A DNA stretch of 64,000 bases from Candidatus Binatia bacterium (GTDB lineage Bacteria; Desulfobacterota; Binatia; Bin18). Shown piece after piece: positions 1 through 64,000 of the stretch. The position numbers and the translations under genes were made by a program. Every line of letters starts with the position of its first letter. Position 1 is the first letter of the stretch. The notes under the pieces are model-generated. The model saw only the letters and a program-made list of their open reading frames with translations. It was not told the origin of the DNA and did not search any database. Where the stretch lies: assembly GCA_963664395.2 (NCBI GenBank), contig OY761159.2, positions 256,001 to 320,000 on the forward strand, given 5' to 3'.

Positions 1-2
1 GT

Positions 3-206
3 GCTTCCCGCCGGAGCATGGTCGGCTCAGGAGACCGCTCTGAACGCATCCGGACGTATAATTTCCCACAATCGCGTATGACGGACCATCGCATCAATAT
101 GACGCTCCACACGCTTGAGCGCGTTCTTGACGGCGAGATCGACCCCGTGGTGGATGCCCTCGTCTCTTCGCATCAAGCCGAAATGCTCAAGGTCGCAGCC
201 GGCTGA
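3..206 (+). CDS. prfA: Peptide chain release factor 1, 3' end (partial)
   Basis: [27 protein letters not shown]1 C-terminal motif; directly upstream of prmC. Confidence 0.95.
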
Positions 207-232
207 ATCCAGCCCTACGGGTTTGCCACACG

Positions 233-1156
233 GTGAAGAACTCTCGTGCTTTCCATACACCAGCGCCCCCGCGTCTCCAGCCGTTCCGCGTTGATACGGT
301 TGCCCAGCTTGTGGCCTGGGCCGAAAGCGCACTCAGGACGTACGATATTGACACCCCCCGCTTGGACGCGGAAGTCATTCTGGCTCATACGCTGCAAGTA
401 AGCCGGTCGTGCCTGTACAGTCGGCTCCAAGATACTGTTTCCGCTTCTCAGAAAAATGACTTCCAGCAGTTCCTGGCCCGCCGTGCACGCCGCGAGCCGG
501 TTGCCTACATCACCGGCCAACAAGAATTCTGGTCGCTCGCATTCCAGGTCAGCCCCTGCGTTCTCATTCCACGTCCCGATACGGAGATCGTCGTTGAGAC
601 GGCTTTACGCCTGCTTGCATCGCCTCAGACAGCCGCACCACATATACTCGATATTGGGACAGGCAGCGGCTGCATTGCCGTTGCCCTCGCCACCGAATTG
701 CCGCACGCGACCATATGGGCGGCAGATAGGACACAAGAGATCCTGTCTCTTGCCCGCAGGAATGCCGACTCTCATCAGGTCAACCAACGCCTCACATTTT
801 ACTGTGGAGACATGCTCGCTCCTGTGACGCCTGGCCCACCGTTCTTCGACCTGATCGTGACCAATCCGCCGTATATCGCCCCGCAGGTGCTCGACACGCT
901 CGAGCCCGAGGTCCGGGAATGGGAGCCTCGGGCGGCCCTGGACGGCGGGGCGGACGGTCTCGATTTTTATCAGCGCCTGCTGTACGACAGTCCGGGCTAC
1001 CTACGACCCGGCGGCTGGCTCGTTGCGGAAATTGGAGAGGATCAAAAAGACGCAGTGTTGCAGTTAGGGCAAAAGAAGCACCATCTGCGTTTCCGAACGT
1101 GCAGGCAAGACTATGCCGGCCGGGATCGCGTCGTCGTCTTCCAGAAGGCAGCCTGA
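233..1156 (+). CDS. prmC: Release factor glutamine methyltransferase HemK/PrmC
   Basis: EPVAYITG, VLIPRPDTE, LDIGTGSG and NPPY motifs; start uncertain. Confidence 0.95.
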   Translation: MKNSRAFHTPAPPRLQPFRVDTVAQLVAWAESALRTYDIDTPRLDAEVILAHTLQVSRSCLYSRLQDTVSASQKNDFQQFLARRARREPVAYITGQQEFWSLAFQVSPCVLIPRPDTEIVVETALRLLASPQTAAPHILDIGTGSGCIAVALATELPHATIWAADRTQEILSLARRNADSHQVNQRLTFYCGDMLAPVTPGPPFFDLIVTNPPYIAPQVLDTLEPEVREWEPRAALDGGADGLDFYQRLLYDSPGYLRPGGWLVAEIGEDQKDAVLQLGQKKHHLRFRTCRQDYAGRDRVVVFQKAA

Positions 1157-1246
1157 ACTGAACAGCAGATATTGGGGAAATGGTAGGCCGGACTGTCATG
1201 CACTTCTCACAGACCTTGCACGGATATCGATAACGGATCTTTATCA

Positions 1247-2515
1247 ATGGACACCATTCTCATCCAAGGCGGTATTCCTCTTCAGGGTGAGGTCACGGTC
1301 AGCGGAGCAAAAAATGCCGCCTTACCGCTGCTCTTCGCCTCTCTTCTGACAGCAGAGGAATGCAGGCTGCACGGCGTACCGCGTCTGGTTGATGTTCGGA
1401 CAGCCCTCCGCTTGCTGAACGAACTCGGGGTGCAGACCGATTGGCTCAGTACTCACGAAGTGGTACTCAACGCCAAACGGGCAGGGCAATTTGAGGCGCC
1501 GTATGACTTGGTCAAGACCATGCGCGCCTCGTTTTTGGTGCTCGGGCCGCTGTTGGCGCGCTTTGGCAGAGCCCGTGTCTCAACCCCGGGCGGCTGTGCC
1601 ATTGGCGCCCGTCCGGTCAATATTCATTTGGCGGGCTTGCAGCAGCTCGGCGCAGCCATACGTATTCGGCAGGGCTATGTCGAAGCGCGGGCCGGCCGGC
1701 TGACGGGGGCGCGGATCACGCTCGATTTTCCCTCTGTCGGGGCGACAGAGAACCTCATGATGGCGGCCACCTTGGCCACAGGCACAACCGTCCTGGACAA
1801 TGCCGCTCGTGAGCCCGAAATTGAAGACTTGGCAGCCATGCTTATTTCTATGGGTGCCCGTATTCATGGGGCGGGGAGTCGGATAATCGTGATTGAGGGC
1901 GTTGAGGCGCTGCACGGCGTCAGCCACCACGTTATTCCTGATCGCGTCGAGGCCGGGACCTTTCTTATCGCCGGCGCGATCACGTCAGGCAACATTCTGG
2001 TCCGAGGGGCTCGCGCCGATCATCTCGCCAGTTTTTTGGATACCCTGCAACGCGCAGGAGTCACTATTGCCCACGAACCGGAAGGGATTCGGGTCCGGGG
2101 CAATGGTCGGCCGACCGGCGTCCAGCTCAACACCCAGCCCTACCCCGGTTTTCCAACCGACCTGCAAGCCCAGATGATGGCCCTGCTGACTCTCGGTGAG
2201 CAGCAGAGCAGCATCACCGAAACGATTTTCGAGAATCGCTTCATGCACGCACAAGAACTCGTCCGTTTAGGCGCAGACGTGTATGTCCAAGGCCACACCG
2301 CGACCATTCAGGGCGTTGCGTTTTTAAGCGGTGCGCCCGTCATGGCGACCGACTTGCGGGCCAGCGTGTCGCTGGTCCTGGCCGGACTGGCGGCCCGCGG
2401 CGAGACAGAGGTTTCCCGTATTTACCATCTTGATCGCGGCTATGAACACATAGAAGCCAAGCTGTCTCAGCTTGGGGCAAAAATCCAGCGTCAGGCAGGC
2501 CAGCCCGTCCAATGA
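1247..2515 (+). CDS. murA: UDP-N-acetylglucosamine 1-carboxyvinyltransferase
   Basis: [19 protein letters not shown] (active-site Cys), [18 protein letters not shown]. Confidence 0.98.
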
Positions 2516-3852
2516 CACACACCGCAACGAAAGCTCCGGTTCCGCTGCTCGCCACGACAGACGCAGCCTGCCAGCGCCACCTCGCCAAGCTGCTGTCGCG
2601 TGGCGAGGACGCAAGTATACAGGTTGAAGCTGCGGTCCGCTCCATTCTGGATGACGTGCACAAGCGCGGTGACCGGGCACTCATCGCCCTCACCAAAAAA
2701 TTCGATCAGGTGTCACTCTCGTCTCACGAACTGGGCGCGACCCAGGACGAGATGGCGCAGGCGCTCAAGAGCCTCCCCGCACCAACCAGAAAGGCGCTCC
2801 GAACCGCGGCCCAACGTATCCGGCGCTTTCATCGCAAGCAGCGTCAGTCATCGTGGACGTACCGCGACGAGCTTGGGGTCACCCTGGGCCAAAAAATAGC
2901 GCCGCTTGAACGGGTCGGGGTGTATGTTCCCGGCGGCACCGCGGCCTATCCGTCTTCGGTGCTCATGAATGTGATCCCGGCCAAAGTTGCCGGGGTCAAA
3001 GAGGTCATCGTGGTCTCTCCGCCGTCTCCCGAAGGAGATAATCCCGCCCTGCTGGCTGCGGCTCGTATTGCGGGAGCGGACGCCTTTTTTCGGGTCGGCG
3101 GGGCGCAGGCTGTAGCCGCCCTGGCGTACGGCACCCAAACGATTCCGCGCGTCGATAAAATCGTCGGACCGGGCAATATTTATGTCGCCACAGCCAAACG
3201 GCTCGTCTTTGGACGGGTTGATATCGATATGATTGCCGGGCCGAGTGAGATTCTCGTTATCGCTGACCACACGGCCAAGCCCGACTATATTGCGGCCGAC
3301 ATGCTCTCCCAGGCGGAACATGACACCCTGGCCGCGCCGTTGTGTCTGACGACATCCCGACGAATGGGACAGGCAGTGATCCGGGAACTTAGCGAACAAC
3401 TCGCTCAGCTTCCCCGGCGCGCAATCGCGGCGGCCTCCTTACGTCGCTTCGGCGCGGTCATCATTGCTCGTAATCGTTCAGAGGTGGTGACGCTTGCCAA
3501 TGCGATCGCCCCCGAACATTTGGAACTTGCGGTCAAAAATCCACGGACCTGGATCAAAGATATTCACAACACCGGCGCGATATTTCTGGGGCATCTTTCG
3601 ACCGAACCGTTCGGCGATTATATGGCCGGTCCCAATCACGTTCTGCCCACGGGCGGCACCGCCCGGTTTTCCTCGCCACTCGGCGTCTACGACTTCCTGA
3701 AACGCACCAGTGTGATACAGGCTTCCTCTCGGGCCCTGTCTACCCTGGGTCCCGAAGTGGTGCGGCTCGCCAAACTTGAGGGACTTGAGGCGCACGCGCG
3801 GGCCGTGCAATATCGTTTAGACGGAGGCAGGCATGGCCGCACGCACAGCTGA
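2512..3852 (+). CDS. hisD: Histidinol dehydrogenase
   Basis: GVYVPGG, DMIAGPSE, SQAEH, APEHLE, GPNHVLPT; ATGA overlap with murA. Confidence 0.97.
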   Translation: MTHTATKAPVPLLATTDAACQRHLAKLLSRGEDASIQVEAAVRSILDDVHKRGDRALIALTKKFDQVSLSSHELGATQDEMAQALKSLPAPTRKALRTAAQRIRRFHRKQRQSSWTYRDELGVTLGQKIAPLERVGVYVPGGTAAYPSSVLMNVIPAKVAGVKEVIVVSPPSPEGDNPALLAAARIAGADAFFRVGGAQAVAALAYGTQTIPRVDKIVGPGNIYVATAKRLVFGRVDIDMIAGPSEILVIADHTAKPDYIAADMLSQAEHDTLAAPLCLTTSRRMGQAVIRELSEQLAQLPRRAIAAASLRRFGAVIIARNRSEVVTLANAIAPEHLELAVKNPRTWIKDIHNTGAIFLGHLSTEPFGDYMAGPNHVLPTGGTARFSSPLGVYDFLKRTSVIQASSRALSTLGPEVVRLAKLEGLEAHARAVQYRLDGGRHGRTHS

Positions 3853-4423
3853 CATACAGCGGAAGACCACTGAGACCGATATCCACCTGAGCATTCAAAT
3901 TGAAGGCGAAGGGAAGTACGAGGTATCGACCGGTGTCCCCTTTCTTGACCACATGCTGGAACTCTTTACCCGACACGGCTTCTTTAATCTCAGCGTGCAG
4001 GCCAGCGGTGATATTGCAGTAGACGATCACCATACGGTTGAAGATGTCGGTCTGGCGCTCGGCCAGGCGCTCCGAGAAGCCCTGGGCGACAAACACGGCA
4101 TCCGCCGCTTCGGCGCTGCCAGCGTGCCGCTTGATGAGGCGTTAGTCTCGTGCGTGGTTGACCTGAGCGGGCGGCCTTTTCTGGCCTACAATCTGGATAT
4201 TCGACAGGAACGGGTAGGAAATTTTTCGACGGAACTGATCCACGACTTTTTTCTGGCCTGCACGAATCAGGTCGGTATGAATCTGCACCTGAATATGACC
4301 CAGGGCCGCAACCCCCACCACATCATTGAGGCCGGCTTCAAAGCTTTTGCCCGTGCGCTGAGCAGCGCGGTTGAGCATGACCCACGGGTCACGGGCGTAT
4401 TGTCCACCAAGGGCACGCTCTAG
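3833..4423 (+). CDS. hisB: Imidazoleglycerol-phosphate dehydratase
   Basis: RKTTETDI, DDHHTVED, NPHHIIEA, STKG. Confidence 0.97.
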   Translation: MAARTADIQRKTTETDIHLSIQIEGEGKYEVSTGVPFLDHMLELFTRHGFFNLSVQASGDIAVDDHHTVEDVGLALGQALREALGDKHGIRRFGAASVPLDEALVSCVVDLSGRPFLAYNLDIRQERVGNFSTELIHDFFLACTNQVGMNLHLNMTQGRNPHHIIEAGFKAFARALSSAVEHDPRVTGVLSTKGTL

Positions 4424-4449
4424 GGGCCGGTTTGTACGGTCGTCCGGTC

Positions 4450-4737
4450 ATGAAGAAATCCGTCTCACGCCCCGCGTCTGCCAAAAAGAACACTTCACAC
4501 CGTACCGGGGGTGCCGCCGCCCGTCGCCGCCGCCCGTCGCCGCCGAAACGGGACGACAAGCTCTTCAAAGCCCTGCTCCTGAAATCCCTGGCAGCCTTTG
4601 AAGAGTCGTTCCGCCGTCAGTATCCGCACGAGTCCCGGGCGGATATTCTGGACCGAATGACTCGCCACCTGTCTGAGTTGACCCAGTTTGAGCACCGTCA
4701 CCCCAAGAGGTCGTACCGCTTTGGCCGACATCATTGA
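4450..4737 (+). CDS. Small basic hypothetical protein, possibly the partner of the downstream nucleotidyltransferase
   Basis: ATG at 4450; helical C-half; overlaps the NTase remnant. Confidence 0.5.
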   Translation: MKKSVSRPASAKKNTSHRTGGAAARRRRPSPPKRDDKLFKALLLKSLAAFEESFRRQYPHESRADILDRMTRHLSELTQFEHRHPKRSYRFGRHH

Positions 4738-4836
4738 CGAGACGTTCCGCCTGATTCAGCGGCTTTTTCGTCACGTCCGCATTCCCTACGCGATTATTGG
4801 TGGCTACGCCGCGGGCGTGTGGGGGGTTGAGCGAGC
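4688..4836 (+). pseudogene. 5' fragment of a nucleotidyltransferase
   Basis: IPYAIIGGYAAGVWGVERA is the NTase N-terminal motif; the expected T-x-D-I-D does not follow. Confidence 0.65.
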
Positions 4837-4991
4837 CGACAGAAGTTGCGCTGATCGGCGATGCTGCAACGGTGTCAGGAGAAATCAAAAGGCTCGAAGA
4901 CCTGGGCGTGACCAATTTGTGTGGCTATGCCTTTCAGGCCGACGCTGATGCATTCGAGCGGACGGTCGATTTTTTGGGTTCGCTGCCCTGA
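4830..4991 (+). pseudogene. 3' fragment of an LLM-class oxidoreductase
   Basis: EVALIGDAATVSGEIKRLEDLGVT...ERTVDFLGSL is a typical LLM C-terminus with no N-terminal part. Confidence 0.6.
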
Positions 4992-4995
4992 GGAC

Positions 4996-5097
4996 TAGAG
5001 CGTTTTACGATAAGCTCTAGCCGTGCAGGGGCTCCCGTCATGCCGGACGTGATCCGGCATCCAGCGGGCGGCTACACAGCATCGTGATTTGCTCTAG
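4996..5097. mobile_element. MITE-like element with CTAG ends, containing a REP-like hairpin
   Basis: Imperfect terminal inverted repeats CTAGAGCGTTTTACGAT / ATCGTGATTTGCTCTAG; internal GTCATGCCGGACGTGATCCGGCATCCAG. Confidence 0.55.
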
Positions 5098-5099
5098 CC

Positions 5100-5360
5100 C
5101 TAACTTTTACTGTATGACGCTCGAAGCGTTTCAAGTTTGACACTGCCATGAGGCTGAGTGCCGTCCCCCTGGATAACGACGACCTGTCCATCACCTATAA
5201 ACGGCTTGAGGCGATTCTCAATCAGCTGAGTGATACGCCAATTTCGATCTACGGCATGAGCGTACGTATACTCCCCAACTTGACTGTTTTCGGTAGCACG
5301 AATCACAATGCGGATGTTTTCCTTTTCCCAGACAGCCCTTTCAAAATCCCTTACCGTCAT
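5100..5360 (-). CDS. Hypothetical protein, 86 aa
   Basis: ATG 5360 after AGGAGAG RBS; protein-like sequence. Confidence 0.7.
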   Translation of the reverse strand: MTVRDFERAVWEKENIRIVIRATENSQVGEYTYAHAVDRNWRITQLIENRLKPFIGDGQVVVIQGDGTQPHGSVKLETLRASYSKS

Positions 5361-5391
5361 CGCATTTCTCTCCTTTCGTAGATGGGGCTGA

Positions 5392-6258
5392 TCAGCGCGC
5401 GAGCGTGGGCGACCAGTTATAGATGCGGGCGAGGCTGCCGCCCATGAGCGCGGCTCGCTCGGAGTCGGACAACTGGTCGGTGACCCGGAAGGCCTCGACA
5501 CCCTGCTCGTAGGTCAGCAACTCGACCGCCCGGGTCCAGTCCGTGCCCCACAGACAGCGCTCAAAGCCGTACGCCTCGAAGATCTGTCCCAGGGGCTCCC
5601 AAATGTCGGCGTAGGGGAATGGCTCGTGCGACAGGGTGCACGCCCCGGAAATCTTGATGGCCACATTGTCATGCTCGGCAAGGGCGATGACCTTGCCGAG
5701 ATCAGCAAAGGGCTCTGGCGGAGCAGGAGGCTCGAAGGGTTGCCGCAGACCCACGTGATCCACGACCATCTGGGTGTTCGGGTTCCGGCGCGCCAGTTCA
5801 CCCAACAGCGGCAGTTTTCCCCAACACAGCACGTTCACCGGCAGACCGTGCCGCGCGCCAGCCGCCAATATCCGATTCAGGCCCGGATCGTCGGCGGTCG
5901 GATCACCCATCAGCATGATGCGCGCCCCGACCACGCCCGGCCTTGCCGCCCATTCGGCAATCTCGTCTGCGACGGTTTCTATTCGGGGATCGAACGGCTT
6001 GATCAGACCGAACCGGCCGGGATGCCTGGCATATACTTCGAGCGCGTAGCTCGCGTCGAAGCGGTACATGGTCCACGGCGAGACCAACAGGGCTCCGTCG
6101 ACGCCAACGGCATCCATCGCTGCAACCATGTCGTCGCCCGTGACCTCGGATGGGCCGGGCAATGTCCTAATCCACGGCCGCTCCGGGTGGTCACGTTCAT
6201 AGGCATGGACCTGCGAGTCGATCGTCGGGGTCGGGCCAGTTTGCGAAGCGACCGCCAT
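5392..6258 (-). CDS. Amidohydrolase family 2 protein
   Basis: IDSQVH, VVDHVG, IKISG, WGTDW. Confidence 0.9.
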   Translation of the reverse strand: MAVASQTGPTPTIDSQVHAYERDHPERPWIRTLPGPSEVTGDDMVAAMDAVGVDGALLVSPWTMYRFDASYALEVYARHPGRFGLIKPFDPRIETVADEIAEWAARPGVVGARIMLMGDPTADDPGLNRILAAGARHGLPVNVLCWGKLPLLGELARRNPNTQMVVDHVGLRQPFEPPAPPEPFADLGKVIALAEHDNVAIKISGACTLSHEPFPYADIWEPLGQIFEAYGFERCLWGTDWTRAVELLTYEQGVEAFRVTDQLSDSERAALMGGSLARIYNWSPTLAR

Positions 6259-6269
6259 TCTTCTTGTTC

Positions 6270-7346
6270 CTACGCGTCTGCGAAGTGGGGCAGCACTTCT
6301 TCAACCAGCATGCGCTGTGAATTTTCCCAGGCTTCGTTGTTTTCCGACTGATCGAAGGTCAGGGCCAGCAGGCAACCGAAGCCGCCGGTTTGTTCGTACA
6401 TATCGCCCAGCTTTTGGGTCACGGTTTGTGGGGAGCCAACCAGCCACACATAGTCGGCCAGATACTCCAAGGTCACGTCGGAGTCCGGGACTTCGGGATG
6501 ATGCTTGAACAGGCTCATCATATCGAACGACTTGAAGAGCGGCAGCAGATACTCGCCCCACACCCGGCCCAGCATACCGTTCAGGGCTTGCTCGCGCGCC
6601 TCCCGGTCGGTCTCGGCAATATAGACCTCGCGCGAGATGCGCCAGTCACTCCGAGACGGCGTGACGCCGGACCGCTCGGCGCCTTCGACCACGGCCTGCC
6701 AATGGGTAGTGAGATAGCTATTGCTCAGCGCGATACTGAGGGGCAGGAAGCCGTTCTCGCCGGCGAACTTCAGCGTGTCCGAGCCGGGGGTGAGGCCGGC
6801 GATACCGATGGGCGGATGGGGTTTCTGAAAGGGTTTGAGGTGGAACTTGAGGCTGTCGAGCATGGTGTCAATCCGGTTGAACGACCAGAACTCGCCCTGA
6901 TATTCAAACGGCTCCTCGCTCTGCCACAGCCGGAGCATGATATTCAGCGCTTCCAGCGTCATGCGCCGATTTTCTCCGGCCGCACCGTCCACATTGAACA
7001 GTTTCCAGTCACTCGGCAGGCCGCTCGTGCCGACCCCCAGCATGAAACGGCCCTGGGCCATATGATCCAGAAAAGCCACCCGGTGGGCCAGCTCAACCGG
7101 ATGATGGTACGGCAGGAGATGAGCGCCGGGACAGAGTTTTATGCGCTGGGTGCGCAGGAGTGCCTGAGCAATGAGCAAATCCGGGGCGGGGTTGGGTTCC
7201 CACGGGGCGGTGAAATGCTCACCTATCCAGGCCTCGTGAAAGCCGACGCGATCGACAAATTCCAGGTGTTGCAGGTCCCACGCATGGCCCTCGTATAAAC
7301 CTCTTTCGGGTGGGTGTGAGGGCATCATAAAGACTCCGGCTTTCAT
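6270..7346 (-). CDS. LLM-class flavin-dependent oxidoreductase
   Basis: EAWIGEH, LLPYHHP, FLDHMAQGR, QKPHPPI. Confidence 0.92.
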   Translation of the reverse strand: MKAGVFMMPSHPPERGLYEGHAWDLQHLEFVDRVGFHEAWIGEHFTAPWEPNPAPDLLIAQALLRTQRIKLCPGAHLLPYHHPVELAHRVAFLDHMAQGRFMLGVGTSGLPSDWKLFNVDGAAGENRRMTLEALNIMLRLWQSEEPFEYQGEFWSFNRIDTMLDSLKFHLKPFQKPHPPIGIAGLTPGSDTLKFAGENGFLPLSIALSNSYLTTHWQAVVEGAERSGVTPSRSDWRISREVYIAETDREAREQALNGMLGRVWGEYLLPLFKSFDMMSLFKHHPEVPDSDVTLEYLADYVWLVGSPQTVTQKLGDMYEQTGGFGCLLALTFDQSENNEAWENSQRMLVEEVLPHFADA

Positions 7347-7556
7347 AGGCTTCCTCCTTCGGCTCCCGCTCCCGCAGGCTGGATGAACACCTATCGGTTT
7401 TCGCCCGAAGCCTCAAGGCCAGGACCACCCTTCCCTATTGAAAATCGCTGGACAACAAGCGCTTTTGTTTTAAGACAACAGAGAGATCCGGTTCCGGCCC
7501 AGGAGTGTGGACCTCGTACCCATCCCCCTACTCTGGCCCATTCTGCCTCGTCACCA

Positions 7557-10500
7557 CTAAGGCTCGACCGCCGTAATCACAAAGTTCTGACTGTTCTGTT
7601 GCCACTCCAGGGTCACCGTCTCCCCCACCGGGGGGAAGTCGGCCACCTCGCACGTGCCGGCGGCATCCCGCACAAACTCTTCCCCCAGCGTCGTCACGGT
7701 GACGGTGGCCCGCCCTAACTCGACGCCATCGACCAGGGCCACGACCGTATGCGCCCCCTCCCCCAACAGGTTCCAGTTGAACAACAACCCAAACCCGTTG
7801 GCCACGTCGCCACAGTCCGCTACGGTGTCCGCCCGCGGGGTACCGTAGGCCGCCGCCTGCGTCTCGCCGTCAATCGCAATCTCGACCGCATCCGCCTCGC
7901 ACACCCAGCCGGAGATGACGCCGATGCCGCTTTGGAAGGAATTGGCGCCCGGGTTCTCCAGATACCCCGTAGGTTCCTCCGACGACCCGCCACCGCTGCC
8001 GCCACTCCTGCCCTCAGCACCACCGCCACCGGTCCCACTACCATTGCCGCCACCATTGCCGCCGCCGTTGCCACCGTTGCCATTGCCACCATCGCCGCCC
8101 CCGTCCTCGATCATCGAAACGGATTCCGCTGCCGCTACGGTCGCCGTCGCCGCACTGACCCGCGTCTCTTCTGTCCCCCCCGCGTCGGTGAAGGTCACCC
8201 GTACCTGTACCTGCTTACCCACGTCGGCGACGGTCAGCGTGTAGGTCTCGTGCGGCGCCCCAGGAATGACACTCTCGGTGCTGCCCTCCACCCGCAGCCA
8301 CTGGTAGACGTAGAGGACGTTCGTGAGGCCGTCGGCATCCATAATCCCAGAGAGGTCCACCCTCAGCGTCTCCCCCACCCGCAGAATCCCGCTGACCGTG
8401 GGCTGCCCGGTCGCCGGCCTATTGGCGGGCGCAGTCGTCCCCGATCTGCTCCCTGACCACGACCCGTATATTTCGCCGCTCCTCGCCCGCACCTGTACCT
8501 CGTAGGTCGTGTTCGCCCGCAAGCCGGCAATGGTCGTGCGCGTGGTAAGTCCGCTATGCGTCCACTCCTGCCAGGAATCCATCGGGGCCTGCCGGTACCA
8601 CACGTCATAACCAGTGATTGGCGTCTCGTTGTCAGTCGGTGCCGTCCAACTCACGGCGAGCGTCGTTGGCCCCGCCGCCATCACCCTCGACGCGGACACT
8701 GACCCAGGAAACGCGTCGTCCTCTTCGACCTGGACTACTACCTGAGAACTCTCTACGTCGTCGTGGCCCCAGCTCGTCGCCCTATGCACGATAACCACTG
8801 GCGGGCCCGTCACGCTGTCCGCATCCTCCGCGGCCGACACCCCGAAGGTTTGCGGCACCATCCAGTTGTCTACCGTGAAGGTCACGCTGGCCGGCCGTAC
8901 CCAGACACCGGTTCCCGCCCAACCCGACGGCGTGAGGGTCACGTCGCCGTGCGGCTGCGACAACGGCACCGCCGTGTAAGTGGCGCGGTGTCCTTCCACC
9001 ACCGTCAGTGCGGGCGGCTCCAGCGCAACGTCCGGCGGCGGTGGCGAGGAAAGAAACTCCGGCAGGGGCTCAGTGCGTAGCGTCTCCCAGCCAGTGCGCA
9101 GGTCGCTGAGCCAGGATGGGACAGCCCCCAGCCGCAAGGCAAGCTGCGCCTCAAAGAGCGATTCGGGGGTCACCATCACGCCGTCGGATTCGAGAATGTC
9201 GAGGGTAGTGGTATCAAAGGAGGCTGGATTGCCGTGGAATCCGACGATAATGGGGAACAGAAATCGAAGGTAATTCCGCCAGAAATTATAGGACTTGTTC
9301 ATCCCGCCATGGTTGAAATTCCAAAACACCAGATGTCTGAGGTGGTGTGGCGTGCTGCGACCCCCCCCGCTGCCGTCCAGACGGCCGTTATTGACCCGGT
9401 CGTACAGCGTGGCATAGCTAGGCTTCGTCCGATGGATGTCAACAGCCTGTCCTGGACTCATGTCGAAACGATAGAACACGGTTCCGGTCGCGGCATGGCT
9501 GGGACCTATGCCGTGAAGATGGTTTGCCAGGTCTTCCGACAGCCCAACCCAGGTGCCGTAGTTACCTTCGCTTTTAATGGAATGGTGGCCTCTGTTTCCC
9601 GCTATAGTGACCTGGTACACAGATACGGCTGCGCTGCCGATTACTGTCAGTGCCCAATTGACATTGATGAGAGAGATGCGCCGCACCCAGGAATTGACGC
9701 ATTGTTCAAGCCGCAAAAGACTATAGCCCCCATCATGGCGGGCGTTTTTGTGATGGACAAATTCCTCCCAAAATGAGCCATGAAAGCTGATGTCCTCAAC
9801 ACCGACTTCCTCAAGGTGCTGATAGAAGCGCACCTTCCAGCCATAGTCATGATTGACCTTGGTATGCAGGGGTTCATTGAGGCGAATCCGATTGCCCTGA
9901 ATCTCGGCAATGCTGTGTCTTTCGTGTATGATAATTCCCTCTTCGAAAAGCACTTCCCACGAGCTGTCGCTGGGATTTGGTGAGCGCGGAGAAAGGAATT
10001 CATCAATCGCTTCCGTGCTGTTCATAGACAGTGTAATCCATTGGCCGACGCTCAACTCGGAAGCGTCAGCGACGGTGATCCAGAAGGTTTCTCGGGCCGC
10101 ACTGTCGGTAACGGACGTCGAGAGGCGGTTGCCTGCAGAATCAGGTCTGAATCTGAACATAAAGGGCGTTGAATACTTTTGATCGGGATTGGCTGGGGGC
10201 AGGTTATTGACCTGTCTGATGATCGTGCCGCCCGTTCGGCTGCCGCTGCCTCTGAGAACGATATGGCTGCCTCTGATGTAGATAGGTTTGTTAGGGTCCG
10301 TATCGGTATTGACGAGAAATTCTCCCGGCGGGAAGAAGACGATACCGCTGCCATTGGCCTCGGCAGCGGCGATGGCACGCCGGATGGCGCTCTGGTCGGA
10401 CTGGTCATCATTCGCGAGGGCACCATAGGTGGTGACATCGAACACGGGATGGGTGACATCGGGCACGGGCTTGCTGAAGTAGTGATAGCCCGCATAGGAG

Positions 10501-10661
10501 AAATCGGGCAGGACAGGTTCTGTCTGGTTCTGTTTGGCCGCGACGAACTGCTCCCAGGTATTTGAAACCACTCCCGTCTGGACTGTACTGGCCGTCAGGG
10601 AGGTGACGGGAGCCCAAAAGAGCAGGGAGAACACAGCGACACGTACTGTCTGCGCCACCAT
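7557..10661 (-). CDS. Secreted multidomain protein: DUF4955/pectate-lyase-like beta-helix, Calx-beta/Ig-like, FN3, Ig-like, Gly linker, conserved C-terminal domain
   Basis: Signal-like N-terminus MVAQTVRVAVFSLLFW; LPDFSYAGY, DVTTYGA, FFPPGEF; FN3 (VSWTAP...YEVQVRA); GNGG linker. Confidence 0.8.
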   Translation of the reverse strand: MVAQTVRVAVFSLLFWAPVTSLTASTVQTGVVSNTWEQFVAAKQNQTEPVLPDFSYAGYHYFSKPVPDVTHPVFDVTTYGALANDDQSDQSAIRRAIAAAEANGSGIVFFPPGEFLVNTDTDPNKPIYIRGSHIVLRGSGSRTGGTIIRQVNNLPPANPDQKYSTPFMFRFRPDSAGNRLSTSVTDSAARETFWITVADASELSVGQWITLSMNSTEAIDEFLSPRSPNPSDSSWEVLFEEGIIIHERHSIAEIQGNRIRLNEPLHTKVNHDYGWKVRFYQHLEEVGVEDISFHGSFWEEFVHHKNARHDGGYSLLRLEQCVNSWVRRISLINVNWALTVIGSAAVSVYQVTIAGNRGHHSIKSEGNYGTWVGLSEDLANHLHGIGPSHAATGTVFYRFDMSPGQAVDIHRTKPSYATLYDRVNNGRLDGSGGGRSTPHHLRHLVFWNFNHGGMNKSYNFWRNYLRFLFPIIVGFHGNPASFDTTTLDILESDGVMVTPESLFEAQLALRLGAVPSWLSDLRTGWETLRTEPLPEFLSSPPPPDVALEPPALTVVEGHRATYTAVPLSQPHGDVTLTPSGWAGTGVWVRPASVTFTVDNWMVPQTFGVSAAEDADSVTGPPVVIVHRATSWGHDDVESSQVVVQVEEDDAFPGSVSASRVMAAGPTTLAVSWTAPTDNETPITGYDVWYRQAPMDSWQEWTHSGLTTRTTIAGLRANTTYEVQVRARSGEIYGSWSGSRSGTTAPANRPATGQPTVSGILRVGETLRVDLSGIMDADGLTNVLYVYQWLRVEGSTESVIPGAPHETYTLTVADVGKQVQVRVTFTDAGGTEETRVSAATATVAAAESVSMIEDGGGDGGNGNGGNGGGNGGGNGSGTGGGGAEGRSGGSGGGSSEEPTGYLENPGANSFQSGIGVISGWVCEADAVEIAIDGETQAAAYGTPRADTVADCGDVANGFGLLFNWNLLGEGAHTVVALVDGVELGRATVTVTTLGEEFVRDAAGTCEVADFPPVGETVTLEWQQNSQNFVITAVEP

Positions 10662-10768
10662 AGTCAGGCTCCTCTTCGCCAGCAAGGATCGAGACGGGGC
10701 TGCACGGCAGCCATGGCCGCGCTCAAGGGGACCAAGTCTGAGAGCGGACCGGCAGGTGTCGGCCCGCC

Positions 10769-11398
10769 TCACTCGACCTGGGTCATGACAAAGTTCTGAC
10801 TGTTCTGTTGCCACTCCAACGTCACCGTCTCGCCCGGCCCCGGAAAGTCCTCGACCGCACACTCCCCCGCGGCGCCCCGCAGAAACTCTGCCTCTGCCCC
10901 TTCCCCCACAGTCGTCACCTGCACCGTCGCCCGCCCGAGTTCCTCCTCGTCCACATAGGCCACCACGTCATGTTCCCCCGCACCCAGCAGATTCCAGTTG
11001 AACAACAATCCAAACCCATTGTCCGTGTCCCCACATACCCCTTGGGTGTCCAGCCGCTCGGTGCCGTAGGCCGCCGGTTGGGCCTCTCCGTTCAGTTCAA
11101 TCTCCACCTGCTCCGCTTCGCACACCCAGCCCGAGATGACCCCAATCCCGCTCTGAAACGAATGCGGCCCCGGGTTCTCTAACTGTCCCAGGGGTTGTGC
11201 TAGCGTCCCCAAAGGCCACCCGAGGACGGCGAGCAGCACCAGGCCGAGCAGGGCGAGGGCGGTCATAGTCCGTGCGAAGCGCCTCTCCAGGCTGGACGAC
11301 CGGACGCACCGGGCGCCAAAACTGGGAGGTGGGGGCGCGCACACAGCCCGTGTCAATTCCGTTCCCCGGCTCGTGCTCTGTTCGCTGGCCTGTAGCAT
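10769..11398 (-). CDS. Exported protein consisting of the same C-terminal domain alone
   Basis: Hydrophobic LALLGLVLLAVLGW then LENPG..FQSGIGVISGWVCE..FGLLFNWNLLG..LEWQQNSQNFV; start 11398 or 11266. Confidence 0.75.
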   Translation of the reverse strand: MLQASEQSTSRGTELTRAVCAPPPPSFGARCVRSSSLERRFARTMTALALLGLVLLAVLGWPLGTLAQPLGQLENPGPHSFQSGIGVISGWVCEAEQVEIELNGEAQPAAYGTERLDTQGVCGDTDNGFGLLFNWNLLGAGEHDVVAYVDEEELGRATVQVTTVGEGAEAEFLRGAAGECAVEDFPGPGETVTLEWQQNSQNFVMTQVE

Positions 11399-11450
11399 AC
11401 CGCTCTCTCCGCCCTCAGCGTGTGTACGGAGGATGCAATGGGGCGTCTCA

Positions 11451-11563
11451 CCCCCAATAATGGGGGATTTTCTATTAAAGTAAAGAGGTAAATAGTCCTG
11501 CAAAATCAATGACTTATACATAGTGGTAGGGCATATACCGACCAGCGCTCGGGCTGTCAAGTG
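11451..11563 (-). promoter_or_regulatory. Promoter module 1: TTGACA -35, IHF-like site, palindromic box
   Basis: Minus-strand TTGACA-17-TATATG; AATCAATGACTTA (11504-11516) fits WATCAANNNNTTR; CCCCCAATAATGGGGG (11451-11466). Confidence 0.6.
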
Positions 11564-11612
11564 CTGGTCGATAGGTGTCTGAACCTCGGGGGATGGACGG
11601 GGGCCGTAGCGG

Positions 11613-12746
11613 TCAGGCGAACTCGGTCAGCGCCCGCACCAACTGCACCAACTCGGCCTGCCGGGCGACGCCCAGCTTGCGATAGATGTGCTTCAGGTGC
11701 CAATGGATGGAGCTGACCTGCCGCCCCGTAGTCCCGGCAATTTCGCGGACGGTCTGCCCGTGCGCCAAGGCGACGGCGATTTGGCTCTCGGCTCGCGTCA
11801 GCCCCAGGGTCGTGGCCACCAGGGCGGGATCGATGCGAGACGGGCGCCCCGGCTCGACCAGCAGTACCAGCACGGCCACACGCCGCGCCCCGTAGTCCGG
11901 CGGCGACACGACCACGGGTTTGACGTGCACCACGACCGGCGGCAACACGGGCGAGCGATGGAGTAGCATCGACCCACTGACGGCAACCCCGGCGGACGGC
12001 AGCGCATTGGCCAGCAGGCGCGCCAGTTGGGCGTGGTCGGCCGGCCCGCGAGCCCGCAGTTCCCCGCTCCGATCCGACAGCCCGTCGCCGTGCCGCAGCA
12101 TGGCCTGGGCGCGGTCATTAGCGGCCATGACCCGCCCGCGCTGATCCAGGTGGATGACCCCCAGCCGGGAGGAGTCGAGCAGGTCGGGCACGGACGCGCC
12201 CAGCGCCTCGGCGCCGACCAGGGCCTGCCGGACCCGGACAAATTGCCGAATGTGGGGCAGCAGTCCTTTAATCAGTGCGAGTTGCGAGGATTCCCAGCCA
12301 CCCGAGGTGACGGGGTCATTGACACCCCAGGAGATGTGGGACCCGTCCGGCCCGTCCAGGCGGACATTCAAGCTGTTCTGGGCCGCGGCACGGGGCAACA
12401 CCTCGTTATAGGTGAGCGAGGTCCGCAACTCCTGGGCGGTGTACAGATCGGTGACGTGCACCAGGCGGCTGTCGGGCAGTTGCCGGAAACGGGGCACGCG
12501 TTCGTCGATGGGATGGTAAACTTCGAGGTATTTGCGCTCCAAGTCTTCGCGACGCTCCCCCCGGTAGTAGAGCCCGACGAAGAGGGCTCGGACGGCGTCC
12601 TTCGGGCCAGTACCGACCATTATGCCATTGCCCTGTATGCCGCAAGCCTCATCGATCAGGGCGGAGGTGGCGGGCCACAGGGTATCGTCGAGCATGGCCT
12701 CGTATAACGATACCAGGATGCGCTCAAATGCGTCTTGGACGCTCAT
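11613..12746 (-). CDS. LuxR-family HTH regulator with PAS-like sensor region
   Basis: LTRAESQIAVALAHG...HLKHIYRKLGVARQAELV; IHLDQRGRVMAAN PAS motif. Confidence 0.9.
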   Translation of the reverse strand: MSVQDAFERILVSLYEAMLDDTLWPATSALIDEACGIQGNGIMVGTGPKDAVRALFVGLYYRGERREDLERKYLEVYHPIDERVPRFRQLPDSRLVHVTDLYTAQELRTSLTYNEVLPRAAAQNSLNVRLDGPDGSHISWGVNDPVTSGGWESSQLALIKGLLPHIRQFVRVRQALVGAEALGASVPDLLDSSRLGVIHLDQRGRVMAANDRAQAMLRHGDGLSDRSGELRARGPADHAQLARLLANALPSAGVAVSGSMLLHRSPVLPPVVVHVKPVVVSPPDYGARRVAVLVLLVEPGRPSRIDPALVATTLGLTRAESQIAVALAHGQTVREIAGTTGRQVSSIHWHLKHIYRKLGVARQAELVQLVRALTEFA

Positions 12747-12838
12747 GCCGCAGCTTCCTTCCGTTCGTCCACACCCGGCTCTCTACAGTGGTGATGGAAT
12801 GATTTGTGCAGCAGATCAGTCTCCAACAGGCCATATCT

Positions 12839-12955
12839 CCCCCCATCATTAGGGTATTACCCCCTAATGATGGGGGATTCAATAAGTTATGTGAAATCAA
12901 TAACTTAGACACTATAACAAGGATACGTATAAACAAACATCCGACCTGTCAAGTG
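12839..12955 (-). promoter_or_regulatory. Promoter module 2: TTGACA, IHF-like site, double palindromic box
   Basis: 15-bp inverted repeat CCCCCATCATTAGGG/CCCTAATGATGGGGG; AATCAATAACTTA (12895-12907); CTGTCAAGTG shared with module 1. Confidence 0.6.
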
Positions 12956-13110
12956 TTTAATGCATGCTGTATGTTTCTCGACTGCCGCCGCTGCGGTCGG
13001 ATCACGTCCGGCAGGACAGGGCGGCGACTGGCAGGCGTCAAACATCCGCGTCGGGGCGGACTTCCAGTGTCGGACGCCCTACCGGGGACGGGGACTGACC
13101 GAGCCGTCCC

Positions 13111-13139
13111 TTGATTCCCGCCAGTCCGACCGCAATAAT
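13111..13139 (+). promoter_or_regulatory. Putative sigma70 promoter for hisH
   Basis: TTGATT-17-AATAAT ending 11 nt before the ATG. Confidence 0.45.
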
Positions 13140-13150
13140 GGCCCTCCACT

Positions 13151-13801
13151 ATGATCGCGATTATTGATTACGGCATGGGTAATCTGCGCAGTGTCCAAAA
13201 GGGCTTTGAAAAGATGGGCCATGCGGCAACCGTCACCCGGGATGCCGCGCAGATTGAGGCCGCCGCCGGCGTTGTCCTGCCGGGGGTGGGCGCGTTTGGA
13301 GCGTGCATGGATGGCCTGGCCGCATGCGGCTTGGTTGATACTGTCCATCGGGTGGTTGAGCGGGGCATTCCTTTTCTCGGCATCTGTGTGGGGATGCAGA
13401 TTCTATTTTCGGAAAGTGTCGAGTTCGGCCGGGTCCGGGGGTTGGATATTCTGAAAGGCAAGATCGTGCGGTTTGATCCGACTACCCTGGCCGGGCAGAA
13501 AATTCCGCATATGGGCTGGAATCAGCTCCAGGTTCAACAGCGGCCCCCCCATCTCGACGGCGTGGCCGAGGACGCGAGCGTGTATTTCGTGCATTCGTAT
13601 TATCCGGTCCCGGATGACGCGGCGATTATTGCCACCACCACGGAGTATGGGTTGCCGTTCGCCTCAAGCGTGTGGTCGGGCAATATCTTTGCCACCCAGT
13701 TTCATCCGGAAAAAAGCCAGGCGATTGGCCTGAGAATTCTGGCCAACTTCGGACATCTCGTCCGCGAGCAGCGCTCGGGCCTCACCCCACCCTGGTTATG
13801 A
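13151..13801 (+). CDS. hisH: Imidazole glycerol phosphate synthase, glutaminase subunit
   Basis: DYGMGNL, PGVGAF, GICVGMQ, PHMGWN, QFHPEKS. Confidence 0.97.
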   Translation: MIAIIDYGMGNLRSVQKGFEKMGHAATVTRDAAQIEAAAGVVLPGVGAFGACMDGLAACGLVDTVHRVVERGIPFLGICVGMQILFSESVEFGRVRGLDILKGKIVRFDPTTLAGQKIPHMGWNQLQVQQRPPHLDGVAEDASVYFVHSYYPVPDDAAIIATTTEYGLPFASSVWSGNIFATQFHPEKSQAIGLRILANFGHLVREQRSGLTPPWL

Positions 13802-13863
13802 CACCATTCCGGTCGGCCACGTGCACACCCTCACTGACAGCGCGCTTGACGGAGGTTGTGTAT

Positions 13864-13894
13864 TTGACATAGATTTGACTAACTTGGTCATAAT
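13864..13894 (+). promoter_or_regulatory. Toxin-antitoxin promoter with operator palindrome
   Basis: TTGACA...CATAAT with TGACTAA-C-TTGGTCA inverted repeat between them. Confidence 0.5.
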
Positions 13895-13906
13895 GGAGAA
13901 GACTCC

Positions 13907-14203
13907 GTGAGGAAATCTCATCACGTCAAACAGAAGCATCCGGCACCCATTCCCGGCTGGAAGTTGGGAGAGGCCAAGGCAAAGTTCAGCGAACTCGTGC
14001 GCCGGGCCACGGCTGGGCAGCCGCAGCGGGTCACGGTGCACGGTAAAGACGCGGTGGTCATCGTCGCCGCGGACGCATTCGATGCCCTCCGGGCACGACA
14101 GCACCCGTCCGGTCTGCATGCCCTACTGTCTCAGTCGCCGCTCAGCCGTCTCCCATTCGGGGAAGACGGGGTGCGGAGCCCGGTCCGTGAGGTCGAGTTG
14201 TGA
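13907..14203 (+). CDS. Phd/YefM-family antitoxin
   Basis: WKLGEAKAKFSELVRRA..PQRVTVHG. Confidence 0.9.
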   Translation: MRKSHHVKQKHPAPIPGWKLGEAKAKFSELVRRATAGQPQRVTVHGKDAVVIVAADAFDALRARQHPSGLHALLSQSPLSRLPFGEDGVRSPVREVEL

Positions 14204-14628
14204 CGGGATGGCTGCTCGACACCAACGTTGTCTCTGAACTCCGCAAGAAGCGCCCCAACCGTCATGTCAAAGCCTGGGCGGACGCGCAAGCCTCGGACAG
14301 CCTCTTCCTCAGCAGCGTCACCGTGGCCGAGATTCGCTATGGCATCGAAAAACAGCCTGACCCTGCGTTTCGCAATGAACTGGCACAGTGGCTCGACCAC
14401 TCTCTACGTCCCTGGTTTGCCGGGCGCATCCTGCCCGTAGACGAGGAGGTGATCCTGGAATGGCGTCGCATGGTGGCCCGGGGTCGAGACCGCTCAGTCA
14501 CGTTCAGCCAGCCCGACCTCTTCATCGCGGCCACTGCGGCGGTGCATGCACTTACCGTCTGTACCCGCAATGCAGGCGATTTTCACGGGACAGAGGTCCC
14601 GGTCTTCAATCCGTGGGTGACATGCTGA
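14200..14628 (+). CDS. vapC: VapC-family PIN-domain toxin
   Basis: LLDTNVVSE, DLFIAATA, TRN..DF; GTGA overlap with the antitoxin. Confidence 0.92.
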   Translation: MTGWLLDTNVVSELRKKRPNRHVKAWADAQASDSLFLSSVTVAEIRYGIEKQPDPAFRNELAQWLDHSLRPWFAGRILPVDEEVILEWRRMVARGRDRSVTFSQPDLFIAATAAVHALTVCTRNAGDFHGTEVPVFNPWVTC

Positions 14629-15353
14629 TTATTCCGGCCATTGACCTGAAAGCCGGACAGTGCGTCCGCCTCTACCAGGGGGATATGGACCGGGCCACGG
14701 TCTACTCGGACGACCCGGTTGAAACCGCGCTGCGCTGGCAGCGGGAAGGCGCCCCGCGGCTGCACGTGGTGGACCTTGACGCCGCGGTCAGCGGCACCAC
14801 GGCCAATACCAGTGCGATTGAGCGCATCTGTCAGGCCCTGAGCATTCCGGTTCAGGTCGGGGGCGGCATCCGCAGCCTGGCCACGCTCGAACGCCTGCTC
14901 GCTCTCGGTGTCAGTCGCGCGATCCTGGGGACGGTGGCTCATCGTCAGCCGGCTCTTGTGGCGGAAGCCTGCGCCCAGTTCCCCGGCCGGATTACGGTCG
15001 GCATTGATGCCCGGGCCGGTCGGGTGGCCGTCCAAGGCTGGACAGAAACGACCGACCTGGAGGCCACGGACCTGGCGCTGCGCTGTCAGGACCAGGGGGT
15101 GAGTGAAATCGTCTATACGGATATCAGCCGCGACGGGACCCAGCAGGGCGTGAACCATGAGGCGACAGGAGCTCTGGCCGAGGCCGTCTCCGTCCCGGTC
15201 ATTGCCTCGGGCGGGGTGGCGAGTACCGCCGACATTCAACGTCTCCTGCCGTTTGAATCATCGGGGGTCATGGGAGTGATTATCGGGCGGGCGCTGTATA
15301 CCGGAGGCGTGCAGTTGGGGGAAGCGATTCGGCTGGGTGCCTCCCGCGGATAA
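14622..15353 (+). CDS. hisA: ProFAR isomerase
   Basis: MLIIPAIDL..CVRLYQG, HVVDLD, QVGGGIR, TDISRDG; true start 14622. Confidence 0.96.
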   Translation: MLIIPAIDLKAGQCVRLYQGDMDRATVYSDDPVETALRWQREGAPRLHVVDLDAAVSGTTANTSAIERICQALSIPVQVGGGIRSLATLERLLALGVSRAILGTVAHRQPALVAEACAQFPGRITVGIDARAGRVAVQGWTETTDLEATDLALRCQDQGVSEIVYTDISRDGTQQGVNHEATGALAEAVSVPVIASGGVASTADIQRLLPFESSGVMGVIIGRALYTGGVQLGEAIRLGASRG

Positions 15354-15380
15354 GACTCTTCTACAGAGCTGCCCGTGCCC

Positions 15381-15824
15381 TCATTCCGGTGGCGTCTCCG
15401 AGACAGCTCCCTGTTCAATATGGGTTTGGATGGTTTGGAAAGCCTGGAGCAGGTCGGTCGAAGTCAGAATCCCGCAGACCCGGTCGTGCTCGACCACCGG
15501 CAGGCAGTTGATGCGACGGCTCAGCATCTGGGCGGCGGCTTCGGACAGCCGGGTGTCGGGTTGCACGGTCACCACGGCAGACCACATGATATTGGCGACC
15601 GTGAGCCGTTCAAGGTCTGACTCCCGGCTCATGCAGCGCAGCAGGTCGCGGTCGGAAATCACACCGGCCAAGCGGGCATCGGTATCGATCACCAGCAAAT
15701 GCCGGAAGCGATGCTGGGCCAGGAGGGCCAATGCCTGGGCAAACGGTTGCTGCGGCCTGAGCGCCACCACATCTCGGGTCATCACCTCTTTGACCTGCTG
15801 CGGATAGGTTTTCTTAGCTGCCAT
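15381..15824 (-). CDS. CBS-pair protein
   Basis: VKEVMTRDVV..FRHLLV; INCLPVV..GILTSTDLL. Confidence 0.88.
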   Translation of the reverse strand: MAAKKTYPQQVKEVMTRDVVALRPQQPFAQALALLAQHRFRHLLVIDTDARLAGVISDRDLLRCMSRESDLERLTVANIMWSAVVTVQPDTRLSEAAAQMLSRRINCLPVVEHDRVCGILTSTDLLQAFQTIQTHIEQGAVSETPPE

Positions 15825-15954
15825 GCGACTCTACTCCGTCTGAGCGTTTTCACACTGTGCGATCCTAGCATATAATCGAAGCGCCGGGCATACGCATTTT
15901 TCCCTTGTCGCCTCCGGCTCGCTTCCTCTACAATGAAGACAGGGAACGCAGGGG

Positions 15955-16933
15955 ATGGCACAAGCGATATTTCACCCACTTCGACGCCTCCGCCAGGCGA
16001 TTATCAAGCAGTTCGCCGCCCTGCTGACCAAACCCCTCAAGAACTATGCGGTTCGTTTCCCGAACAACCTGGACGCGCTCAAAAGCCAGATACGCAAAGG
16101 GGATGTCCTGCTTGTGGAAGGCTCTCAGCGTATTAGCGAGGCAGTTAAATATCTCACCCAGAGTTCCTGGTCGCACTCGACCATCTACATTGGCGCTGAA
16201 CTGATTCGCGGCAACCATCCGCTGGCGGAGCAGGCCCGGACCACTTTTGGCGACGACGCCCAGTTCCTGTTAGTGGAAGCGCTGGTTGAGGAAGGGGTCG
16301 TGCTGTCCTCCCTGTCGAAGTACGCCGAGTACAATATCCGTCTGTGCCGCCCGCACAACCTCCAGCCTCAGGACTGCCAAGTTATTTTGGACGATGTGAT
16401 CAGTCAGCTCGGCTATACGTATGATCTCCAGAATATCCTGGACCTGGCACGCTATTTCCTGCCGGTCAGTTTGGTCCCGCGCCGGTTTCGCCAGCGGGCG
16501 CTCAATTTTGGGAGCGGGCTGCCAACCCAGGTCATCTGTTCCAGTATGATTGCTGCGGCCTTTGGCAAAGTCCGCTTTCCCATTCTGCCCCACGTCGAGC
16601 TTTCCCATTCTGCCCCACGTCGAGTCTACTCCCGATTCTCAGGAAACGCATTCACCCTTTTACCGCCGCTTCTTTGCCAAGGAGCTTGACACCGGACGAC
16701 CGGTTTTTCGTCGTCGGCACCCCACCCTGATTACCCCGCGCGATTTCGATCTGTCGCCCTATTTCCATGCAATTAAATTCAATACTATCGCTTCACAGCG
16801 GCTCGACTATCGGAATATCATCTGGGCCGAAGATGCCATCCCGGCTTCAGCGGAGACAGCGGCAGGTCCGGCTCCATCTGACGGCGAAGCCCCCGCCCTC
16901 CCTTCTCCGGAAGACCTGCAACCAGCTTCCTAG
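15955..16933 (+). pseudogene. Permuted papain-like YiiX/YebB (NlpC/P60-like) protein, frameshifted
   Basis: GDVLLV, SSWSH, ICSSMIA in frame 1; [11 protein letters not shown]-terminus in another frame; 25-bp tandem duplication at 16574-16623. Confidence 0.8.
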
Positions 16934-16979
16934 CCGAGCCTCTCTTGACAGTTTTTCAAAAACGCCTGACACTTCGGCC

Positions 16980-17747
16980 ATGCTGAGCAAACGTATTATT
17001 CCGTGTCTGGATGTCAAAGACGGGCGCGTGGTGAAAGGCGTAAATTTTGTCGATTTGCGCGATGCCGGCGACCCGGTTGAAGTCGCGCAACGGTATGATG
17101 CAGAGGGTGCGGATGAGTTGACCTTTCTTGACATTACGGCTTCACACGAACGCCGCCGGATTATTCTGGATGTCGTCCAAAAAACGGCGGAAACCGTTTT
17201 CATGCCGCTGACCGTGGGCGGCGGCGTGCGCGAGAACCGGGATATTCGCAATCTGCTTAATGCCGGCGCGGATAAGGTCTCGATCAACACCGCGGCAGTC
17301 AACCGGCCCGAGTTTGTCAAAGAAGCTGCCGAACGCTTCGGGAGTCAGTGCATCGTGGTGGCGATTGATGCCAAACGGAAACCGGCCTCCGAGCCGTCCG
17401 GTTGGGAGGTCTTTATTCATGGCGGACGCACCCCGACGGGCCTTGATGCCATCGAATGGGCGCAACGCATGGAACAGTATGGCTCTGGGGAAATACTGCT
17501 GACCAGTATGGACCGAGACGGGACCAAGGAAGGCTATGACATCGAGCTCACCCGCGCCATATCGGAAGCGGTCACGATTCCGGTCATTGCCTCGGGTGGG
17601 GTTGGAAATTTGCAGCATATTTACGAGGGCCTCACCGCCGGCAAGGCCGACGCTGCCCTGGCGGCCTCAATTTTTCACTACCAGGAATACACGGTGCGCG
17701 CGTGTAAAGACTTTTTAGACGCGCGGGGAGTACCAGTTCGATTGTAA
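16980..17747 (+). CDS. hisF: Imidazole glycerol phosphate synthase, cyclase subunit
   Basis: [33 protein letters not shown]. Confidence 0.97.
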
Positions 17748-17757
17748 GGAGGGATAT

Positions 17758-18630
17758 ATGGCCAAGATCATAATCGAAGCGGCAATCAACGGGAATTCCG
17801 ATAAGGCACTGAATCCCCATATTGCCTATAGCCCGGAAGATATTGCCGCCGATGCCATCGCAACCTGTCAGGCCGGCGCGGCCGCGGTTCATTTTCATGT
17901 CAGGAATCCGGAGACGGGCGAATGGGTGCAGGACGTCGCGTATTATAGCCAGGTGTTCAAGCGGACGCGCGCGCACTGCAACCCGATTCTCTGGCCCACG
18001 TTTCCGTTTGGCGACGACCCGGTTGAACGCTTTGCCCATTTTCTGGAACTCGCCAAAGACCCGGCCACCAAACCGGACCTGGGCTGGGCTGACCCCGGCT
18101 CGGTCAACCTTGTTTCGTATGACGCGCGGACAAAAGTACTCTCGGGTGGAAATTTCGTCTATCGGAATTCGTATGATGCCAATCGATATTTTCTGGAACA
18201 GTCGCGTGAGTGCGGAGTGAGACCAACGCTCCAAATTTTTGATCCCAGTTTTCTCCGGGCGGTTTTAGTCTTTCTGGACCAGGGCCTCCTGACCGAACCG
18301 CTGTTGCTCAAATTCTATTTTGGTGGCCCGGAGCTGCCATTCGGACTGCCGCCTTCACTCAAGAGCCTGGAAGCCTATTTAGACATGCTCAAGGGTGTGC
18401 GCTGCAATTGGTTCGCCGCAACGCTCGGAGGGGATAATCTCCCGTTTATCCCTCAGATCATAAGCTTGGGCGGCCATGTCCGGCTTGGCCTTGAAGACCA
18501 CAATTATGCGCATGAGGGCCAGCTAACGAACCCGCAACTCGTCGAGCGCGCAGTGGCGACCATTACCGGCATGGGCCACGAGGTGGCGACTCCGGACGAA
18601 GCGCGGGCAATGCTGGAAGCCCGGACATGA
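17758..18630 (+). CDS. Beta-keto acid cleavage enzyme (3-keto-5-aminohexanoate cleavage family)
   Basis: AGAAAVHFHVR, GGHVRLGLED. Confidence 0.9.
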   Translation: MAKIIIEAAINGNSDKALNPHIAYSPEDIAADAIATCQAGAAAVHFHVRNPETGEWVQDVAYYSQVFKRTRAHCNPILWPTFPFGDDPVERFAHFLELAKDPATKPDLGWADPGSVNLVSYDARTKVLSGGNFVYRNSYDANRYFLEQSRECGVRPTLQIFDPSFLRAVLVFLDQGLLTEPLLLKFYFGGPELPFGLPPSLKSLEAYLDMLKGVRCNWFAATLGGDNLPFIPQIISLGGHVRLGLEDHNYAHEGQLTNPQLVERAVATITGMGHEVATPDEARAMLEART

Positions 18631-19160
18631 CACCCACCACACTCATCGCCCAGATCCATGAGAGCGCGAGTAGGGCGATGCTTGTGGTGACCGGTGGTGG
18701 GACGCAGGCGCTCGCAGACCTGCTGGCTATCCCGGGCGCTTCACGTACCGTGCTTGAAGCTGTAGTTCCGTATAGTGAAGCAGCGCTCAACGAGTTTCTT
18801 GGGGCCAGCCCACACCAGGCCGTGTGTGTTGAAACCGCGGCCGCACTGGCCGGCGCAGCATATAGGCGTGCGGTACTGTTGCACGATGCGGAGGGACCAC
18901 TCGTTGGCGTCTCCTGTACGGCCGCTCTGGCGACAGACCGGTTCAAAAAAGGTGACCACCGCGCTCACATCGGCATCAGTACGGTAGAGGAAACCCGTGT
19001 CTATTCATGTACGCTGACCAAAGGCGCACGAGACCGGCAGGCTGAAGAACGGGTCGTCAGCGACCTGCTGCTGACGGTCCTGGCACGGGCGTGCGGTCTG
19101 CGCGTTACACTCGATGTACCGCTGCTGGCCGATGAGCGTATAGTGGAGCAGGCCGTATGA
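18627..19160 (+). CDS. CinA/PncC-like domain protein
   Basis: TGGGTQA..PGASRTVLEAVVPYS, CTAALATDR.KKGDHR. Confidence 0.7.
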   Translation: MTPTTLIAQIHESASRAMLVVTGGGTQALADLLAIPGASRTVLEAVVPYSEAALNEFLGASPHQAVCVETAAALAGAAYRRAVLLHDAEGPLVGVSCTAALATDRFKKGDHRAHIGISTVEETRVYSCTLTKGARDRQAEERVVSDLLLTVLARACGLRVTLDVPLLADERIVEQAV

Positions 19161-19196
19161 AGAACTTTTTGTTTCATTGAGACTGCGACAATAGTT

Positions 19197-19775
19197 ATGA
19201 AAATTGGAATCGTTTCTGACATCCACGCCGACGCGCCGGTCCTCCAGCGCGTGCTCAACGACATGCCCAGCACTGATTTGTTATTGTGTCCTGGAGACGC
19301 GGTGAGTGAATACCGTTTCTGCCCGGACACGGTCGCTCTTCTACAAGATGCAAAGGTGCGCTGCATTCAGGGCAATCACGAAGTCGTCCTTTTTGGTGGC
19401 CGTAACCCCGCCTACCTGAAGAAGTGTCAGGATACCTTCCCGGCAGAGTCGCTCGCCTTTCTTGCAAACGCCCCACTCACCCAGGAGTTTGAGTGTGATG
19501 GCCTGAGAATTCTCATGATCCATGCCAGTCCGTGGGAACCCTATGAGGAGTATATCTATCCGGGCAGCAAGCGCTTGGACGAGTTCGCCGCCCTGCCCTA
19601 TGATATGGTCTGCTTCGGGCACACCCATGTTCCTCTGGTGCATCAGGCGGGAGATGTGGTTGTCATTAATCCGGGGTCGTGCTCGCAGCCGCGCGACCAG
19701 GACCGTCGGGGTGCCTATGCTCTCTTTGATACCCGGACGAAAGAAGGAACGATTCATCGGGTCACGCTGACATGA
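19197..19775 (+). CDS. YfcE-like metallophosphoesterase
   Basis: SDIH, GD, GNHE, GHTH, NPGS. Confidence 0.9.
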   Translation: MKIGIVSDIHADAPVLQRVLNDMPSTDLLLCPGDAVSEYRFCPDTVALLQDAKVRCIQGNHEVVLFGGRNPAYLKKCQDTFPAESLAFLANAPLTQEFECDGLRILMIHASPWEPYEEYIYPGSKRLDEFAALPYDMVCFGHTHVPLVHQAGDVVVINPGSCSQPRDQDRRGAYALFDTRTKEGTIHRVTLT

Positions 19776-19783
19776 ATCCGGAA

Positions 19784-19832
19784 CGGGGAAGAGGGCTGGG
19801 ATGAGGGGGACAATGCAAACTGAGACACCACC
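19784..19832 (+). repeat. REP-like purine tract plus CAAACTGAGACACCACC motif
   Basis: Motif recurs at 34901-34920 and 42261-42280. Confidence 0.55.
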
Positions 19833-19852
19833 AAAAAAGGAGACCGTCTGCC

Positions 19853-21133
19853 ATGCGGAAGCAACAGTCCAAATCTCTCCAGCAGGCTGAGCGAGGCACG
19901 CCGAGTCGGCGCACGTTTCTGAGAAATGCGGCCTTGGGTGTGGTCGGCGGCGGCGCAGCGCTGGCAGCCGGCTGTGAGTATAAAACCCAACTGTTTCTGT
20001 TGGGCCGGCCCGAAACTGAAGCGGAGGAAAAAAGCCCCGACTGGCAGGAAGCCCGCGTTCGCAGCTATAGACAATTGGGCCGTACGGGAATGGAAATCTC
20101 GGATATCTCATTCGGCTGCTCAGGGCTCGACAACGCGGATGTCGTGCGACGGGCCATTGACCGGGGCATCAATTATTTTGATACCTCGCCGGATTATTCG
20201 CGGGCCGGGTCGGAAAAAACATTAGGCCGGGGCATTCAAGGCTATCAGCGCGATACACTTTTTATCGTCTCCAAGTTCTGCACCACCCAGGGCCATCTGA
20301 GCGATACGACCCCGGTCAAAGATGTCATGGCGGCGGTTGAGGCAAGTCTGCTGAGAATCGGCACGGACTATCTTGATCTGGCTCACATCCATGCCTGCAA
20401 TTCCATCGAGCGTCTCATGAATCCGAACATCCACGAAGCCTTTGATCGACTGAAAGAACAGGGCAAACTGCGCTTTTTAGGCGTCTCTTCACATACCCCG
20501 CGGCTGGAAGAGGTCATGCGCCACGCTGTTGATAGCGACCGTTTTGATGTCATTATGGTCGCCTATAATTTCCGCAATTGGCCTGAGCTGACGAATATTT
20601 TCCGCGCGGCCAAGCAGAAGGGCGTCGGGGTTGTGGCCATGAAGACCCTCAAAGGTGCGCGTCATAGCACGTTGTCAGATTTTACCCCAACAGAGCGTGA
20701 ATCGTTCGCTCAGGCCGCCTTCAAGTGGGTGCTGTCCAATCCTGATGTGAGTGGTCTCGTGGTCACAATCGGCTCCTTCCATCACATCGACGAATACTTG
20801 CACGCCTCCGGGCAGCCGTTTCAGCAGGCCGACCTGGCGTTACTCGAAAAATACGACCGTCTCGTTGCGAACGACTATTGCCCGCCGGGCTGTGGCGAGT
20901 GCTTATCATCCTGTCCGTCCGACGTTCCGGTCGATGATATCCTGCGCTACGCCATGTATTATGAAAACTACGGCCAGCAGCGGGTGGGTATGGAAGAATA
21001 TGCCAGGATTACCCTCGAACAGAACGTCTCCCAGTGCGTCGGCTGCCGTGCTCCGTGCGAAAGCGCGTGTCCGCACGAGATTCCGATCAAATCAAAATTG
21101 CTCCGGGCAGACCGGATGCTCCGACTTGTGTAG
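19853..21133 (+). CDS. Aldo/keto reductase with Tat-like leader and C-terminal Fe-S cysteines
   Basis: SRRTFLR plus LAAGC; [16 protein letters not shown]; CxxxCxxCxxxCP and CxxCxxxCxxxCP. Confidence 0.88.
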
Positions 21134-21141
21134 GCGAACAT

Positions 21142-21639
21142 ATGAAGAAATTGAGCCATACTGACGCGCAGGGTCGGGCCCGGATGGTTGATGTGGGAGC
21201 GAAATCCGTGACTGAGCGGGAGGCAATCGCGACCGGTCATATCTCTATGCACCCGGATACGCTTCGACTTATTACCACCGGGCAGATACCGAAAGGCGAT
21301 GTGCTCGCTGTCGCTCGCGTCGCGGGCATCATGGCGGCCAAGAAAACGCCGGAACTCATCCCGCTGTGCCACCCGCTTCTCATCTCCTCGGTCCATGTTG
21401 CCTGTACTCCAGACGAAGAAAGGGGCCAAATTGAAATTGAAGCGCGCGTCAAGGTAAGCGGAAAAACCGGGGTGGAAATGGAAGCCCTGACCGCGGTTTC
21501 CGTCGCTGCACTGACTATCTATGACATGTGTAAAGCCGTAGAAAAGGACATGACCATCTCAGACATCAGCCTCAAACACAAAAGTGGTGGAAAAAGCGGT
21601 ACGTACGTAAGAGCAGCCCGCCCACATCGTTCAGCATGA
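21142..21639 (+). CDS. moaC: Cyclic pyranopterin monophosphate synthase
   Basis: [31 protein letters not shown]. Confidence 0.97.
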
Positions 21640-22856
21640 CCACCGTTGTCGTACACTCCGGTCGGGAAAAACCGATCCAAGCCGGTCACCCCTGGCTCTT
21701 TTCAGGCGCTATTCAGCACATTGAAGGACAGCCCGTCCCAGGGTCTTTGGTTCGGGTCGTTACGGCAGACGCCAAGCCGCTTGGGATTGGCTATATCAAC
21801 CCGCGCTGTTCCATAACAGTCCGGATGCTCACTCGTACAAATGAGTGTGATGAACAGCACATCCCTTTTCTGAATCCGGACCTTGGCCCTGACTGGATTT
21901 TTCGTTTTCTCAAAAAAAGACTCAAAGATGCCTTCAGCCTCAGACAAGCCATTCTGCAACCCGGCACAACGAGCTATCGTCTGATCAACGGCGAGGGTGA
22001 CTTTCTGCCTGGCTGTATCGTTGACGTCTATGGTCCCTACCTTGTGTGTCAGCACCTGACAGCCGGCGCAGAGCTGCTCAAACCTGTTCTTATTCAAGTC
22101 CTTACAGAGATGCTGAAACCTAGGGGCATTTACGAAAAAAGCGCCGGAGGCGTTCGCAAAGAAGAAGGACTCTCAAACACAACAGGGCTATTGTGGGGAG
22201 AAGAACCTTCACCTCTGGTTGAAATTCATCAGAATAGCTGTCGATTTCTCGTTGACATCAGAGGAGGTCAAAAGACCGGGTTTTTCCTTGACCAACGCGA
22301 TAATCGAGCCCTTGTTGCTCACCTCGCTCAAGGCAAAACAGTGTTAAATGGCTTTTCGTATACGGGAGCTTTTGGTGTCGTTGCAGCCAAGTATGGCGCA
22401 CGTCAAGTCACTTCAGTCGATAGCTCGAAGCCAAGTCTTTCCATTGCTCAAAAGAATTTTGATATCAACCATTTATCATCAGAGTCGAATATATTCTTGA
22501 ATGCAGATATGTTCACCTTTCTGCGTGAGCGGAGCGAATCCTTTGATCTCATTATTTTAGACCCCCCTTCTTTTATTCGCCGGCGACACGACAAAAAGGC
22601 TGGAGTCAAAGGCTACCGGGATATTAACGTTCAGGCTCTCCAACGACTCAGACCAGGTGGGCAGATGCTGACCTTCAGTTGCTCCCAGCATCTATCACGG
22701 GAGGACTTTTCCCGGCTCATCCTCTTCGCAGCAGCCGAAAGTGGCCACAAGGTAAGAGTTATTAAACACTTAGGCCAGTCGAATGATCATCCGCTGAATG
22801 CCGTCCATCCGGAAGGGGCATACTTAAAGGGACTCTGGATGCAGGTAGGGGATTGA
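21636..22856 (+). CDS. rlmI: RlmI-like SAM-dependent rRNA methyltransferase
   Basis: PUA-like [27 protein letters not shown]. Confidence 0.88.
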
Positions 22857-22966
22857 ATTATATCAGAAAAAATGAGAACCTTGTGCGCCCGATGATCTTC
22901 CAGGTTGGTTCCTGCACAGCATTTTTCGTATTTCGTTCGTAATACAAATTTGAGAGGAAAGCCACT

Positions 22967-23614
22967 ATGAAGAGCCGTACGTCTGAAAAGCCTACCACAA
23001 AAAGTACGACGTCGGCAAAATCCGCAAAAAAACCGGTGAAAAAGTCAATCAGAGCCTCTGCCAAAAAAACAGTATCCAAAAAAGCAGCGACGAATACGGT
23101 GACAAAAAGGGAACCGCCAACCAAAGCGGTCGCAAAGAGACTTCCGATAGAGTCTGCTGGGGTAGAAACCGCGCCGCCCCCTCCCCAACCAGAACCTGTC
23201 GCTCCTCCAGCTACCCCTCCCCAAGCTTCTGACCAAGCTCCTCCCCAAGCTTCTGACCAAGCTCCTGACCAGGTATTAGAACAGGAAGCGTCGCCTGCCT
23301 CAACGCCACCTGTTTTTGTCAAGCGAGACCTTACCGGACCAGATGGGAGCACACGTCCCGGCTGGGAAATGTGGATCGGTGACCATTGTTTTGGGCGTGC
23401 AGATAGTAAAGACCTGCTGCTTGCAAGCTTTGAGCGTCTCCAGAGTCCGCCGAGTAGCTTTCACTGGCGTGAAGTCCGCAATCGTATGCCGATGCGTGGT
23501 CGCGCAAAGCGTCCCTCCGTCCCCCCGCCCCCGGCTACTGGACAAGTGGCAGAGAACGATGGGGAGCTGCTGGATGAACTGAGCGACGTTGCGGAAACAC
23601 CGGAAGTTTCTTAA
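22967..23614 (+). CDS. Hypothetical protein with Lys/Ala/Ser-rich N-terminus and Pro-rich linker
   Basis: GAGG RBS; low-complexity basic N-terminus; 24-bp in-frame duplication (PPQASDQA x2). Confidence 0.7.
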   Translation: MKSRTSEKPTTKSTTSAKSAKKPVKKSIRASAKKTVSKKAATNTVTKREPPTKAVAKRLPIESAGVETAPPPPQPEPVAPPATPPQASDQAPPQASDQAPDQVLEQEASPASTPPVFVKRDLTGPDGSTRPGWEMWIGDHCFGRADSKDLLLASFERLQSPPSSFHWREVRNRMPMRGRAKRPSVPPPPATGQVAENDGELLDELSDVAETPEVS

Positions 23615-23704
23615 TACTGGCGCTTCAGCCCACTCGACAAGAAGGAAAATTGGCAAGAAAGCTGAGAAGAGCAGAGTGCTGTCTCTGCTCTTCTCCTACA
23701 CTGC

Positions 23705-24025
23705 CTACCCTTGGGATAACGTCTTCAAATCTTCAGCCCAGTTTTCGTACGGGCGCAGGGGAATGACTTCAACGTCTGAAACAATATGCGCATAGCCAAG
23801 CTGCCAGATAGGCAGACTATTGACCGCCCCGTCAAGCATATCGCCTGACTCCACATCCATGACAACCACCACCTCCGGTTTTCCCGCAACCTTCCAAATA
23901 CCTTTTATAACGCCGGCCTCCTTCGCCCCTAAGGCAGCTTCGGACTCTTTCCGCCAGACCGTATAAAAGTCTTTGTTTGACATATCAGCGGGTTTGTTAA
24001 TCCTCGCTTTGAGCATGATAAGCAT
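23705..24025 (-). CDS. Muconolactone delta-isomerase-like protein
   Basis: IWKVAGKPEVVVVMDVES..LP..VEVIPL; AGGAG RBS. Confidence 0.7.
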   Translation of the reverse strand: MLIMLKARINKPADMSNKDFYTVWRKESEAALGAKEAGVIKGIWKVAGKPEVVVVMDVESGDMLDGAVNSLPIWQLGYAHIVSDVEVIPLRPYENWAEDLKTLSQG

Positions 24026-24182
24026 GACTTTCTCCTTTCTGTGCTTTGAATGATTGACACGACCTATAGCCGACCTACGCCTCATTCGTCAAATATATCT
24101 CACACATACATCCATACATCTTCGGATGAGCCCATATTTTCTGCCAGCGCTGGACAAAATGACAGAATAAGATTAGACCTTA

Positions 24183-25979
24183 TTGCCTATGGTAACAATG
24201 TCCAGTGCATTCTGGGCAGCGCCCCTACAAGGGACAGCGCACCCAGCTCCAAGCGAGAAAATGCTGGCACGGCTGCGCTGGCTCGCATTAGGAGCCTGGG
24301 CAGGATTTTTATGGTTTAATCCGCCTGCCCTCTCCCAACCCTTCACTCAATACTGCCTTGTTGCCGGCATCCTGTATTGTCTCTTAGGTCAATATTTTGC
24401 CTACCGTCACTATAAAGGGGCCCCCCTGACCTTTCCCATTGGTTTGAGCGACGTGGTCTTTGTCGCTGCGCTGTGCGGAGTCAGCGGCGGTCTTTTTAGC
24501 CCGATGTACATCTATTTTTATGGACTCACCCTGATCGCTACGCTCCGTTTTAGCTGGCAGGCAGGCTTTGGTATTGCACTCACTGCCGGTATAGCGTCAG
24601 GTCTTCTGCTCCTCCTTGTCCCGCCGCCATCCGCCTCAATCCCGGAACTCTATTCAAGCCTCGCCTTTCGCCTTACCCTGCTTGTTGGCATTGCCGGCTT
24701 AGCCGGTCTTTTTTCTACACCGCCCCTCCCGCAGCTCAACGTTCCGAAAGCGGTTCCAGAACACCCTCACACCAATCGACCCGATACCCTCCGAGAGAAA
24801 CCGGCCATATTGGAAATTGACCCGCTGCTCCAACAGCTCGTTGATGACGTATTGCGGCGTATTCCATGCCAAGGTGCATGTGTTGTCCTCCTCGACCCGG
24901 ACACCCAAGCGTGTGTCAACGTCAAAACTGCCGGGTCTTTTCCCATGCTTGCACCGTCCACGTGGGAGCAGTCCCTTGCTGAAGGAGGCGACCTGCGGGC
25001 GGCACTCGCCCTTGGCTTGGTTGCCCTCAATACCTCACAGGATATCCATACCCGTTTAGCAGCCCTGTCTGAAAAAAACCTGGCTCAGCGTCATCTCCTC
25101 ATCCATCCGCTTGGCGATACCGCATTGCGCGGCTGTCTTCTCTTGTCTGATAGAAATAACCGTGATGGATTTCGCCCCCAAGACAGCCAGGTCCTCGCGG
25201 ACATTGCTCAGTATGCTGTCCCTGCCGTGCAGAATGCGCTCGCCTTCGCCGAGGCCCAACGGGCGACTACCGAGCTGCGCAGTCTCCTCCACGCCGTGCT
25301 CAACGCCCAAGAGGAAGAACGCCAGCGCGTTGTCAGCGAATGGCACAATCAGTTGGGAGAAAAGCTCTTTCGCGTACTCCAAGACTTCCGTGGTTTTCAG
25401 GAATTCGTCTTGCAGCACGCCCCAGAGGGTCGTGAACGCTCTACCAAGCTGGCAGCTGAACTTGATACGATTGCCGCGCTCGTCCGTCAGTTTGCCGATG
25501 ATCTGCTGCCACCGATTCTCGAAGACTTTGGCCTTGTTCAGGCCCTGCGGGCCTATGTAACCGGCCTTCAGGAGCACGAGCCCTTTGAGGTTGTCATGCA
25601 AACGGATGACGGGGGCCGGCCCCTGCCCATACAAACCAGCCGCAAGCTCTTTCGCATCACCCAAGAGGCCCTCCACAATGTACAGCGGCATGCCAAGGCA
25701 AACCATGTTCAGATTGCCTTGACCTTTGAGCAGAAGGGGGTGTCACTCATGATTAAAGATGACGGTCAGGGTTTCCAGCCGGAGCAGTTCACTCCCCCCG
25801 GCCATTACGGCCTGCTCTACATGCGGGAGCAGGCCGTCTCCTGTGGCGGACGTTTCTCAGTGCAAAGTGAGCAGGGACACGGAACAGAGGTGCGCGTAGA
25901 ACTCCCTCTCGATGAAACCCCTCGCCCTACACCTCCGGCAAGCGAAGCTGGCTCCCTGCTATCCGCACGCCTGTCATAG
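24183..25979 (+). CDS. Membrane GAF + HisKA_3 sensor histidine kinase
   Basis: TM helices; QEEERQRVVSEWH; QEALHNVQRHA, DDGQGF, GHYGL, GTEV. Confidence 0.88.
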   Translation: MPMVTMSSAFWAAPLQGTAHPAPSEKMLARLRWLALGAWAGFLWFNPPALSQPFTQYCLVAGILYCLLGQYFAYRHYKGAPLTFPIGLSDVVFVAALCGVSGGLFSPMYIYFYGLTLIATLRFSWQAGFGIALTAGIASGLLLLLVPPPSASIPELYSSLAFRLTLLVGIAGLAGLFSTPPLPQLNVPKAVPEHPHTNRPDTLREKPAILEIDPLLQQLVDDVLRRIPCQGACVVLLDPDTQACVNVKTAGSFPMLAPSTWEQSLAEGGDLRAALALGLVALNTSQDIHTRLAALSEKNLAQRHLLIHPLGDTALRGCLLLSDRNNRDGFRPQDSQVLADIAQYAVPAVQNALAFAEAQRATTELRSLLHAVLNAQEEERQRVVSEWHNQLGEKLFRVLQDFRGFQEFVLQHAPEGRERSTKLAAELDTIAALVRQFADDLLPPILEDFGLVQALRAYVTGLQEHEPFEVVMQTDDGGRPLPIQTSRKLFRITQEALHNVQRHAKANHVQIALTFEQKGVSLMIKDDGQGFQPEQFTPPGHYGLLYMREQAVSCGGRFSVQSEQGHGTEVRVELPLDETPRPTPPASEAGSLLSARLS

Positions 25980-26047
25980 TCGCACGCTACTACTTCGGCA
26001 TGATGCTTCCGGCTGTTGCCGTCTGGAATATATAAGGAGACCGTCAC

Positions 26048-27178
26048 ATGAAGTTTCACCTTTTCATCTATGCCACCTTAGGCCGGCGTCGAGAGCTCGA
26101 AGCCGGGATGGCCGGAAAACGGCCTGAACTCTACCAACGCATGCTCGATGAAGTGGCAGAGTATGTCCAGTTTGCGGACGAGGTTGGCTACGCCGGCTTT
26201 GGGCATCCCGAACATCATCTGCAAATCGAAGGCTTTGAAGCCAGTAACGAGCCGGGCTTGTTGTCCATGTGGATTGGCCAGCATAGCAAAAAACTCAGAG
26301 TGAATATGGTTGGCTGGGTTGCGCCGACGCACAATCCTGTCCGCACGGCAGAGTATATTGCGACCCTTGACCACATGCTCAAAGGCCGCTTGGCAGTCGG
26401 CATGGTGCGGGGCTACCAGGCGCGTTGGGTGCATAATTTTCGTATCCGTCCCGACCTGAACGCGGTGGGCGACTGGAACCGCAATTCAGAAGACGACAAT
26501 ATGAACCGCGAATATTTTCGTGAGTTCGTCGAAGTTGTTCTCACAGCGTTGAAAGAAGATACCTTTAGCTACAAGGGCAAATACTGGACCATTCCACCTG
26601 AAGACTTTATCAATCCGCACCGGCAAGAGGTGTATACCAAGTATGGCACGGGCGTAGATGAGGATATGCACATTCGCGAGATCGGTATTGCGCCTAAACC
26701 GTATCAAGACCCGCATCCGCCAATCTACGGCGGTTTCACCCATAGTATGCGCACCGCACTCTTCTGGGCGCGCTACGGAGGCAAGCCCATTGTCCTGGCC
26801 TCAGACCTCGATTTTTGTCAACGGCTGTGGTCCGGCTATCACGAGGAGGCGCTGAAACACGGTCATGATATTCAGCCCGGAGACGAGGCGGCGTGGGGCG
26901 GCGCACTGATCTGCCATCAAAATAAATCAACCGCGCAAGAATGGCTGACTGATCCAATGTGGATGTGGGACACCTGGTTTACACCGTTTGGCCAAGGACA
27001 TCCCGAGTTATTGGTTGGCGACCCGGATACTATTTCTCGCCGTATTGAAGAAGCCAGCAAGAAGTTCCCCATCAAAGAATGTTTTCTCCTCATCCCGCAA
27101 GGGATTCATGAGCGTGAACAGATACTCAGTTCGCTTGACCTGTTCGCGCACAAGGTCATGCCACGCTTCGCCGATTAG
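26048..27178 (+). CDS. LLM-class flavin-dependent oxidoreductase
   Basis: PEHH, TLDHMLKGR, PKPYQDPHPP. Confidence 0.9.
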   Translation: MKFHLFIYATLGRRRELEAGMAGKRPELYQRMLDEVAEYVQFADEVGYAGFGHPEHHLQIEGFEASNEPGLLSMWIGQHSKKLRVNMVGWVAPTHNPVRTAEYIATLDHMLKGRLAVGMVRGYQARWVHNFRIRPDLNAVGDWNRNSEDDNMNREYFREFVEVVLTALKEDTFSYKGKYWTIPPEDFINPHRQEVYTKYGTGVDEDMHIREIGIAPKPYQDPHPPIYGGFTHSMRTALFWARYGGKPIVLASDLDFCQRLWSGYHEEALKHGHDIQPGDEAAWGGALICHQNKSTAQEWLTDPMWMWDTWFTPFGQGHPELLVGDPDTISRRIEEASKKFPIKECFLLIPQGIHEREQILSSLDLFAHKVMPRFAD

Positions 27179-27198
27179 ACTGGCCTCATTAGTTCCCT

Positions 27199-29250
27199 AT
27201 GAATACGACCGTAGGCATCGATATTGGTGGGACGTTCACCGACGTCCTGGTCCAGAGCGAAAACGGCCAGGTCTTCCACAAGAAGCTTCCGTCCTGTCCC
27301 GCTCCGTCCGATAGTTTTCAAGCGGCTTTTTCCGTACTGCTTAATAAGAATCTTCAGAACCTGCACCCCAACACGCTCCGGTACAGCACCACGGTTGCCA
27401 CCAACGCGTTACTACAAAACACACTCCCGCGTATCGGTCTGCTCATCACCGCCGGCTTCCGCCATATTTTGGAGTTGAACCGGCCCCAGAGAGATGAAGG
27501 CCCATCTCAGGCCATACCATCTCGACCGGTCGTGCCGCTCGAGTGCATCCGAGAGGTGACCGAACGTCTCGATGCGCAGGGGCGCGTGCAAATACGTATT
27601 GCGGCAGAAGAGATGCACGCCATAGTGGCCTGGTGTCGCGCGCAAAACCTGAAGACCATTGCCGTCTCGCTCTTACACAGCTATCGCAACCCTGAGCCAG
27701 AGAGGCGTCTGAAAGAGCTGCTCAGCGCGGCAGAGCCCTCCCTGCACGTGATTCTCTCATCCGATGTCCTACCCGAACCGCGTGAATATGAACGCACCGT
27801 GGCCACCTGTCTGAACGCGGCCCTCCAGTCCCTGATGGGAACGCATCTCAATCGGGTCAGGCACTGTATGCAGGAGAGTGGTATTCCCCACCTGCCCCTG
27901 ATCATGCAATCGTCCGGCGGGCTGCAAAACGGAGAGAGTGTCAGCCAGCGTCCCTTGGCAACCGTCTTCTCGGGGCCAAGTGCGGCGGCAGTCGGTATGG
28001 CCCGGGTCGGAACCGCAAGTGGATTTACCAACTTTGCCAACTTGATTACGTTTGACATGGGCGGCACCTCAACCGATATCACCCTCATCCAAGATGGACA
28101 GCCTCTTCTCACCACGCACGGCCAAGTCGGCGGGTATCCGCTCCGAACGCCCACGGTCGATATCACCTCCATTGGTGCCGGCGGTGGTTCCATTGCCCAG
28201 GTTGGCCCGGACACCCGTTGGCACGTCGGTCCACTCAGCGCCGGCGCAGACCCAGGGCCGGCCTGTTATGGCAAAGGCGGTAGGGCGGCGACGGTCACCG
28301 ACGCCAATCTTGTCCTTCAGCGTCTCCCCACCTCTCTGCTTGATGGAGAGATTCCTCTTTCCAGGGCAGCGGCGCAGAAAGCACTCTTTGCATTCGGACA
28401 GCCACGCCACAAAAGCGCAGCAGAAACAGCCCAAGACATCCTCCAATTGATGAACCACACCATGTGTGGAGCCATCCGGCGCGTGTGTACTCAGCGCAGC
28501 CTCGACCCTCGGGAGTCGGTCTTAATGGCCGCCGGCGGAGCCGGTCCGTTACACGCTGCCGACCTTGCCGCGCTGCTCGGAATACCAACCGTCGTGATTC
28601 CGGCATATCCGGGCTTTGCCGCTTCCTCAGGTCTATTATGCGCCGATATCCGGGAAGACTTTGCCGCTCCCTACCCTCATAAGGCATCCTCGCTTGATCC
28701 GAATCGGCTTACGCAAATTTTTACGGACCTCGAACAACAGGCCCAGGCAGTCTTTACCCGGAAACAGCTCCCTGAGACAACCAGACAATGCATCCGGTCG
28801 GCGGATTTTCACTATGTCGATATGTCAACCCATCTCTCTATCGACCTGCCTCAAGGCAGGCTCACGAGCGACATACTCGACCACGCCGTTACCCGATTTC
28901 ATCAAAAGCACGAGCACGTCTGTGGCTTTTCATTTCAAGACCGAAAAGAAGTCCGCCTGTCTACCCTGCGCCTGACTGCCCTTGCAGCGCTGCCAAAACC
29001 GTCGCTGCCCACGCTTGCTGAACAGACCGGCCCTCTTCAGCCGCTAGACACGCGGCCGGTCTTCTTTTTTGAAGCGCACGGATTTGTTCCCTGTCCGGTC
29101 TATACTCGGGCGCGCTTGGGGGCAGGGGCTTCTCTCACCGGTCCTGCCATTGTTGAACAGTATGATTCCACGACCCTCATTCCGCCGCATTGTCAGGCCA
29201 GTGTAGACAGGTATGGCAATCTTATTTTGAAGCGCGCCGTTTCCCGATAG
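27199..29250 (+). CDS. Hydantoinase/oxoprolinase A subunit
   Basis: GIDIGGTFTD, DMGGTSTD, GAGGGS, SAGADPGPACY. Confidence 0.92.
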   Translation: MNTTVGIDIGGTFTDVLVQSENGQVFHKKLPSCPAPSDSFQAAFSVLLNKNLQNLHPNTLRYSTTVATNALLQNTLPRIGLLITAGFRHILELNRPQRDEGPSQAIPSRPVVPLECIREVTERLDAQGRVQIRIAAEEMHAIVAWCRAQNLKTIAVSLLHSYRNPEPERRLKELLSAAEPSLHVILSSDVLPEPREYERTVATCLNAALQSLMGTHLNRVRHCMQESGIPHLPLIMQSSGGLQNGESVSQRPLATVFSGPSAAAVGMARVGTASGFTNFANLITFDMGGTSTDITLIQDGQPLLTTHGQVGGYPLRTPTVDITSIGAGGGSIAQVGPDTRWHVGPLSAGADPGPACYGKGGRAATVTDANLVLQRLPTSLLDGEIPLSRAAAQKALFAFGQPRHKSAAETAQDILQLMNHTMCGAIRRVCTQRSLDPRESVLMAAGGAGPLHAADLAALLGIPTVVIPAYPGFAASSGLLCADIREDFAAPYPHKASSLDPNRLTQIFTDLEQQAQAVFTRKQLPETTRQCIRSADFHYVDMSTHLSIDLPQGRLTSDILDHAVTRFHQKHEHVCGFSFQDRKEVRLSTLRLTALAALPKPSLPTLAEQTGPLQPLDTRPVFFFEAHGFVPCPVYTRARLGAGASLTGPAIVEQYDSTTLIPPHCQASVDRYGNLILKRAVSR

Positions 29251-29257
29251 ACTGCAC

Positions 29258-30616
29258 ATGTCCTTCCAAGCGCGCCTCACTGCACTGGCCAGCCGCCGAG
29301 CCCAACTCGTCTGGCATCTATGCGTCAACCTCTTTCTGCTCTTGGCAGCATGTGCCATGTGGCTATGGGTCACCTGGCGGGCAGTGTATTTGATTGCCAT
29401 GGTTCCGATTGCCATCATGCCCTTCTCGTATGCCAGGCAACGCCTGCATACCCACTGCTTCAATCTGCTTGGAGCTGCTTCCCTGCCTCTGGCGCTCTTC
29501 AGCCTGGTCGGAATGATTTTCGATGCCATTATGGCGGCCCAGATCCTGACTGCCCGTTCTGGCAGTCCGCTGCCGGTTCTGCACGCTCCCGGCATCTCAT
29601 GGATCGGCGCTCTTTGGTATAGCACCTATGGCATCCTCGTGTTTGGCTATGTCGGTCTTGACACTATCCGCGGGCTGACCCAATTGGCGAAGCGCGGGAG
29701 AGAATGGTGCAGACGGCGACAGTTCCGGCACGCCCAACACGATAGCCCGCCCTCCCCCGAACGGCGGCAATTCATTCAACAGCTCGGACTCGTTGGTGCC
29801 GGAGCACCGTTTTTCTTTTCTCTTTCGAGCGTCAAACTCACCTATGATTTTCAGGTCGAGGAACGAGACCTCAGCCTGCCCGCCTGGCCCACAGCGCTCG
29901 ACGGACTCCGGGTCGCCCATTTGTCAGACATCCACGTTGGCGGGGCAATGGACCGCCCCAAGCTGCTGCACGTTGCCGCACTGACGAATGCAGCCAAACC
30001 TGACATCGTGCTGCATACCGGAGACTTTCTGACACATCGGACCGGCGATTTTGACCTGCCCCTGTACGAAGCGCTGGCCCGGATCAAAGCGCCGTATGGC
30101 CAGTGGGCATGTTTAGGCAACCATGACTTCGATGCCCCCCAACGCCTCATGCGTTATTTGCACCAGTCCGGCGTTGCGACTTTACGCAATCGCGTTGTGA
30201 CGCTCTCGGTCGATGGACAGCCCCTGGAGCTGGCCGGCATGGATTTCCTCTTCCAGCGCTCTGATCGCGCCGGGCTCTACAACCGCATCATCAGCTCCTG
30301 GGGTCCACGTCAGCCTGTTCCGCGTATTCTGCTCAACCACGACCCGCGCGCCTTTGCCGCACTGCCGACACGCTGCGCCGACCTGGTTTTGTCCGGCCAC
30401 ACGCATGGCGGGCACGCAGGGATTCAGTTTGACAAAGATCACGCGCTGAGTATTGTCGGCCTGCTGGGTATTCCCGACCAGGGCCTCTATCATCGCAAAG
30501 ACATGCAGATGTTTGTCACTCGGTGTGTGGGCTTCTATGGCTATCCCATGCGGCTGGGGATTCCGCCGGAGATCTCGATTCTGACGCTCCGTTCTCCCGG
30601 TTCAGTCTCTGTGTAG
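29258..30616 (+). CDS. Membrane-anchored metallophosphoesterase (YkuE-like)
   Basis: N-terminal TMs; SDIH, TGD, GNHD, GHTHGG. Confidence 0.88.
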   Translation: MSFQARLTALASRRAQLVWHLCVNLFLLLAACAMWLWVTWRAVYLIAMVPIAIMPFSYARQRLHTHCFNLLGAASLPLALFSLVGMIFDAIMAAQILTARSGSPLPVLHAPGISWIGALWYSTYGILVFGYVGLDTIRGLTQLAKRGREWCRRRQFRHAQHDSPPSPERRQFIQQLGLVGAGAPFFFSLSSVKLTYDFQVEERDLSLPAWPTALDGLRVAHLSDIHVGGAMDRPKLLHVAALTNAAKPDIVLHTGDFLTHRTGDFDLPLYEALARIKAPYGQWACLGNHDFDAPQRLMRYLHQSGVATLRNRVVTLSVDGQPLELAGMDFLFQRSDRAGLYNRIISSWGPRQPVPRILLNHDPRAFAALPTRCADLVLSGHTHGGHAGIQFDKDHALSIVGLLGIPDQGLYHRKDMQMFVTRCVGFYGYPMRLGIPPEISILTLRSPGSVSV

Positions 30617-30695
30617 CGACATTGTTGCCGAATCCGGTTTCATTCTGTAGACAGGGCCGGCCAAGCGCCATACACTAGCCTGGAGGAGGGGCAGC

Positions 30696-32795
30696 ATGAC
30701 GTGGCGGTTAGCAGTAGACATTGGTGGGACGTTTACTGATGTTGTTGCGCTCGAAGAGACCAGCGGCGTGCTGCATTTAGCAAAAGTGCGCAGCACGCCG
30801 GACGATCCCGCGCAGGGCTTTCTGAACGGCCTTGAGCATATCACCCGGCAAGGGGCGATCCCGGCTCAAGACGTGAGCGCGATCTTTCACGGCACGACAG
30901 TTGCCACCAATGCCATCCTGGAGCGCAAGTATGCAGAGCTGGGTCTGATTATCACCACCGGCTACCGGGAGGCATTAGAGTGCGCGCGCCAGACAGTCCC
31001 CGGAGAATTTGGTGATATCACCTGGTGGATTAAGCCGCCGCGGGTGGTGCCACTCGAACGCATCCGTGAAATCAACGCCCGGATGGACGTTCGGGGCACG
31101 ATCACCCAGGCGCTGGACCGGGACGAAGTGGCGGCCATTGCGCAGGACTTCAAGGCGCAAGGCATTCAGGCCGTGGCCGTTTCGTTATTGCACTCTTACC
31201 GCAACACGGCGCACGAAGAAGAAATCCGGCGCATTATCCAGGACGTGTATCCGGAATGCTTCATTTCCATTTCGTCAGACATCTTACGCGAATACCGTGA
31301 GTACGAACGGACCAATACCACCTGCTTGAACACGGCCCTGATGCCCCTCCTGTCCGCGTATCACGCCCGCATTGAACAACACTTACGCAAACAGAACATC
31401 AGCGCACCGTTTTACATCATGCGCTCCAGCGGCGGACTGGCCCAGGCCCAAGAGGTCTCCCGCTTGCCGATTGCCGCGGCGCTCTCCGGCCCGGCGGCTG
31501 GTGTGATTGCGGCCACCCATTTTGGAGAGCTGAGCGGTAACCGGGACATTATTACCTTTGATATGGGTGGCACCTCGGCGGACATCTGCCTTGTCGAAGA
31601 CGGCAAGCCACATATGCTGACTGAGGGGAAAGTCGATATCTATGACCTGAAAACGCCGATGATCGAGCTGCATACCGTTGGGGCCGGCGGAGGGTCAATT
31701 GCCTGGTTGGCGGGCGGGCGGAGCCTGAAGGTGGGGCCGGATAGTGCTGGCGCGAATCCGGGGCCGGCCTGCTACGGTCGGGGCGGCACTCAGCCTACGG
31801 TCACTGATGCCAATCTGGTTCTGGGACGTATCACACCGACTATCGCCGGGGGGACGGTCTACCTGAACCCCAGTCAGGCCGCCCAGGTTATTGAAGAGCT
31901 CGCCGCGGGCTTAAAACTCGATAGTATAGCAGCGGCAGAAGGCGTTCTGCGCATTGCCATTGAAAACATTGCTGCCGGTATTCGGACGGTATCCGTGAAG
32001 CGCGGGCGTGATCCACGCAGCTACGCCTTGGTTGCGTTCGGCGGAGCAGGACCGCTCCACGCCTGTTACCTGGCGGACTGGCTCGGTATGCAGCGGGTCA
32101 TTATCCCGCCCAACCCAGGGGTGACTTCAGCCTATGGCCTGCTGCTGACCGATGTGCGCGTTGACCTGGTGCATACGGATGTTCAGCGTGAGGATCGCCT
32201 GGACTTGAACCGTATCGCGGCCGAAATGCAGGACCTTGAACGCCGGGTGACCACCCGTCTGGAGGACGAAGGCTTGCTCGCCCAAGAGACCCGTCTCGAC
32301 CATTTTGTGGACATGCGTTACGCTGGCCAAGCCTACGAGATTCGGATTCCACTCCCGCTTGATCCAGTTGATCCTGCTGATACTGCTGATCCTGCTGATA
32401 CTGCAACACAGTCCATTCAAACCCGCGTTCAGCGTGCAATCGTCGCTTTTCACGCCAGCCATAAGGACCTCTACGGCTACTCCTATGCGGGCAAGGAACT
32501 GGTTGAGCTGGTCAACGTTGGCGTAACAGGGCTGGGACTACTCAAACGCCCCCACGTGCCGGAAGCGCAACCAGCAGGCAAGAGCCCGCAGCACGCTCAG
32601 ACGGGTCAGACCGCGGTATATTTCTCCAAAAGCAAGCTGGACGCTCCGGTGTACGACCGGTCTGCGTTGCAGACGGGCAACGAGCTGAGCGGCCCGGCAA
32701 TCATCCAGCAGTACGACGCCACCACGGTTGTGGAGCCGGGTTGGAGCGGCGTGGTGGACCAATGGGGTACGCTCCGGCTTCAGCGGACTCAATAA
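30696..32795 (+). CDS. Hydantoinase/oxoprolinase A subunit (second copy)
   Basis: VDIGGTFTD, HGTTVATN, DMGGTS, DMRYAGQAYE. Confidence 0.93.
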   Translation: MTWRLAVDIGGTFTDVVALEETSGVLHLAKVRSTPDDPAQGFLNGLEHITRQGAIPAQDVSAIFHGTTVATNAILERKYAELGLIITTGYREALECARQTVPGEFGDITWWIKPPRVVPLERIREINARMDVRGTITQALDRDEVAAIAQDFKAQGIQAVAVSLLHSYRNTAHEEEIRRIIQDVYPECFISISSDILREYREYERTNTTCLNTALMPLLSAYHARIEQHLRKQNISAPFYIMRSSGGLAQAQEVSRLPIAAALSGPAAGVIAATHFGELSGNRDIITFDMGGTSADICLVEDGKPHMLTEGKVDIYDLKTPMIELHTVGAGGGSIAWLAGGRSLKVGPDSAGANPGPACYGRGGTQPTVTDANLVLGRITPTIAGGTVYLNPSQAAQVIEELAAGLKLDSIAAAEGVLRIAIENIAAGIRTVSVKRGRDPRSYALVAFGGAGPLHACYLADWLGMQRVIIPPNPGVTSAYGLLLTDVRVDLVHTDVQREDRLDLNRIAAEMQDLERRVTTRLEDEGLLAQETRLDHFVDMRYAGQAYEIRIPLPLDPVDPADTADPADTATQSIQTRVQRAIVAFHASHKDLYGYSYAGKELVELVNVGVTGLGLLKRPHVPEAQPAGKSPQHAQTGQTAVYFSKSKLDAPVYDRSALQTGNELSGPAIIQQYDATTVVEPGWSGVVDQWGTLRLQRTQ

Positions 32796-32839
32796 AGAAG
32801 TACGTTCAAAAAAGCGTGTTCCGGATACGGAGTGTCAGT

Positions 32840-34861
32840 ATGGCCGACCAGTTTTCGCACACCTATTATGAGAAAGCCAATGAGGAAGTAGCCTTTAAGG
32901 ACTACGCACCATTTCGGTACGGAAAAGTTGAGCAAGACCCAGCTGATGTCAGCCGCATCGAGGCGTTCAGAAAAAACCTGGACCCTATCCTGGTAGACAT
33001 TGTGGACGGTGGGATTGAAGCCGCCATCATGGAAGCCGAAGCCGCAGTCGAGCGGACCGCCCGTTCGACCATTATCCGCGAACAGCACGACTACCGCGCC
33101 TCGCTCAATACGCTCGACTGTCTGTCGGTCTCGCGCGTGTCCTGGGCCGCAACCGCCGACCCGATTCGGATGAAGTTTCCGGCTGAGAACATTTATGCCG
33201 GCGACGTGTTCATCTACAACGATGTCTACGAATCAGCCGGAACGATTGGGCATTTACCCGACTATTGTGTGGTCACTCCCATTTTTTGGAACGAGCGGCT
33301 GATTGGATTTGCGCAGATTTTCGGACATGTCAATGACGTTGGCGGCCGTATGGCAGGCTCCTGGCCGAATACCTCGACCAGCATTTTTGAGGAAGGCACC
33401 ATCTGTCCGCCCGTCAAGTTGTACGAAAAGGGTCAGCTCAACGAGGGGCTGTACGATATCCTGCTGCGCAACAGTCGTTTCCCTGAAGACCTGCGTGGCG
33501 ACATTGATGCCTTTGTGGGCGCGAATGAGGTCATCCGCCGCCGGGTGACGGAATTATGCGATCGTTTTGGCGGCAACGAGGTGGAAGCCGCGTTTTACGA
33601 AATTCTCGACCGCTGCGCTGAGGTCGTGCGCGAGAAAGGCCTGCCCCTTTTCCCTGAGGGGGAATTCACGGGCGAGGATTTTATTGAGAACGACGGCCTG
33701 ACACTGGACAAGCCGGTCAAGCTCCAGCTCATCATGCGCAAGTATGCGGACAAGATGATTCTGGATTTCGAGGGCACCAGTCCCCAAGCCAAGGGGCCCA
33801 TCAACTGGCCGGTCGATGGCCGCCATTACTCCAAATGGCTCGGCGCATTTTTCAAGGCGCAGATTCCCGGCATCATCATTAACGAAGGCGTGACCCAGGT
33901 TTTTCGGTGTCGTGTTCCACAAGGGACAATTCTGAGCCCGGAGTTTCCGGCTCCGGTGGTGAGTCGCATGACCTGTATGTTGCGCATGATTAGTGCCTAC
34001 ACAGTCGCCCTGGCCAAAGCCTTTGACGGGGAAGTGGTGGCCGACATGCAGAACATCCAAATCTACGGCCTGTACGGACAGGACTTTGAAGGCAACCTCT
34101 TTCTGATGCGTGAAATTTTTGGTGCGGGTTCGGGCGCACGGCCGTATGCAGACGGAACCGACGCCGTGGACTTGGTGCCCTACTCCAAAAACCTGCCGGC
34201 GGAATTCATTGAACAGCGCTTCCCGGTTGAAGTCCGCCGCGTTGGTCTGGCGACCGATTCGGGCGGGGCCGGGAAATATCGTGGCGGGCTGGGGTATGAG
34301 AAAGAGATTCGGACGCTGGTCAATGGCCATTATCTGACGGTCACGGAGCGGACCGCCTTTGCCTGCACGGGGATCAAAGGCGGCAAGTGGGGCGCGCCGA
34401 GTTCGTCCATCAAGAACCCAGGCACCCCGGAAGAAGAGCACGTCTACTTCAGCCGGGATGCCATTCCGGTCAAAGCGGGCGATATTATTCGCCTCACCAC
34501 CCCAGGCGGCGGCGGTTGGGGCGACCCCTTGGAGCGCGACATCGAAGCTGTTCGTATGGATGTGGTCCGCAGGCTCGTCTCGCCCGAGCGGGCCGAGCGG
34601 GATTATGGGGTCGTCCTGGACCCGGTCACGAATGCAGTCGATCAATCGGCCACAGCCCAACTCCGTAAACAACGGGCCGAAGAACGCGGCCCGGTCAAAC
34701 TGATCGATCGCGGACCGTATGCCGAGACCTTAATCAAAAAGGGCTTGCTGGACGTATCCGACCCGGAGCTTGAGTGCCTCGACTGCGCCGACGATGCGGT
34801 GCTGGATCACTATTGGAAGGATTTATACAAGTACACGCCCCGGCCGGCAGGGGGAGTGTAA
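32840..34861 (+). CDS. Hydantoinase B/oxoprolinase family subunit
   Basis: RTARSTIIRE, GHLPD, HVNDVGG, DSGGAGKYRGG, TPGGGGWGDP. Confidence 0.93.
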   Translation: MADQFSHTYYEKANEEVAFKDYAPFRYGKVEQDPADVSRIEAFRKNLDPILVDIVDGGIEAAIMEAEAAVERTARSTIIREQHDYRASLNTLDCLSVSRVSWAATADPIRMKFPAENIYAGDVFIYNDVYESAGTIGHLPDYCVVTPIFWNERLIGFAQIFGHVNDVGGRMAGSWPNTSTSIFEEGTICPPVKLYEKGQLNEGLYDILLRNSRFPEDLRGDIDAFVGANEVIRRRVTELCDRFGGNEVEAAFYEILDRCAEVVREKGLPLFPEGEFTGEDFIENDGLTLDKPVKLQLIMRKYADKMILDFEGTSPQAKGPINWPVDGRHYSKWLGAFFKAQIPGIIINEGVTQVFRCRVPQGTILSPEFPAPVVSRMTCMLRMISAYTVALAKAFDGEVVADMQNIQIYGLYGQDFEGNLFLMREIFGAGSGARPYADGTDAVDLVPYSKNLPAEFIEQRFPVEVRRVGLATDSGGAGKYRGGLGYEKEIRTLVNGHYLTVTERTAFACTGIKGGKWGAPSSSIKNPGTPEEEHVYFSRDAIPVKAGDIIRLTTPGGGGWGDPLERDIEAVRMDVVRRLVSPERAERDYGVVLDPVTNAVDQSATAQLRKQRAEERGPVKLIDRGPYAETLIKKGLLDVSDPELECLDCADDAVLDHYWKDLYKYTPRPAGGV

Positions 34862-34865
34862 TGTC

Positions 34866-34920
34866 TGCTCCCTCTCCCTCCAGGGGAGAGGGCTGGGGAA
34901 ATTCAAACTGAGACCCTGCC
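34866..34920 (+). repeat. CCCTCTCCC/GGGAGAGGG REP-like hairpin plus TTCAAACTGAGACCCTGCC motif
   Basis: Hairpin visible; related reverse copy at 49205-49240. Confidence 0.65.
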
Positions 34921-34929
34921 GGCTATTCC

Positions 34930-35145
34930 TCATGCTGGCGAAGAATCTTCGCGTCTAGCAAGCCTTGTAACATTTCTTTGTAATCTTCGTTGAGCATCAG
35001 CCGGTCTCATGAAGGCCCACGTCTCGCGGGTAATCGGCCAAACGAGAGCGATTCGGGTCGCGGGGTCGCCTTTGACATACCCGTCATTGTCAGCTTCCAG
35101 GCGTGTCAGACGTGTGACCGAACGGTCTAGTTTTGTCGTTTCCAT
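34930..35145 (-). CDS. Small hypothetical protein resembling partners of nucleotidyltransferase TA-like pairs
   Basis: RIALVWPITRETW...RRLQRNVTRL. Confidence 0.55.
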   Translation of the reverse strand: METTKLDRSVTRLTRLEADNDGYVKGDPATRIALVWPITRETWAFMRPADAQRRLQRNVTRLARREDSSPA

Positions 35146-35150
35146 CGTCT

Positions 35151-35708
35151 TTAGCGGTGCGTCTCTTTGAATTTCTTACCGTTGACCTTGCCTTTGTGTC
35201 TGACCGCACCACCGGGGAACACTTCGATTGTACCCTTATGGCGGTTGCCGAGACTGTCTTTGTATTTGTAGGTGTGGCGGCTGTAATCACCCACGCTAAA
35301 GCTGTTGCTGTGCGACTTGTACGTGTAGTCCGGCAATGACGGACTCGGGTGCGGACTGCGGTATTTGCCCTTGGTTACGGTCGTCCCGCCGGGGAGCACC
35401 TGGGTCTTGCTCTTGTAGCGGTTGCCGAGGCTGTCTTTGTATTTGTAGGTGTGGCGGCTGTAATCGCCTACGCTGAAGCTCTTGCTGTGCGACTTGTACG
35501 TGTAGTCCGGCAATGACGGGCTTGTATACGACGGGCTACGGGAGGGACTGGAATACGGACTCGAGTACGATGGACTACTGCGGGGACTGGAATACGGTCG
35601 GCTGTACGGGTCAGCGAACACTGACTCGGGAACGATTGGAACGAGCGCGAATGCAGCGACAAGAAGTATCCGCGTCACGGTTTTCATGCTGTCCGGGATG
35701 ATGTTCAT
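35151..35708 (-). CDS. Secreted Ser/Tyr/Lys-rich protein with internal duplication
   Basis: Signal peptide ending VFA; PYSSP repeats; SLPDYTYKSHS.SFSVGDYSRHTYKYKDSLGNR twice. Confidence 0.75.
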   Translation of the reverse strand: MNIIPDSMKTVTRILLVAAFALVPIVPESVFADPYSRPYSSPRSSPSYSSPYSSPSRSPSYTSPSLPDYTYKSHSKSFSVGDYSRHTYKYKDSLGNRYKSKTQVLPGGTTVTKGKYRSPHPSPSLPDYTYKSHSNSFSVGDYSRHTYKYKDSLGNRHKGTIEVFPGGAVRHKGKVNGKKFKETHR

Positions 35709-36018
35709 CGCGTTCCCCTCCTCTCTTAGCCGTAGGTCGGATTAGCGCAGCGTAATCCGACATCTTCCGAACACTCACCTGATTCACGCTCTTCCACGCG
35801 GCAAAGTCAAGCATTTCGAGGGTAATGCCTCGCTCCCATTCTGCATGAGCTTGGCTCAGCAGTGCCTCATTCACCTCTGCGGAAACGTATTCTTCTCCAC
35901 AATTGTTGCAGATTTGGGCCGGGACTTTCTTGAACACAACCGTTGTCTGGTCGCGTTCCAAGACGATAGTAGCGTATCCGCCTGTGGTCGTCCCGTTCTG
36001 ACAGATCGCGCATTTCAT
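35611..36018 (-). CDS. YgiT-type zinc-finger (MqsA-like) protein with read-through extension
   Basis: CAIC...CNNCGE; TAG of copy 2 is TGG here. Confidence 0.8.
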   Translation of the reverse strand: MKCAICQNGTTTGGYATIVLERDQTTVVFKKVPAQICNNCGEEYVSAEVNEALLSQAHAEWERGITLEMLDFAAWKSVNQVSVRKMSDYAALIRPTAKRGGERDEHHPGQHENRDADTSCRCIRARSNRSRVSVR

Positions 36019-36065
36019 ATGATCCGCCGTGAAAAATTATTCATCCACTGAAGAATATCCGGTTC
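35729..36065. repeat. Direct repeat copy 1 (REP hairpin, YgiT zinc-finger gene, DUF4258 3' stub)
   Basis: High visible similarity to 40727-41056. Confidence 0.9.
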
Positions 36066-36079
36066 AGACCCCTCTACTG

Positions 36080-36904
36080 TTAATCCGGGCTATTTGCGAT
36101 CCGATAGCCTTTGTCGGTAACGCGGAAAATTTCTCCCGTCCTCTCACCAAAGTCCTTAATTAGATCTAAGTTGTTCAGTTCATCAACAGCACTCCTCCAT
36201 CTTGCAACAGACCTTGAGTCTCCAGACTCTGCAAATTGCCTTCCGTTGGTCTGAACTTGGTTACTGATCCTGCAAATTACGCCCTGCGGAGTTTGAATCG
36301 CCGCAAGTAAAAGTTCCCGCGCGGGGTCGGACAAGGAAGAAGCTACTTCCTGTTCTGGAGACTGACTGATACCACTGGAGTCTGCTGAGGGATTCGCAAA
36401 ATGGTGAATCACTGTTTGAGCGAGTTGTCTCAAAAACTTATCCTTGAACTGCTCAGGAGTCTCGTACTCCTCAATAAGCCCTTTTTGTTTACAGGACTCT
36501 TTGAATGCCTTGAGGGCAGAGTACTGCCCATTGTCAATACTGTCAGGATGAACAGGTGCTGAGGAGAAATAGATCATTGCTGGTTTATCGGCGTTGAGGT
36601 GCTTTTCAATCTCCTCAACGGTCCCGCTCGGGGCAACTCCGGTGGGGCTACCAAGGCGGGTCCAGAAAACTGCAACGAGAAGGTCAGCATCATACAACAA
36701 TTGCCTATTGATGATCTCTTGCGGCCTGTCCCTCATTTCGGGCGAGGTGTGGGTCTCCCAGCTAAGAGGTAGCAAAACAACACTGCGATCCCTCGCATGG
36801 GTCGCGTTCCAATCGCTAATCACGTCTCGGATGATATTACGCTCTTTAGAGACATCGCTGGGCGAGGCGATCATGATTTCTATAACGGTTGCCGTGTATC
36901 CCAC
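36080..36904 (-). CDS. DUF4062 (TIR/NDT-like) domain protein with C-terminal helical/winged-helix-like domain
   Basis: IASPSDV..ER, WE, PQEIIN, FWTRLGSPT..SGTVEEI; GTG start after GGAGG. Confidence 0.85.
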   Translation of the reverse strand: MGYTATVIEIMIASPSDVSKERNIIRDVISDWNATHARDRSVVLLPLSWETHTSPEMRDRPQEIINRQLLYDADLLVAVFWTRLGSPTGVAPSGTVEEIEKHLNADKPAMIYFSSAPVHPDSIDNGQYSALKAFKESCKQKGLIEEYETPEQFKDKFLRQLAQTVIHHFANPSADSSGISQSPEQEVASSLSDPARELLLAAIQTPQGVICRISNQVQTNGRQFAESGDSRSVARWRSAVDELNNLDLIKDFGERTGEIFRVTDKGYRIANSPD

Positions 36905-36941
36905 TCGGATAACCTCCAAGGAACAATTAACCAAAAGCCAA

Positions 36942-37898
36942 TCAACTTCCCTTTGGCAATAAAAAGATCAACTTGGGTTCCTCACTATCACCAGCATCCT
37001 TCCATTCTTCCCAGGAAAGCCCGCTTCGCTGTACGAAATCAATCTCTTGCTGATAGCCCGCTATTTGAGATGTCGTATTCGGGATCAATTCCTTGATCTC
37101 TTTCAGCATACACTTGGTCTCTCTCGGCATCTGCATCAGTGGGATTGGATTTTCGTCGAAATGTTGAAGGGGATACAAATACGATTCGCGGATTTCTTCG
37201 TTTTCCTTGCGCATCCTCTGCACGCTTTGTACCGCTAGATTATTCTCGTTCAGAAATAATTCACACTGCACGAGGGCAATACGACTACACGCCCATGTTC
37301 GATAGCTGAGGTCAAAAAGATCAGGTCTTGATAAATATTTTTTCGTAGTAATCAATTCATCCAAAAAGGACTTTGAGCGGTTTGCCGATTCAATCAACCT
37401 GTTCCTGGCGTCAGTCAGTCCTTGCCGTCGAAGGTCCATGGAGGAGGCGAGGACGGCTGTGCTGGCTATTTCAAGGGCGGCTTTCATTTTTCCGACCATT
37501 TCCAGGTCTTGCTTCCGTGAAATCCATTGCACCTCAACAAGAACCTCGTCCAGTTTCTTGTGAATCTCTTGAAGGCCGGCCTGTATCTTATTCAGCTTTG
37601 AGATGACAACGGCAAAACCAATTGCACTGACTCCGAGGTTTAATATTTGCATACCCAAGGCCGCCGTGGACAAAGAACGAAGGCTCGCTAGCTGGGACGA
37701 CAGCAAGGGCGAAGACGGGAGATTCCCCTTTGCTAGTTCTTGCGAAAGTCCACTTGACTCACGCAAAAATGTGACGATCTCACCACTGCCGTTTCTGACG
37801 ACTCCGCCTTCACGGGTGAATGTTCCATCTGTCAGCCCTTTTTTGATCCAGTCTGGCAGTTTTAATGTAACGTCAACAAAATCATAGATACTGCTCAT
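36942..37898 (-). CDS. Uncharacterised 318-aa protein with hydrophobic segment and coiled coil
   Basis: REGGVVRN.SGEIVTFLRE; LGMQILNLGVSAIGFAVV followed by heptad pattern; ATGA-coupled to the upstream gene. Confidence 0.8.
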   Translation of the reverse strand: MSSIYDFVDVTLKLPDWIKKGLTDGTFTREGGVVRNGSGEIVTFLRESSGLSQELAKGNLPSSPLLSSQLASLRSLSTAALGMQILNLGVSAIGFAVVISKLNKIQAGLQEIHKKLDEVLVEVQWISRKQDLEMVGKMKAALEIASTAVLASSMDLRRQGLTDARNRLIESANRSKSFLDELITTKKYLSRPDLFDLSYRTWACSRIALVQCELFLNENNLAVQSVQRMRKENEEIRESYLYPLQHFDENPIPLMQMPRETKCMLKEIKELIPNTTSQIAGYQQEIDFVQRSGLSWEEWKDAGDSEEPKLIFLLPKGS

Positions 37899-38608
37899 TC
37901 GCCGTCTCCGAAGTCCTCGCGAGCCTGTATCTTCTTACGGAGATAGGCCACATGACAGACGCAAGGGATGGTCACTCGATATGCCGGTCCAGCAATGCTA
38001 ATCGCCGTCCATATCCCCGTTATTACCCAACCGATAGGCCCAGCAAGGATAGTGACAACTCTTCCACCTATTCCGCCTATCACGCGGCCCAATACCATTT
38101 TTGCTATACCATTAGCCACCGTTGCCGCCATTAGAAGAGCCAGAGGAGAGCCAGCACTAAAATCCAAATTATCGCCCCCTTCTTTCTTGAAAGCTTTAAA
38201 GACTTCCTCTTTCTCTTTATCGCCCATCCCCTTTAAGCTCCGCTTGACTATCTCCTTTATAATTTTCATCTCAACTCGTTCAACCGAGTCATAATATTCG
38301 TCATCCACTCCCAGTTTGTTCGCTACGTCTTGCACAATCTCTTTATAGGGTGGTCCTTCACCTGGAAGAAATGGAAGGATAGGTGCAAGAATGATAGGCG
38401 GGCAACCGCGGTATTTATTGACAATAGTATTTCCCCCAAAAAGTCTTAGGTGGTGAGCCATTTCCTCGACGTATTTGGAGTGGTCAGGATAGTATTTTTG
38501 ATATTTTGCTTCCTTGGAAAGCCTCCCTGTAACGGGCTTTGTCAAATATGATACCAATGGTCCTAAATCTTCGTTTGACGATTCTCGCAATACGCGAATA
38601 AGTTCCAT
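37895..38608 (-). CDS. YaaW/DUF3944-like (UPF0174) protein
   Basis: NEDLGPLVSYL, FGGNTI, YKEIVQDVANKL, GPIGW..AGPAYRVTIPCV; internal AAGGA RBS before ATG 38608. Confidence 0.8.
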   Translation of the reverse strand: MELIRVLRESSNEDLGPLVSYLTKPVTGRLSKEAKYQKYYPDHSKYVEEMAHHLRLFGGNTIVNKYRGCPPIILAPILPFLPGEGPPYKEIVQDVANKLGVDDEYYDSVERVEMKIIKEIVKRSLKGMGDKEKEEVFKAFKKEGGDNLDFSAGSPLALLMAATVANGIAKMVLGRVIGGIGGRVVTILAGPIGWVITGIWTAISIAGPAYRVTIPCVCHVAYLRKKIQAREDFGDGE

Positions 38609-38644
38609 GTCAGTATTCCTTAGCTGATGAATGATTGGTTGTTC

Positions 38645-38923
38645 TAACCCTGGCGAATCCGGGCGAATCCGTCGGTATCGTTTGCCGCACGTCACGACTT
38701 GACCATCAGCCACAACTACGTAGTCACGCCAATGCCCCTCAAGTCGTCGAGAAACGTCCTGCCTCTTGGAGTGAAGAACGCGCCGCCGGCCACGCTTGCC
38801 GAAGTAGAATATTTCGCCACTACGACCGGCAGGTGTCCGCTCGCCATAGTCAAGAAGTAAATTCACGACGCTTGACGATATGGCGCGCTGTTGCATGCGG
38901 ACTATGGCGTGAGCCGTGTACAT
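38645..38923 (-). CDS. DUF4258-like small protein, now reading through in frame into the yaaW-like gene
   Basis: TAHAIVRMQQRAI..LLLDYG..VVVADGQVVT; AAGGAGG RBS; 10-bp duplication moves its TAG out of frame. Confidence 0.65.
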
Positions 38924-38937
38924 ACTCCCTCCTTAGG

Positions 38938-39354
38938 TTACTCTTCATCAGAGTCTTCGTCTTCTCCGTCGGAGCCAGACAGGAGCCAGCCGAGGCCGGC
39001 TGCGGCTATTACTCCGAGGAGTCCGAAGCTTAACAGACTAGCACCGGACACTAATCTACTGACGGTAGTACCAGCCACAATCCCAAGGCCAGCCGGACTG
39101 ATAAGTTTTTTCAGAATTTCCTCAGCTTTTGAGTTCCCAGCTCTTGCTTCACGAGCGGTTCGGTACAACAGATCAATAAGGTCTGCTTGCTTCCCTCTTG
39201 GCTGCGCTTCGTCATTGAGCCAACGAAATATCGAAGACTGCGCTACGCCGAAAATCCTGGCTAAGTGGGCTGGTCCAGATTCCAGACCGAGCTTCGAGAG
39301 TGTCTTTTGGATGACTTCCAGCTTCGCCTTTACCGACGCTTGTCTTTTTTCCAT
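38938..39354 (-). CDS. XRE-like HTH protein with hydrophobic Gly-rich C-terminus and acidic tail
   Basis: LARIFGVAQSSIFRW HTH; GLGIVAG..FGLLGVIAAAGLGWLL. Confidence 0.8.
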   Translation of the reverse strand: MEKRQASVKAKLEVIQKTLSKLGLESGPAHLARIFGVAQSSIFRWLNDEAQPRGKQADLIDLLYRTAREARAGNSKAEEILKKLISPAGLGIVAGTTVSRLVSGASLLSFGLLGVIAAAGLGWLLSGSDGEDEDSDEE

Positions 39355-39366
39355 ACCTTTCTTATA

Positions 39367-39419
39367 CTCCCAAAGGTAGCTATCAATGGGAGCATAGAAA
39401 GCTGTATCTTTCTTGTCAA
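39367..39419 (-). promoter_or_regulatory. Sigma70 promoter with two overlapping palindromes
   Basis: TTGACA-17-TATGCT; AGAAAG-N6-CTTTCT in the spacer; CTCCCA-N14-TGGGAG over the start region. Confidence 0.7.
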
Positions 39420-39549
39420 TGCCCTAAATGTTTTGCAGCAAAGTGAGCAGGCATCAGTCCGGGACGGACCGGCTCGGAGAAGGATGGTGGAGGTAGGGCC
39501 GCAGTGCGGCTCATTACGGAGGAGCTAAGAATGTCAGATGTACCGGTCT

Positions 39550-40149
39550 TTATAGATTGGTTAGCTCGGCGATGGCGTCCTTGATGATTTTGGTTTCTCT
39601 CGTTTTATCTAGGTCGAGCGTGAGCCACCCGTTATACCTCTTCATGACCTGACCACTCCATGACTGGCCCATTGCGTTGTGACACACAGCAACGAGGTCT
39701 TCGTAGAACGCTGTGGTATCGAAACGAATGACATCCATCCCATGGACATTGGGAAACAGCTTCAGATGGTCCGTCTGGCCAGACCAACTAACCCACCATC
39801 CTACTTCTCTCTTCCCTATAACCAGCGTCCGCAGTTCATCTGTATGAGTTAATGAATGCCGAAACAGGAGAGCCAGGGTAGCGGCCTTCCCCTGATACCC
39901 AGATCGCACCGTCTCAAACTCATTTTCGAGTACAGATTGCAGATTCTGCGCCGTTTTATCGTTGCGATAGATCAAGTCTCCCACCGCTTCGGCAATTGGA
40001 AACGTCATACGCAGGAGCGCCCAAAAAGGTAAAAATACTTCTTTCTTACCCTTCGAAATGAGCTTGAGTATCGTCCCAACGTCGCCTTCAAGACGGAGGA
40101 GTATTTGACGAAACGCTTGCTCGTCCGATTTGACTTCGCCAGGACGCAT
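39550..40149 (-). CDS. Hypothetical helical protein with HEPN-like Rx4H motif
   Basis: AGGAGG RBS before ATG 40149; LFRHSLTH. Confidence 0.65.
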   Translation of the reverse strand: MRPGEVKSDEQAFRQILLRLEGDVGTILKLISKGKKEVFLPFWALLRMTFPIAEAVGDLIYRNDKTAQNLQSVLENEFETVRSGYQGKAATLALLFRHSLTHTDELRTLVIGKREVGWWVSWSGQTDHLKLFPNVHGMDVIRFDTTAFYEDLVAVCHNAMGQSWSGQVMKRYNGWLTLDLDKTRETKIIKDAIAELTNL

Positions 40150-40199
40150 AGCGTTTTTCCTCCTGATCCTTCGTTCCACCAACTCCCTTTCTATACATT

Positions 40200-40320
40200 T
40201 ATCATCTGCAACTTTGGCCTCGTCCCCCTTAAAAATGAACTGATCCGGTGAGGGTAAAAAGTCATCCACGACCTGGATATCACCCAGGGGCTCATCCGTG
40301 TATATGATTTTCTTCTTCAT
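40200..40320 (-). pseudogene. Truncated CopG/BrnA-like antitoxin, in frame with the downstream gene
   Basis: MKKKIIYTDEPLGDIQVVDDFLPSP..KV is the N-terminus of BrnT-associated antitoxins; RHH part absent. Confidence 0.65.
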
Positions 40321-40579
40321 AGGTCTGTTTTCCTTTTCGCCAATACCCAGCGCCGATAATGCGGATAATGCTGCCTCGATAGGTAAACCGAACGGTGAGA
40401 ATGCCCGCTCCGACCTTGCCAAAACAATACCACCTCTCCTCTTCCTGACTATGGGTCACATCTTTGGCGATCACGCGATTCAGATCAGCGAAGGCGTACT
40501 GCGCATCTTCAAATGCGACGCCATGCTTCTCCAGATTTTCTCGATTCTTGTTCTCGTCCCATTCGAATCTGTGGCTCAC
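40292..40579 (-). CDS. BrnT-family toxin
   Basis: FEWDENKN..NLEKHGVAFEDA, HSQEEER, IRIIGA; GTG start. Confidence 0.88.
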   Translation of the reverse strand: MSHRFEWDENKNRENLEKHGVAFEDAQYAFADLNRVIAKDVTHSQEEERWYCFGKVGAGILTVRFTYRGSIIRIIGAGYWRKGKQTYEEENHIHG

Positions 40580-40726
40580 GTACTTCCTCACAGTGTTGTA
40601 CCGGATTAAATCGGTGGGAGCGTAGACCGCAGCCCACCTCAGTATTATCCCTGTCAAAAGGTACTGCCTCCGTCTGAATATCGCGTCTACATCATCCATC
40701 TTCGACCTCTGAGAGAAACAGCGGTG

Positions 40727-41056
40727 GCCGTAGGTCGGATTAGCGCAGCATCATCCGACATCTCCCGAACTGATTCACGCTCTTCTACGCGGCAAAGTCA
40801 AGCATTTCGAGCGTAATGCCTCGCTCCCATTCCGCATGAGCCTGGTTCAGCAGCGCCTCATTCACCTCTGCGGAAACGTATTCTTCTCCACAATTGTTGC
40901 AAATTTGGGCCGGGACTTTCTTGAACACAACCGTTGTCCGCTCGCGTTCCAAGACAATGGTGGTGTGCCCGTCTGTAGTCGTCCCGTTCCTACAGATTGC
41001 GCATTTCATGAGGCCCTCCGTGAAAAGTTATCCGTCCACCGGAGCGTATCCGGTTC
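40727..41056. repeat. Direct repeat copy 2
   Basis: Matches 35729-36065. Confidence 0.9.
40785..41009 (-). CDS. YgiT-type zinc-finger (MqsA-like) protein, 74 aa
   Basis: MKCAIC..VPAQICNNCGEEY. Confidence 0.88.
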   Translation of the reverse strand: MKCAICRNGTTTDGHTTIVLERERTTVVFKKVPAQICNNCGEEYVSAEVNEALLNQAHAEWERGITLEMLDFAA

Positions 41057-41152
41057 GTATGCCGTTATGACAACCAATATTTGCTCGTCCTCGTTGATGC
41101 CAACAACGACATGTAAAGGTCGATTTATCGCGGCACGACCATTCAGCAAGAC
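41006..41152 (-). pseudogene. 3' half of a DUF4258 toxin-like gene
   Basis: Hand translation RPLHVVVGINEDEQILVVITAYEPD..W; TGA overlaps the YgiT ATG; 5' half replaced by FN3 sequence. Confidence 0.75.
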
Positions 41153-41154
41153 TG

Positions 41155-41974
41155 TTGGCCGGAGCGGTCCAATCGAGGTTGATCTGGTTCGGTCCGTTGG
41201 CCGTCGCGGTGAGGCCGGTCGGCGCGCCGGGGACGGTGACGGTTGGTGCCTCCCGGGTCACCGTGACGGTATAGGTCTTCACCGCGCCGCCGGTCTCGGC
41301 CATGCCCTTCACCTTGATGGTGTTCGGGCCGACGACGAGCGTCATGTCGAGCGGGTTCGTGTCCGTGTTCGTGTCCGTGTCGAATTCCGGGTCCAGGATG
41401 CCGGCGCTCACCGTGAGATCTCTCAGCGTCGCGAGGGTCCGGGGGTCGATGACCGACACCGTGACGGTGTCGGTGCCGGTCGCTCCAAGGGCCGCCCCGT
41501 GACCGTCAGCGTGAACGCCAGGTCGCCTGCGGTCGAGGGGGCGGTGAAACTCGGGCTCGCGGTGTCGGCGCCGGTGAGCGTGACCGTCGCGCCGCTCGCC
41601 TGCCTCCACGCATAGATCACGTTCGTGCCCCACGGGCTGCTGCTGCTGCCGGCGAGCGCCACCGCGGCACCCGTCGCCACCCTTTGGGTCTCGCCCGCCT
41701 CCGCCGTTGGCGCGAAGGGCTCGGGGTTGGAGTTCTTCTGCAGGGTCAACGTCGTCAGCGTCGTGAGATCCTGGAAGACGTTCGCCCGCAGGCTGCTCAG
41801 GGCGTTGTTATTCAGGCACAACGTGTCCAGCGTGGTGAGCCCGTCGCAAAAAATTCCCGCCGGCAGGCTGCTCAGGGCGTTGTATGACAGATTCAGGTCG
41901 TCCACGGCGTCCGCGGAGAGGGGCTTTTCAGAGGCAAACAGCAGGCATGAGGGGCGGGGTACGGGGAAGTCCAT
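41155..41974 (-). pseudogene. Fragmented surface-protein gene (LRR, PKD-like, cadherin-like, FN3 pieces)
   Basis: LNLSYNALSSLP/LCLNNNALSSL LRRs; WRQASG..ADTASPSFTAP; YTVTVTR; PGAPTGLTATA; split across frames. Confidence 0.75.
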
Positions 41975-42219
41975 GTTTGTTCCTGGTCAGAATCTTTCAA
42001 CCTGCGACGCTACGCATCGGGGGTTGAGAAGAGCCCTCTGCCCATCTTGCTACCCCATTCCGCTCCCCCTGTCCCCTCTAAAATGGGAGGAATCTTCACC
42101 AAACATACCGGGGGCGACGGAACACTTCAGGCGGCGACGCCGAGCGGGCGGGCGGGGAAACGAGGCGGCGCGGACAGGTAGGGGTGCGGCTCCGTCAACG
42201 TGAACCGACAACACCTGTG

Positions 42220-42381
42220 CGAAGGGGGGGAAGGGGAGAACGGAGGCCGAGAAGCAAAAAGTTCAAACTGAGACACTACCAAGAGGCGGGGGCTGGGATG
42301 ACAAATAATGGAGCCTGGATTCCTATGAAGGGGGAATCCAGGCTCCCCGCCTCTGGATGCCGGATCAAGTCCGGCATGACG
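42220..42381. repeat. Cluster of REP-like elements
   Basis: TTCAAACTGAGACACTACC; CTGGATTC..GAATCCAG hairpin; CTGGATGCCGGATCAAGTCCGGCATGAC (reverse copy of 5037-5064). Confidence 0.65.
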
Positions 42382-42420
42382 AAAGCGTAGTGGCGTGGCT
42401 ACAGCCTGGCGTGAAACGGC

Positions 42421-43509
42421 CTAAGCCGCTTTTGCTTCAACGTCCCATTGCCGGAGTTCGGGAATGACCTTTTGCGCGATTAAGCGCTGTGAGCGCTCGG
42501 CATCTTCGAACGGCATCCCGGCTCCGCGAAAGCCAAAGATCAGATCAAACCGTCCAACGACCGCTCGCCAGTGGGACAGCTTGTCCAGAATCTGCTGCGG
42601 AGTTCCCCAGGCCTGCGCGTTGACATACATCTCGGCCATGCCCTCAAGACCCAATTCGCGCAGCGTATCCACCGCATCGCCATAGGCTTCGTAGCCCTTG
42701 GCATTCTTGAAGTGGTCGCCCATGAGCTCGTAGTGGTGCATGGCCGACAGCAGATAGCCCGCGATATGCTTGTGAGCCAGTTCCTCGGCGCGGCCGGCGT
42801 CTTCGTGGCAGACCGATATGCCGGCCATCATGGGCGGAGGGGCATCAACGCCGTGGAGTTCACGAAACAAGGCCCGATAGGGTTCAAAATCCGCGTTGTG
42901 CTCTTCAATCGACTTTTGGGTGAAGACCATCATCTGGGCGCGATACTTGGCCGCTTCCAGGGCCGAATCGGGCGACATCGCCACCTGGGTCGTGCGGCCC
43001 TTGAAGGTCCGCGTGGGCTTGGGACGAATCGGTGCCCGTGGTTGCTTATAGTATTTGCCGTTACCCTCGATAATGCCGGTCTCCAGGGCGTTGAGAATCA
43101 TGGGTACGGCTTCGTCAAAGCGCTCCCGCGAGGTGTCCATATCAATACCGAACTGGTCATATTCACGGCGTGACAAGCCGCGACCCATGCCAAAAATAAC
43201 CCGGCCGTTCGACAGCTCGTCCAACAGCGCGACCTTCTCGGCCGAACGCAACGGCGTGTTCCACGGCACGATCACCGCGCCGGTGGCCAGCTTGAGCGTT
43301 GTGGTGAGGGCCGCCAGATGGCCCAGATAGACGGCGTTATCGGGACAAAAGGAGTAGTCCTCAAAATGATGCTCCACAGACCAGTGCGAGTCATAACCGA
43401 GTTCCTCTAACTGCGAGGCAAGGGCCAGCTCTTCCCGGTAGACCTGGCTGTCCGTCACACTGTCGTCATAGCCATAGCGCTGAAAGAGCGCGATTGTCCC
43501 GACTTGCAT
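42421..43509 (-). CDS. LLM-class flavin-dependent oxidoreductase
   Basis: WSVEHHF, LLDELSNGR..GMGRG; start MQVGT at 43509 after AGGAGG. Confidence 0.9.
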   Translation of the reverse strand: MQVGTIALFQRYGYDDSVTDSQVYREELALASQLEELGYDSHWSVEHHFEDYSFCPDNAVYLGHLAALTTTLKLATGAVIVPWNTPLRSAEKVALLDELSNGRVIFGMGRGLSRREYDQFGIDMDTSRERFDEAVPMILNALETGIIEGNGKYYKQPRAPIRPKPTRTFKGRTTQVAMSPDSALEAAKYRAQMMVFTQKSIEEHNADFEPYRALFRELHGVDAPPPMMAGISVCHEDAGRAEELAHKHIAGYLLSAMHHYELMGDHFKNAKGYEAYGDAVDTLRELGLEGMAEMYVNAQAWGTPQQILDKLSHWRAVVGRFDLIFGFRGAGMPFEDAERSQRLIAQKVIPELRQWDVEAKAA

Positions 43510-43601
43510 AACAAATCCTCCTGTTGTGTATCTTCCTATGCTCGCAGTTCCTGCGGGCCCATCTGTCCGTGTATTCTCAACTCTGTTTTTTCGGGCACTG
43601 T

Positions 43602-44048
43602 TCAGGCCGCGGGTTTCAGCTTGCCGCCGTGCGCTTCCATATACGCGACCAGACGTTGGCATTCCTCGTCAGAGACTTTATCTTCCAAGAGACTGATCCG
43701 GTCTCCCTCAAAGACGGCCCGCTCCTCGCCTTCCATGCGGCAGTCCGGCCCGCCGTCCGGGGTGAAGGTCGCCGCCCAGCGCATCCAGACCTCACCGTTC
43801 TTTTCCAGTGGTCCTTCAAGGACCTCAAGGCGGCGCGAGGCAAAGCGGCGGTCGAAGCCATTCACCGCAGCCTGAAAATCGCTCAGGATCGTGGCCCGGC
43901 TTTCGTGTCGTCCGCCCAGGGGTGGCCCGGCAATGAAGTCGTATACCGCGTCCTCGGTGAAATAAGGCTCAAGCACCGACCAGTCATCACTGTCATACGC
44001 CTCTTCAAAGACTTGTGCATATTCCGTGAACCGTTCGACAATACCCAT
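43602..44048 (-). CDS. NTF2/SnoaL-like protein
   Basis: YFTEDAVY..FEGDRISLLED. Confidence 0.75.
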   Translation of the reverse strand: MGIVERFTEYAQVFEEAYDSDDWSVLEPYFTEDAVYDFIAGPPLGGRHESRATILSDFQAAVNGFDRRFASRRLEVLEGPLEKNGEVWMRWAATFTPDGGPDCRMEGEERAVFEGDRISLLEDKVSDEECQRLVAYMEAHGGKLKPAA

Positions 44049-44148
44049 ACGATGATCTCCTTTTTCTCCCAGGTCAGTCTGGCTTGCGAGTCTGAGCTGG
44101 GAATATTTTTTGGCTACGTATCATACCGCTCAGCGAGATTACACGAGG

Positions 44149-44238
44149 AACCCACCCCGCCGCTACGCGGCACCCCTCCCAAGAGGGGATGTATTCTGCT
44201 CCCCTCCTCGGAGGGGTGGCCGCAGGCCGGGGTGGGTT
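44149..44238. repeat. Composite palindromic REP-like element
   Basis: AACCCACCCCG...CGGGGTGGGTT outer arms with CCCCTC/GAGGGG inner hairpins. Confidence 0.7.
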
Positions 44239-44293
44239 CCTTTTTGCAGCACACGTCCCAGGAGGGGATTTTGACGCCCTTCTCGCCGGCCCA

Positions 44294-44737
44294 TTACCTT
44301 GCCCCTTTTGTTGCCACCACGGTCCACGTACTGCTCACCGTGGCAACGACTTCATCTTGCCCATTTGTTATTGTCGCTTCAACAAACGCGACCCGCTGGC
44401 CCTTGCGCAGGACTTTGCCGGCTCCCTTGACCAGTCCTTTTTTGACCGGCTTGAGAAAACTGATTTTCAGCTCGGCGGTCGTGGCAAACTCGCCCTCATC
44501 CATCACCGATCCGATCGCGCTGCTCAGTAGCTCGTCGGCAAACACACTCAGATAGCCACCAGCCACATAGCCGAACGGATTTAACACGCGCGGGTGGGTC
44601 GCGTCCCATTCCCATTCAGACCGGCCAGGGCCAAATTGAACTGGCCGCAAACCAATCTCCCGGTGCGCCTGTGTGACATACTCTTCAGGGCGATTTTCGC
44701 GTAGGGCGGCATTCAGTTTTTCTACGGGCGAAAGCAT
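44294..44737 (-). CDS. PaaI-family hotdog thioesterase
   Basis: NPFGYVAGG..ADE, ELKISFLKP. Confidence 0.85.
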   Translation of the reverse strand: MLSPVEKLNAALRENRPEEYVTQAHREIGLRPVQFGPGRSEWEWDATHPRVLNPFGYVAGGYLSVFADELLSSAIGSVMDEGEFATTAELKISFLKPVKKGLVKGAGKVLRKGQRVAFVEATITNGQDEVVATVSSTWTVVATKGAR

Positions 44738-44824
44738 ATTTTCTCGTACCACCTTTTGATCGTATTCTCAAAAGGGTAGCCGCGTGCGGTGATTTCCGGC
44801 AGTATGAGCGGCCCGGAGATTACG

Positions 44825-45997
44825 ATGCTCAAAGACATACTCAGCGCCCGTCTCGCCGAGGTGAAAGAAAATGGCCTGTATCGTCGCTTGCGTACAGTCG
44901 AGAGTGCGCAGGACGCGGCCATTATCCTTGAAGGCCAAGAGGTACTGCTGTTTTCTTCCAATAACTACTTGGGTTTGGCCAATCATCCGCTGCTCAAACA
45001 CGCAGCCCAACAGGCGATTGAGCAGTATGGCTGCGGCAGTGGCGCATCCCGATTGATTTCCGGTTCAATGGCCGTCCATCACGAGTTGGAACACCGCCTC
45101 GCCAGGCTCAAAAAAGCGGAAGCGGCTCTCGTTTTTCCGACGGGCTATCACGCCAATATCGGGGTGTTGGCGGCTCTCATGGGGCCGGGCGATACGATCC
45201 TGAGCGACAGCCTCAATCACGCCAGTATCGTTGACGGCTGCCGCCTGTCGCGGGCTGACATCCGCATCTATCGTCACGCTGACACGGCTCATCTGAACGA
45301 ACTGCTGAACGCGTGTCCACCGGCAGGCCAGCGCCTGATTGTGACAGACAGCGTGTTCAGCATGGACGGTGACCTGGCCCCACTGGCTGAGATTACTGCC
45401 CTGGCCCGGCAGTACGACGCCTGGGTGATGGTTGATGAGGCGCACGCCACCGGCGTGTTCGGGCCGCACGGCGGCGGCCTGGTTGAAGAACTCGGCCTGA
45501 CCGAGCAGGTCGATATCCAGATGGGGACCTTGGGCAAGGCGTTGGGCTGCCTGGGGGCCTTTGTGGCCGGCAGTCACGAGCTGATTGACTGGCTAGTGAA
45601 TCGGGCGCGGAGTTTCATTTATACCACGGCGATTCCGCCGGCGGTTGCGGCTTCGGTACTCGCCGCCCTCGACATTGTTGAGCAGGAACCCGGACGACGC
45701 CAGCAGTTGTGGGATAACACCCAGCTGCTGTCGGATGGACTCCGCTCGTTAGGCTATACGCTGGGTGCCACCCGCTCGCAGATTCTGCCGGTGATCATCG
45801 GCGAGGCGGACGAGACCATGCTCGTTGCCCAGGCCATCCTCCGGCACGGGGTCTTTGCCCACGGCATCCGCCCGCCAACCGTTCCGGAAGGCAGCTCGCG
45901 CATTCGCGTGACCCCGATGGCGACCCACACCCAGGACCAGCTGTCACGCACGCTGGACGCCTTTGCCGCTGCCGGCAAGGAGGTCGGGATTCGATGA
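44825..45997 (+). CDS. bioF: 8-amino-7-oxononanoate synthase
   Basis: FSSNNYLGL, NHASIVDG, SMDGD, DEAH, GTLGKA. Confidence 0.95.
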   Translation: MLKDILSARLAEVKENGLYRRLRTVESAQDAAIILEGQEVLLFSSNNYLGLANHPLLKHAAQQAIEQYGCGSGASRLISGSMAVHHELEHRLARLKKAEAALVFPTGYHANIGVLAALMGPGDTILSDSLNHASIVDGCRLSRADIRIYRHADTAHLNELLNACPPAGQRLIVTDSVFSMDGDLAPLAEITALARQYDAWVMVDEAHATGVFGPHGGGLVEELGLTEQVDIQMGTLGKALGCLGAFVAGSHELIDWLVNRARSFIYTTAIPPAVAASVLAALDIVEQEPGRRQQLWDNTQLLSDGLRSLGYTLGATRSQILPVIIGEADETMLVAQAILRHGVFAHGIRPPTVPEGSSRIRVTPMATHTQDQLSRTLDAFAAAGKEVGIR

Positions 45998-47349
45998 GCA
46001 GCCCGTCGTATGCCGACCTCAAAGCCTGGGATCATGCCTATGTGTGGCATCCGTTTACCCAGATGCAGGACTGGTTGCAGGAAGACCCGATTATTATTGC
46101 CAGGGGTGAGGGCAATTATGTGATTGATGTCAACGGTAGGCGCTATCTGGACGGGGTCTCTTCGTTATGGTGCAACGTCCACGGCCATACTCATCCCCGC
46201 CTCAACAGGGCCATTACCAAGCAGGTCAACCGGATATCGCACTCGACCCTGCTCGGGCTGGCCAATATCCCATCCATACTGCTGGCGAAAAAACTGGTTG
46301 AGTTGGCACCGTCCGGGCTGACCCGTGTGTTCTATTCGGACGCAGGTGCCACCGCCACGGAAATCGCGCTCAAACTGGCGTTTCAGTACTGGCAGTTGCG
46401 CGGAGAAACCCAGCGCACCAAGTTTGCCTCATTAGTCGAAGCCTACCACGGCGATACCCTGGGCGCGGTCAGCGTGGGTTACTCCGAACTCTTTCATCAT
46501 TTCTATCGACCCCTTTTGGCAGACACCGTCCGGCTGACCCCGCCGCATGTGTTTCGCTTTGTCCGCGGCATGTCGGCCGAGCAGGCGCTGGCCGCGGCCC
46601 AAGAAGAAGCCGAACACACCCTCGCCCGGCAGCATGCCGAGCTGGCAGCCGTGATTATAGAACCCCTCATGCAGGGTGCGGCCGGGATGTGGGCGCATTC
46701 GGTTGAATATGTGCAGACCCTACGACAGCTCACCCGGCAGCATGGCATCCTCTTGATCTGTGATGAGGTGGCCACCGGGTTTGGCCGCACCGGGAAAATG
46801 TTTGCGTGTGACCACGCCGACATCAGCCCGGATTTATTCTGTGTGGCCAAAGGCATTACCGGCGGCTATCTGCCACTCGCGGCCACACTGGCCACCGAGG
46901 AAATTTTCTCCGCCTTTCTCGCGCCCTACGAAGAGTTCAAAACCTTCTTTCACGGCCATACCTATACCGGCAATCCCGTGGCCTGCGCCGCGGCCCTGGC
47001 CAGCCTGGACATTTTTGCCGAAGAGCAGGTCCTTGAGCATCTGCAACCCAAGATTGCCCTGCTGACCCAACGCCTCCGCACCGACATTGCCGCCCTCCCC
47101 CACGTGGCCGACATTCGACACTGGGGCCTGATGGTCGGGATCGAATTGATGCGCGATCCGGTCAAGAAAATCGCCTATGAGCCAGCCGAGAAAATCGGCA
47201 TGCGGGTCATCCGGGAAGCACGCAAACACGGCGTGATGATTCGACCGTTGGGCAGCATCATTATTCTCATGCCGCCGCTCAGCATTACCGAGGCTGAGTT
47301 GTCACACCTGCTCGATGTCGTCCACACCGCCATTCAGACCGTCACATGA
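45994..47349 (+). CDS. bioA: Adenosylmethionine-8-amino-7-oxononanoate transaminase
   Basis: WHPFTQM, YHGDT, DEVATGFGRTG, HGHTYTGN. Confidence 0.95.
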   Translation: MSSPSYADLKAWDHAYVWHPFTQMQDWLQEDPIIIARGEGNYVIDVNGRRYLDGVSSLWCNVHGHTHPRLNRAITKQVNRISHSTLLGLANIPSILLAKKLVELAPSGLTRVFYSDAGATATEIALKLAFQYWQLRGETQRTKFASLVEAYHGDTLGAVSVGYSELFHHFYRPLLADTVRLTPPHVFRFVRGMSAEQALAAAQEEAEHTLARQHAELAAVIIEPLMQGAAGMWAHSVEYVQTLRQLTRQHGILLICDEVATGFGRTGKMFACDHADISPDLFCVAKGITGGYLPLAATLATEEIFSAFLAPYEEFKTFFHGHTYTGNPVACAAALASLDIFAEEQVLEHLQPKIALLTQRLRTDIAALPHVADIRHWGLMVGIELMRDPVKKIAYEPAEKIGMRVIREARKHGVMIRPLGSIIILMPPLSITEAELSHLLDVVHTAIQTVT

Positions 47350-48053
47350 CAAGCCTGTTTATCACCGGCACGGATACCGGCATCGGTAAGACCCTGGTCG
47401 GCTGTGGCCTTGCCGCGGCCTTGACCGGCCAGGGTAAGCGGGTTGGCGTACTCAAGCCGGCAGAGACGGGCTGCGAAACGCGAGACGGTGTATTGCAGCC
47501 GGACGATGCCATGCGCCTGGCCGGCTATGCCCGCAGCAGCGTACCGCTTGAGAGCGTGTGCCCCTACCGTTTTTCCCCGCCGGTCGCCCCGAGCGTCGCG
47601 GCCAAGCAGGTCGGCGTGACCATTCAGCCGGAGCGGATTATCGAGGTGTTTCACACGATTGTCGACCAACACGATGTGACGCTGGTAGAGGGTGCCGGCG
47701 GATTATTGGTTCCGCTCGCAGGTCGCTATTCATTTGCGGACCTGGCCCGCGATCTCGGCATTCCGATTCTCGTCGTGGTCGGCTCAAAGCTGGGTGCGTT
47801 GAATCACGCTTTGCTGACGCTGCACTGTATTCAGACCCGCGGTCTACCCTTGGCCGGCTATATCCTCAACCATCCAACCCGGACGGCGGATGACGCCATC
47901 AAGACCAACGCTACCACCTTGGCCGGCCTGACGGATGTGCCGTGTCGGGGCGTTATTCCTCATCTTTTGTTGAGTGAAGATATCGACCGGGACCGCGTGA
48001 TGCTGAGCGAGCTGTTCTCCACAGCGGTTGATCTTCCCGGACTGCTCGGATAG
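47346..48053 (+). CDS. bioD: Dethiobiotin synthase
   Basis: TGTDTGIGKT, KPAETG, VEGAGG. Confidence 0.96.
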   Translation: MTSLFITGTDTGIGKTLVGCGLAAALTGQGKRVGVLKPAETGCETRDGVLQPDDAMRLAGYARSSVPLESVCPYRFSPPVAPSVAAKQVGVTIQPERIIEVFHTIVDQHDVTLVEGAGGLLVPLAGRYSFADLARDLGIPILVVVGSKLGALNHALLTLHCIQTRGLPLAGYILNHPTRTADDAIKTNATTLAGLTDVPCRGVIPHLLLSEDIDRDRVMLSELFSTAVDLPGLLG

Positions 48054-48102
48054 AGCAGAGTCCTGCCCAGCGCGTTTTGACGTTTTGACTGAAAGGGAAA
48101 AT

Positions 48103-49149
48103 ATGAATAATCTCTCGCATTTCTCGCACTTGGCGACCAAATCATTAGCCGGCGAGTTACTGTCGCGTGAAGAAGCCTTCTCTGTTTTACACACAGCCGA
48201 CGAGGAGTTATCCGAGCTGCTGAATGCCGCCTTCACGGTGCGAGAAAAGTTCTTTGGCCGCAAGGTAAAAATCTGCGTCCTGCAAAACGCCCGCAGCGGC
48301 TTGTGTCCGGAAGACTGCAACTACTGTTCACAATCCTCCATCTCCAAGGCTCCGATTGATAAATACCGTCTCCTCTCAACGCACGAGCTGCTTGCCGGTG
48401 CACGCAGGGCCGCTCAGGCCGGCGCCCGGCGCTATTGCATGGTCGCCAGCGGACGCGGCCCGAGCGAGCGCGATATTGCCCATCTGACCGCGGCGACGCG
48501 CCAGATCAAAACCGAGTTTCCCGGCCTGGAGATTTGTGTCTCTCTGGGGCTCATGAGTGAACCCCAGGCCCGCGCACTCAAAGACTCCGGCGTCGGCTGG
48601 GTCAACCACAACCTCAACACCAGCCGTGAGTTTTACGCGCAGATCTGTTCAACCCATACCTATGAGGACCGGGTTGAGACCGTCAGAAACGTCAAGCGGG
48701 CCGGGCTGTCCACGTGCAGTGGCGGCATTATCGGCATGGGTGAAAAAGACGAAGACGTCGTCGAGTTGGCCTACGCCGTCCGGGCGCTGGACATTGACTC
48801 CGTGCCGGTCAATTTTCTGTACCCCATCGACGGCACTCCGCTCGGCCCGCGCAAGGACTTCAATCCGGTCCGAGGTCTCAAGGCCCTGTGCTTGATGCGC
48901 TTCCTGAATCCGCGCAGCGAAATCCGCATGGCCGCGGGACGCGAACTCTATCTCGGCAAATGGTCGGGGCTGGCCTTATATCCGGCAAACTCGATTTTTG
49001 TCGAAGGCTACCTCACCACCCCAGGCCAGCAGGCCCAGGACGCCCATCAACTCGTTGAAGCCGCCGGGTTCGAGGTGGAGCAAGCTGAGCAAGTCGAACA
49101 AGTCGAACAAGAAGACACACTAGGCGCAGAAGCACACCGGGCGGTGTAG
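48103..49149 (+). CDS. bioB: Biotin synthase
   Basis: CPEDCNYCSQS, NHNLNT, SVPVNFL, YLTT. Confidence 0.96.
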   Translation: MNNLSHFSHLATKSLAGELLSREEAFSVLHTADEELSELLNAAFTVREKFFGRKVKICVLQNARSGLCPEDCNYCSQSSISKAPIDKYRLLSTHELLAGARRAAQAGARRYCMVASGRGPSERDIAHLTAATRQIKTEFPGLEICVSLGLMSEPQARALKDSGVGWVNHNLNTSREFYAQICSTHTYEDRVETVRNVKRAGLSTCSGGIIGMGEKDEDVVELAYAVRALDIDSVPVNFLYPIDGTPLGPRKDFNPVRGLKALCLMRFLNPRSEIRMAAGRELYLGKWSGLALYPANSIFVEGYLTTPGQQAQDAHQLVEAAGFEVEQAEQVEQVEQEDTLGAEAHRAV

Positions 49150-49194
49150 ACGCTTCACCTGTCTCTCTTCCCCCCCAAGAAGGCATTAAACCCG

Positions 49195-49260
49195 GCAACC
49201 TCTCTCCCCAGCCCTCTCCCTCATGGGGGCGAGGGAGCAGGTTCCTGCTCCCTGCCGGGA
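49195..49260. repeat. CCCTCTCCC-type REP-like element
   Basis: Reverse-orientation relative of 34866-34899; GGGAGCAGG/CCTGCTCCC hairpin. Confidence 0.6.
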
Positions 49261-49312
49261 ACTTGAGCAGTCTCTACAGAGGTGGTAGGCGTGCCAAGGG
49301 AGGGGATGTCTT

Positions 49313-50329
49313 ATGCGTATATGCTGGCTTGTTACCGTTTGTCTGGTGCTCTTGAGCGTTCCAACGCACGCCGAAGAAAAGCGGCCGAAAATTCGCTTTG
49401 GGCTGCAAGTCGCGCAACAGCAAACCACGGTCGAAGAACTCAAAGATGTGTGGCAGGAAGCCGAAGCGTTGGGCTTCGATACCCTATGGGTGAACGATCA
49501 CCTGCTGCCCAGCGTGGGCCCGTCGGACGGGCCCAATTTTGAGTCCTGGACCTTGCTCGGGGCGATGGCGGTCTCTACCTCAAAAATTCGGATTGGCTGT
49601 ATGGTGACGAGTAATACCTTTCGCCATCCGTCCATCCTGGCAAAAATGGCGACCACGGTTGACCATCTGAGCAACGGGCGGCTCATTCTCGGTATTGGCT
49701 CCGGCTGGTTCAAACGTGAGCACGAAGCGTATGGGGTCGAGTTCTCAACCATGAAAGGCCGCGCCCGGCGTCTCGACGAAGCGCTGCAAGTGATTACCAA
49801 GCTCTGGCAAGCCGACCCGACCACGTCGTACGAAGGAAAGTATTATTCGCTGGTTGACGCGCCGTTTGTCCCCAAGCCGCTTCAGCAACCGATGCCACCG
49901 ATTATGATTGGCGGCATCGGCGAAAAGCTGACCCTGCCGCTTGTCGCCCGCTATGCCCAGATGTGGAACGTGCCGATTCTCTCGCCCGGCCAGTTTGCCA
50001 AAAAGAATCAGGTCTTGGAGCAGTACTGCAAAGATATCAACCGAGACTGTAGCGAAATTGAACGGTCCTATCTGACACCGATGTACCTCAATCCGAGCCC
50101 CGAAGCCATGCAAAAAGTGCTGCAACGCGCTATGACCATGCGGAGCATGACTGAGGCGGAAGCACGCCGGACGATTCTCGCCGGCACGCCGGCTGAAATC
50201 CGCACGCAGCTCCAGGCCTATATCGATATTGGCGTCACCCACTTCATTATTAATCTGCGTCGTCCGGGACTGTACGATCGAGAGGCCGTGCGCGTCTTTG
50301 CTAAAGAAGTCATGCCGGCCCTGCGCTAA
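49313..50329 (+). CDS. LLM-class (probably F420-dependent) oxidoreductase with signal-peptide-like N-terminus
   Basis: LWVNDH, NTFRHP.ILAKMATTVDHLSNGR..GIGSGW; MRICWLVTVCLVLLSVPTHA. Confidence 0.88.
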   Translation: MRICWLVTVCLVLLSVPTHAEEKRPKIRFGLQVAQQQTTVEELKDVWQEAEALGFDTLWVNDHLLPSVGPSDGPNFESWTLLGAMAVSTSKIRIGCMVTSNTFRHPSILAKMATTVDHLSNGRLILGIGSGWFKREHEAYGVEFSTMKGRARRLDEALQVITKLWQADPTTSYEGKYYSLVDAPFVPKPLQQPMPPIMIGGIGEKLTLPLVARYAQMWNVPILSPGQFAKKNQVLEQYCKDINRDCSEIERSYLTPMYLNPSPEAMQKVLQRAMTMRSMTEAEARRTILAGTPAEIRTQLQAYIDIGVTHFIINLRRPGLYDREAVRVFAKEVMPALR

Positions 50330-50340
50330 CGTTCCATAAC

Positions 50341-51240
50341 ATGGCCGTCTCCCCCCAACGCCGCGCCCTGCTGCTTATGATTCTGACGGCCCTGGTGTGG
50401 TCCGGTCTGTTTCCAACCGGGAAAGTCGCCCTGCGCAGCATCCCCCCCTTTACGTTTGCGGCTATTCGTTTAACCATTGGTGCCGCTCTCCTCTTTCTCT
50501 ATCTTCGGCGCAAGAATGACGCTGAAGAGATGCCGATCAACTGGACACCACGACTGGTTGGCAGTTTCCTTTTCCTCGGCTTCACCGGCTATCTGCTGTC
50601 TGTGGGCGGAAGTTATCAGGGTCTGCGTTTAACCACGGCCACGAATGCGGCCCTGCTCAACGCGGCGTCGCCTATTGCCATTGCGCTCTTGGCGGGTGTG
50701 TTTCTGAAAGAGAGAATGTCGTCCAGGATGCTGCTGGGCATTGTTATTTCTATTGTTGGCGTTGGGGTTATTGTTGCGCGGGGCTCGTGGCAGGTCATTA
50801 CCGCCAACGAGTACAACCCAGGCGATCTTATTATTGTTGCCACGTTGTTTGCCTGGGGCATCTATACGACCTATGGCCGCCACCTCATGCAGGAGGTCTC
50901 TCCGCTGGCAGCCACGACCTATGCCTATATTGCCGGCGCGACGTATTTAATCATTGCCTGCTGGTGGACGGAGTGGGAGAGTTGGCAGTTCGCACAAACG
51001 CGCTGGGATTCCTGGCTGGCGCTGGCGTATCAAAGTACGCTCGGGACATTCGCTCACTTCTGGTACTATCAGGCGGTTGAAATCCTGGGGCCCAGTCGGG
51101 CCGGCGTGTTTATCAATCTGGTGCCGGTCATGGCCATTGGCATCGCCTATGTCTTTCTTGATGAGGCGTTAACCCTTCCCCATCTGGTTGGCGGGCTCAT
51201 TGTGCTGGTTGGCGTCGGCGTAGCAGCCCGGCGCTCATAA
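50341..51240 (+). CDS. DMT/EamA-family transporter
   Basis: About 10 TM helices; GPSRAGVFINLVP. Confidence 0.92.
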   Translation: MAVSPQRRALLLMILTALVWSGLFPTGKVALRSIPPFTFAAIRLTIGAALLFLYLRRKNDAEEMPINWTPRLVGSFLFLGFTGYLLSVGGSYQGLRLTTATNAALLNAASPIAIALLAGVFLKERMSSRMLLGIVISIVGVGVIVARGSWQVITANEYNPGDLIIVATLFAWGIYTTYGRHLMQEVSPLAATTYAYIAGATYLIIACWWTEWESWQFAQTRWDSWLALAYQSTLGTFAHFWYYQAVEILGPSRAGVFINLVPVMAIGIAYVFLDEALTLPHLVGGLIVLVGVGVAARRS

Positions 51241-51251
51241 AGGATGAGAAC

Positions 51252-52292
51252 TCAAGTAACCGCAGCCGCCGCAGCCGCCTCAGCCACCCCATTCTGGCTG
51301 TGCGCGACCACCCATTCACCGGTCCGACTGAGCGTAATACCGTCCGGACCAAGATCGTCAGGAAGGTGACGGGCGGATTGAACCGCCTTCTCAAAGGCGT
51401 CGTTGCCCTCCAGCCCCAAGGCTTTCAGGACCGGGTTATGGACCTTTTCACGGTGGATCTCGCCGCTGTACAGCTTGGTCCGCAAGATGGCGCGCAGATA
51501 GCTACGGGCATTGGGAATAAAGCGCAGGGCTGGCATCTCGAATCCGCGAAAGACGGTGTCCAAAGTCTCGAACGCGAACGACGGGAAGTATTTTATATGG
51601 CTTTGCACAACTTTCAGAAAGAGACCGTGATGGGTGATCTCATCCTGGCCGACAACGCGCAAGGCTTCTGAGGCGCCAATCTCAGAGCCACATTTTTTCT
51701 CTTGCAGCGTGGGCATGGCCGGCAGGCCATATTCTTCACGAATACGCGCCCGCATTTCTTGATAGTTGAAATAGGTCGCTCGCTCCTGGACCATTGCATA
51801 GCTCGCGCTTCCGAGTGGAGTGTCGAGGCCGGGATGGTGGTCTGCGTCCCACCGAACTTCTTGCACCTTATTGAGGTAAGCCTGGATTTCAGCCTCGGTG
51901 CGGACCCCGGAATGCTGCAACACGATTTCCCATGCGACGCCGTGGCGCGCTTCTTCCGCCCCCCACTGCAACTGCATATTCCGCCGGGTGCGGTTGTGTC
52001 GAAAGAGCTCAAGCCCCGTCGTCACATAGTCGGCAACGTATTCTTCCACGCCGAGGAAACCCTCTAGTAAGTTGACCGTTTCTTTGCTCAAGCGGTCCCC
52101 GAACTGACGCATCTCTTCAAGCGGGAAATCGTGCCACGGGGACCAATTGCGCGTCTTCATAGCTCGGCCGAAATACTCGATATAATGCCCCAGCACCTCT
52201 CGCTCGAGCGCATGCTGTTTGGCCGCAGGCGTCCACGGACTGTTCACAATCTCCAGGCGGGTGGGTGGTGTTGCGCGTTGTAGTGAAGACAT
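51252..52292 (-). CDS. Acyl-ACP desaturase-like di-iron protein
   Basis: WGAEEARHG, QERAT, DEITH, FEMP. Confidence 0.82.
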   Translation of the reverse strand: MSSLQRATPPTRLEIVNSPWTPAAKQHALEREVLGHYIEYFGRAMKTRNWSPWHDFPLEEMRQFGDRLSKETVNLLEGFLGVEEYVADYVTTGLELFRHNRTRRNMQLQWGAEEARHGVAWEIVLQHSGVRTEAEIQAYLNKVQEVRWDADHHPGLDTPLGSASYAMVQERATYFNYQEMRARIREEYGLPAMPTLQEKKCGSEIGASEALRVVGQDEITHHGLFLKVVQSHIKYFPSFAFETLDTVFRGFEMPALRFIPNARSYLRAILRTKLYSGEIHREKVHNPVLKALGLEGNDAFEKAVQSARHLPDDLGPDGITLSRTGEWVVAHSQNGVAEAAAAAAVT

Positions 52293-52584
52293 AGACGGCT
52301 CGGTATTCCTTTTCGCGCAACAGGCGGGCTCTTTTGCCTTGTCGCACTCCCCAGTCCTCCGGGCATGGCTCGGGAAGCGAGGCGTATAGGGTTTCCTTAT
52401 ATATAAGGCGTGCTTCTTCTCTCCACCCGCACCCTACACTATTCTTTAGCCTGTTGTCACGCGCCTCCAAATAAGATGTTGGAATTGCGGGTATGATACC
52501 TGAAGCGAGAGAGCATACGCTTTTCCCTTGTGCCGCAGCGTATGCTATAGACAGTGTTACACACTACAAGAAGGAGGGTTAAGC

Positions 52585-53133
52585 ATGGCGATTGAAGTTG
52601 TTGAACTCCATCATCACGGGATTCGGATCGGCAATACCCAAGAGGATGCGGAAAAGGCCCGGGATTTTTATTCCGGCGTCCTGGGATTAGGGACTGATCC
52701 GGCCCGGCCCAATATTGCATCCATTCCCGGCTTTTGGATGTATGTCGGTCAAGGGGAAAATACGACCCAGATTCATCTGATGGGTGCCAAAGGTAAGTCA
52801 CCCATGGCGCGGTCCAAAAAAGAAGACCCCACCCTGCCCCACGTCGCCCTTGCGGTCAAAGATATGAAGGCAGCGCGCAAGGAACTCGATAAGCGCGGTA
52901 TCTGGTATTGGGGCATTCAGGGCTTAGTCGGCCAGAATTCGGATCAGGTATTTGTCCGCGACCCCTTTGATAATATTATCGAGCTGCATCAGGTCGGGAC
53001 GTGTACGTGCAATAAGGTTGCGCTCAAGCCCGCGAGAAAACGAACCGCATCGGCAAAACGGACGGCCGCCAAGCAGCGAACGACGGCGAAAAAGAGGACG
53101 ACGGCGAAAAAGTCGGCTGCTTCCAAGAAGTAA
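52585..53133 (+). CDS. VOC/glyoxalase protein with basic C-terminal tail
   Basis: LHHHGI, FYSGVLG, HVAL, RDPFDNIIEL; AGGAGG RBS. Confidence 0.88.
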   Translation: MAIEVVELHHHGIRIGNTQEDAEKARDFYSGVLGLGTDPARPNIASIPGFWMYVGQGENTTQIHLMGAKGKSPMARSKKEDPTLPHVALAVKDMKAARKELDKRGIWYWGIQGLVGQNSDQVFVRDPFDNIIELHQVGTCTCNKVALKPARKRTASAKRTAAKQRTTAKKRTTAKKSAASKK

Positions 53134-53150
53134 AACAGACGAAGCAAGAC

Positions 53151-54269
53151 ATGCCGTATACCGAACGCCTCCTCTCAGCCGACTCTCATATCGTGGAGCC
53201 AGCAGACCTGTGGCTGACACGTATGGATAAAAAATGGCGAGATAAAGCGCCCCGCATTGAGGCGCTGGACGAGAGCGGTGATTATATTGTCATTGACGGT
53301 CTCCGTCCGCGTCCGTTGGCGTTTGAAGGTCCGATGCAGGATCTCAAGGCCCAAGGCATGGATATCCCCTCTCCCAAGGGCTTTAAGTATTCGGATAATC
53401 GCCCTGGGAGCTGGGACCCGCATGAACGGCTGAAAGACCAGGACATGGATGGGGTGTCTGGGGAAGTCATCTATCCTGGGGTGGGTCTGACACTCGTGCG
53501 CGCCCCGGATGCCGAATACCTGTACGCCTGCTGCCGGGCGTATAACGACTGGCTGGCAGAGTATTGTTCGGCCTATCCGGATCGACTCAAAGGGGTGGGC
53601 ATGGTTCCGTGTCGGGGTCCTATCGAATGGGCCATTGAAGAAACGGAACGTTGCGCCACGTTGGGTCTCGTCAGCGTCATGCTCCCAGCCTGGGTGGACG
53701 ACCGTCCGTTTAATCTGCCCGACTGGGACCCGCTATGGGCGGCGCTGCAGGACATGAACCTCATTGCCAGCATCCACATTGGAGGCCGCGACCCGTTTGG
53801 CCGAGCGCACGGTCCGGGGGCCGGTGGAATCATCATCGGTATTGTGAAGTTTGAGATGAACGATACCCTGCAGCACCTTATTTGGGGTGGCGCTCCGGTC
53901 CGCTTCCCCAAGCTGAAATGGGCCTTGGTCGAAAGCGGTATCGGCTGGATTGGCGCTGCGCTGGGCTTTATGGACCACTGGTGGCGGGATCATAAGGGCT
54001 GGATGGAGCCACGTTTACCTGAGCGACCAAGTACGTATTTCCACCGTCAGTTTTATGCCACGTTTGAGGATGATCGAGCCGGGGTGCTCACCCGCGAGTT
54101 ACTGGGAGTAGAGAACCTGATGTGGGGCTCGGATTATCCGCACACTGAAGGGGTATGGCCGTTCTCGCGCAAGCAGGTAGCGGATAATTTTTCTGCCATT
54201 CCAGAAGACGATACGCGCAAGATCGTACACGATAACTGCGTCAGGCTGTACGGTTTTCCCGCGGAGTAG
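53151..54269 (+). CDS. Amidohydrolase family 2 protein
   Basis: SADSH, VESGIGW, WGSDYPH. Confidence 0.92.
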   Translation: MPYTERLLSADSHIVEPADLWLTRMDKKWRDKAPRIEALDESGDYIVIDGLRPRPLAFEGPMQDLKAQGMDIPSPKGFKYSDNRPGSWDPHERLKDQDMDGVSGEVIYPGVGLTLVRAPDAEYLYACCRAYNDWLAEYCSAYPDRLKGVGMVPCRGPIEWAIEETERCATLGLVSVMLPAWVDDRPFNLPDWDPLWAALQDMNLIASIHIGGRDPFGRAHGPGAGGIIIGIVKFEMNDTLQHLIWGGAPVRFPKLKWALVESGIGWIGAALGFMDHWWRDHKGWMEPRLPERPSTYFHRQFYATFEDDRAGVLTRELLGVENLMWGSDYPHTEGVWPFSRKQVADNFSAIPEDDTRKIVHDNCVRLYGFPAE

Positions 54270-54311
54270 CACTGAGAGCATGAGGGATTAGGGGACTGGG
54301 GACTGGGGACG

Positions 54312-54695
54312 ATGGTGAGCCGGTATCAGAAAATTCTCCACCGCCTCTTCCCCTCTCTATTCCCTGATTCCCAGCCGCCATCTCCTCCGGTGCGCGTTCC
54401 ACTCGGCGCGTTGGATGATTTTCCGGACGGCCAAGGCAAGCCGGTCGTCATAGCCGGAAGAAAAATCGCGATCTTTCGACTGGGTGAAGAGGTGTATGCA
54501 CTGCATAACTCCTGTCCGCATAATCGCGTCCCACTGTCCGGTGGCAGCCTGACAGGTCACACGCTTATATGCCGAGCGCACCGGGCCCGCTTCGATATCA
54601 GATCGGGAAACGTTCTTCGGGGGCCTGCCCGCAAGCCGGTTCGGACCTATCCCGTGTATCGCACAGGCGACACGCTCGAAATCGAAGTCGGCTAG
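54312..54695 (+). CDS. Rieske 2Fe-2S ferredoxin
   Basis: CPH...CRAH. Confidence 0.88.
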   Translation: MVSRYQKILHRLFPSLFPDSQPPSPPVRVPLGALDDFPDGQGKPVVIAGRKIAIFRLGEEVYALHNSCPHNRVPLSGGSLTGHTLICRAHRARFDIRSGNVLRGPARKPVRTYPVYRTGDTLEIEVG

Positions 54696-54737
54696 CACGT
54701 ATTCCTCAAAGAGAAATAGTCAATGGAAAATGCCTGC

Positions 54738-55055
54738 TCACTCATGAGACGGAGACTGCATTTGCTCGACTTCCCATTCCCAGGGGAGGGCGTACTTCTT
54801 TTTGCTATTGCAGTCTTTGCATGCAGCAACGAGGTTGCCTTTGGTCGACTTGCCGCCTCGGACGAGGGGAATAAGGTGATCCATGGTGAGTTCAGCAGGT
54901 GAAAACTTCTGCTGACAGTAGTAACACACCCCACTCGCACGTTTGCGCTTCCACCAGGCTGAACGGCGCAGTTCACGGGCGCGATTTTTTTCACGTTGGA
55001 TGTCGGCCGATGTGACGTCCGACAAGAAATCATTTTTAAGTGGAGTCCGACCCAT
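54738..55055 (-). CDS. Small HNH endonuclease-family protein
   Basis: CYYC, MDHLIP..RGG..N..ACKDCN. Confidence 0.9.
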   Translation of the reverse strand: MGRTPLKNDFLSDVTSADIQREKNRARELRRSAWWKRKRASGVCYYCQQKFSPAELTMDHLIPLVRGGKSTKGNLVAACKDCNSKKKYALPWEWEVEQMQSPSHE

Positions 55056-55164
55056 TGTCCTTCTCCCGGCGTGCCTCTTAGCCTAGCATAGAATACGGCT
55101 GGAAAAAGATATTCTCCTTCGAGGGGGTTTTTTCCGGTCGAACGCCAGCTCTACAGGAATCCAA

Positions 55165-55201
55165 TAAAAAAACGGGGCGCTCCTAAGAAGAACGCCCCGT
55201 T
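55165..55201 (-). terminator. Rho-independent terminator
   Basis: AACGGGGCG/CGCCCCGTT stem followed by a T-run on the minus strand. Confidence 0.7.
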
Positions 55202-55239
55202 CCGTATCTACCTACGTGGGATGTACGAGACCCGAGTGC

Positions 55240-55617
55240 TTAGTGTGAGCCCTCATGCTCCTTATCCATATCCTCGCCGCCCTCGGATGCTTCGGCAGCC
55301 GCCTCTTCCGTACCTTCAGCAGCCGCCTCTTCCGTACCTTCAGCAGCCGCCTCTTCCGTACCTTCGGCAGCCGCCTCTTCCGTACCTTCGGCAGCCGCCT
55401 CTTCCGTACCTTCGGCAGCCGCCTCTTCCGTACCTTCGGCAGCCGCCTCTTCCGTACCTTCGGCAGCCGCCTCTTCCGTACCTTCGGCAGCCGCCTCTTC
55501 CGTACCTTCGGCAGCCGCCTCTTCTGCATCGCCATGGTGATCTGCATACACGCCTATGGGAGCTCCGACGAGTCCTATGGTCAGGGCACATGCCATCATT
55601 GTTGTCCAACGCTTCAT
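55240..55617 (-). CDS. Secreted acidic repeat protein (EEAAAEGT)n
   Basis: AGGAG RBS; signal peptide ending VYA; repeats in frame. Confidence 0.8.
   Translation of the reverse strand: MKRWTTMMACALTIGLVGAPIGVYADHHGDAEEAAAEGTEEAAAEGTEEAAAEGTEEAAAEGTEEAAAEGTEEAAAEGTEEAAAEGTEEAAAEGTEEAAAEGTEEAAAEASEGGEDMDKEHEGSH
55290..55524. repeat. 24-bp tandem repeat, about 10 copies
   Basis: CTTC(G/A)GCAGCCGCCTCTTCCGTAC head to tail with no spacers. Confidence 0.97.
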
Positions 55618-55948
55618 CTGTAGTCTCCTTTCGTGCGGCTGCTCTGTCCGAGCTTCGCTCGCTTCACTTCCTCTATTATATTCAACCTTTTCCCGATTAA
55701 AACAAGCTCCCACGTAGAAAACGTTGCCTCCTTACAAACACCTCGCTCCGATGACTTACTCGCTCTTGTTATTTTGTATGGCACCTGTCATTGCATGAGT
55801 AGTATTCTTAGCCGCGATTTTGGCTCAGGCAAGCGGACTAACCTGTTGGGATACTGTCTTATCACAAAAATCATGAAAGTCCATTCTATTAGCATATCCA
55901 TTGCCCTTCCGAGCACAGGAGTTTTACACGACGCGGGGTAGCGATAGG

Positions 55949-57958
55949 ATGGCAGATAGTACGGAAAAGAGCAGCAAAAGAAGGGGGTACCACGCGCTCC
56001 GGGGGCTTCTGAGTTCACAATTTCTGGGGGCGTTTAACGATAATGTCTATAAGATCGTGCTGTCATTGCTCACCGCAAACCAGGCCCTCGCCACAGGTGA
56101 AGGCAGCAGCGCTATCGCGCTTATTGGCGCCATCTTTATCCTGCCTTTTGTGCTGTTCTCGGGCTATGCCGGCTATGTGGCGGATGTGTTCAGCAAGCGC
56201 ACTGTTCTGATCACCGCCAAATGTCTTGAAATCGTCAGTATGGGCTTAGGCATTTTCGCCTTTCTGGCGGGTCAGCTCCCCCTCATGCTGGGGGTGTTGT
56301 TTCTCATGGCCCTTCAGTCCACTTTTTTTAGTCCGGCCAAGTACGGTATCTTGCCCGAACTGCTCCCGGACCGTGACCTCTCCCGAGCCAATGGGCTGAT
56401 GGAGATGGGCACCTTTCTGGCTATTATCCTTGGCACCTCGATCGGGAGTTTTCTGTTTACGACCTGGAACGATCAGCTCGAACGGGTCGGCCTTGTTCTT
56501 CTTGGGCTCGCGCTGGTCGGCAGCCTGGCCAGCCTGACTATTCCACCTGTTCCGGCCTCAGGCTCTCACAAGTCGTTCCCGCTTAACCCGTGGGCTGAGA
56601 TCGCACTCGGATTGAAACGTCTCACCCACGAAAAGGTGCTCTGGCTCGCCGCCCTTGGGACTGCCTATTTCTGGTTTCTCGGAGCCCTGCTGCAGATGGA
56701 CCTCATTCTGCTGGGCAAAGAGGTCATGCAACTGAACGATACCCAGGTTGGTCTCTTGGCCACGTTTTTGGCAATCGGCATTGGCACGGGCAGTCTCGCG
56801 GCCGGTCGGCTGTCGGGCGATACGGTTGAACTGGGTCTTGTGCCGCTGGGATCAATCGGCATGGGTATTTTCTCCTTGCTGTTGGCTGGCTCTGCCTCCT
56901 CCTATGCTCAGACTGCAGCCATGCTGGTTGGCCTGGGCTTCTCCGGCGGACTCTTCATTATCCCTTTACAGGCCTTTTTGCAGCAAAAGAGCGGCGCTCA
57001 GGAAAAAGGCCGCGTGCTTGCCACAACAAATTTTCTCACCACAGTCGGCATCCTGATCGCCTCCGGGGCACTGTGGCTGCTGAGAGATTTTCTGGGGATT
57101 CAAGCTGACACGATTATTGCGCTGAGTGGCGTTTGCACCTTTGGCGCGACTGCCTATTTGCTGTACAGCCTGCCTGATTTTCGGATTCGCTGCTACCTGT
57201 GGCTGTACGGAAAGAAAACAGAATGCCGACTGCTATTGAGACGCCTCGTATTCTCTATACTGAGTGTTCTCGTTTTGACGGTCAGCCCAATCACTCCTGT
57301 TGCCTCGGCAGATACTGAGAACGTGATTTTGCTCCACGGTCTGGGCCGGAGCCGCTGGTCAATGCGGACCATGGAAAAGGCGCTCACACAGAGCGGCTAC
57401 CGTGTCTTTAATATGGGCTATCCGTCTACCACTAAGGCTATTCCAGACCTCGCCGCGGAGCTTCACGTACAGGTCCAGCACTGCTGCCATACGAACCAGA
57501 CACATTTTGTGACTCACTCGTTAGGCGGCATTCTGGTTCGGTCATACCTCACGCACTATCCCCTCGATAATCTGGGCCGGGTGGTGATGCTCAGCCCGCC
57601 GAATAAGGGCAGTGAACTGGTTGATGTTTTGGGCAAAGTCGGAGCATTCACCTTCATCCTCGGTCCGGCCAGTGGACAGCTCAGCACTCAGCCGTCGAGT
57701 ATTCCGAACCAGCTCAATCAGCGCGGTCCGGTTGATTTTGAACTCGGTGTTATCACTGGTAATCGGAGCTTCAACCCACTGACCTCGTGGCTCATCCCAG
57801 GGCCGGATGACGGGCGGGTCTCTGTCAACAGTGCCCAAGTTGCCGGTATGGCCGACTTTCTCGTGGTTCCTCGCACCCATACCTTCATCATGTCGAGCCG
57901 GACGGTCATTGAGCAGACCGTCAATTTTCTACGCACTGGGAAATTCGAGCGCCTCTGA
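55949..57958 (+). CDS. LplT/Aas-type MFS transporter fused to an alpha/beta hydrolase
   Basis: QFLGAFNDN, FFSPAKYGILPE, ELGLVPLG; then LLHGLGR, THSLGG, DDGRV, HTF. Confidence 0.85.
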   Translation: MADSTEKSSKRRGYHALRGLLSSQFLGAFNDNVYKIVLSLLTANQALATGEGSSAIALIGAIFILPFVLFSGYAGYVADVFSKRTVLITAKCLEIVSMGLGIFAFLAGQLPLMLGVLFLMALQSTFFSPAKYGILPELLPDRDLSRANGLMEMGTFLAIILGTSIGSFLFTTWNDQLERVGLVLLGLALVGSLASLTIPPVPASGSHKSFPLNPWAEIALGLKRLTHEKVLWLAALGTAYFWFLGALLQMDLILLGKEVMQLNDTQVGLLATFLAIGIGTGSLAAGRLSGDTVELGLVPLGSIGMGIFSLLLAGSASSYAQTAAMLVGLGFSGGLFIIPLQAFLQQKSGAQEKGRVLATTNFLTTVGILIASGALWLLRDFLGIQADTIIALSGVCTFGATAYLLYSLPDFRIRCYLWLYGKKTECRLLLRRLVFSILSVLVLTVSPITPVASADTENVILLHGLGRSRWSMRTMEKALTQSGYRVFNMGYPSTTKAIPDLAAELHVQVQHCCHTNQTHFVTHSLGGILVRSYLTHYPLDNLGRVVMLSPPNKGSELVDVLGKVGAFTFILGPASGQLSTQPSSIPNQLNQRGPVDFELGVITGNRSFNPLTSWLIPGPDDGRVSVNSAQVAGMADFLVVPRTHTFIMSSRTVIEQTVNFLRTGKFERL

Positions 57959-57978
57959 GGCAGTAGCGATTGCCCTCC

Positions 57979-58449
57979 TTACTCTTGCCCGGTCTCCAAT
58001 TTCCCTAGCCCATCCGCCTGAGCCCAGCCCTCAGATATTGGAGTGAAGTAGAACATATCCACCCGGCGGGATGTGAACTTCCACACTCCATCCACCTTGA
58101 CATACTCATCATGCAGGCGTCCTGCGCCAATTAGGCTCTCGTCGCCACGTGTTGCCCGGTTCTCAACCGAACAGATGCCGGTCGCGGTGTCTCCGTGAAT
58201 CTGCATGACATGGTTCGTGAAAAACGGTTTGACCTTGAGGGGCCACGTTGTACGGTAAAATTCTTTGAGGGCGTCTGACCCTTGAATGACCCCTCGGCCC
58301 ATGGCACTGAAATCCACTGAGCCGTCAGCCGTGAACAAACCGGCCATTTTCTCTTCATCCTGGGCTTCAATTGCCAGGCCGTATTGGTAGGTCAGTTCTT
58401 TAATGTGTTCCCGGTCCCACAGTTCTTGAACCATTTCCTCGTGTGTCAT
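57979..58449 (-). CDS. NTF2/SnoaL-like protein
   Basis: DREHIKEL..Y, LFTADG, DEYVKVDGVWKF. Confidence 0.85.
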   Translation of the reverse strand: MTHEEMVQELWDREHIKELTYQYGLAIEAQDEEKMAGLFTADGSVDFSAMGRGVIQGSDALKEFYRTTWPLKVKPFFTNHVMQIHGDTATGICSVENRATRGDESLIGAGRLHDEYVKVDGVWKFTSRRVDMFYFTPISEGWAQADGLGKLETGQE

Positions 58450-58850
58450 TTCTCCTTCTCCTTTTTCTTTACCAGCAAGACTCGCCAACGAAGAGAACTA
58501 TAGAGTGTCGCCCCACGAACGGCAATGTGTAGGTATGCCTCTGATGCCCGAGCAACACATTGCTGCTTAGGAAACAGGCAATCTCTCGCCTAGGACTTTG
58601 TACGACGGGCAAAATCCTTTGTATTCCAGCACTATTCCCACTCAGAAGAGTGGCATTTGATTTGCTCTGTATTAAATCGTTCGACTTCTCTTTTCATGCA
58701 ATGTTTACGCTGATGTCACCAAGGAGACAAAAAGGACGGTTACTCTCGAAGAAACGGAAACGATGGTCACATAGGTGACGATGGTTTGCTTGGTTGGATG
58801 CTGAAATCGCCGTAGAGTAGAGGACGTTCACACAAGACACATGAAGGAGA

Positions 58851-59315
58851 ATGGCAATGGCAGAGAATAATGTCGCGAATATGATGACGGATGCCATGAA
58901 GGTATATAAGACCATGTTCTTCGACCTCCCCGTGGCTGGCGTGCGGCAGAGCTTGGGCCTGACAGGTGATAAGGAAACAACGACAAGCGCCTGGAGTGGC
59001 TATGACGCCCTGGTCCAGATGACCTCTCGGGGCATCCATAGCCTGTATCGCACCCCACAGTTCGCAGAGGTAACAGCGCGTTCACTGGATGGGTTTTTGC
59101 GCTGGCAGCAGGTCGGCAATGCATTGACCAAGACCATTCTGACTGGATTGACCCAAGCAGCGGGACTGCCGTCAGCAAACGAAACCAAGGCACTCCAAGC
59201 CGAAATTCGCGCCCTCAGAGAAGAAGTGACTGCCCTCCGGGGAGGGGCAGAACTCAGAGCGGTAGCTCCAAAGGTTGAGCAACCAGCGGCTGCTCTCAAA
59301 CGCGTAGCCGCGTAG
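58851..59315 (+). CDS. PhaE/phasin-like helical protein
   Basis: AAGGAG RBS; TPQFAE..GLPSANETKALQAEIRALREEV coiled-coil end. Confidence 0.55.
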   Translation: MAMAENNVANMMTDAMKVYKTMFFDLPVAGVRQSLGLTGDKETTTSAWSGYDALVQMTSRGIHSLYRTPQFAEVTARSLDGFLRWQQVGNALTKTILTGLTQAAGLPSANETKALQAEIRALREEVTALRGGAELRAVAPKVEQPAAALKRVAA

Positions 59316-59366
59316 TTCGGCCCCGTTCGATTTATTCGTCCTCCTTCGCTCGCTGGAATAACAAGG

Positions 59367-59393
59367 AAGAGGGACCGCGGTCCCTCTTTTTTT
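59367..59393 (+). terminator. Rho-independent terminator
   Basis: GAGGGAC/GTCCCTC stem plus T7. Confidence 0.75.
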
Positions 59394-59422
59394 CTGCTCG
59401 CATATCCTTTAACAAGTCAGAT

Positions 59423-60892
59423 ATGGCTCAAAACAGGACGCAAAGACGTTTAACGCAGACTGAGGCAGCATTTCTCTACAGAGAGAAACCACACACCCCC
59501 ATGCATATTGGGGGCTGTAGTCTGTATGCCGGCCATCTTTCAAAAGATGAGCTGTGTTCATTAATTGAAAGTCGTTTCGACCGCCTGCCCCAGTATCGTC
59601 AGAAGGCTGTTTTCGCTCCTCTGAACATTGCCCATCCGACCTGGGAGGATGATCCGGATTTCGATCTTGACTATCATATAGACGAAGTCACCCTCCCTCC
59701 GCCCGCCGACGATCGGGTGATTTCTCAGGTATGCAGTCAACTGTTTACCGCTCCATTAGACCGAAACCGGCCCTTGTGGAAACTGACCCTCATCCACGGC
59801 CGTCCGGATGACGACACCATGGTCCTGGCTCGCGTCCACCAAGCGATGCTGGAAGGCGTCTCCGGCATTGATCTGATGCTCGTCTTGCATGACCTTAAAC
59901 CAGAGAGTACTCACAACTCACCAGCACCCAATTCGTGGGAACCTGAAGCCATTCCCGATGCTGTGACGCTTATGCAGGAAGCCATTCGAGACCGGATGAC
60001 TGATATTGTGCAGTGGTGGGCTGATCATAGTTTTCAGGTCCTCCGCTCCCCGCTCCAAGGCTCGCGTTCAATGCGGCTGGGCAACGCGGTTATGAATGTT
60101 ATTCCCACTCTCATGCAACCTGTGCCGCGCACCCCATTCAATGCCAAGCTATCAGGCCAGCGTCAGTTGACTTGGCTCGAATTCTCTTTTGCTGAAACAC
60201 GCTTCATTCGCTCGGTTCTGAGAGGGACAGTAAACGATGTTGTGCTTGCTATTATTGCCGGAGGTATTGGACGCTATTTGCGAGCCAAGGGACACAACAC
60301 AGACGGTCTGGAACTCCGCGTTGCTTCTCCCGTCAACCTCAAACGACACGAACCACGCAACAGACGCGGAGGGCCATCCACAGACCGGACTTCAACCATG
60401 TTAATCCCGCTGTATGTAGGCATTACCGACCCGATTTTGCGGCTATCCGCACAAAAGGCAACGGTCGAGGAACTACACGAGCAGGACCAGGCCGGAACCT
60501 TCCATACGGTAAAGTCTTTGGCGATATGTATCCCGCCAGCGTGGCAGGCGCTCGCCGGCCAAGCGCCGTCGATGAGTGCGCTGGCGAATACTGTTGTCAT
60601 GAATATTCCCGGTCCACAGGTCCCGCTGTACCTGGCCGGGCATAAACGACATGCGTTTTTTCCTATGGGTCCTTTAGCGGCGCAAGTCGGACTGTTCCAT
60701 GCTGTTGCCAGCTATAATAAGAAGCTCTCGATTGGCATCACCCTTGACCCACAACTCATGCCGGATGGGTGGCAGTATGCCGACTGCCTGAGGGAGTCCT
60801 TCCTTGAATTGCGGGAAGCGGCTGAGCAGTTTTCAAAGCGGTCGGCCAATGCCGACACACGCCCAGCCGATACGCGTACCAGCACAGCCTAA
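59423..60892 (+). CDS. Wax ester synthase/DGAT family acyltransferase
   Basis: PMHIG, WEDDPDFDLDYH, LDRNRPLW, TVNDV, NIPGP. Confidence 0.9.
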   Translation: MAQNRTQRRLTQTEAAFLYREKPHTPMHIGGCSLYAGHLSKDELCSLIESRFDRLPQYRQKAVFAPLNIAHPTWEDDPDFDLDYHIDEVTLPPPADDRVISQVCSQLFTAPLDRNRPLWKLTLIHGRPDDDTMVLARVHQAMLEGVSGIDLMLVLHDLKPESTHNSPAPNSWEPEAIPDAVTLMQEAIRDRMTDIVQWWADHSFQVLRSPLQGSRSMRLGNAVMNVIPTLMQPVPRTPFNAKLSGQRQLTWLEFSFAETRFIRSVLRGTVNDVVLAIIAGGIGRYLRAKGHNTDGLELRVASPVNLKRHEPRNRRGGPSTDRTSTMLIPLYVGITDPILRLSAQKATVEELHEQDQAGTFHTVKSLAICIPPAWQALAGQAPSMSALANTVVMNIPGPQVPLYLAGHKRHAFFPMGPLAAQVGLFHAVASYNKKLSIGITLDPQLMPDGWQYADCLRESFLELREAAEQFSKRSANADTRPADTRTSTA

Positions 60893-60922
60893 ACGCGTCG
60901 TTCTCTCCACTCGACAGAGCGC

Positions 60923-61525
60923 CTACGCTGAATGAACGTGGCCGGATAGGCCCGTCATGTCGTAGGCCATAATAATAAGGTCTCGAGTCTGTCCAGAACG
61001 GTCAATGACAAAATCCGGCAAGAGCGCCTCAGTTTGGAATCCGAGGCGTAGGAACATCGCGCGTGCCCCTGGTTGGTCCGGCATCATCTGAGCAACCACT
61101 TTGCTCAGTTCTAAATCATGCGCAATGGCAATAATCTCCTCTGCCAACGTCCGACCTAATCCGTGAGAACGGTACTCCGGGGCGAGCAAGAGACGGATTT
61201 CTCCAAGATGACGCTGCCACGTCACCCCATTATGGTGCAGAATGGCATAACCAGCCATCTCCTCCCCGTCTTCAGCAATGAGAGTAACCGTCTTGCGGGC
61301 TTCAAGATTGCGCACCCATTGCTTCACGACTTCAGGGTCCGTGATGTCAATCCGCAAATGCAGGAGATCGTCTGCGGGTAAGCTATGCGCAAAACTGACA
61401 ATGCGATCAGCATCAAAGGATGTCATTAAGCGTAAAGTCACACTCAACCCATCACGGAGAGTAATCGTATGAGGATAAGGACGTTCGATGTGCATCCGTG
61501 CTTCAGCCATATACTTCTCCTTCAA
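60923..61525 (-). CDS. GNAT-family N-acetyltransferase
   Basis: ITLRDG, PEYRSHGLG, LGF. Confidence 0.85.
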   Translation of the reverse strand: MKEKYMAEARMHIERPYPHTITLRDGLSVTLRLMTSFDADRIVSFAHSLPADDLLHLRIDITDPEVVKQWVRNLEARKTVTLIAEDGEEMAGYAILHHNGVTWQRHLGEIRLLLAPEYRSHGLGRTLAEEIIAIAHDLELSKVVAQMMPDQPGARAMFLRLGFQTEALLPDFVIDRSGQTRDLIIMAYDMTGLSGHVHSA

Positions 61526-61750
61526 GCCGCCTGGATGATTCCCATCAGCACTATTGTTGCTAACAAGAGTGAGCGGAGGACGTTAGCAGATATCAGTTCA
61601 GGAGCCAATCAGGCCAAAAGAATCCCACCCAAGAATTCCGGGTGATGACCCTCGGCTTTCTTTCCCTTGCGCTTTTTGCTACGCTTGCAAGAGTTATCAC
61701 CTATTGCAAGCAAACGTTTGGCCGATACTTTTTAGAGAGAGCGTGTAGGG

Positions 61751-62590
61751 ATGGCACCGGACAATCCCCTTTCTTCCCCGTATACTGAACTGAAGGACAC
61801 GGAGCGTTTTAGTACGCTCTTCTGGCAATTAACCGCTGCCTATCCAGACTCATATCGCCAACTGTGCGCTCTTCTCCGAGACGACATCTACCGCCATCCA
61901 CCGGGCCCTAAGGCGTCAGGGGAGCCCGTTCTTCTTATTCCCGGATTTCTTGCCGGTGACTGGACCTTACAGTTATTAGCTGGGTGGCTGCGCCGAATGG
62001 GGTATAATCCCTATTTCTCCGGGCTGGACTGGAATGTCGATTGTCCGAACCGAACAGGCCATTTGCTACGCTGGCGGCTGAACCAGATCATTCGGGAGAC
62101 GGGCTATCCTCTCATTGTTTTTGGCCACAGTCTCGGCGGCATGCTCGCCCGTTTTTTGGGTACAAATTTCCCCGACCAAGTCCGCCATGTTGTCACTATG
62201 GGTTCTCCCATTCAACGAACAGAAAATGTGAGCCCGTTGGTTTTGTTTGCCTCACGCGTACTGCAACCCTTGCGGCGCTGGCGCGGAGAACTTCCCTCCG
62301 AGTGCGGAACGCTCCACTGCAACTGCCACTTTAACCGCAGCGTTATTTCACCCATGCCTGAAGAAGTCGGATTTACCTCAATCTTCTCCAAGCAGGACGA
62401 AGTCGTGGAGTGGAACGCCAGTATCGACCCTCAGCGCGAAAACCGGGAAGTAGCTGGACGCCATATTGGTCTGATCGTGAACTCGCAGGTCTACCGCATC
62501 CTGGCGGACGTTCTCTCTCGCCTACACAAGCAAGAACGGGAACCCCATCTGACAGTTGCCTTGTCCTCGCCAGACAACACCCAGGCCTGA
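61751..62590 (+). CDS. Alpha/beta-fold lipase/esterase
   Basis: LIPGFLA, GHSLGG, DEVV, HIGL. Confidence 0.88.
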   Translation: MAPDNPLSSPYTELKDTERFSTLFWQLTAAYPDSYRQLCALLRDDIYRHPPGPKASGEPVLLIPGFLAGDWTLQLLAGWLRRMGYNPYFSGLDWNVDCPNRTGHLLRWRLNQIIRETGYPLIVFGHSLGGMLARFLGTNFPDQVRHVVTMGSPIQRTENVSPLVLFASRVLQPLRRWRGELPSECGTLHCNCHFNRSVISPMPEEVGFTSIFSKQDEVVEWNASIDPQRENREVAGRHIGLIVNSQVYRILADVLSRLHKQEREPHLTVALSSPDNTQA

Positions 62591-62662
62591 AAAACGAATG
62601 GGCAGTACGAAGGGGGGTACGAGCGACGGCTGTTACACGAAAAACGATTTGTCAGAGTAGCG

Positions 62663-63100
62663 TTACTCAGGCGATGACGTCATGAACCCTTTTGCCAAGT
62701 CGTTCGTCCCTTCAACTTTCTTCTTATAAATATCAGCCTCCCAGAGCGCGTCGTGGGTCCCATCCTTATCCGTGTACGTAAAGCGAACCCACCGACCTCC
62801 CGGAGCCTCGAAGATATTGAAATATTGACTGAGTTCTTCGTTGATCCGGTCTGACTGAGAGAGCAACCCGGCCTCCCACGGACCCATGGTCCACGGGTTC
62901 CCGGCACGGCCTGCAATAGTCCGCCCTTTCTCTACGTTCGAAATAATACTGAACCCGTCTTCAGTCGCATGCCCTTTGACGATCTGAATCGCCAATTCCT
63001 CCTTCTGTCCCATGGGTCGCTCGCCACATGCCCAGATAAAAAGACAACTGACCATGACCAGGCAAGAAAATAGCTTCTGATACGCGTATACTTTTCGCAT
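62663..63100 (-). CDS. Putative lipoprotein
   Basis: GGAGGAG RBS; hydrophobic stretch ending IWAC. Confidence 0.7.
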   Translation of the reverse strand: MRKVYAYQKLFSCLVMVSCLFIWACGERPMGQKEELAIQIVKGHATEDGFSIISNVEKGRTIAGRAGNPWTMGPWEAGLLSQSDRINEELSQYFNIFEAPGGRWVRFTYTDKDGTHDALWEADIYKKKVEGTNDLAKGFMTSSPE

Positions 63101-63356
63101 CCGCTCTCCTCCATCGCAGAATAGCGGGCTCGTCGTCCCGCTGCACATTTTCTATAGGATGGGCATATTACAATGAAAAGCCGACTGGGTCTACGGGACG
63201 CACTCCCTCTCAGCGGAATATGGAGTGAAAATAGGGGCACCTTGCTTTATTGTCACCTAGGTGACAATAAAGGGGACGTGAATGAAAACAGTAATATCCT
63301 CGGGCAGTTAAGCATCAATCTGCTCCGTCCTATGCCCGACCTATGGCAGAGCGCGT

Positions 63357-64000
63357 ATGGCACGTACACCTGTCCTTAATGTCACAACGATCCGGCGGCT
63401 GAAAGCCTTTCCCTGGGCCTCAGACCAACAGGTTGAGCGGCTGCTGAGTCAGATGGCTCTGCATCACATCGAAAAACGCACCGTCTTGTTTAACGAGGGA
63501 GTTCCCTCAGATTCGGTGTATTTTCTGATTTCCGGCGTTGTCAAACTATCCTTGCGCAGTCCGGATGAAGAGCGTGTTCTGGTCAGTCTCATCTCGCCTG
63601 GGGAGTTATTTGGTATTACCTCCTTGATGCCAGGTATGTACCGCGCCTTTCGCTCAGAAGCGTTTAGCGATTGCTGGGTAAGTTCAGTCCGCCCGGACAT
63701 TTTTGTGACGACGCTGCTTGACGTTCCATTTGTGGATTTTAGCGCCATGATGGAAGGAACCGTAGGCCGTTGGTTTGCTCTCCTCTACCGTTATACGCAT
63801 TTTCAGGGATCTAGCCTGAGACAAAAACTTGCCTTGGCGCTGCTCGAACTGGCGCAAAAATTCGGTATTCAGGATGCCCGTGGGACCATGCTGATCTTAC
63901 AGCTCACCCATGAAGATTTAGCTGATCTTGTGGGCGCGTCACGCCAGAAAGTGACAGAGCATATGCAGGAGCTGGCACGCCAGCAGGTGTTACTCCGGGA
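63357..64000 (+). CDS. Crp/Fnr-family regulator (runs off the window end; not in the ORF track)
   Basis: Hand translation: LFNEG..DSVYFLISGVVKL..PGELFG..LTHEDLADLVGASRQKVT. Confidence 0.9.
   Translation, partial: MARTPVLNVTTIRRLKAFPWASDQQVERLLSQMALHHIEKRTVLFNEGVPSDSVYFLISGVVKLSLRSPDEERVLVSLISPGELFGITSLMPGMYRAFRSEAFSDCWVSSVRPDIFVTTLLDVPFVDFSAMMEGTVGRWFALLYRYTHFQGSSLRQKLALALLELAQKFGIQDARGTMLILQLTHEDLADLVGASRQKVTEHMQELARQQVLLR

Follow-up and report, generated by a model that had tools for sequence, protein, structure and literature searches.

A probable defence islet of a Binatia bacterium with a JukAB-type gene pair, a stand-alone DUF4062 gene and an Xre-HTH/DUF4258-like gene pair

Does the run of closely packed genes at positions 36080-39419 of a Candidatus Binatia bacterium contig form one undescribed defence or stress operon, or does it bring together systems that already have a name? 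The window, i.e., the whole stretch of 64,000 nucleotides that was analysed, had received a sequence-only reading in which a membrane-associated sensor or scaffold was coupled to a nucleotide-cleaving effector. We propose that the region is most probably a small horizontally acquired defence islet, in which JukAB, a stand-alone DUF4062/NIR protein, and an Xre-HTH/DUF4258-like pair are three separate units. The analysis established to which families its genes belong, as well as their folds, order, and distribution.

The ORF list holds four ORFs in this segment, and not the five genes counted earlier, all of them on the minus strand: an HTH ORF (38938-39354; 138 aa), an ORF in which a DUF4258-like N-terminus and a YaaW/JukA-like part share a single frame (37895-38923; 342 aa), the jukB ORF (36942-37898; 318 aa), and a DUF4062 ORF (36080-36934 as listed; 284 aa). 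The tight co-directional packing was confirmed, with a 14-nt gap between the HTH and the 342-aa ORFs, a 4-nt overlap between jukA and jukB, and a 37-nt gap between jukB and the DUF4062 gene. The DNA is also AT-richer, as had been noticed (GC 0.45-0.53 over 36000-41000 vs 0.571 for the whole window). Hydropathy located hydrophobic Gly-containing segments in the three products for which they had been claimed, i.e., the HTH protein (97-128), the JukA part of the 342-aa ORF (260-311), and JukB (78-103), and these three products are probably membrane-associated.

The jukA gene (37895..38608, minus strand) encodes a 237-aa protein of the YaaW family, counted from its own ATG at 38608, for which the window retains an AAGGA Shine-Dalgarno despite the fusion described below. 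This product matches the PADLOC JukA profile PDLC04111 with E 1e-59, covering 13-241 of its 250 positions, and NCBIfam PRK10236 with E 9e-11. The gene is single-copy in the genome according to a search that, as a control, gives a match in E. coli. The divergent jukB gene (36942..37898, minus strand) encodes a coiled-coil protein composed of a small N-terminal beta domain, the hydrophobic segment 78-103, and a helical bundle (105-305). Its match to the PADLOC JukB profile PDLC04114 (E 1.5e-11) is restricted to residues 18-140 of 318, and the profile is matched by 32/32 members of the family of this protein. A Foldseek search with an AF2 model of JukB (pLDDT 69.6) ranked 9jht_B second (prob 0.97, E 0.06), a chain named 'Jumbo phage Killer B'. 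The VIA comparison with this chain aligned 154 residues at rmsd 3.7 over collinear ranges (model 123-281, chain 123-303), and its Z of 11.3 falls in the chance range for helical bundles, ten designed helical repeat proteins having scored above 9jht_B. The 9jht sequence was not recovered by a profile of the 318-aa protein's family at E <= 1. Judging from the profile matches, the YaaW-like protein is JukA and the coiled-coil protein is JukB.

JukAB has been published as the jumbo phage killer system, from Pseudomonas aeruginosa PA14 (Li et al., bioRxiv 10.1101/2022.09.17.508391; hereafter the Juk preprint). The PADLOC matches to this named system set aside the idea of an undescribed one, and the YaaW family, taken to be without an established function, has had one on record since that 2022 preprint. 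As in PA14, a YaaW-family jukA gene is followed directly by jukB; the window pair matches both PADLOC profiles, the JukB model aligns with 9jht_B (PDB 9jht) across the helical bundle, and the hydrophobic segment of JukB is suited to membrane insertion. However, the window JukB is far diverged, its N-terminal 123 residues alone matching the profile and no match to 9jht appearing at the sequence level; it comes from a Binatia bacterium, a host for which we know of no jumbo phages; upstream of the two genes stands an HTH/DUF4258-like pair, and jukA has become fused in the window strain with the DUF4258-like ORF. By homology, JukA would be the phage-infection sensor of the Juk system and JukB its pore-forming effector. 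According to the Juk preprint, jukA is also found paired with Xre regulators. Such operons of Escherichia and Janthinobacterium resemble the window in that an Xre-type HTH gene adjoins jukA in one putative operon, but they are described there as sufficient with JukA alone, without the JukB that the window has; moreover, the window HTH protein carries a hydrophobic C-terminal segment and its type occurs without any jukA too.

The DUF4258-like part and jukA form a single ORF because a 10-nt tandem duplication (CGGATTCGCC twice; 38652..38671, minus strand) takes the DUF4258 stop out of frame and shifts the frame into jukA. Ancestrally, the DUF4258-like gene (38663..38923, minus strand) is a separate 89-aa gene, as it is, with its own stop, in seven related loci, and the duplication is missing from all five aligned relatives. 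The duplication was found in a contig of run X1, and the ten letters are missing there in a contig of run X4, from another study; these RNA-library contigs give sequence and gene order and no proof of transcription. The fusion by the 10-bp duplication is strain-specific.

The HTH protein is of the Xre type, with a weak HTH_3 match (E 0.0022) and a DicA-like match (E 5e-4), and its C-terminus adds an acidic tail to the hydrophobic segment. The small protein encoded after it matches Pfam DUF4258 with E 7.7e-4 and 20.1 bits, below the 25-bit cut-off and over 27/71 profile positions, and DUF4258 clusters account for 17/30 feature hits in the Atlas (0.92); a Pfam search of a stand-alone DUF4258-like homologue gave no match. 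DUF4258 (PF14076) is a BECR toxin family of the RelE-ParE superfamily with an antitoxin-toxin gene order, for which 17 DUF4258-MqsA fusions are listed (PMC11980606). As in these type II modules, an HTH gene of the window precedes the gene of a small basic protein (~89 aa), which is the antitoxin-toxin order, and MqsA-type zinc-finger genes are near the pair, but the window differs from them in the partial, sub-cut-off Pfam match and in the hydrophobic tail of the putative antitoxin. By sequence and order, the two genes look like a toxin-antitoxin pair, the DUF4258-like protein probably being a type II toxin of BECR fold and the HTH protein probably the antitoxin or regulator. The pair anchors a hotspot of the chromosome that only one Binatia family has, with an LLM-class monooxygenase gene on one side and a repeat-protein/hydantoinase gene on the other. 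The pair stays at the same chromosomal site with or without JukAB after it, and the cargo downstream is variable (JukAB, EcsC-like, DUF1232, or ankyrin).

Upstream of the HTH gene, the near-consensus promoter TTGACA-17-TATGCT of the sequence-only reading was verified at 39419-39391 (minus strand). This sigma-70-like site (10/12 matches) is the top-scoring one of the region, in which 5 promoter-like sites were found vs 4.8 expected in shuffles; its -35 TTGAC is invariant in 7/7 aligned related loci, within an upstream region of 51% mean column identity. A palindrome read from the sequence, CTCCCA-N14-TGGGAG (39367..39392, minus strand), overlaps the -10 and was seen in the window and in loci L001 and L018, all of one HTH subtype; loci with the other subtype have a different TTGCAAT-type repeat at this position. 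The palindrome is a possible operator of the HTH protein.

The locus had also been described as a direct-repeat-bounded cassette. The repeats are there (35779-36065 vs 40770-41056, 287 nt, 89%; and 35729-35772 vs 40727-40770, 44 nt, 93%), but the bounded segment also holds a 290-aa ORF and a BrnT gene that had not been listed. The downstream repeat copy (35729..36065) carries a YgiT/MqsA-type zinc-finger ORF (35611-36018, minus strand) and a REP-like palindrome (35732-35761), and the upstream copy (40727..41056) carries a 74-aa gene of the same type (40785-41009, minus strand; TIGR03831, E 2e-11) and a second REP-like palindrome (40730-40759). These are the only two close copies of the zinc-finger gene in the genome, while the palindrome has 37 copies genome-wide; the remaining five JukAB loci showed no upstream repeat copy. 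The BrnT-family toxin gene (40292..40699, minus strand; Pfam BrnT_toxin E 1.4e-23) is a member of the low-GC islet, outside Juk, and in L011 and L050, too, it precedes the 290-aa gene. The 290-aa ORF (39550..40422, minus strand) probably starts at an ATG (MKKK...) near 40320, overlapping the end of brnT. It belongs to no known family, with zero matches in Pfam, PADLOC, and NCBIfam; its identity is 69-79% in L001, L002, and L050, and it is truncated in L011.

The gene after jukB (36080..36904, minus strand; 274 aa from a probable GTG start at 36904 preceded by GGAGG) encodes a DUF4062/NIR-type, TIR-like predicted NADase with a C-terminal winged-helix-like AUX module. It matches the N-terminal part of PADLOC PDC-S60 (E 7e-31, positions 4-199 of a 906-position profile), and its score with Pfam PF13271 is 16.7 bits, below the 24.7 cut-off, while 31/34 relatives match. 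The SGTVEE glutamates are kept, as had been claimed: S-G-T-x-E-E is invariant in 34/34 aligned relatives, including E97 and E98 (274-aa numbering). Fold comparison gave Z 12.2 with DNPH1 and 10.2-11.1 with TIR domains. The proposal of a TIR/NDT-like nucleotide-cleaving effector thus stands, on the NDT/TIR-like fold and the conserved glutamate and in agreement with the literature. The protein has 2507 relatives, mostly full length and of ~278 aa. In P0073, the AUX module diverges faster than the core (47% vs 88% identity), and Enterococcus plasmid homologues have the core alone in common with the window protein (~32% identity).

According to three preprints of 2026, DUF4062/NIR domains are TIR-like NADases in the single-gene defences Swarozyc, Evangelion, and Vulcan (bioRxiv 10.64898/2026.05.01.722283, 10.64898/2026.06.25.731849, and 10.64898/2026.09.04.749371, respectively). 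The phage portal activates Swarozyc (KpSwz), in which a DUF4062 TIR-like NADase comes with a helical stalk and with an HTH/winged AUX domain. The window protein, compared with the published description of KpSwz and not by sequence alignment, is likewise a single polypeptide of similar size, with an N-terminal DUF4062 core, a conserved glutamate (E97 both here, on the 274-aa count, and in the paper's numbering of KpSwz), and a long helix leading to the C-terminal module; in contrast, the portal-anchoring hairpin residues W238 and Y239 of KpSwz have no obvious counterpart in the window family consensus. Evangelion, Vulcan, the Vesta and NIR-Avs systems of the Vulcan preprint, and the PADLOC candidate PDC-S60 share with it the core, the catalytic glutamate, and a fast-evolving auxiliary region, but the window protein lacks the HEAT repeats of Vulcan and the STAND module of NIR-Avs, covers only positions 4-199 of the PDC-S60 profile, and its gene has neither the alkaline-phosphatase partner of Vesta nor a conserved neighbour.

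Could these genes nevertheless be one system, in which the membrane-associated HTH, JukA, and coiled-coil proteins activate the DUF4062 effector? The tight co-directional spacing (14, -4, and 37 nt) fits this view, and the Juk preprint reports JukA combined with varied effectors. No terminator-like fold was found in the 37-nt gap ahead of the DUF4062 gene, and the same order including this gene is present in the run X4 contig of a second strain, so functional coupling by co-transcription may exist. However, a cognate JukB is already present for JukA in this locus, and the DUF4062 gene does not consistently accompany JukAB: it is intact in 1/6 related JukAB loci (the window alone; one more has a 48-aa remnant) and absent from 16/16 JukA loci of other phyla. 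Conversely, neither jukA nor jukB lies beside its relatives in 86 loci (0/6 from genomes and plasmids, 0/80 from metagenomes, 39 of the latter with at least 1 kb of upstream sequence), and no neighbour is recurrent, the biggest shared group being of 3 loci. The protein also bears its own AUX module, found on canonical TIR proteins as well (591 representatives; of 20 scanned, 7 have TIR domains and 3 DUF4062), characterised DUF4062+AUX proteins act as single-gene defences, and neither DUF4062 nor TIR is named in the Juk preprint's main text. A single system is therefore unlikely. The coupled sensor-effector proposal keeps its defence locus, its TIR/NDT-like effector, and its probably membrane-associated products, but loses the coupling; the genes do not co-occur elsewhere as one system and two of them match a named one, two findings that had been set beforehand as refuting it. 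The DUF4062 protein would be an independent single-gene, NAD-degrading defence.

It is equally improbable that the Xre-HTH and DUF4258-like genes are the fixed core of a modular system, with the swappable cargo genes supplying other sensors or effectors that depend on it. The pair is present in 10/11 hotspot loci whatever the cargo, L011 retaining the DUF4258-like gene alone; of the four types of cargo, three are Gly-rich hydrophobic proteins of membrane type, the promoter is conserved, and EcsC-like proteins adjoin jukA according to the Juk preprint. Nevertheless, the HTH protein occurs in 9/151 genomes of the class, all of one family, and the pair in 8/18 other genomes of this family vs 0/132 outside, so its common position may reflect hotspot inheritance. 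JukA loci of other phyla do not have the pair (0/16), the Xre partner was dispensable in both JukA-Xre operons tested in the Juk preprint (Escherichia and Janthinobacterium), and the GC of the DUF4258-like gene (0.573) is genome-like, vs 0.46-0.50 for the cargo genes. The partial similarity of JukB might even suggest misleading family matches and a housekeeping membrane or stress function, but the JukA match is strong, the low GC, the variable cargo, and the surrounding toxin-antitoxin genes speak for defence, and 7/8 tested jukAB operons from diverse bacteria stopped phiKZ, as the Juk preprint reports; a locus devoid of any defence role is thus very hard to believe.

With three separate units as the preferred reading, the biochemical activities, phage specificity, and transcription of the islet are those that we infer from the known systems. 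We know of no nucleus-forming jumbo phages of Binatia. On the Pseudomonas mechanism set out in the Juk preprint and two reviews, JukA would recognise an early protein of such phages on the early-infection vesicle and recruit JukB, whose tetrameric pores would breach the vesicle, so that the phage DNA would be destroyed and the cell would survive. The DUF4062 protein, with the domain layout of Swarozyc, would hydrolyse NAD+ by its TIR-like core once the AUX module meets a phage cue, leading to abortive infection; its gene may share a transcript with jukAB and yet act independently. The HTH/DUF4258-like pair anchors the hotspot, and transcription of the cargo behind it is probably driven and autoregulated from the conserved promoter. 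Since the islet joins the named JukAB, a DUF4062 gene of a known type, and a toxin-antitoxin-like pair, it would represent a new example of known systems and not an undescribed one.

The locus at 36080-39419 (minus strand) is a defence islet that comprises JukAB, an autonomous predicted NADase of the DUF4062/NIR type and toxin-antitoxin-type genes. The sequence-only reading had taken it for a single undescribed defence or stress operon of five tightly packed co-directional genes, with a membrane sensor or scaffold coupled to a nucleotide-cleaving DUF4062 effector. Its observations were largely confirmed: the packing and the common direction stood, but there are four ORFs rather than five. These encode an HTH protein of 138 aa (38938-39354, minus), a 342-aa product that joins a DUF4258-like part to a JukA part (37895-38923, minus), a 318-aa protein assigned to JukB (36942-37898, minus), and the DUF4062 protein, called as a 284-aa ORF (36080-36934, minus). 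The latter gene most likely starts at the GTG at 36904, with a GGAGG ahead of it, yielding a protein of 274 aa, the same length as its relatives. The successive genes are separated by 14 nt, a 4-nt overlap (jukA/jukB) and 37 nt (jukB/DUF4062). The DNA is AT-richer, as had been stated (GC 0.45-0.53 over 36000-41000 vs 0.571 window-wide), and three of the products do contain hydrophobic segments with glycine. A BLASTP comparison of the HTH protein with the JukA ORF, run to look for a motif common to their hydrophobic tails, gave nothing (E 0.27). The proposed TTGACA-17-TATGCT promoter is present at 39419-39391 and is the best-scoring site of the region, where five promoter-like sites were found vs 4.8 expected from shuffles. 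The -35 TTGAC is unchanged in 7/7 related loci, while the upstream region around it has a column identity of just 51%, and a palindrome over the -10 switches among these loci in step with the HTH subtype. Neither Rfam families nor tRNA genes were found near the locus.

The jukA gene was recognized by the PADLOC profile PDLC04111 (E 1e-59), which matches residues 110-335 of the 342-aa ORF over profile positions 13-241 of 250; it is single-copy genome-wide in a search whose control was positive in E. coli. The 318-aa protein matches the JukB profile PDLC04114 (E 1.5e-11) along residues 18-140 only, and the same profile is matched by all 32 of its aligned relatives, with a best E of 1.2e-17. Its AF2 model (pLDDT 69.6) has a small beta domain and a helical bundle that is modelled with confidence, together with a hydrophobic stretch that is modelled poorly. 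Foldseek ranked second the PDB entry 9jht_B, "Jumbo phage Killer B" (prob 0.97, E 0.06, TM 0.34-0.40), and the VIA comparison with 9jht gave Z 11.3 (rmsd 3.7, 154 residues), with model residues 123-281 collinear with residues 123-303 of the chain; this match stands at VIA rank 11, below designed helical repeats, and Z values below about 13 are common among helical bundles. Nor was the 9jht sequence recovered at E <= 1 with a profile built from the JukB-like family, so that the modelled fold resemblance is supportive, not decisive. Sequence searches of the 318-aa, 284-aa and 342-aa proteins against solved structures returned nothing significant. Taken together, the profile match, the direct adjacency to jukA and the structure indicate that the 318-aa protein likely belongs to JukB. 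Contigs from one RNA library span short stretches of jukA and jukB, a kind of evidence that cannot prove transcription. No jukB was found beside jukA in a Stenotrophomonas locus (L021) tried as a source of canonical JukB.

JukA, formerly YaaW, has been described as sensing infection by phiKZ-like phages and recruiting JukB; phiKZ was blocked by seven of the eight jukAB operons tested, which came from diverse bacteria, and jukA is also reported paired with Xre regulators and other genes (10.1101/2022.09.17.508391). The main text of this preprint names neither DUF4062 nor DUF4258 nor the present HTH protein as a neighbour of jukA. JukA is described as binding the early phage protein gp241, and JukB as permeabilising the early-infection vesicle through tetrameric pores (PMC13434031, PMC13282480). 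A second hotspot of one Binatia genome (L003, 3208-5415 and 6001-9007) contains two tandem jukA paralogues, separated by a jukB stub of 104 aa, and one intact jukB. Ahead of it lies the gene of a 735-aa protein in which an Xre HTH is combined with a dynamin-type GTPase domain and a hydrophobic tail rich in Gly.

The DUF4062 protein matches the N-terminal part of the PADLOC profile PDC-S60 (E 7.1e-31), although only positions 4-199 of this 906-position profile are covered by the 274 residues, so that it does not match the profile as a whole. It scores 16.7 bits against PF13271, below the Pfam cut-off of 24.7, and was missed by the genome-level Pfam search; 31/34 aligned relatives match this family at E <= 0.01. 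The SGTVEE glutamates are kept as claimed: S93, G94, T95, E97 and E98 (274-aa numbering) are invariant in all 34 sequences, suggesting a conserved catalytic glutamate for which E97 or E98 is the candidate counterpart of E97 of KpSwz, the Swarozyc protein. The AF2 model (pLDDT 79.3) agrees with the proposed TIR/nucleoside-deoxyribosyltransferase-like fold, resembling both DNPH1 (VIA Z 12.2, rmsd 2.6, 125 aligned) and the plant and bacterial TIR domains of RPS4/RRS1 (Z 11.1), SPARTA (Z 10.4) and AbTir (Z 10.2), together with MilB (Z 10.2) and SARM1 (Z 9.8); its Foldseek matches also include flavodoxins and GTPases. Like resemblances are reported for the NIR domain itself (10.64898/2026.09.04.749371). 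DUF4062/NIR is described as a TIR-like NADase of phage defence in the single-gene systems Swarozyc, Evangelion and Vulcan, in the two-gene system Vesta and in Avs proteins, all of which combine a catalytic glutamate with an auxiliary region that varies (10.64898/2026.05.01.722283, 10.64898/2026.06.25.731849, 10.64898/2026.09.04.749371). On residues and modelled fold, the window protein is a predicted NADase of this type. It differs from Vesta (VstA-VstB), an operon of a small NIR protein and an alkaline phosphatase, in that its neighbours are jukB and a zinc-finger gene.

Residues 184-270 of the model form a winged-helix-like helix/beta-hairpin module of about 90 aa (AUX; 36083-36367), for which we found no Pfam family. 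A search with the C-terminal 95 residues alone recovered 591 cluster representatives (E <= 0.001). Among 20 of these, picked for length variety from the best 50 of the 591, seven carry TIR_2 or a CAP12-type TIR domain, three carry DUF4062 and three show only weak winged-helix matches, while six have no match and one is low-complexity; the weak matches of the AUX relatives are to HTH_45, MksE and RQC. The module often lies C-terminal to TIR domains, sometimes in tandem, and appears as a widespread family of its own. It diverges faster than the DUF4062 core (47% vs 88% identity in the relative P0073), and this divergence and spread is what a sensor module carried by NADase effectors would show. 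Compared by description, the protein fits the layout of KpSwz, i.e., core, stalk helix and HTH/winged AUX, the last of which is reported to sense the phage portal (10.64898/2026.05.01.722283). The best Atlas score for the module, 0.78, was too low to use. The sole enterobacterial plasmid homologue of the DUF4062 protein is truncated, interrupted by an IS3 element.

The HTH protein occurs in 9/151 genomes of the class, all of one family (8/18 other genomes there, 0/132 outside). It marks a chromosomal hotspot, with an LLM-class monooxygenase gene on one side and a repeat-protein gene on the other, in which varying cargo follows the HTH and DUF4258-like genes. This cargo is JukA-JukB in the window, L001, L003 and L005, with JukB split in L002 and both jukA and jukB truncated in L004. 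L012 has an ankyrin protein instead, L015 a protein of the EcsC family and L018 a DUF1232 protein, and in L011 and L050 cargo is scarce or absent. The HTH gene precedes the DUF4258-like gene by 14 nt, and the pair stays together in 10/11 hotspot loci. DUF4258 is listed among the type II toxins of BECR fold as a family still uncharacterised, whose genes follow those of their antitoxins and which also occurs fused to MqsA (PMC11980606). The window pair shows this bicistronic gene order, with the putative DNA-binding antitoxin first. The DUF4258-like part matches PF14076 weakly, at 20.1 bits where the cut-off is 25 and over 27 of the 71 positions of the profile, and the stand-alone homologue of L004 gave no Pfam match at E 0.01. 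Clusters of DUF4258 account for 17/30 feature matches in the Atlas (score 0.92), which we treat as a lead. The predicted complex of the two proteins scored 0.00, which gives no verdict and is neutral on binding. From the Pfam and Atlas matches and the gene order, we read the pair as a putative toxin-antitoxin-like module that anchors the defence hotspot and probably regulates it.

The DUF4258-like protein has an ORF to itself in seven related loci, 89 aa long and closed by a stop codon, and jukA starts independently there. The window carries a 10-nt tandem duplication (38652-38671), missing from 5/5 aligned relatives, that shifts the frame beyond the DUF4258-like stop and into that of jukA, which retains an AAGGA Shine-Dalgarno sequence and an ATG at 38608. 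A contig of the sequencing run X1 has the duplication, but X1 is probably the source sample and thus gives no independent support. Ten letters are missing at this site from a contig of the run X4, which comes from another study and shows 142 differences; the fusion is thus strain-specific.

The direct repeats said to bound the cassette are real and comprise two pairs, one of 287 nt (89%) and one of 44 nt (93%), with the copies about 4.99 kb apart. Both repeats bear a YgiT/MqsA-type zinc-finger gene, the sole two close copies in the genome, as well as a REP-like palindrome of 30 nt (GTAGGTCGGATTAGCGCAGCGTAATCCGAC; 35730-35762 and 40730-40759) with 37 genome copies at <=3 mismatches vs 0 in the control. 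The palindrome reaches a depth of >12,000 in metagenome contigs, i.e., it is widespread outside the source organism. We set aside the possibility that the repeats are mobile-element ends, since in other genomes these genes occupy this site although the upstream copy of the repeat is lacking. Runs X1 and X4 contain contigs of about 5.0 kb whose ends map to both copies, but assemblers yield such contigs at repeats, and they lend no support to a circular form. Between the repeats there are also a BrnT toxin gene and a 290-aa ORF (39550-40422, minus) without any Pfam, PADLOC or NCBIfam match. This ORF overlaps the end of brnT, is conserved among relatives at 69-79% identity and occurs without brnT in L001; it may encode a BrnA-like BrnT partner of unusual length or be an unrelated gene. 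A high-GC stretch (41028-41974, minus; GC 0.64) separates the monooxygenase gene from the upstream zinc-finger copy, and its ORFs resemble pieces of a surface protein of leucine-rich-repeat and fibronectin type. The stretch is missing at the same position in L001 and L011, and thus looks like a window-specific insertion that arrived with the upstream repeat copy. At the other side, a secreted-looking 185-aa protein (35151-35708, minus) has internal 177-nt and 39-nt tandem repeats with SPSYTSP and YKYKDSLGNR motifs, and is conserved at the hotspot edge in all related loci.

Whether the genes form one system, as originally proposed, depends on their co-occurrence. The DUF4062 protein has 2507 relatives, most of about 278 aa and full length; on a Synechococcus elongatus plasmid, a 49%-identical copy lies beside a HEAT-repeat gene and BrnT/BrnA. 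Neither jukA nor jukB was found in the loci of this family, be it in 0/6 genome or plasmid loci or in 0/80 metagenome loci (at least 1 kb upstream in 39 and at least 1 kb downstream in 44), i.e., DUF4062 stands without Juk in 86/86 loci. The control search, on 21 loci behind the JukA model, detected JukA in 16 and JukB in six. No neighbour of the family recurs in more than three of the 80 loci; of the other window proteins, none recurs there apart from one BrnT. Conversely, the DUF4062 gene is mostly absent from JukAB loci: among six related ones it is intact only in the window, L002-L005 have none, and it was found in 0/16 JukA loci of other phyla. In L001, the closest relative, the first 48 DUF4062 codons run straight into codon 20 of the zinc-finger gene (7840-8126), a deletion that took out the NADase and indicates that it is dispensable beside JukAB. 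A single undescribed system is thus unsupported, and the locus matches the named JukAB next to a separate, autonomous DUF4062 gene.

We consider a coupling of the NADase to Juk through co-transcription improbable, even though the 37-nt gap holds no terminator and the X4 contig shows the same gene order in a second strain. There is similarly little likelihood in a joint reading of the whole locus, in which a regulatory and toxic core, made up of the membrane HTH protein and the DUF4258 protein of BECR-like type, would stay constant while the membrane-associated sensors connected to it (JukAB, EcsC-like, DUF1232, ankyrin) are exchanged, the 10-bp duplication would arm JukA with an N-terminal RNase-type toxin domain, and the co-transcribed NADase would be an abortive back-up to the non-abortive Juk response. 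If true, it would make the JukA fusion an effector fusion of a previously undescribed kind.

The preferred reading, an islet of separate units, is a caution for gene-neighbourhood inference: genes are not one system for being tightly packed behind a shared promoter within a defence hotspot. It documents a large DUF4062/NIR lineage of ~278-aa proteins and a winged-helix-like, putative sensor module common to this lineage and to canonical TIR proteins, which may help to sort the newly described Swarozyc, Evangelion and NIR families. It also adds Candidatus Binatia, a soil and sediment lineage that is uncultured, to the range of JukAB, here with a highly divergent JukB, and gives a hint that these bacteria are hosts of phages with an early-infection vesicle.
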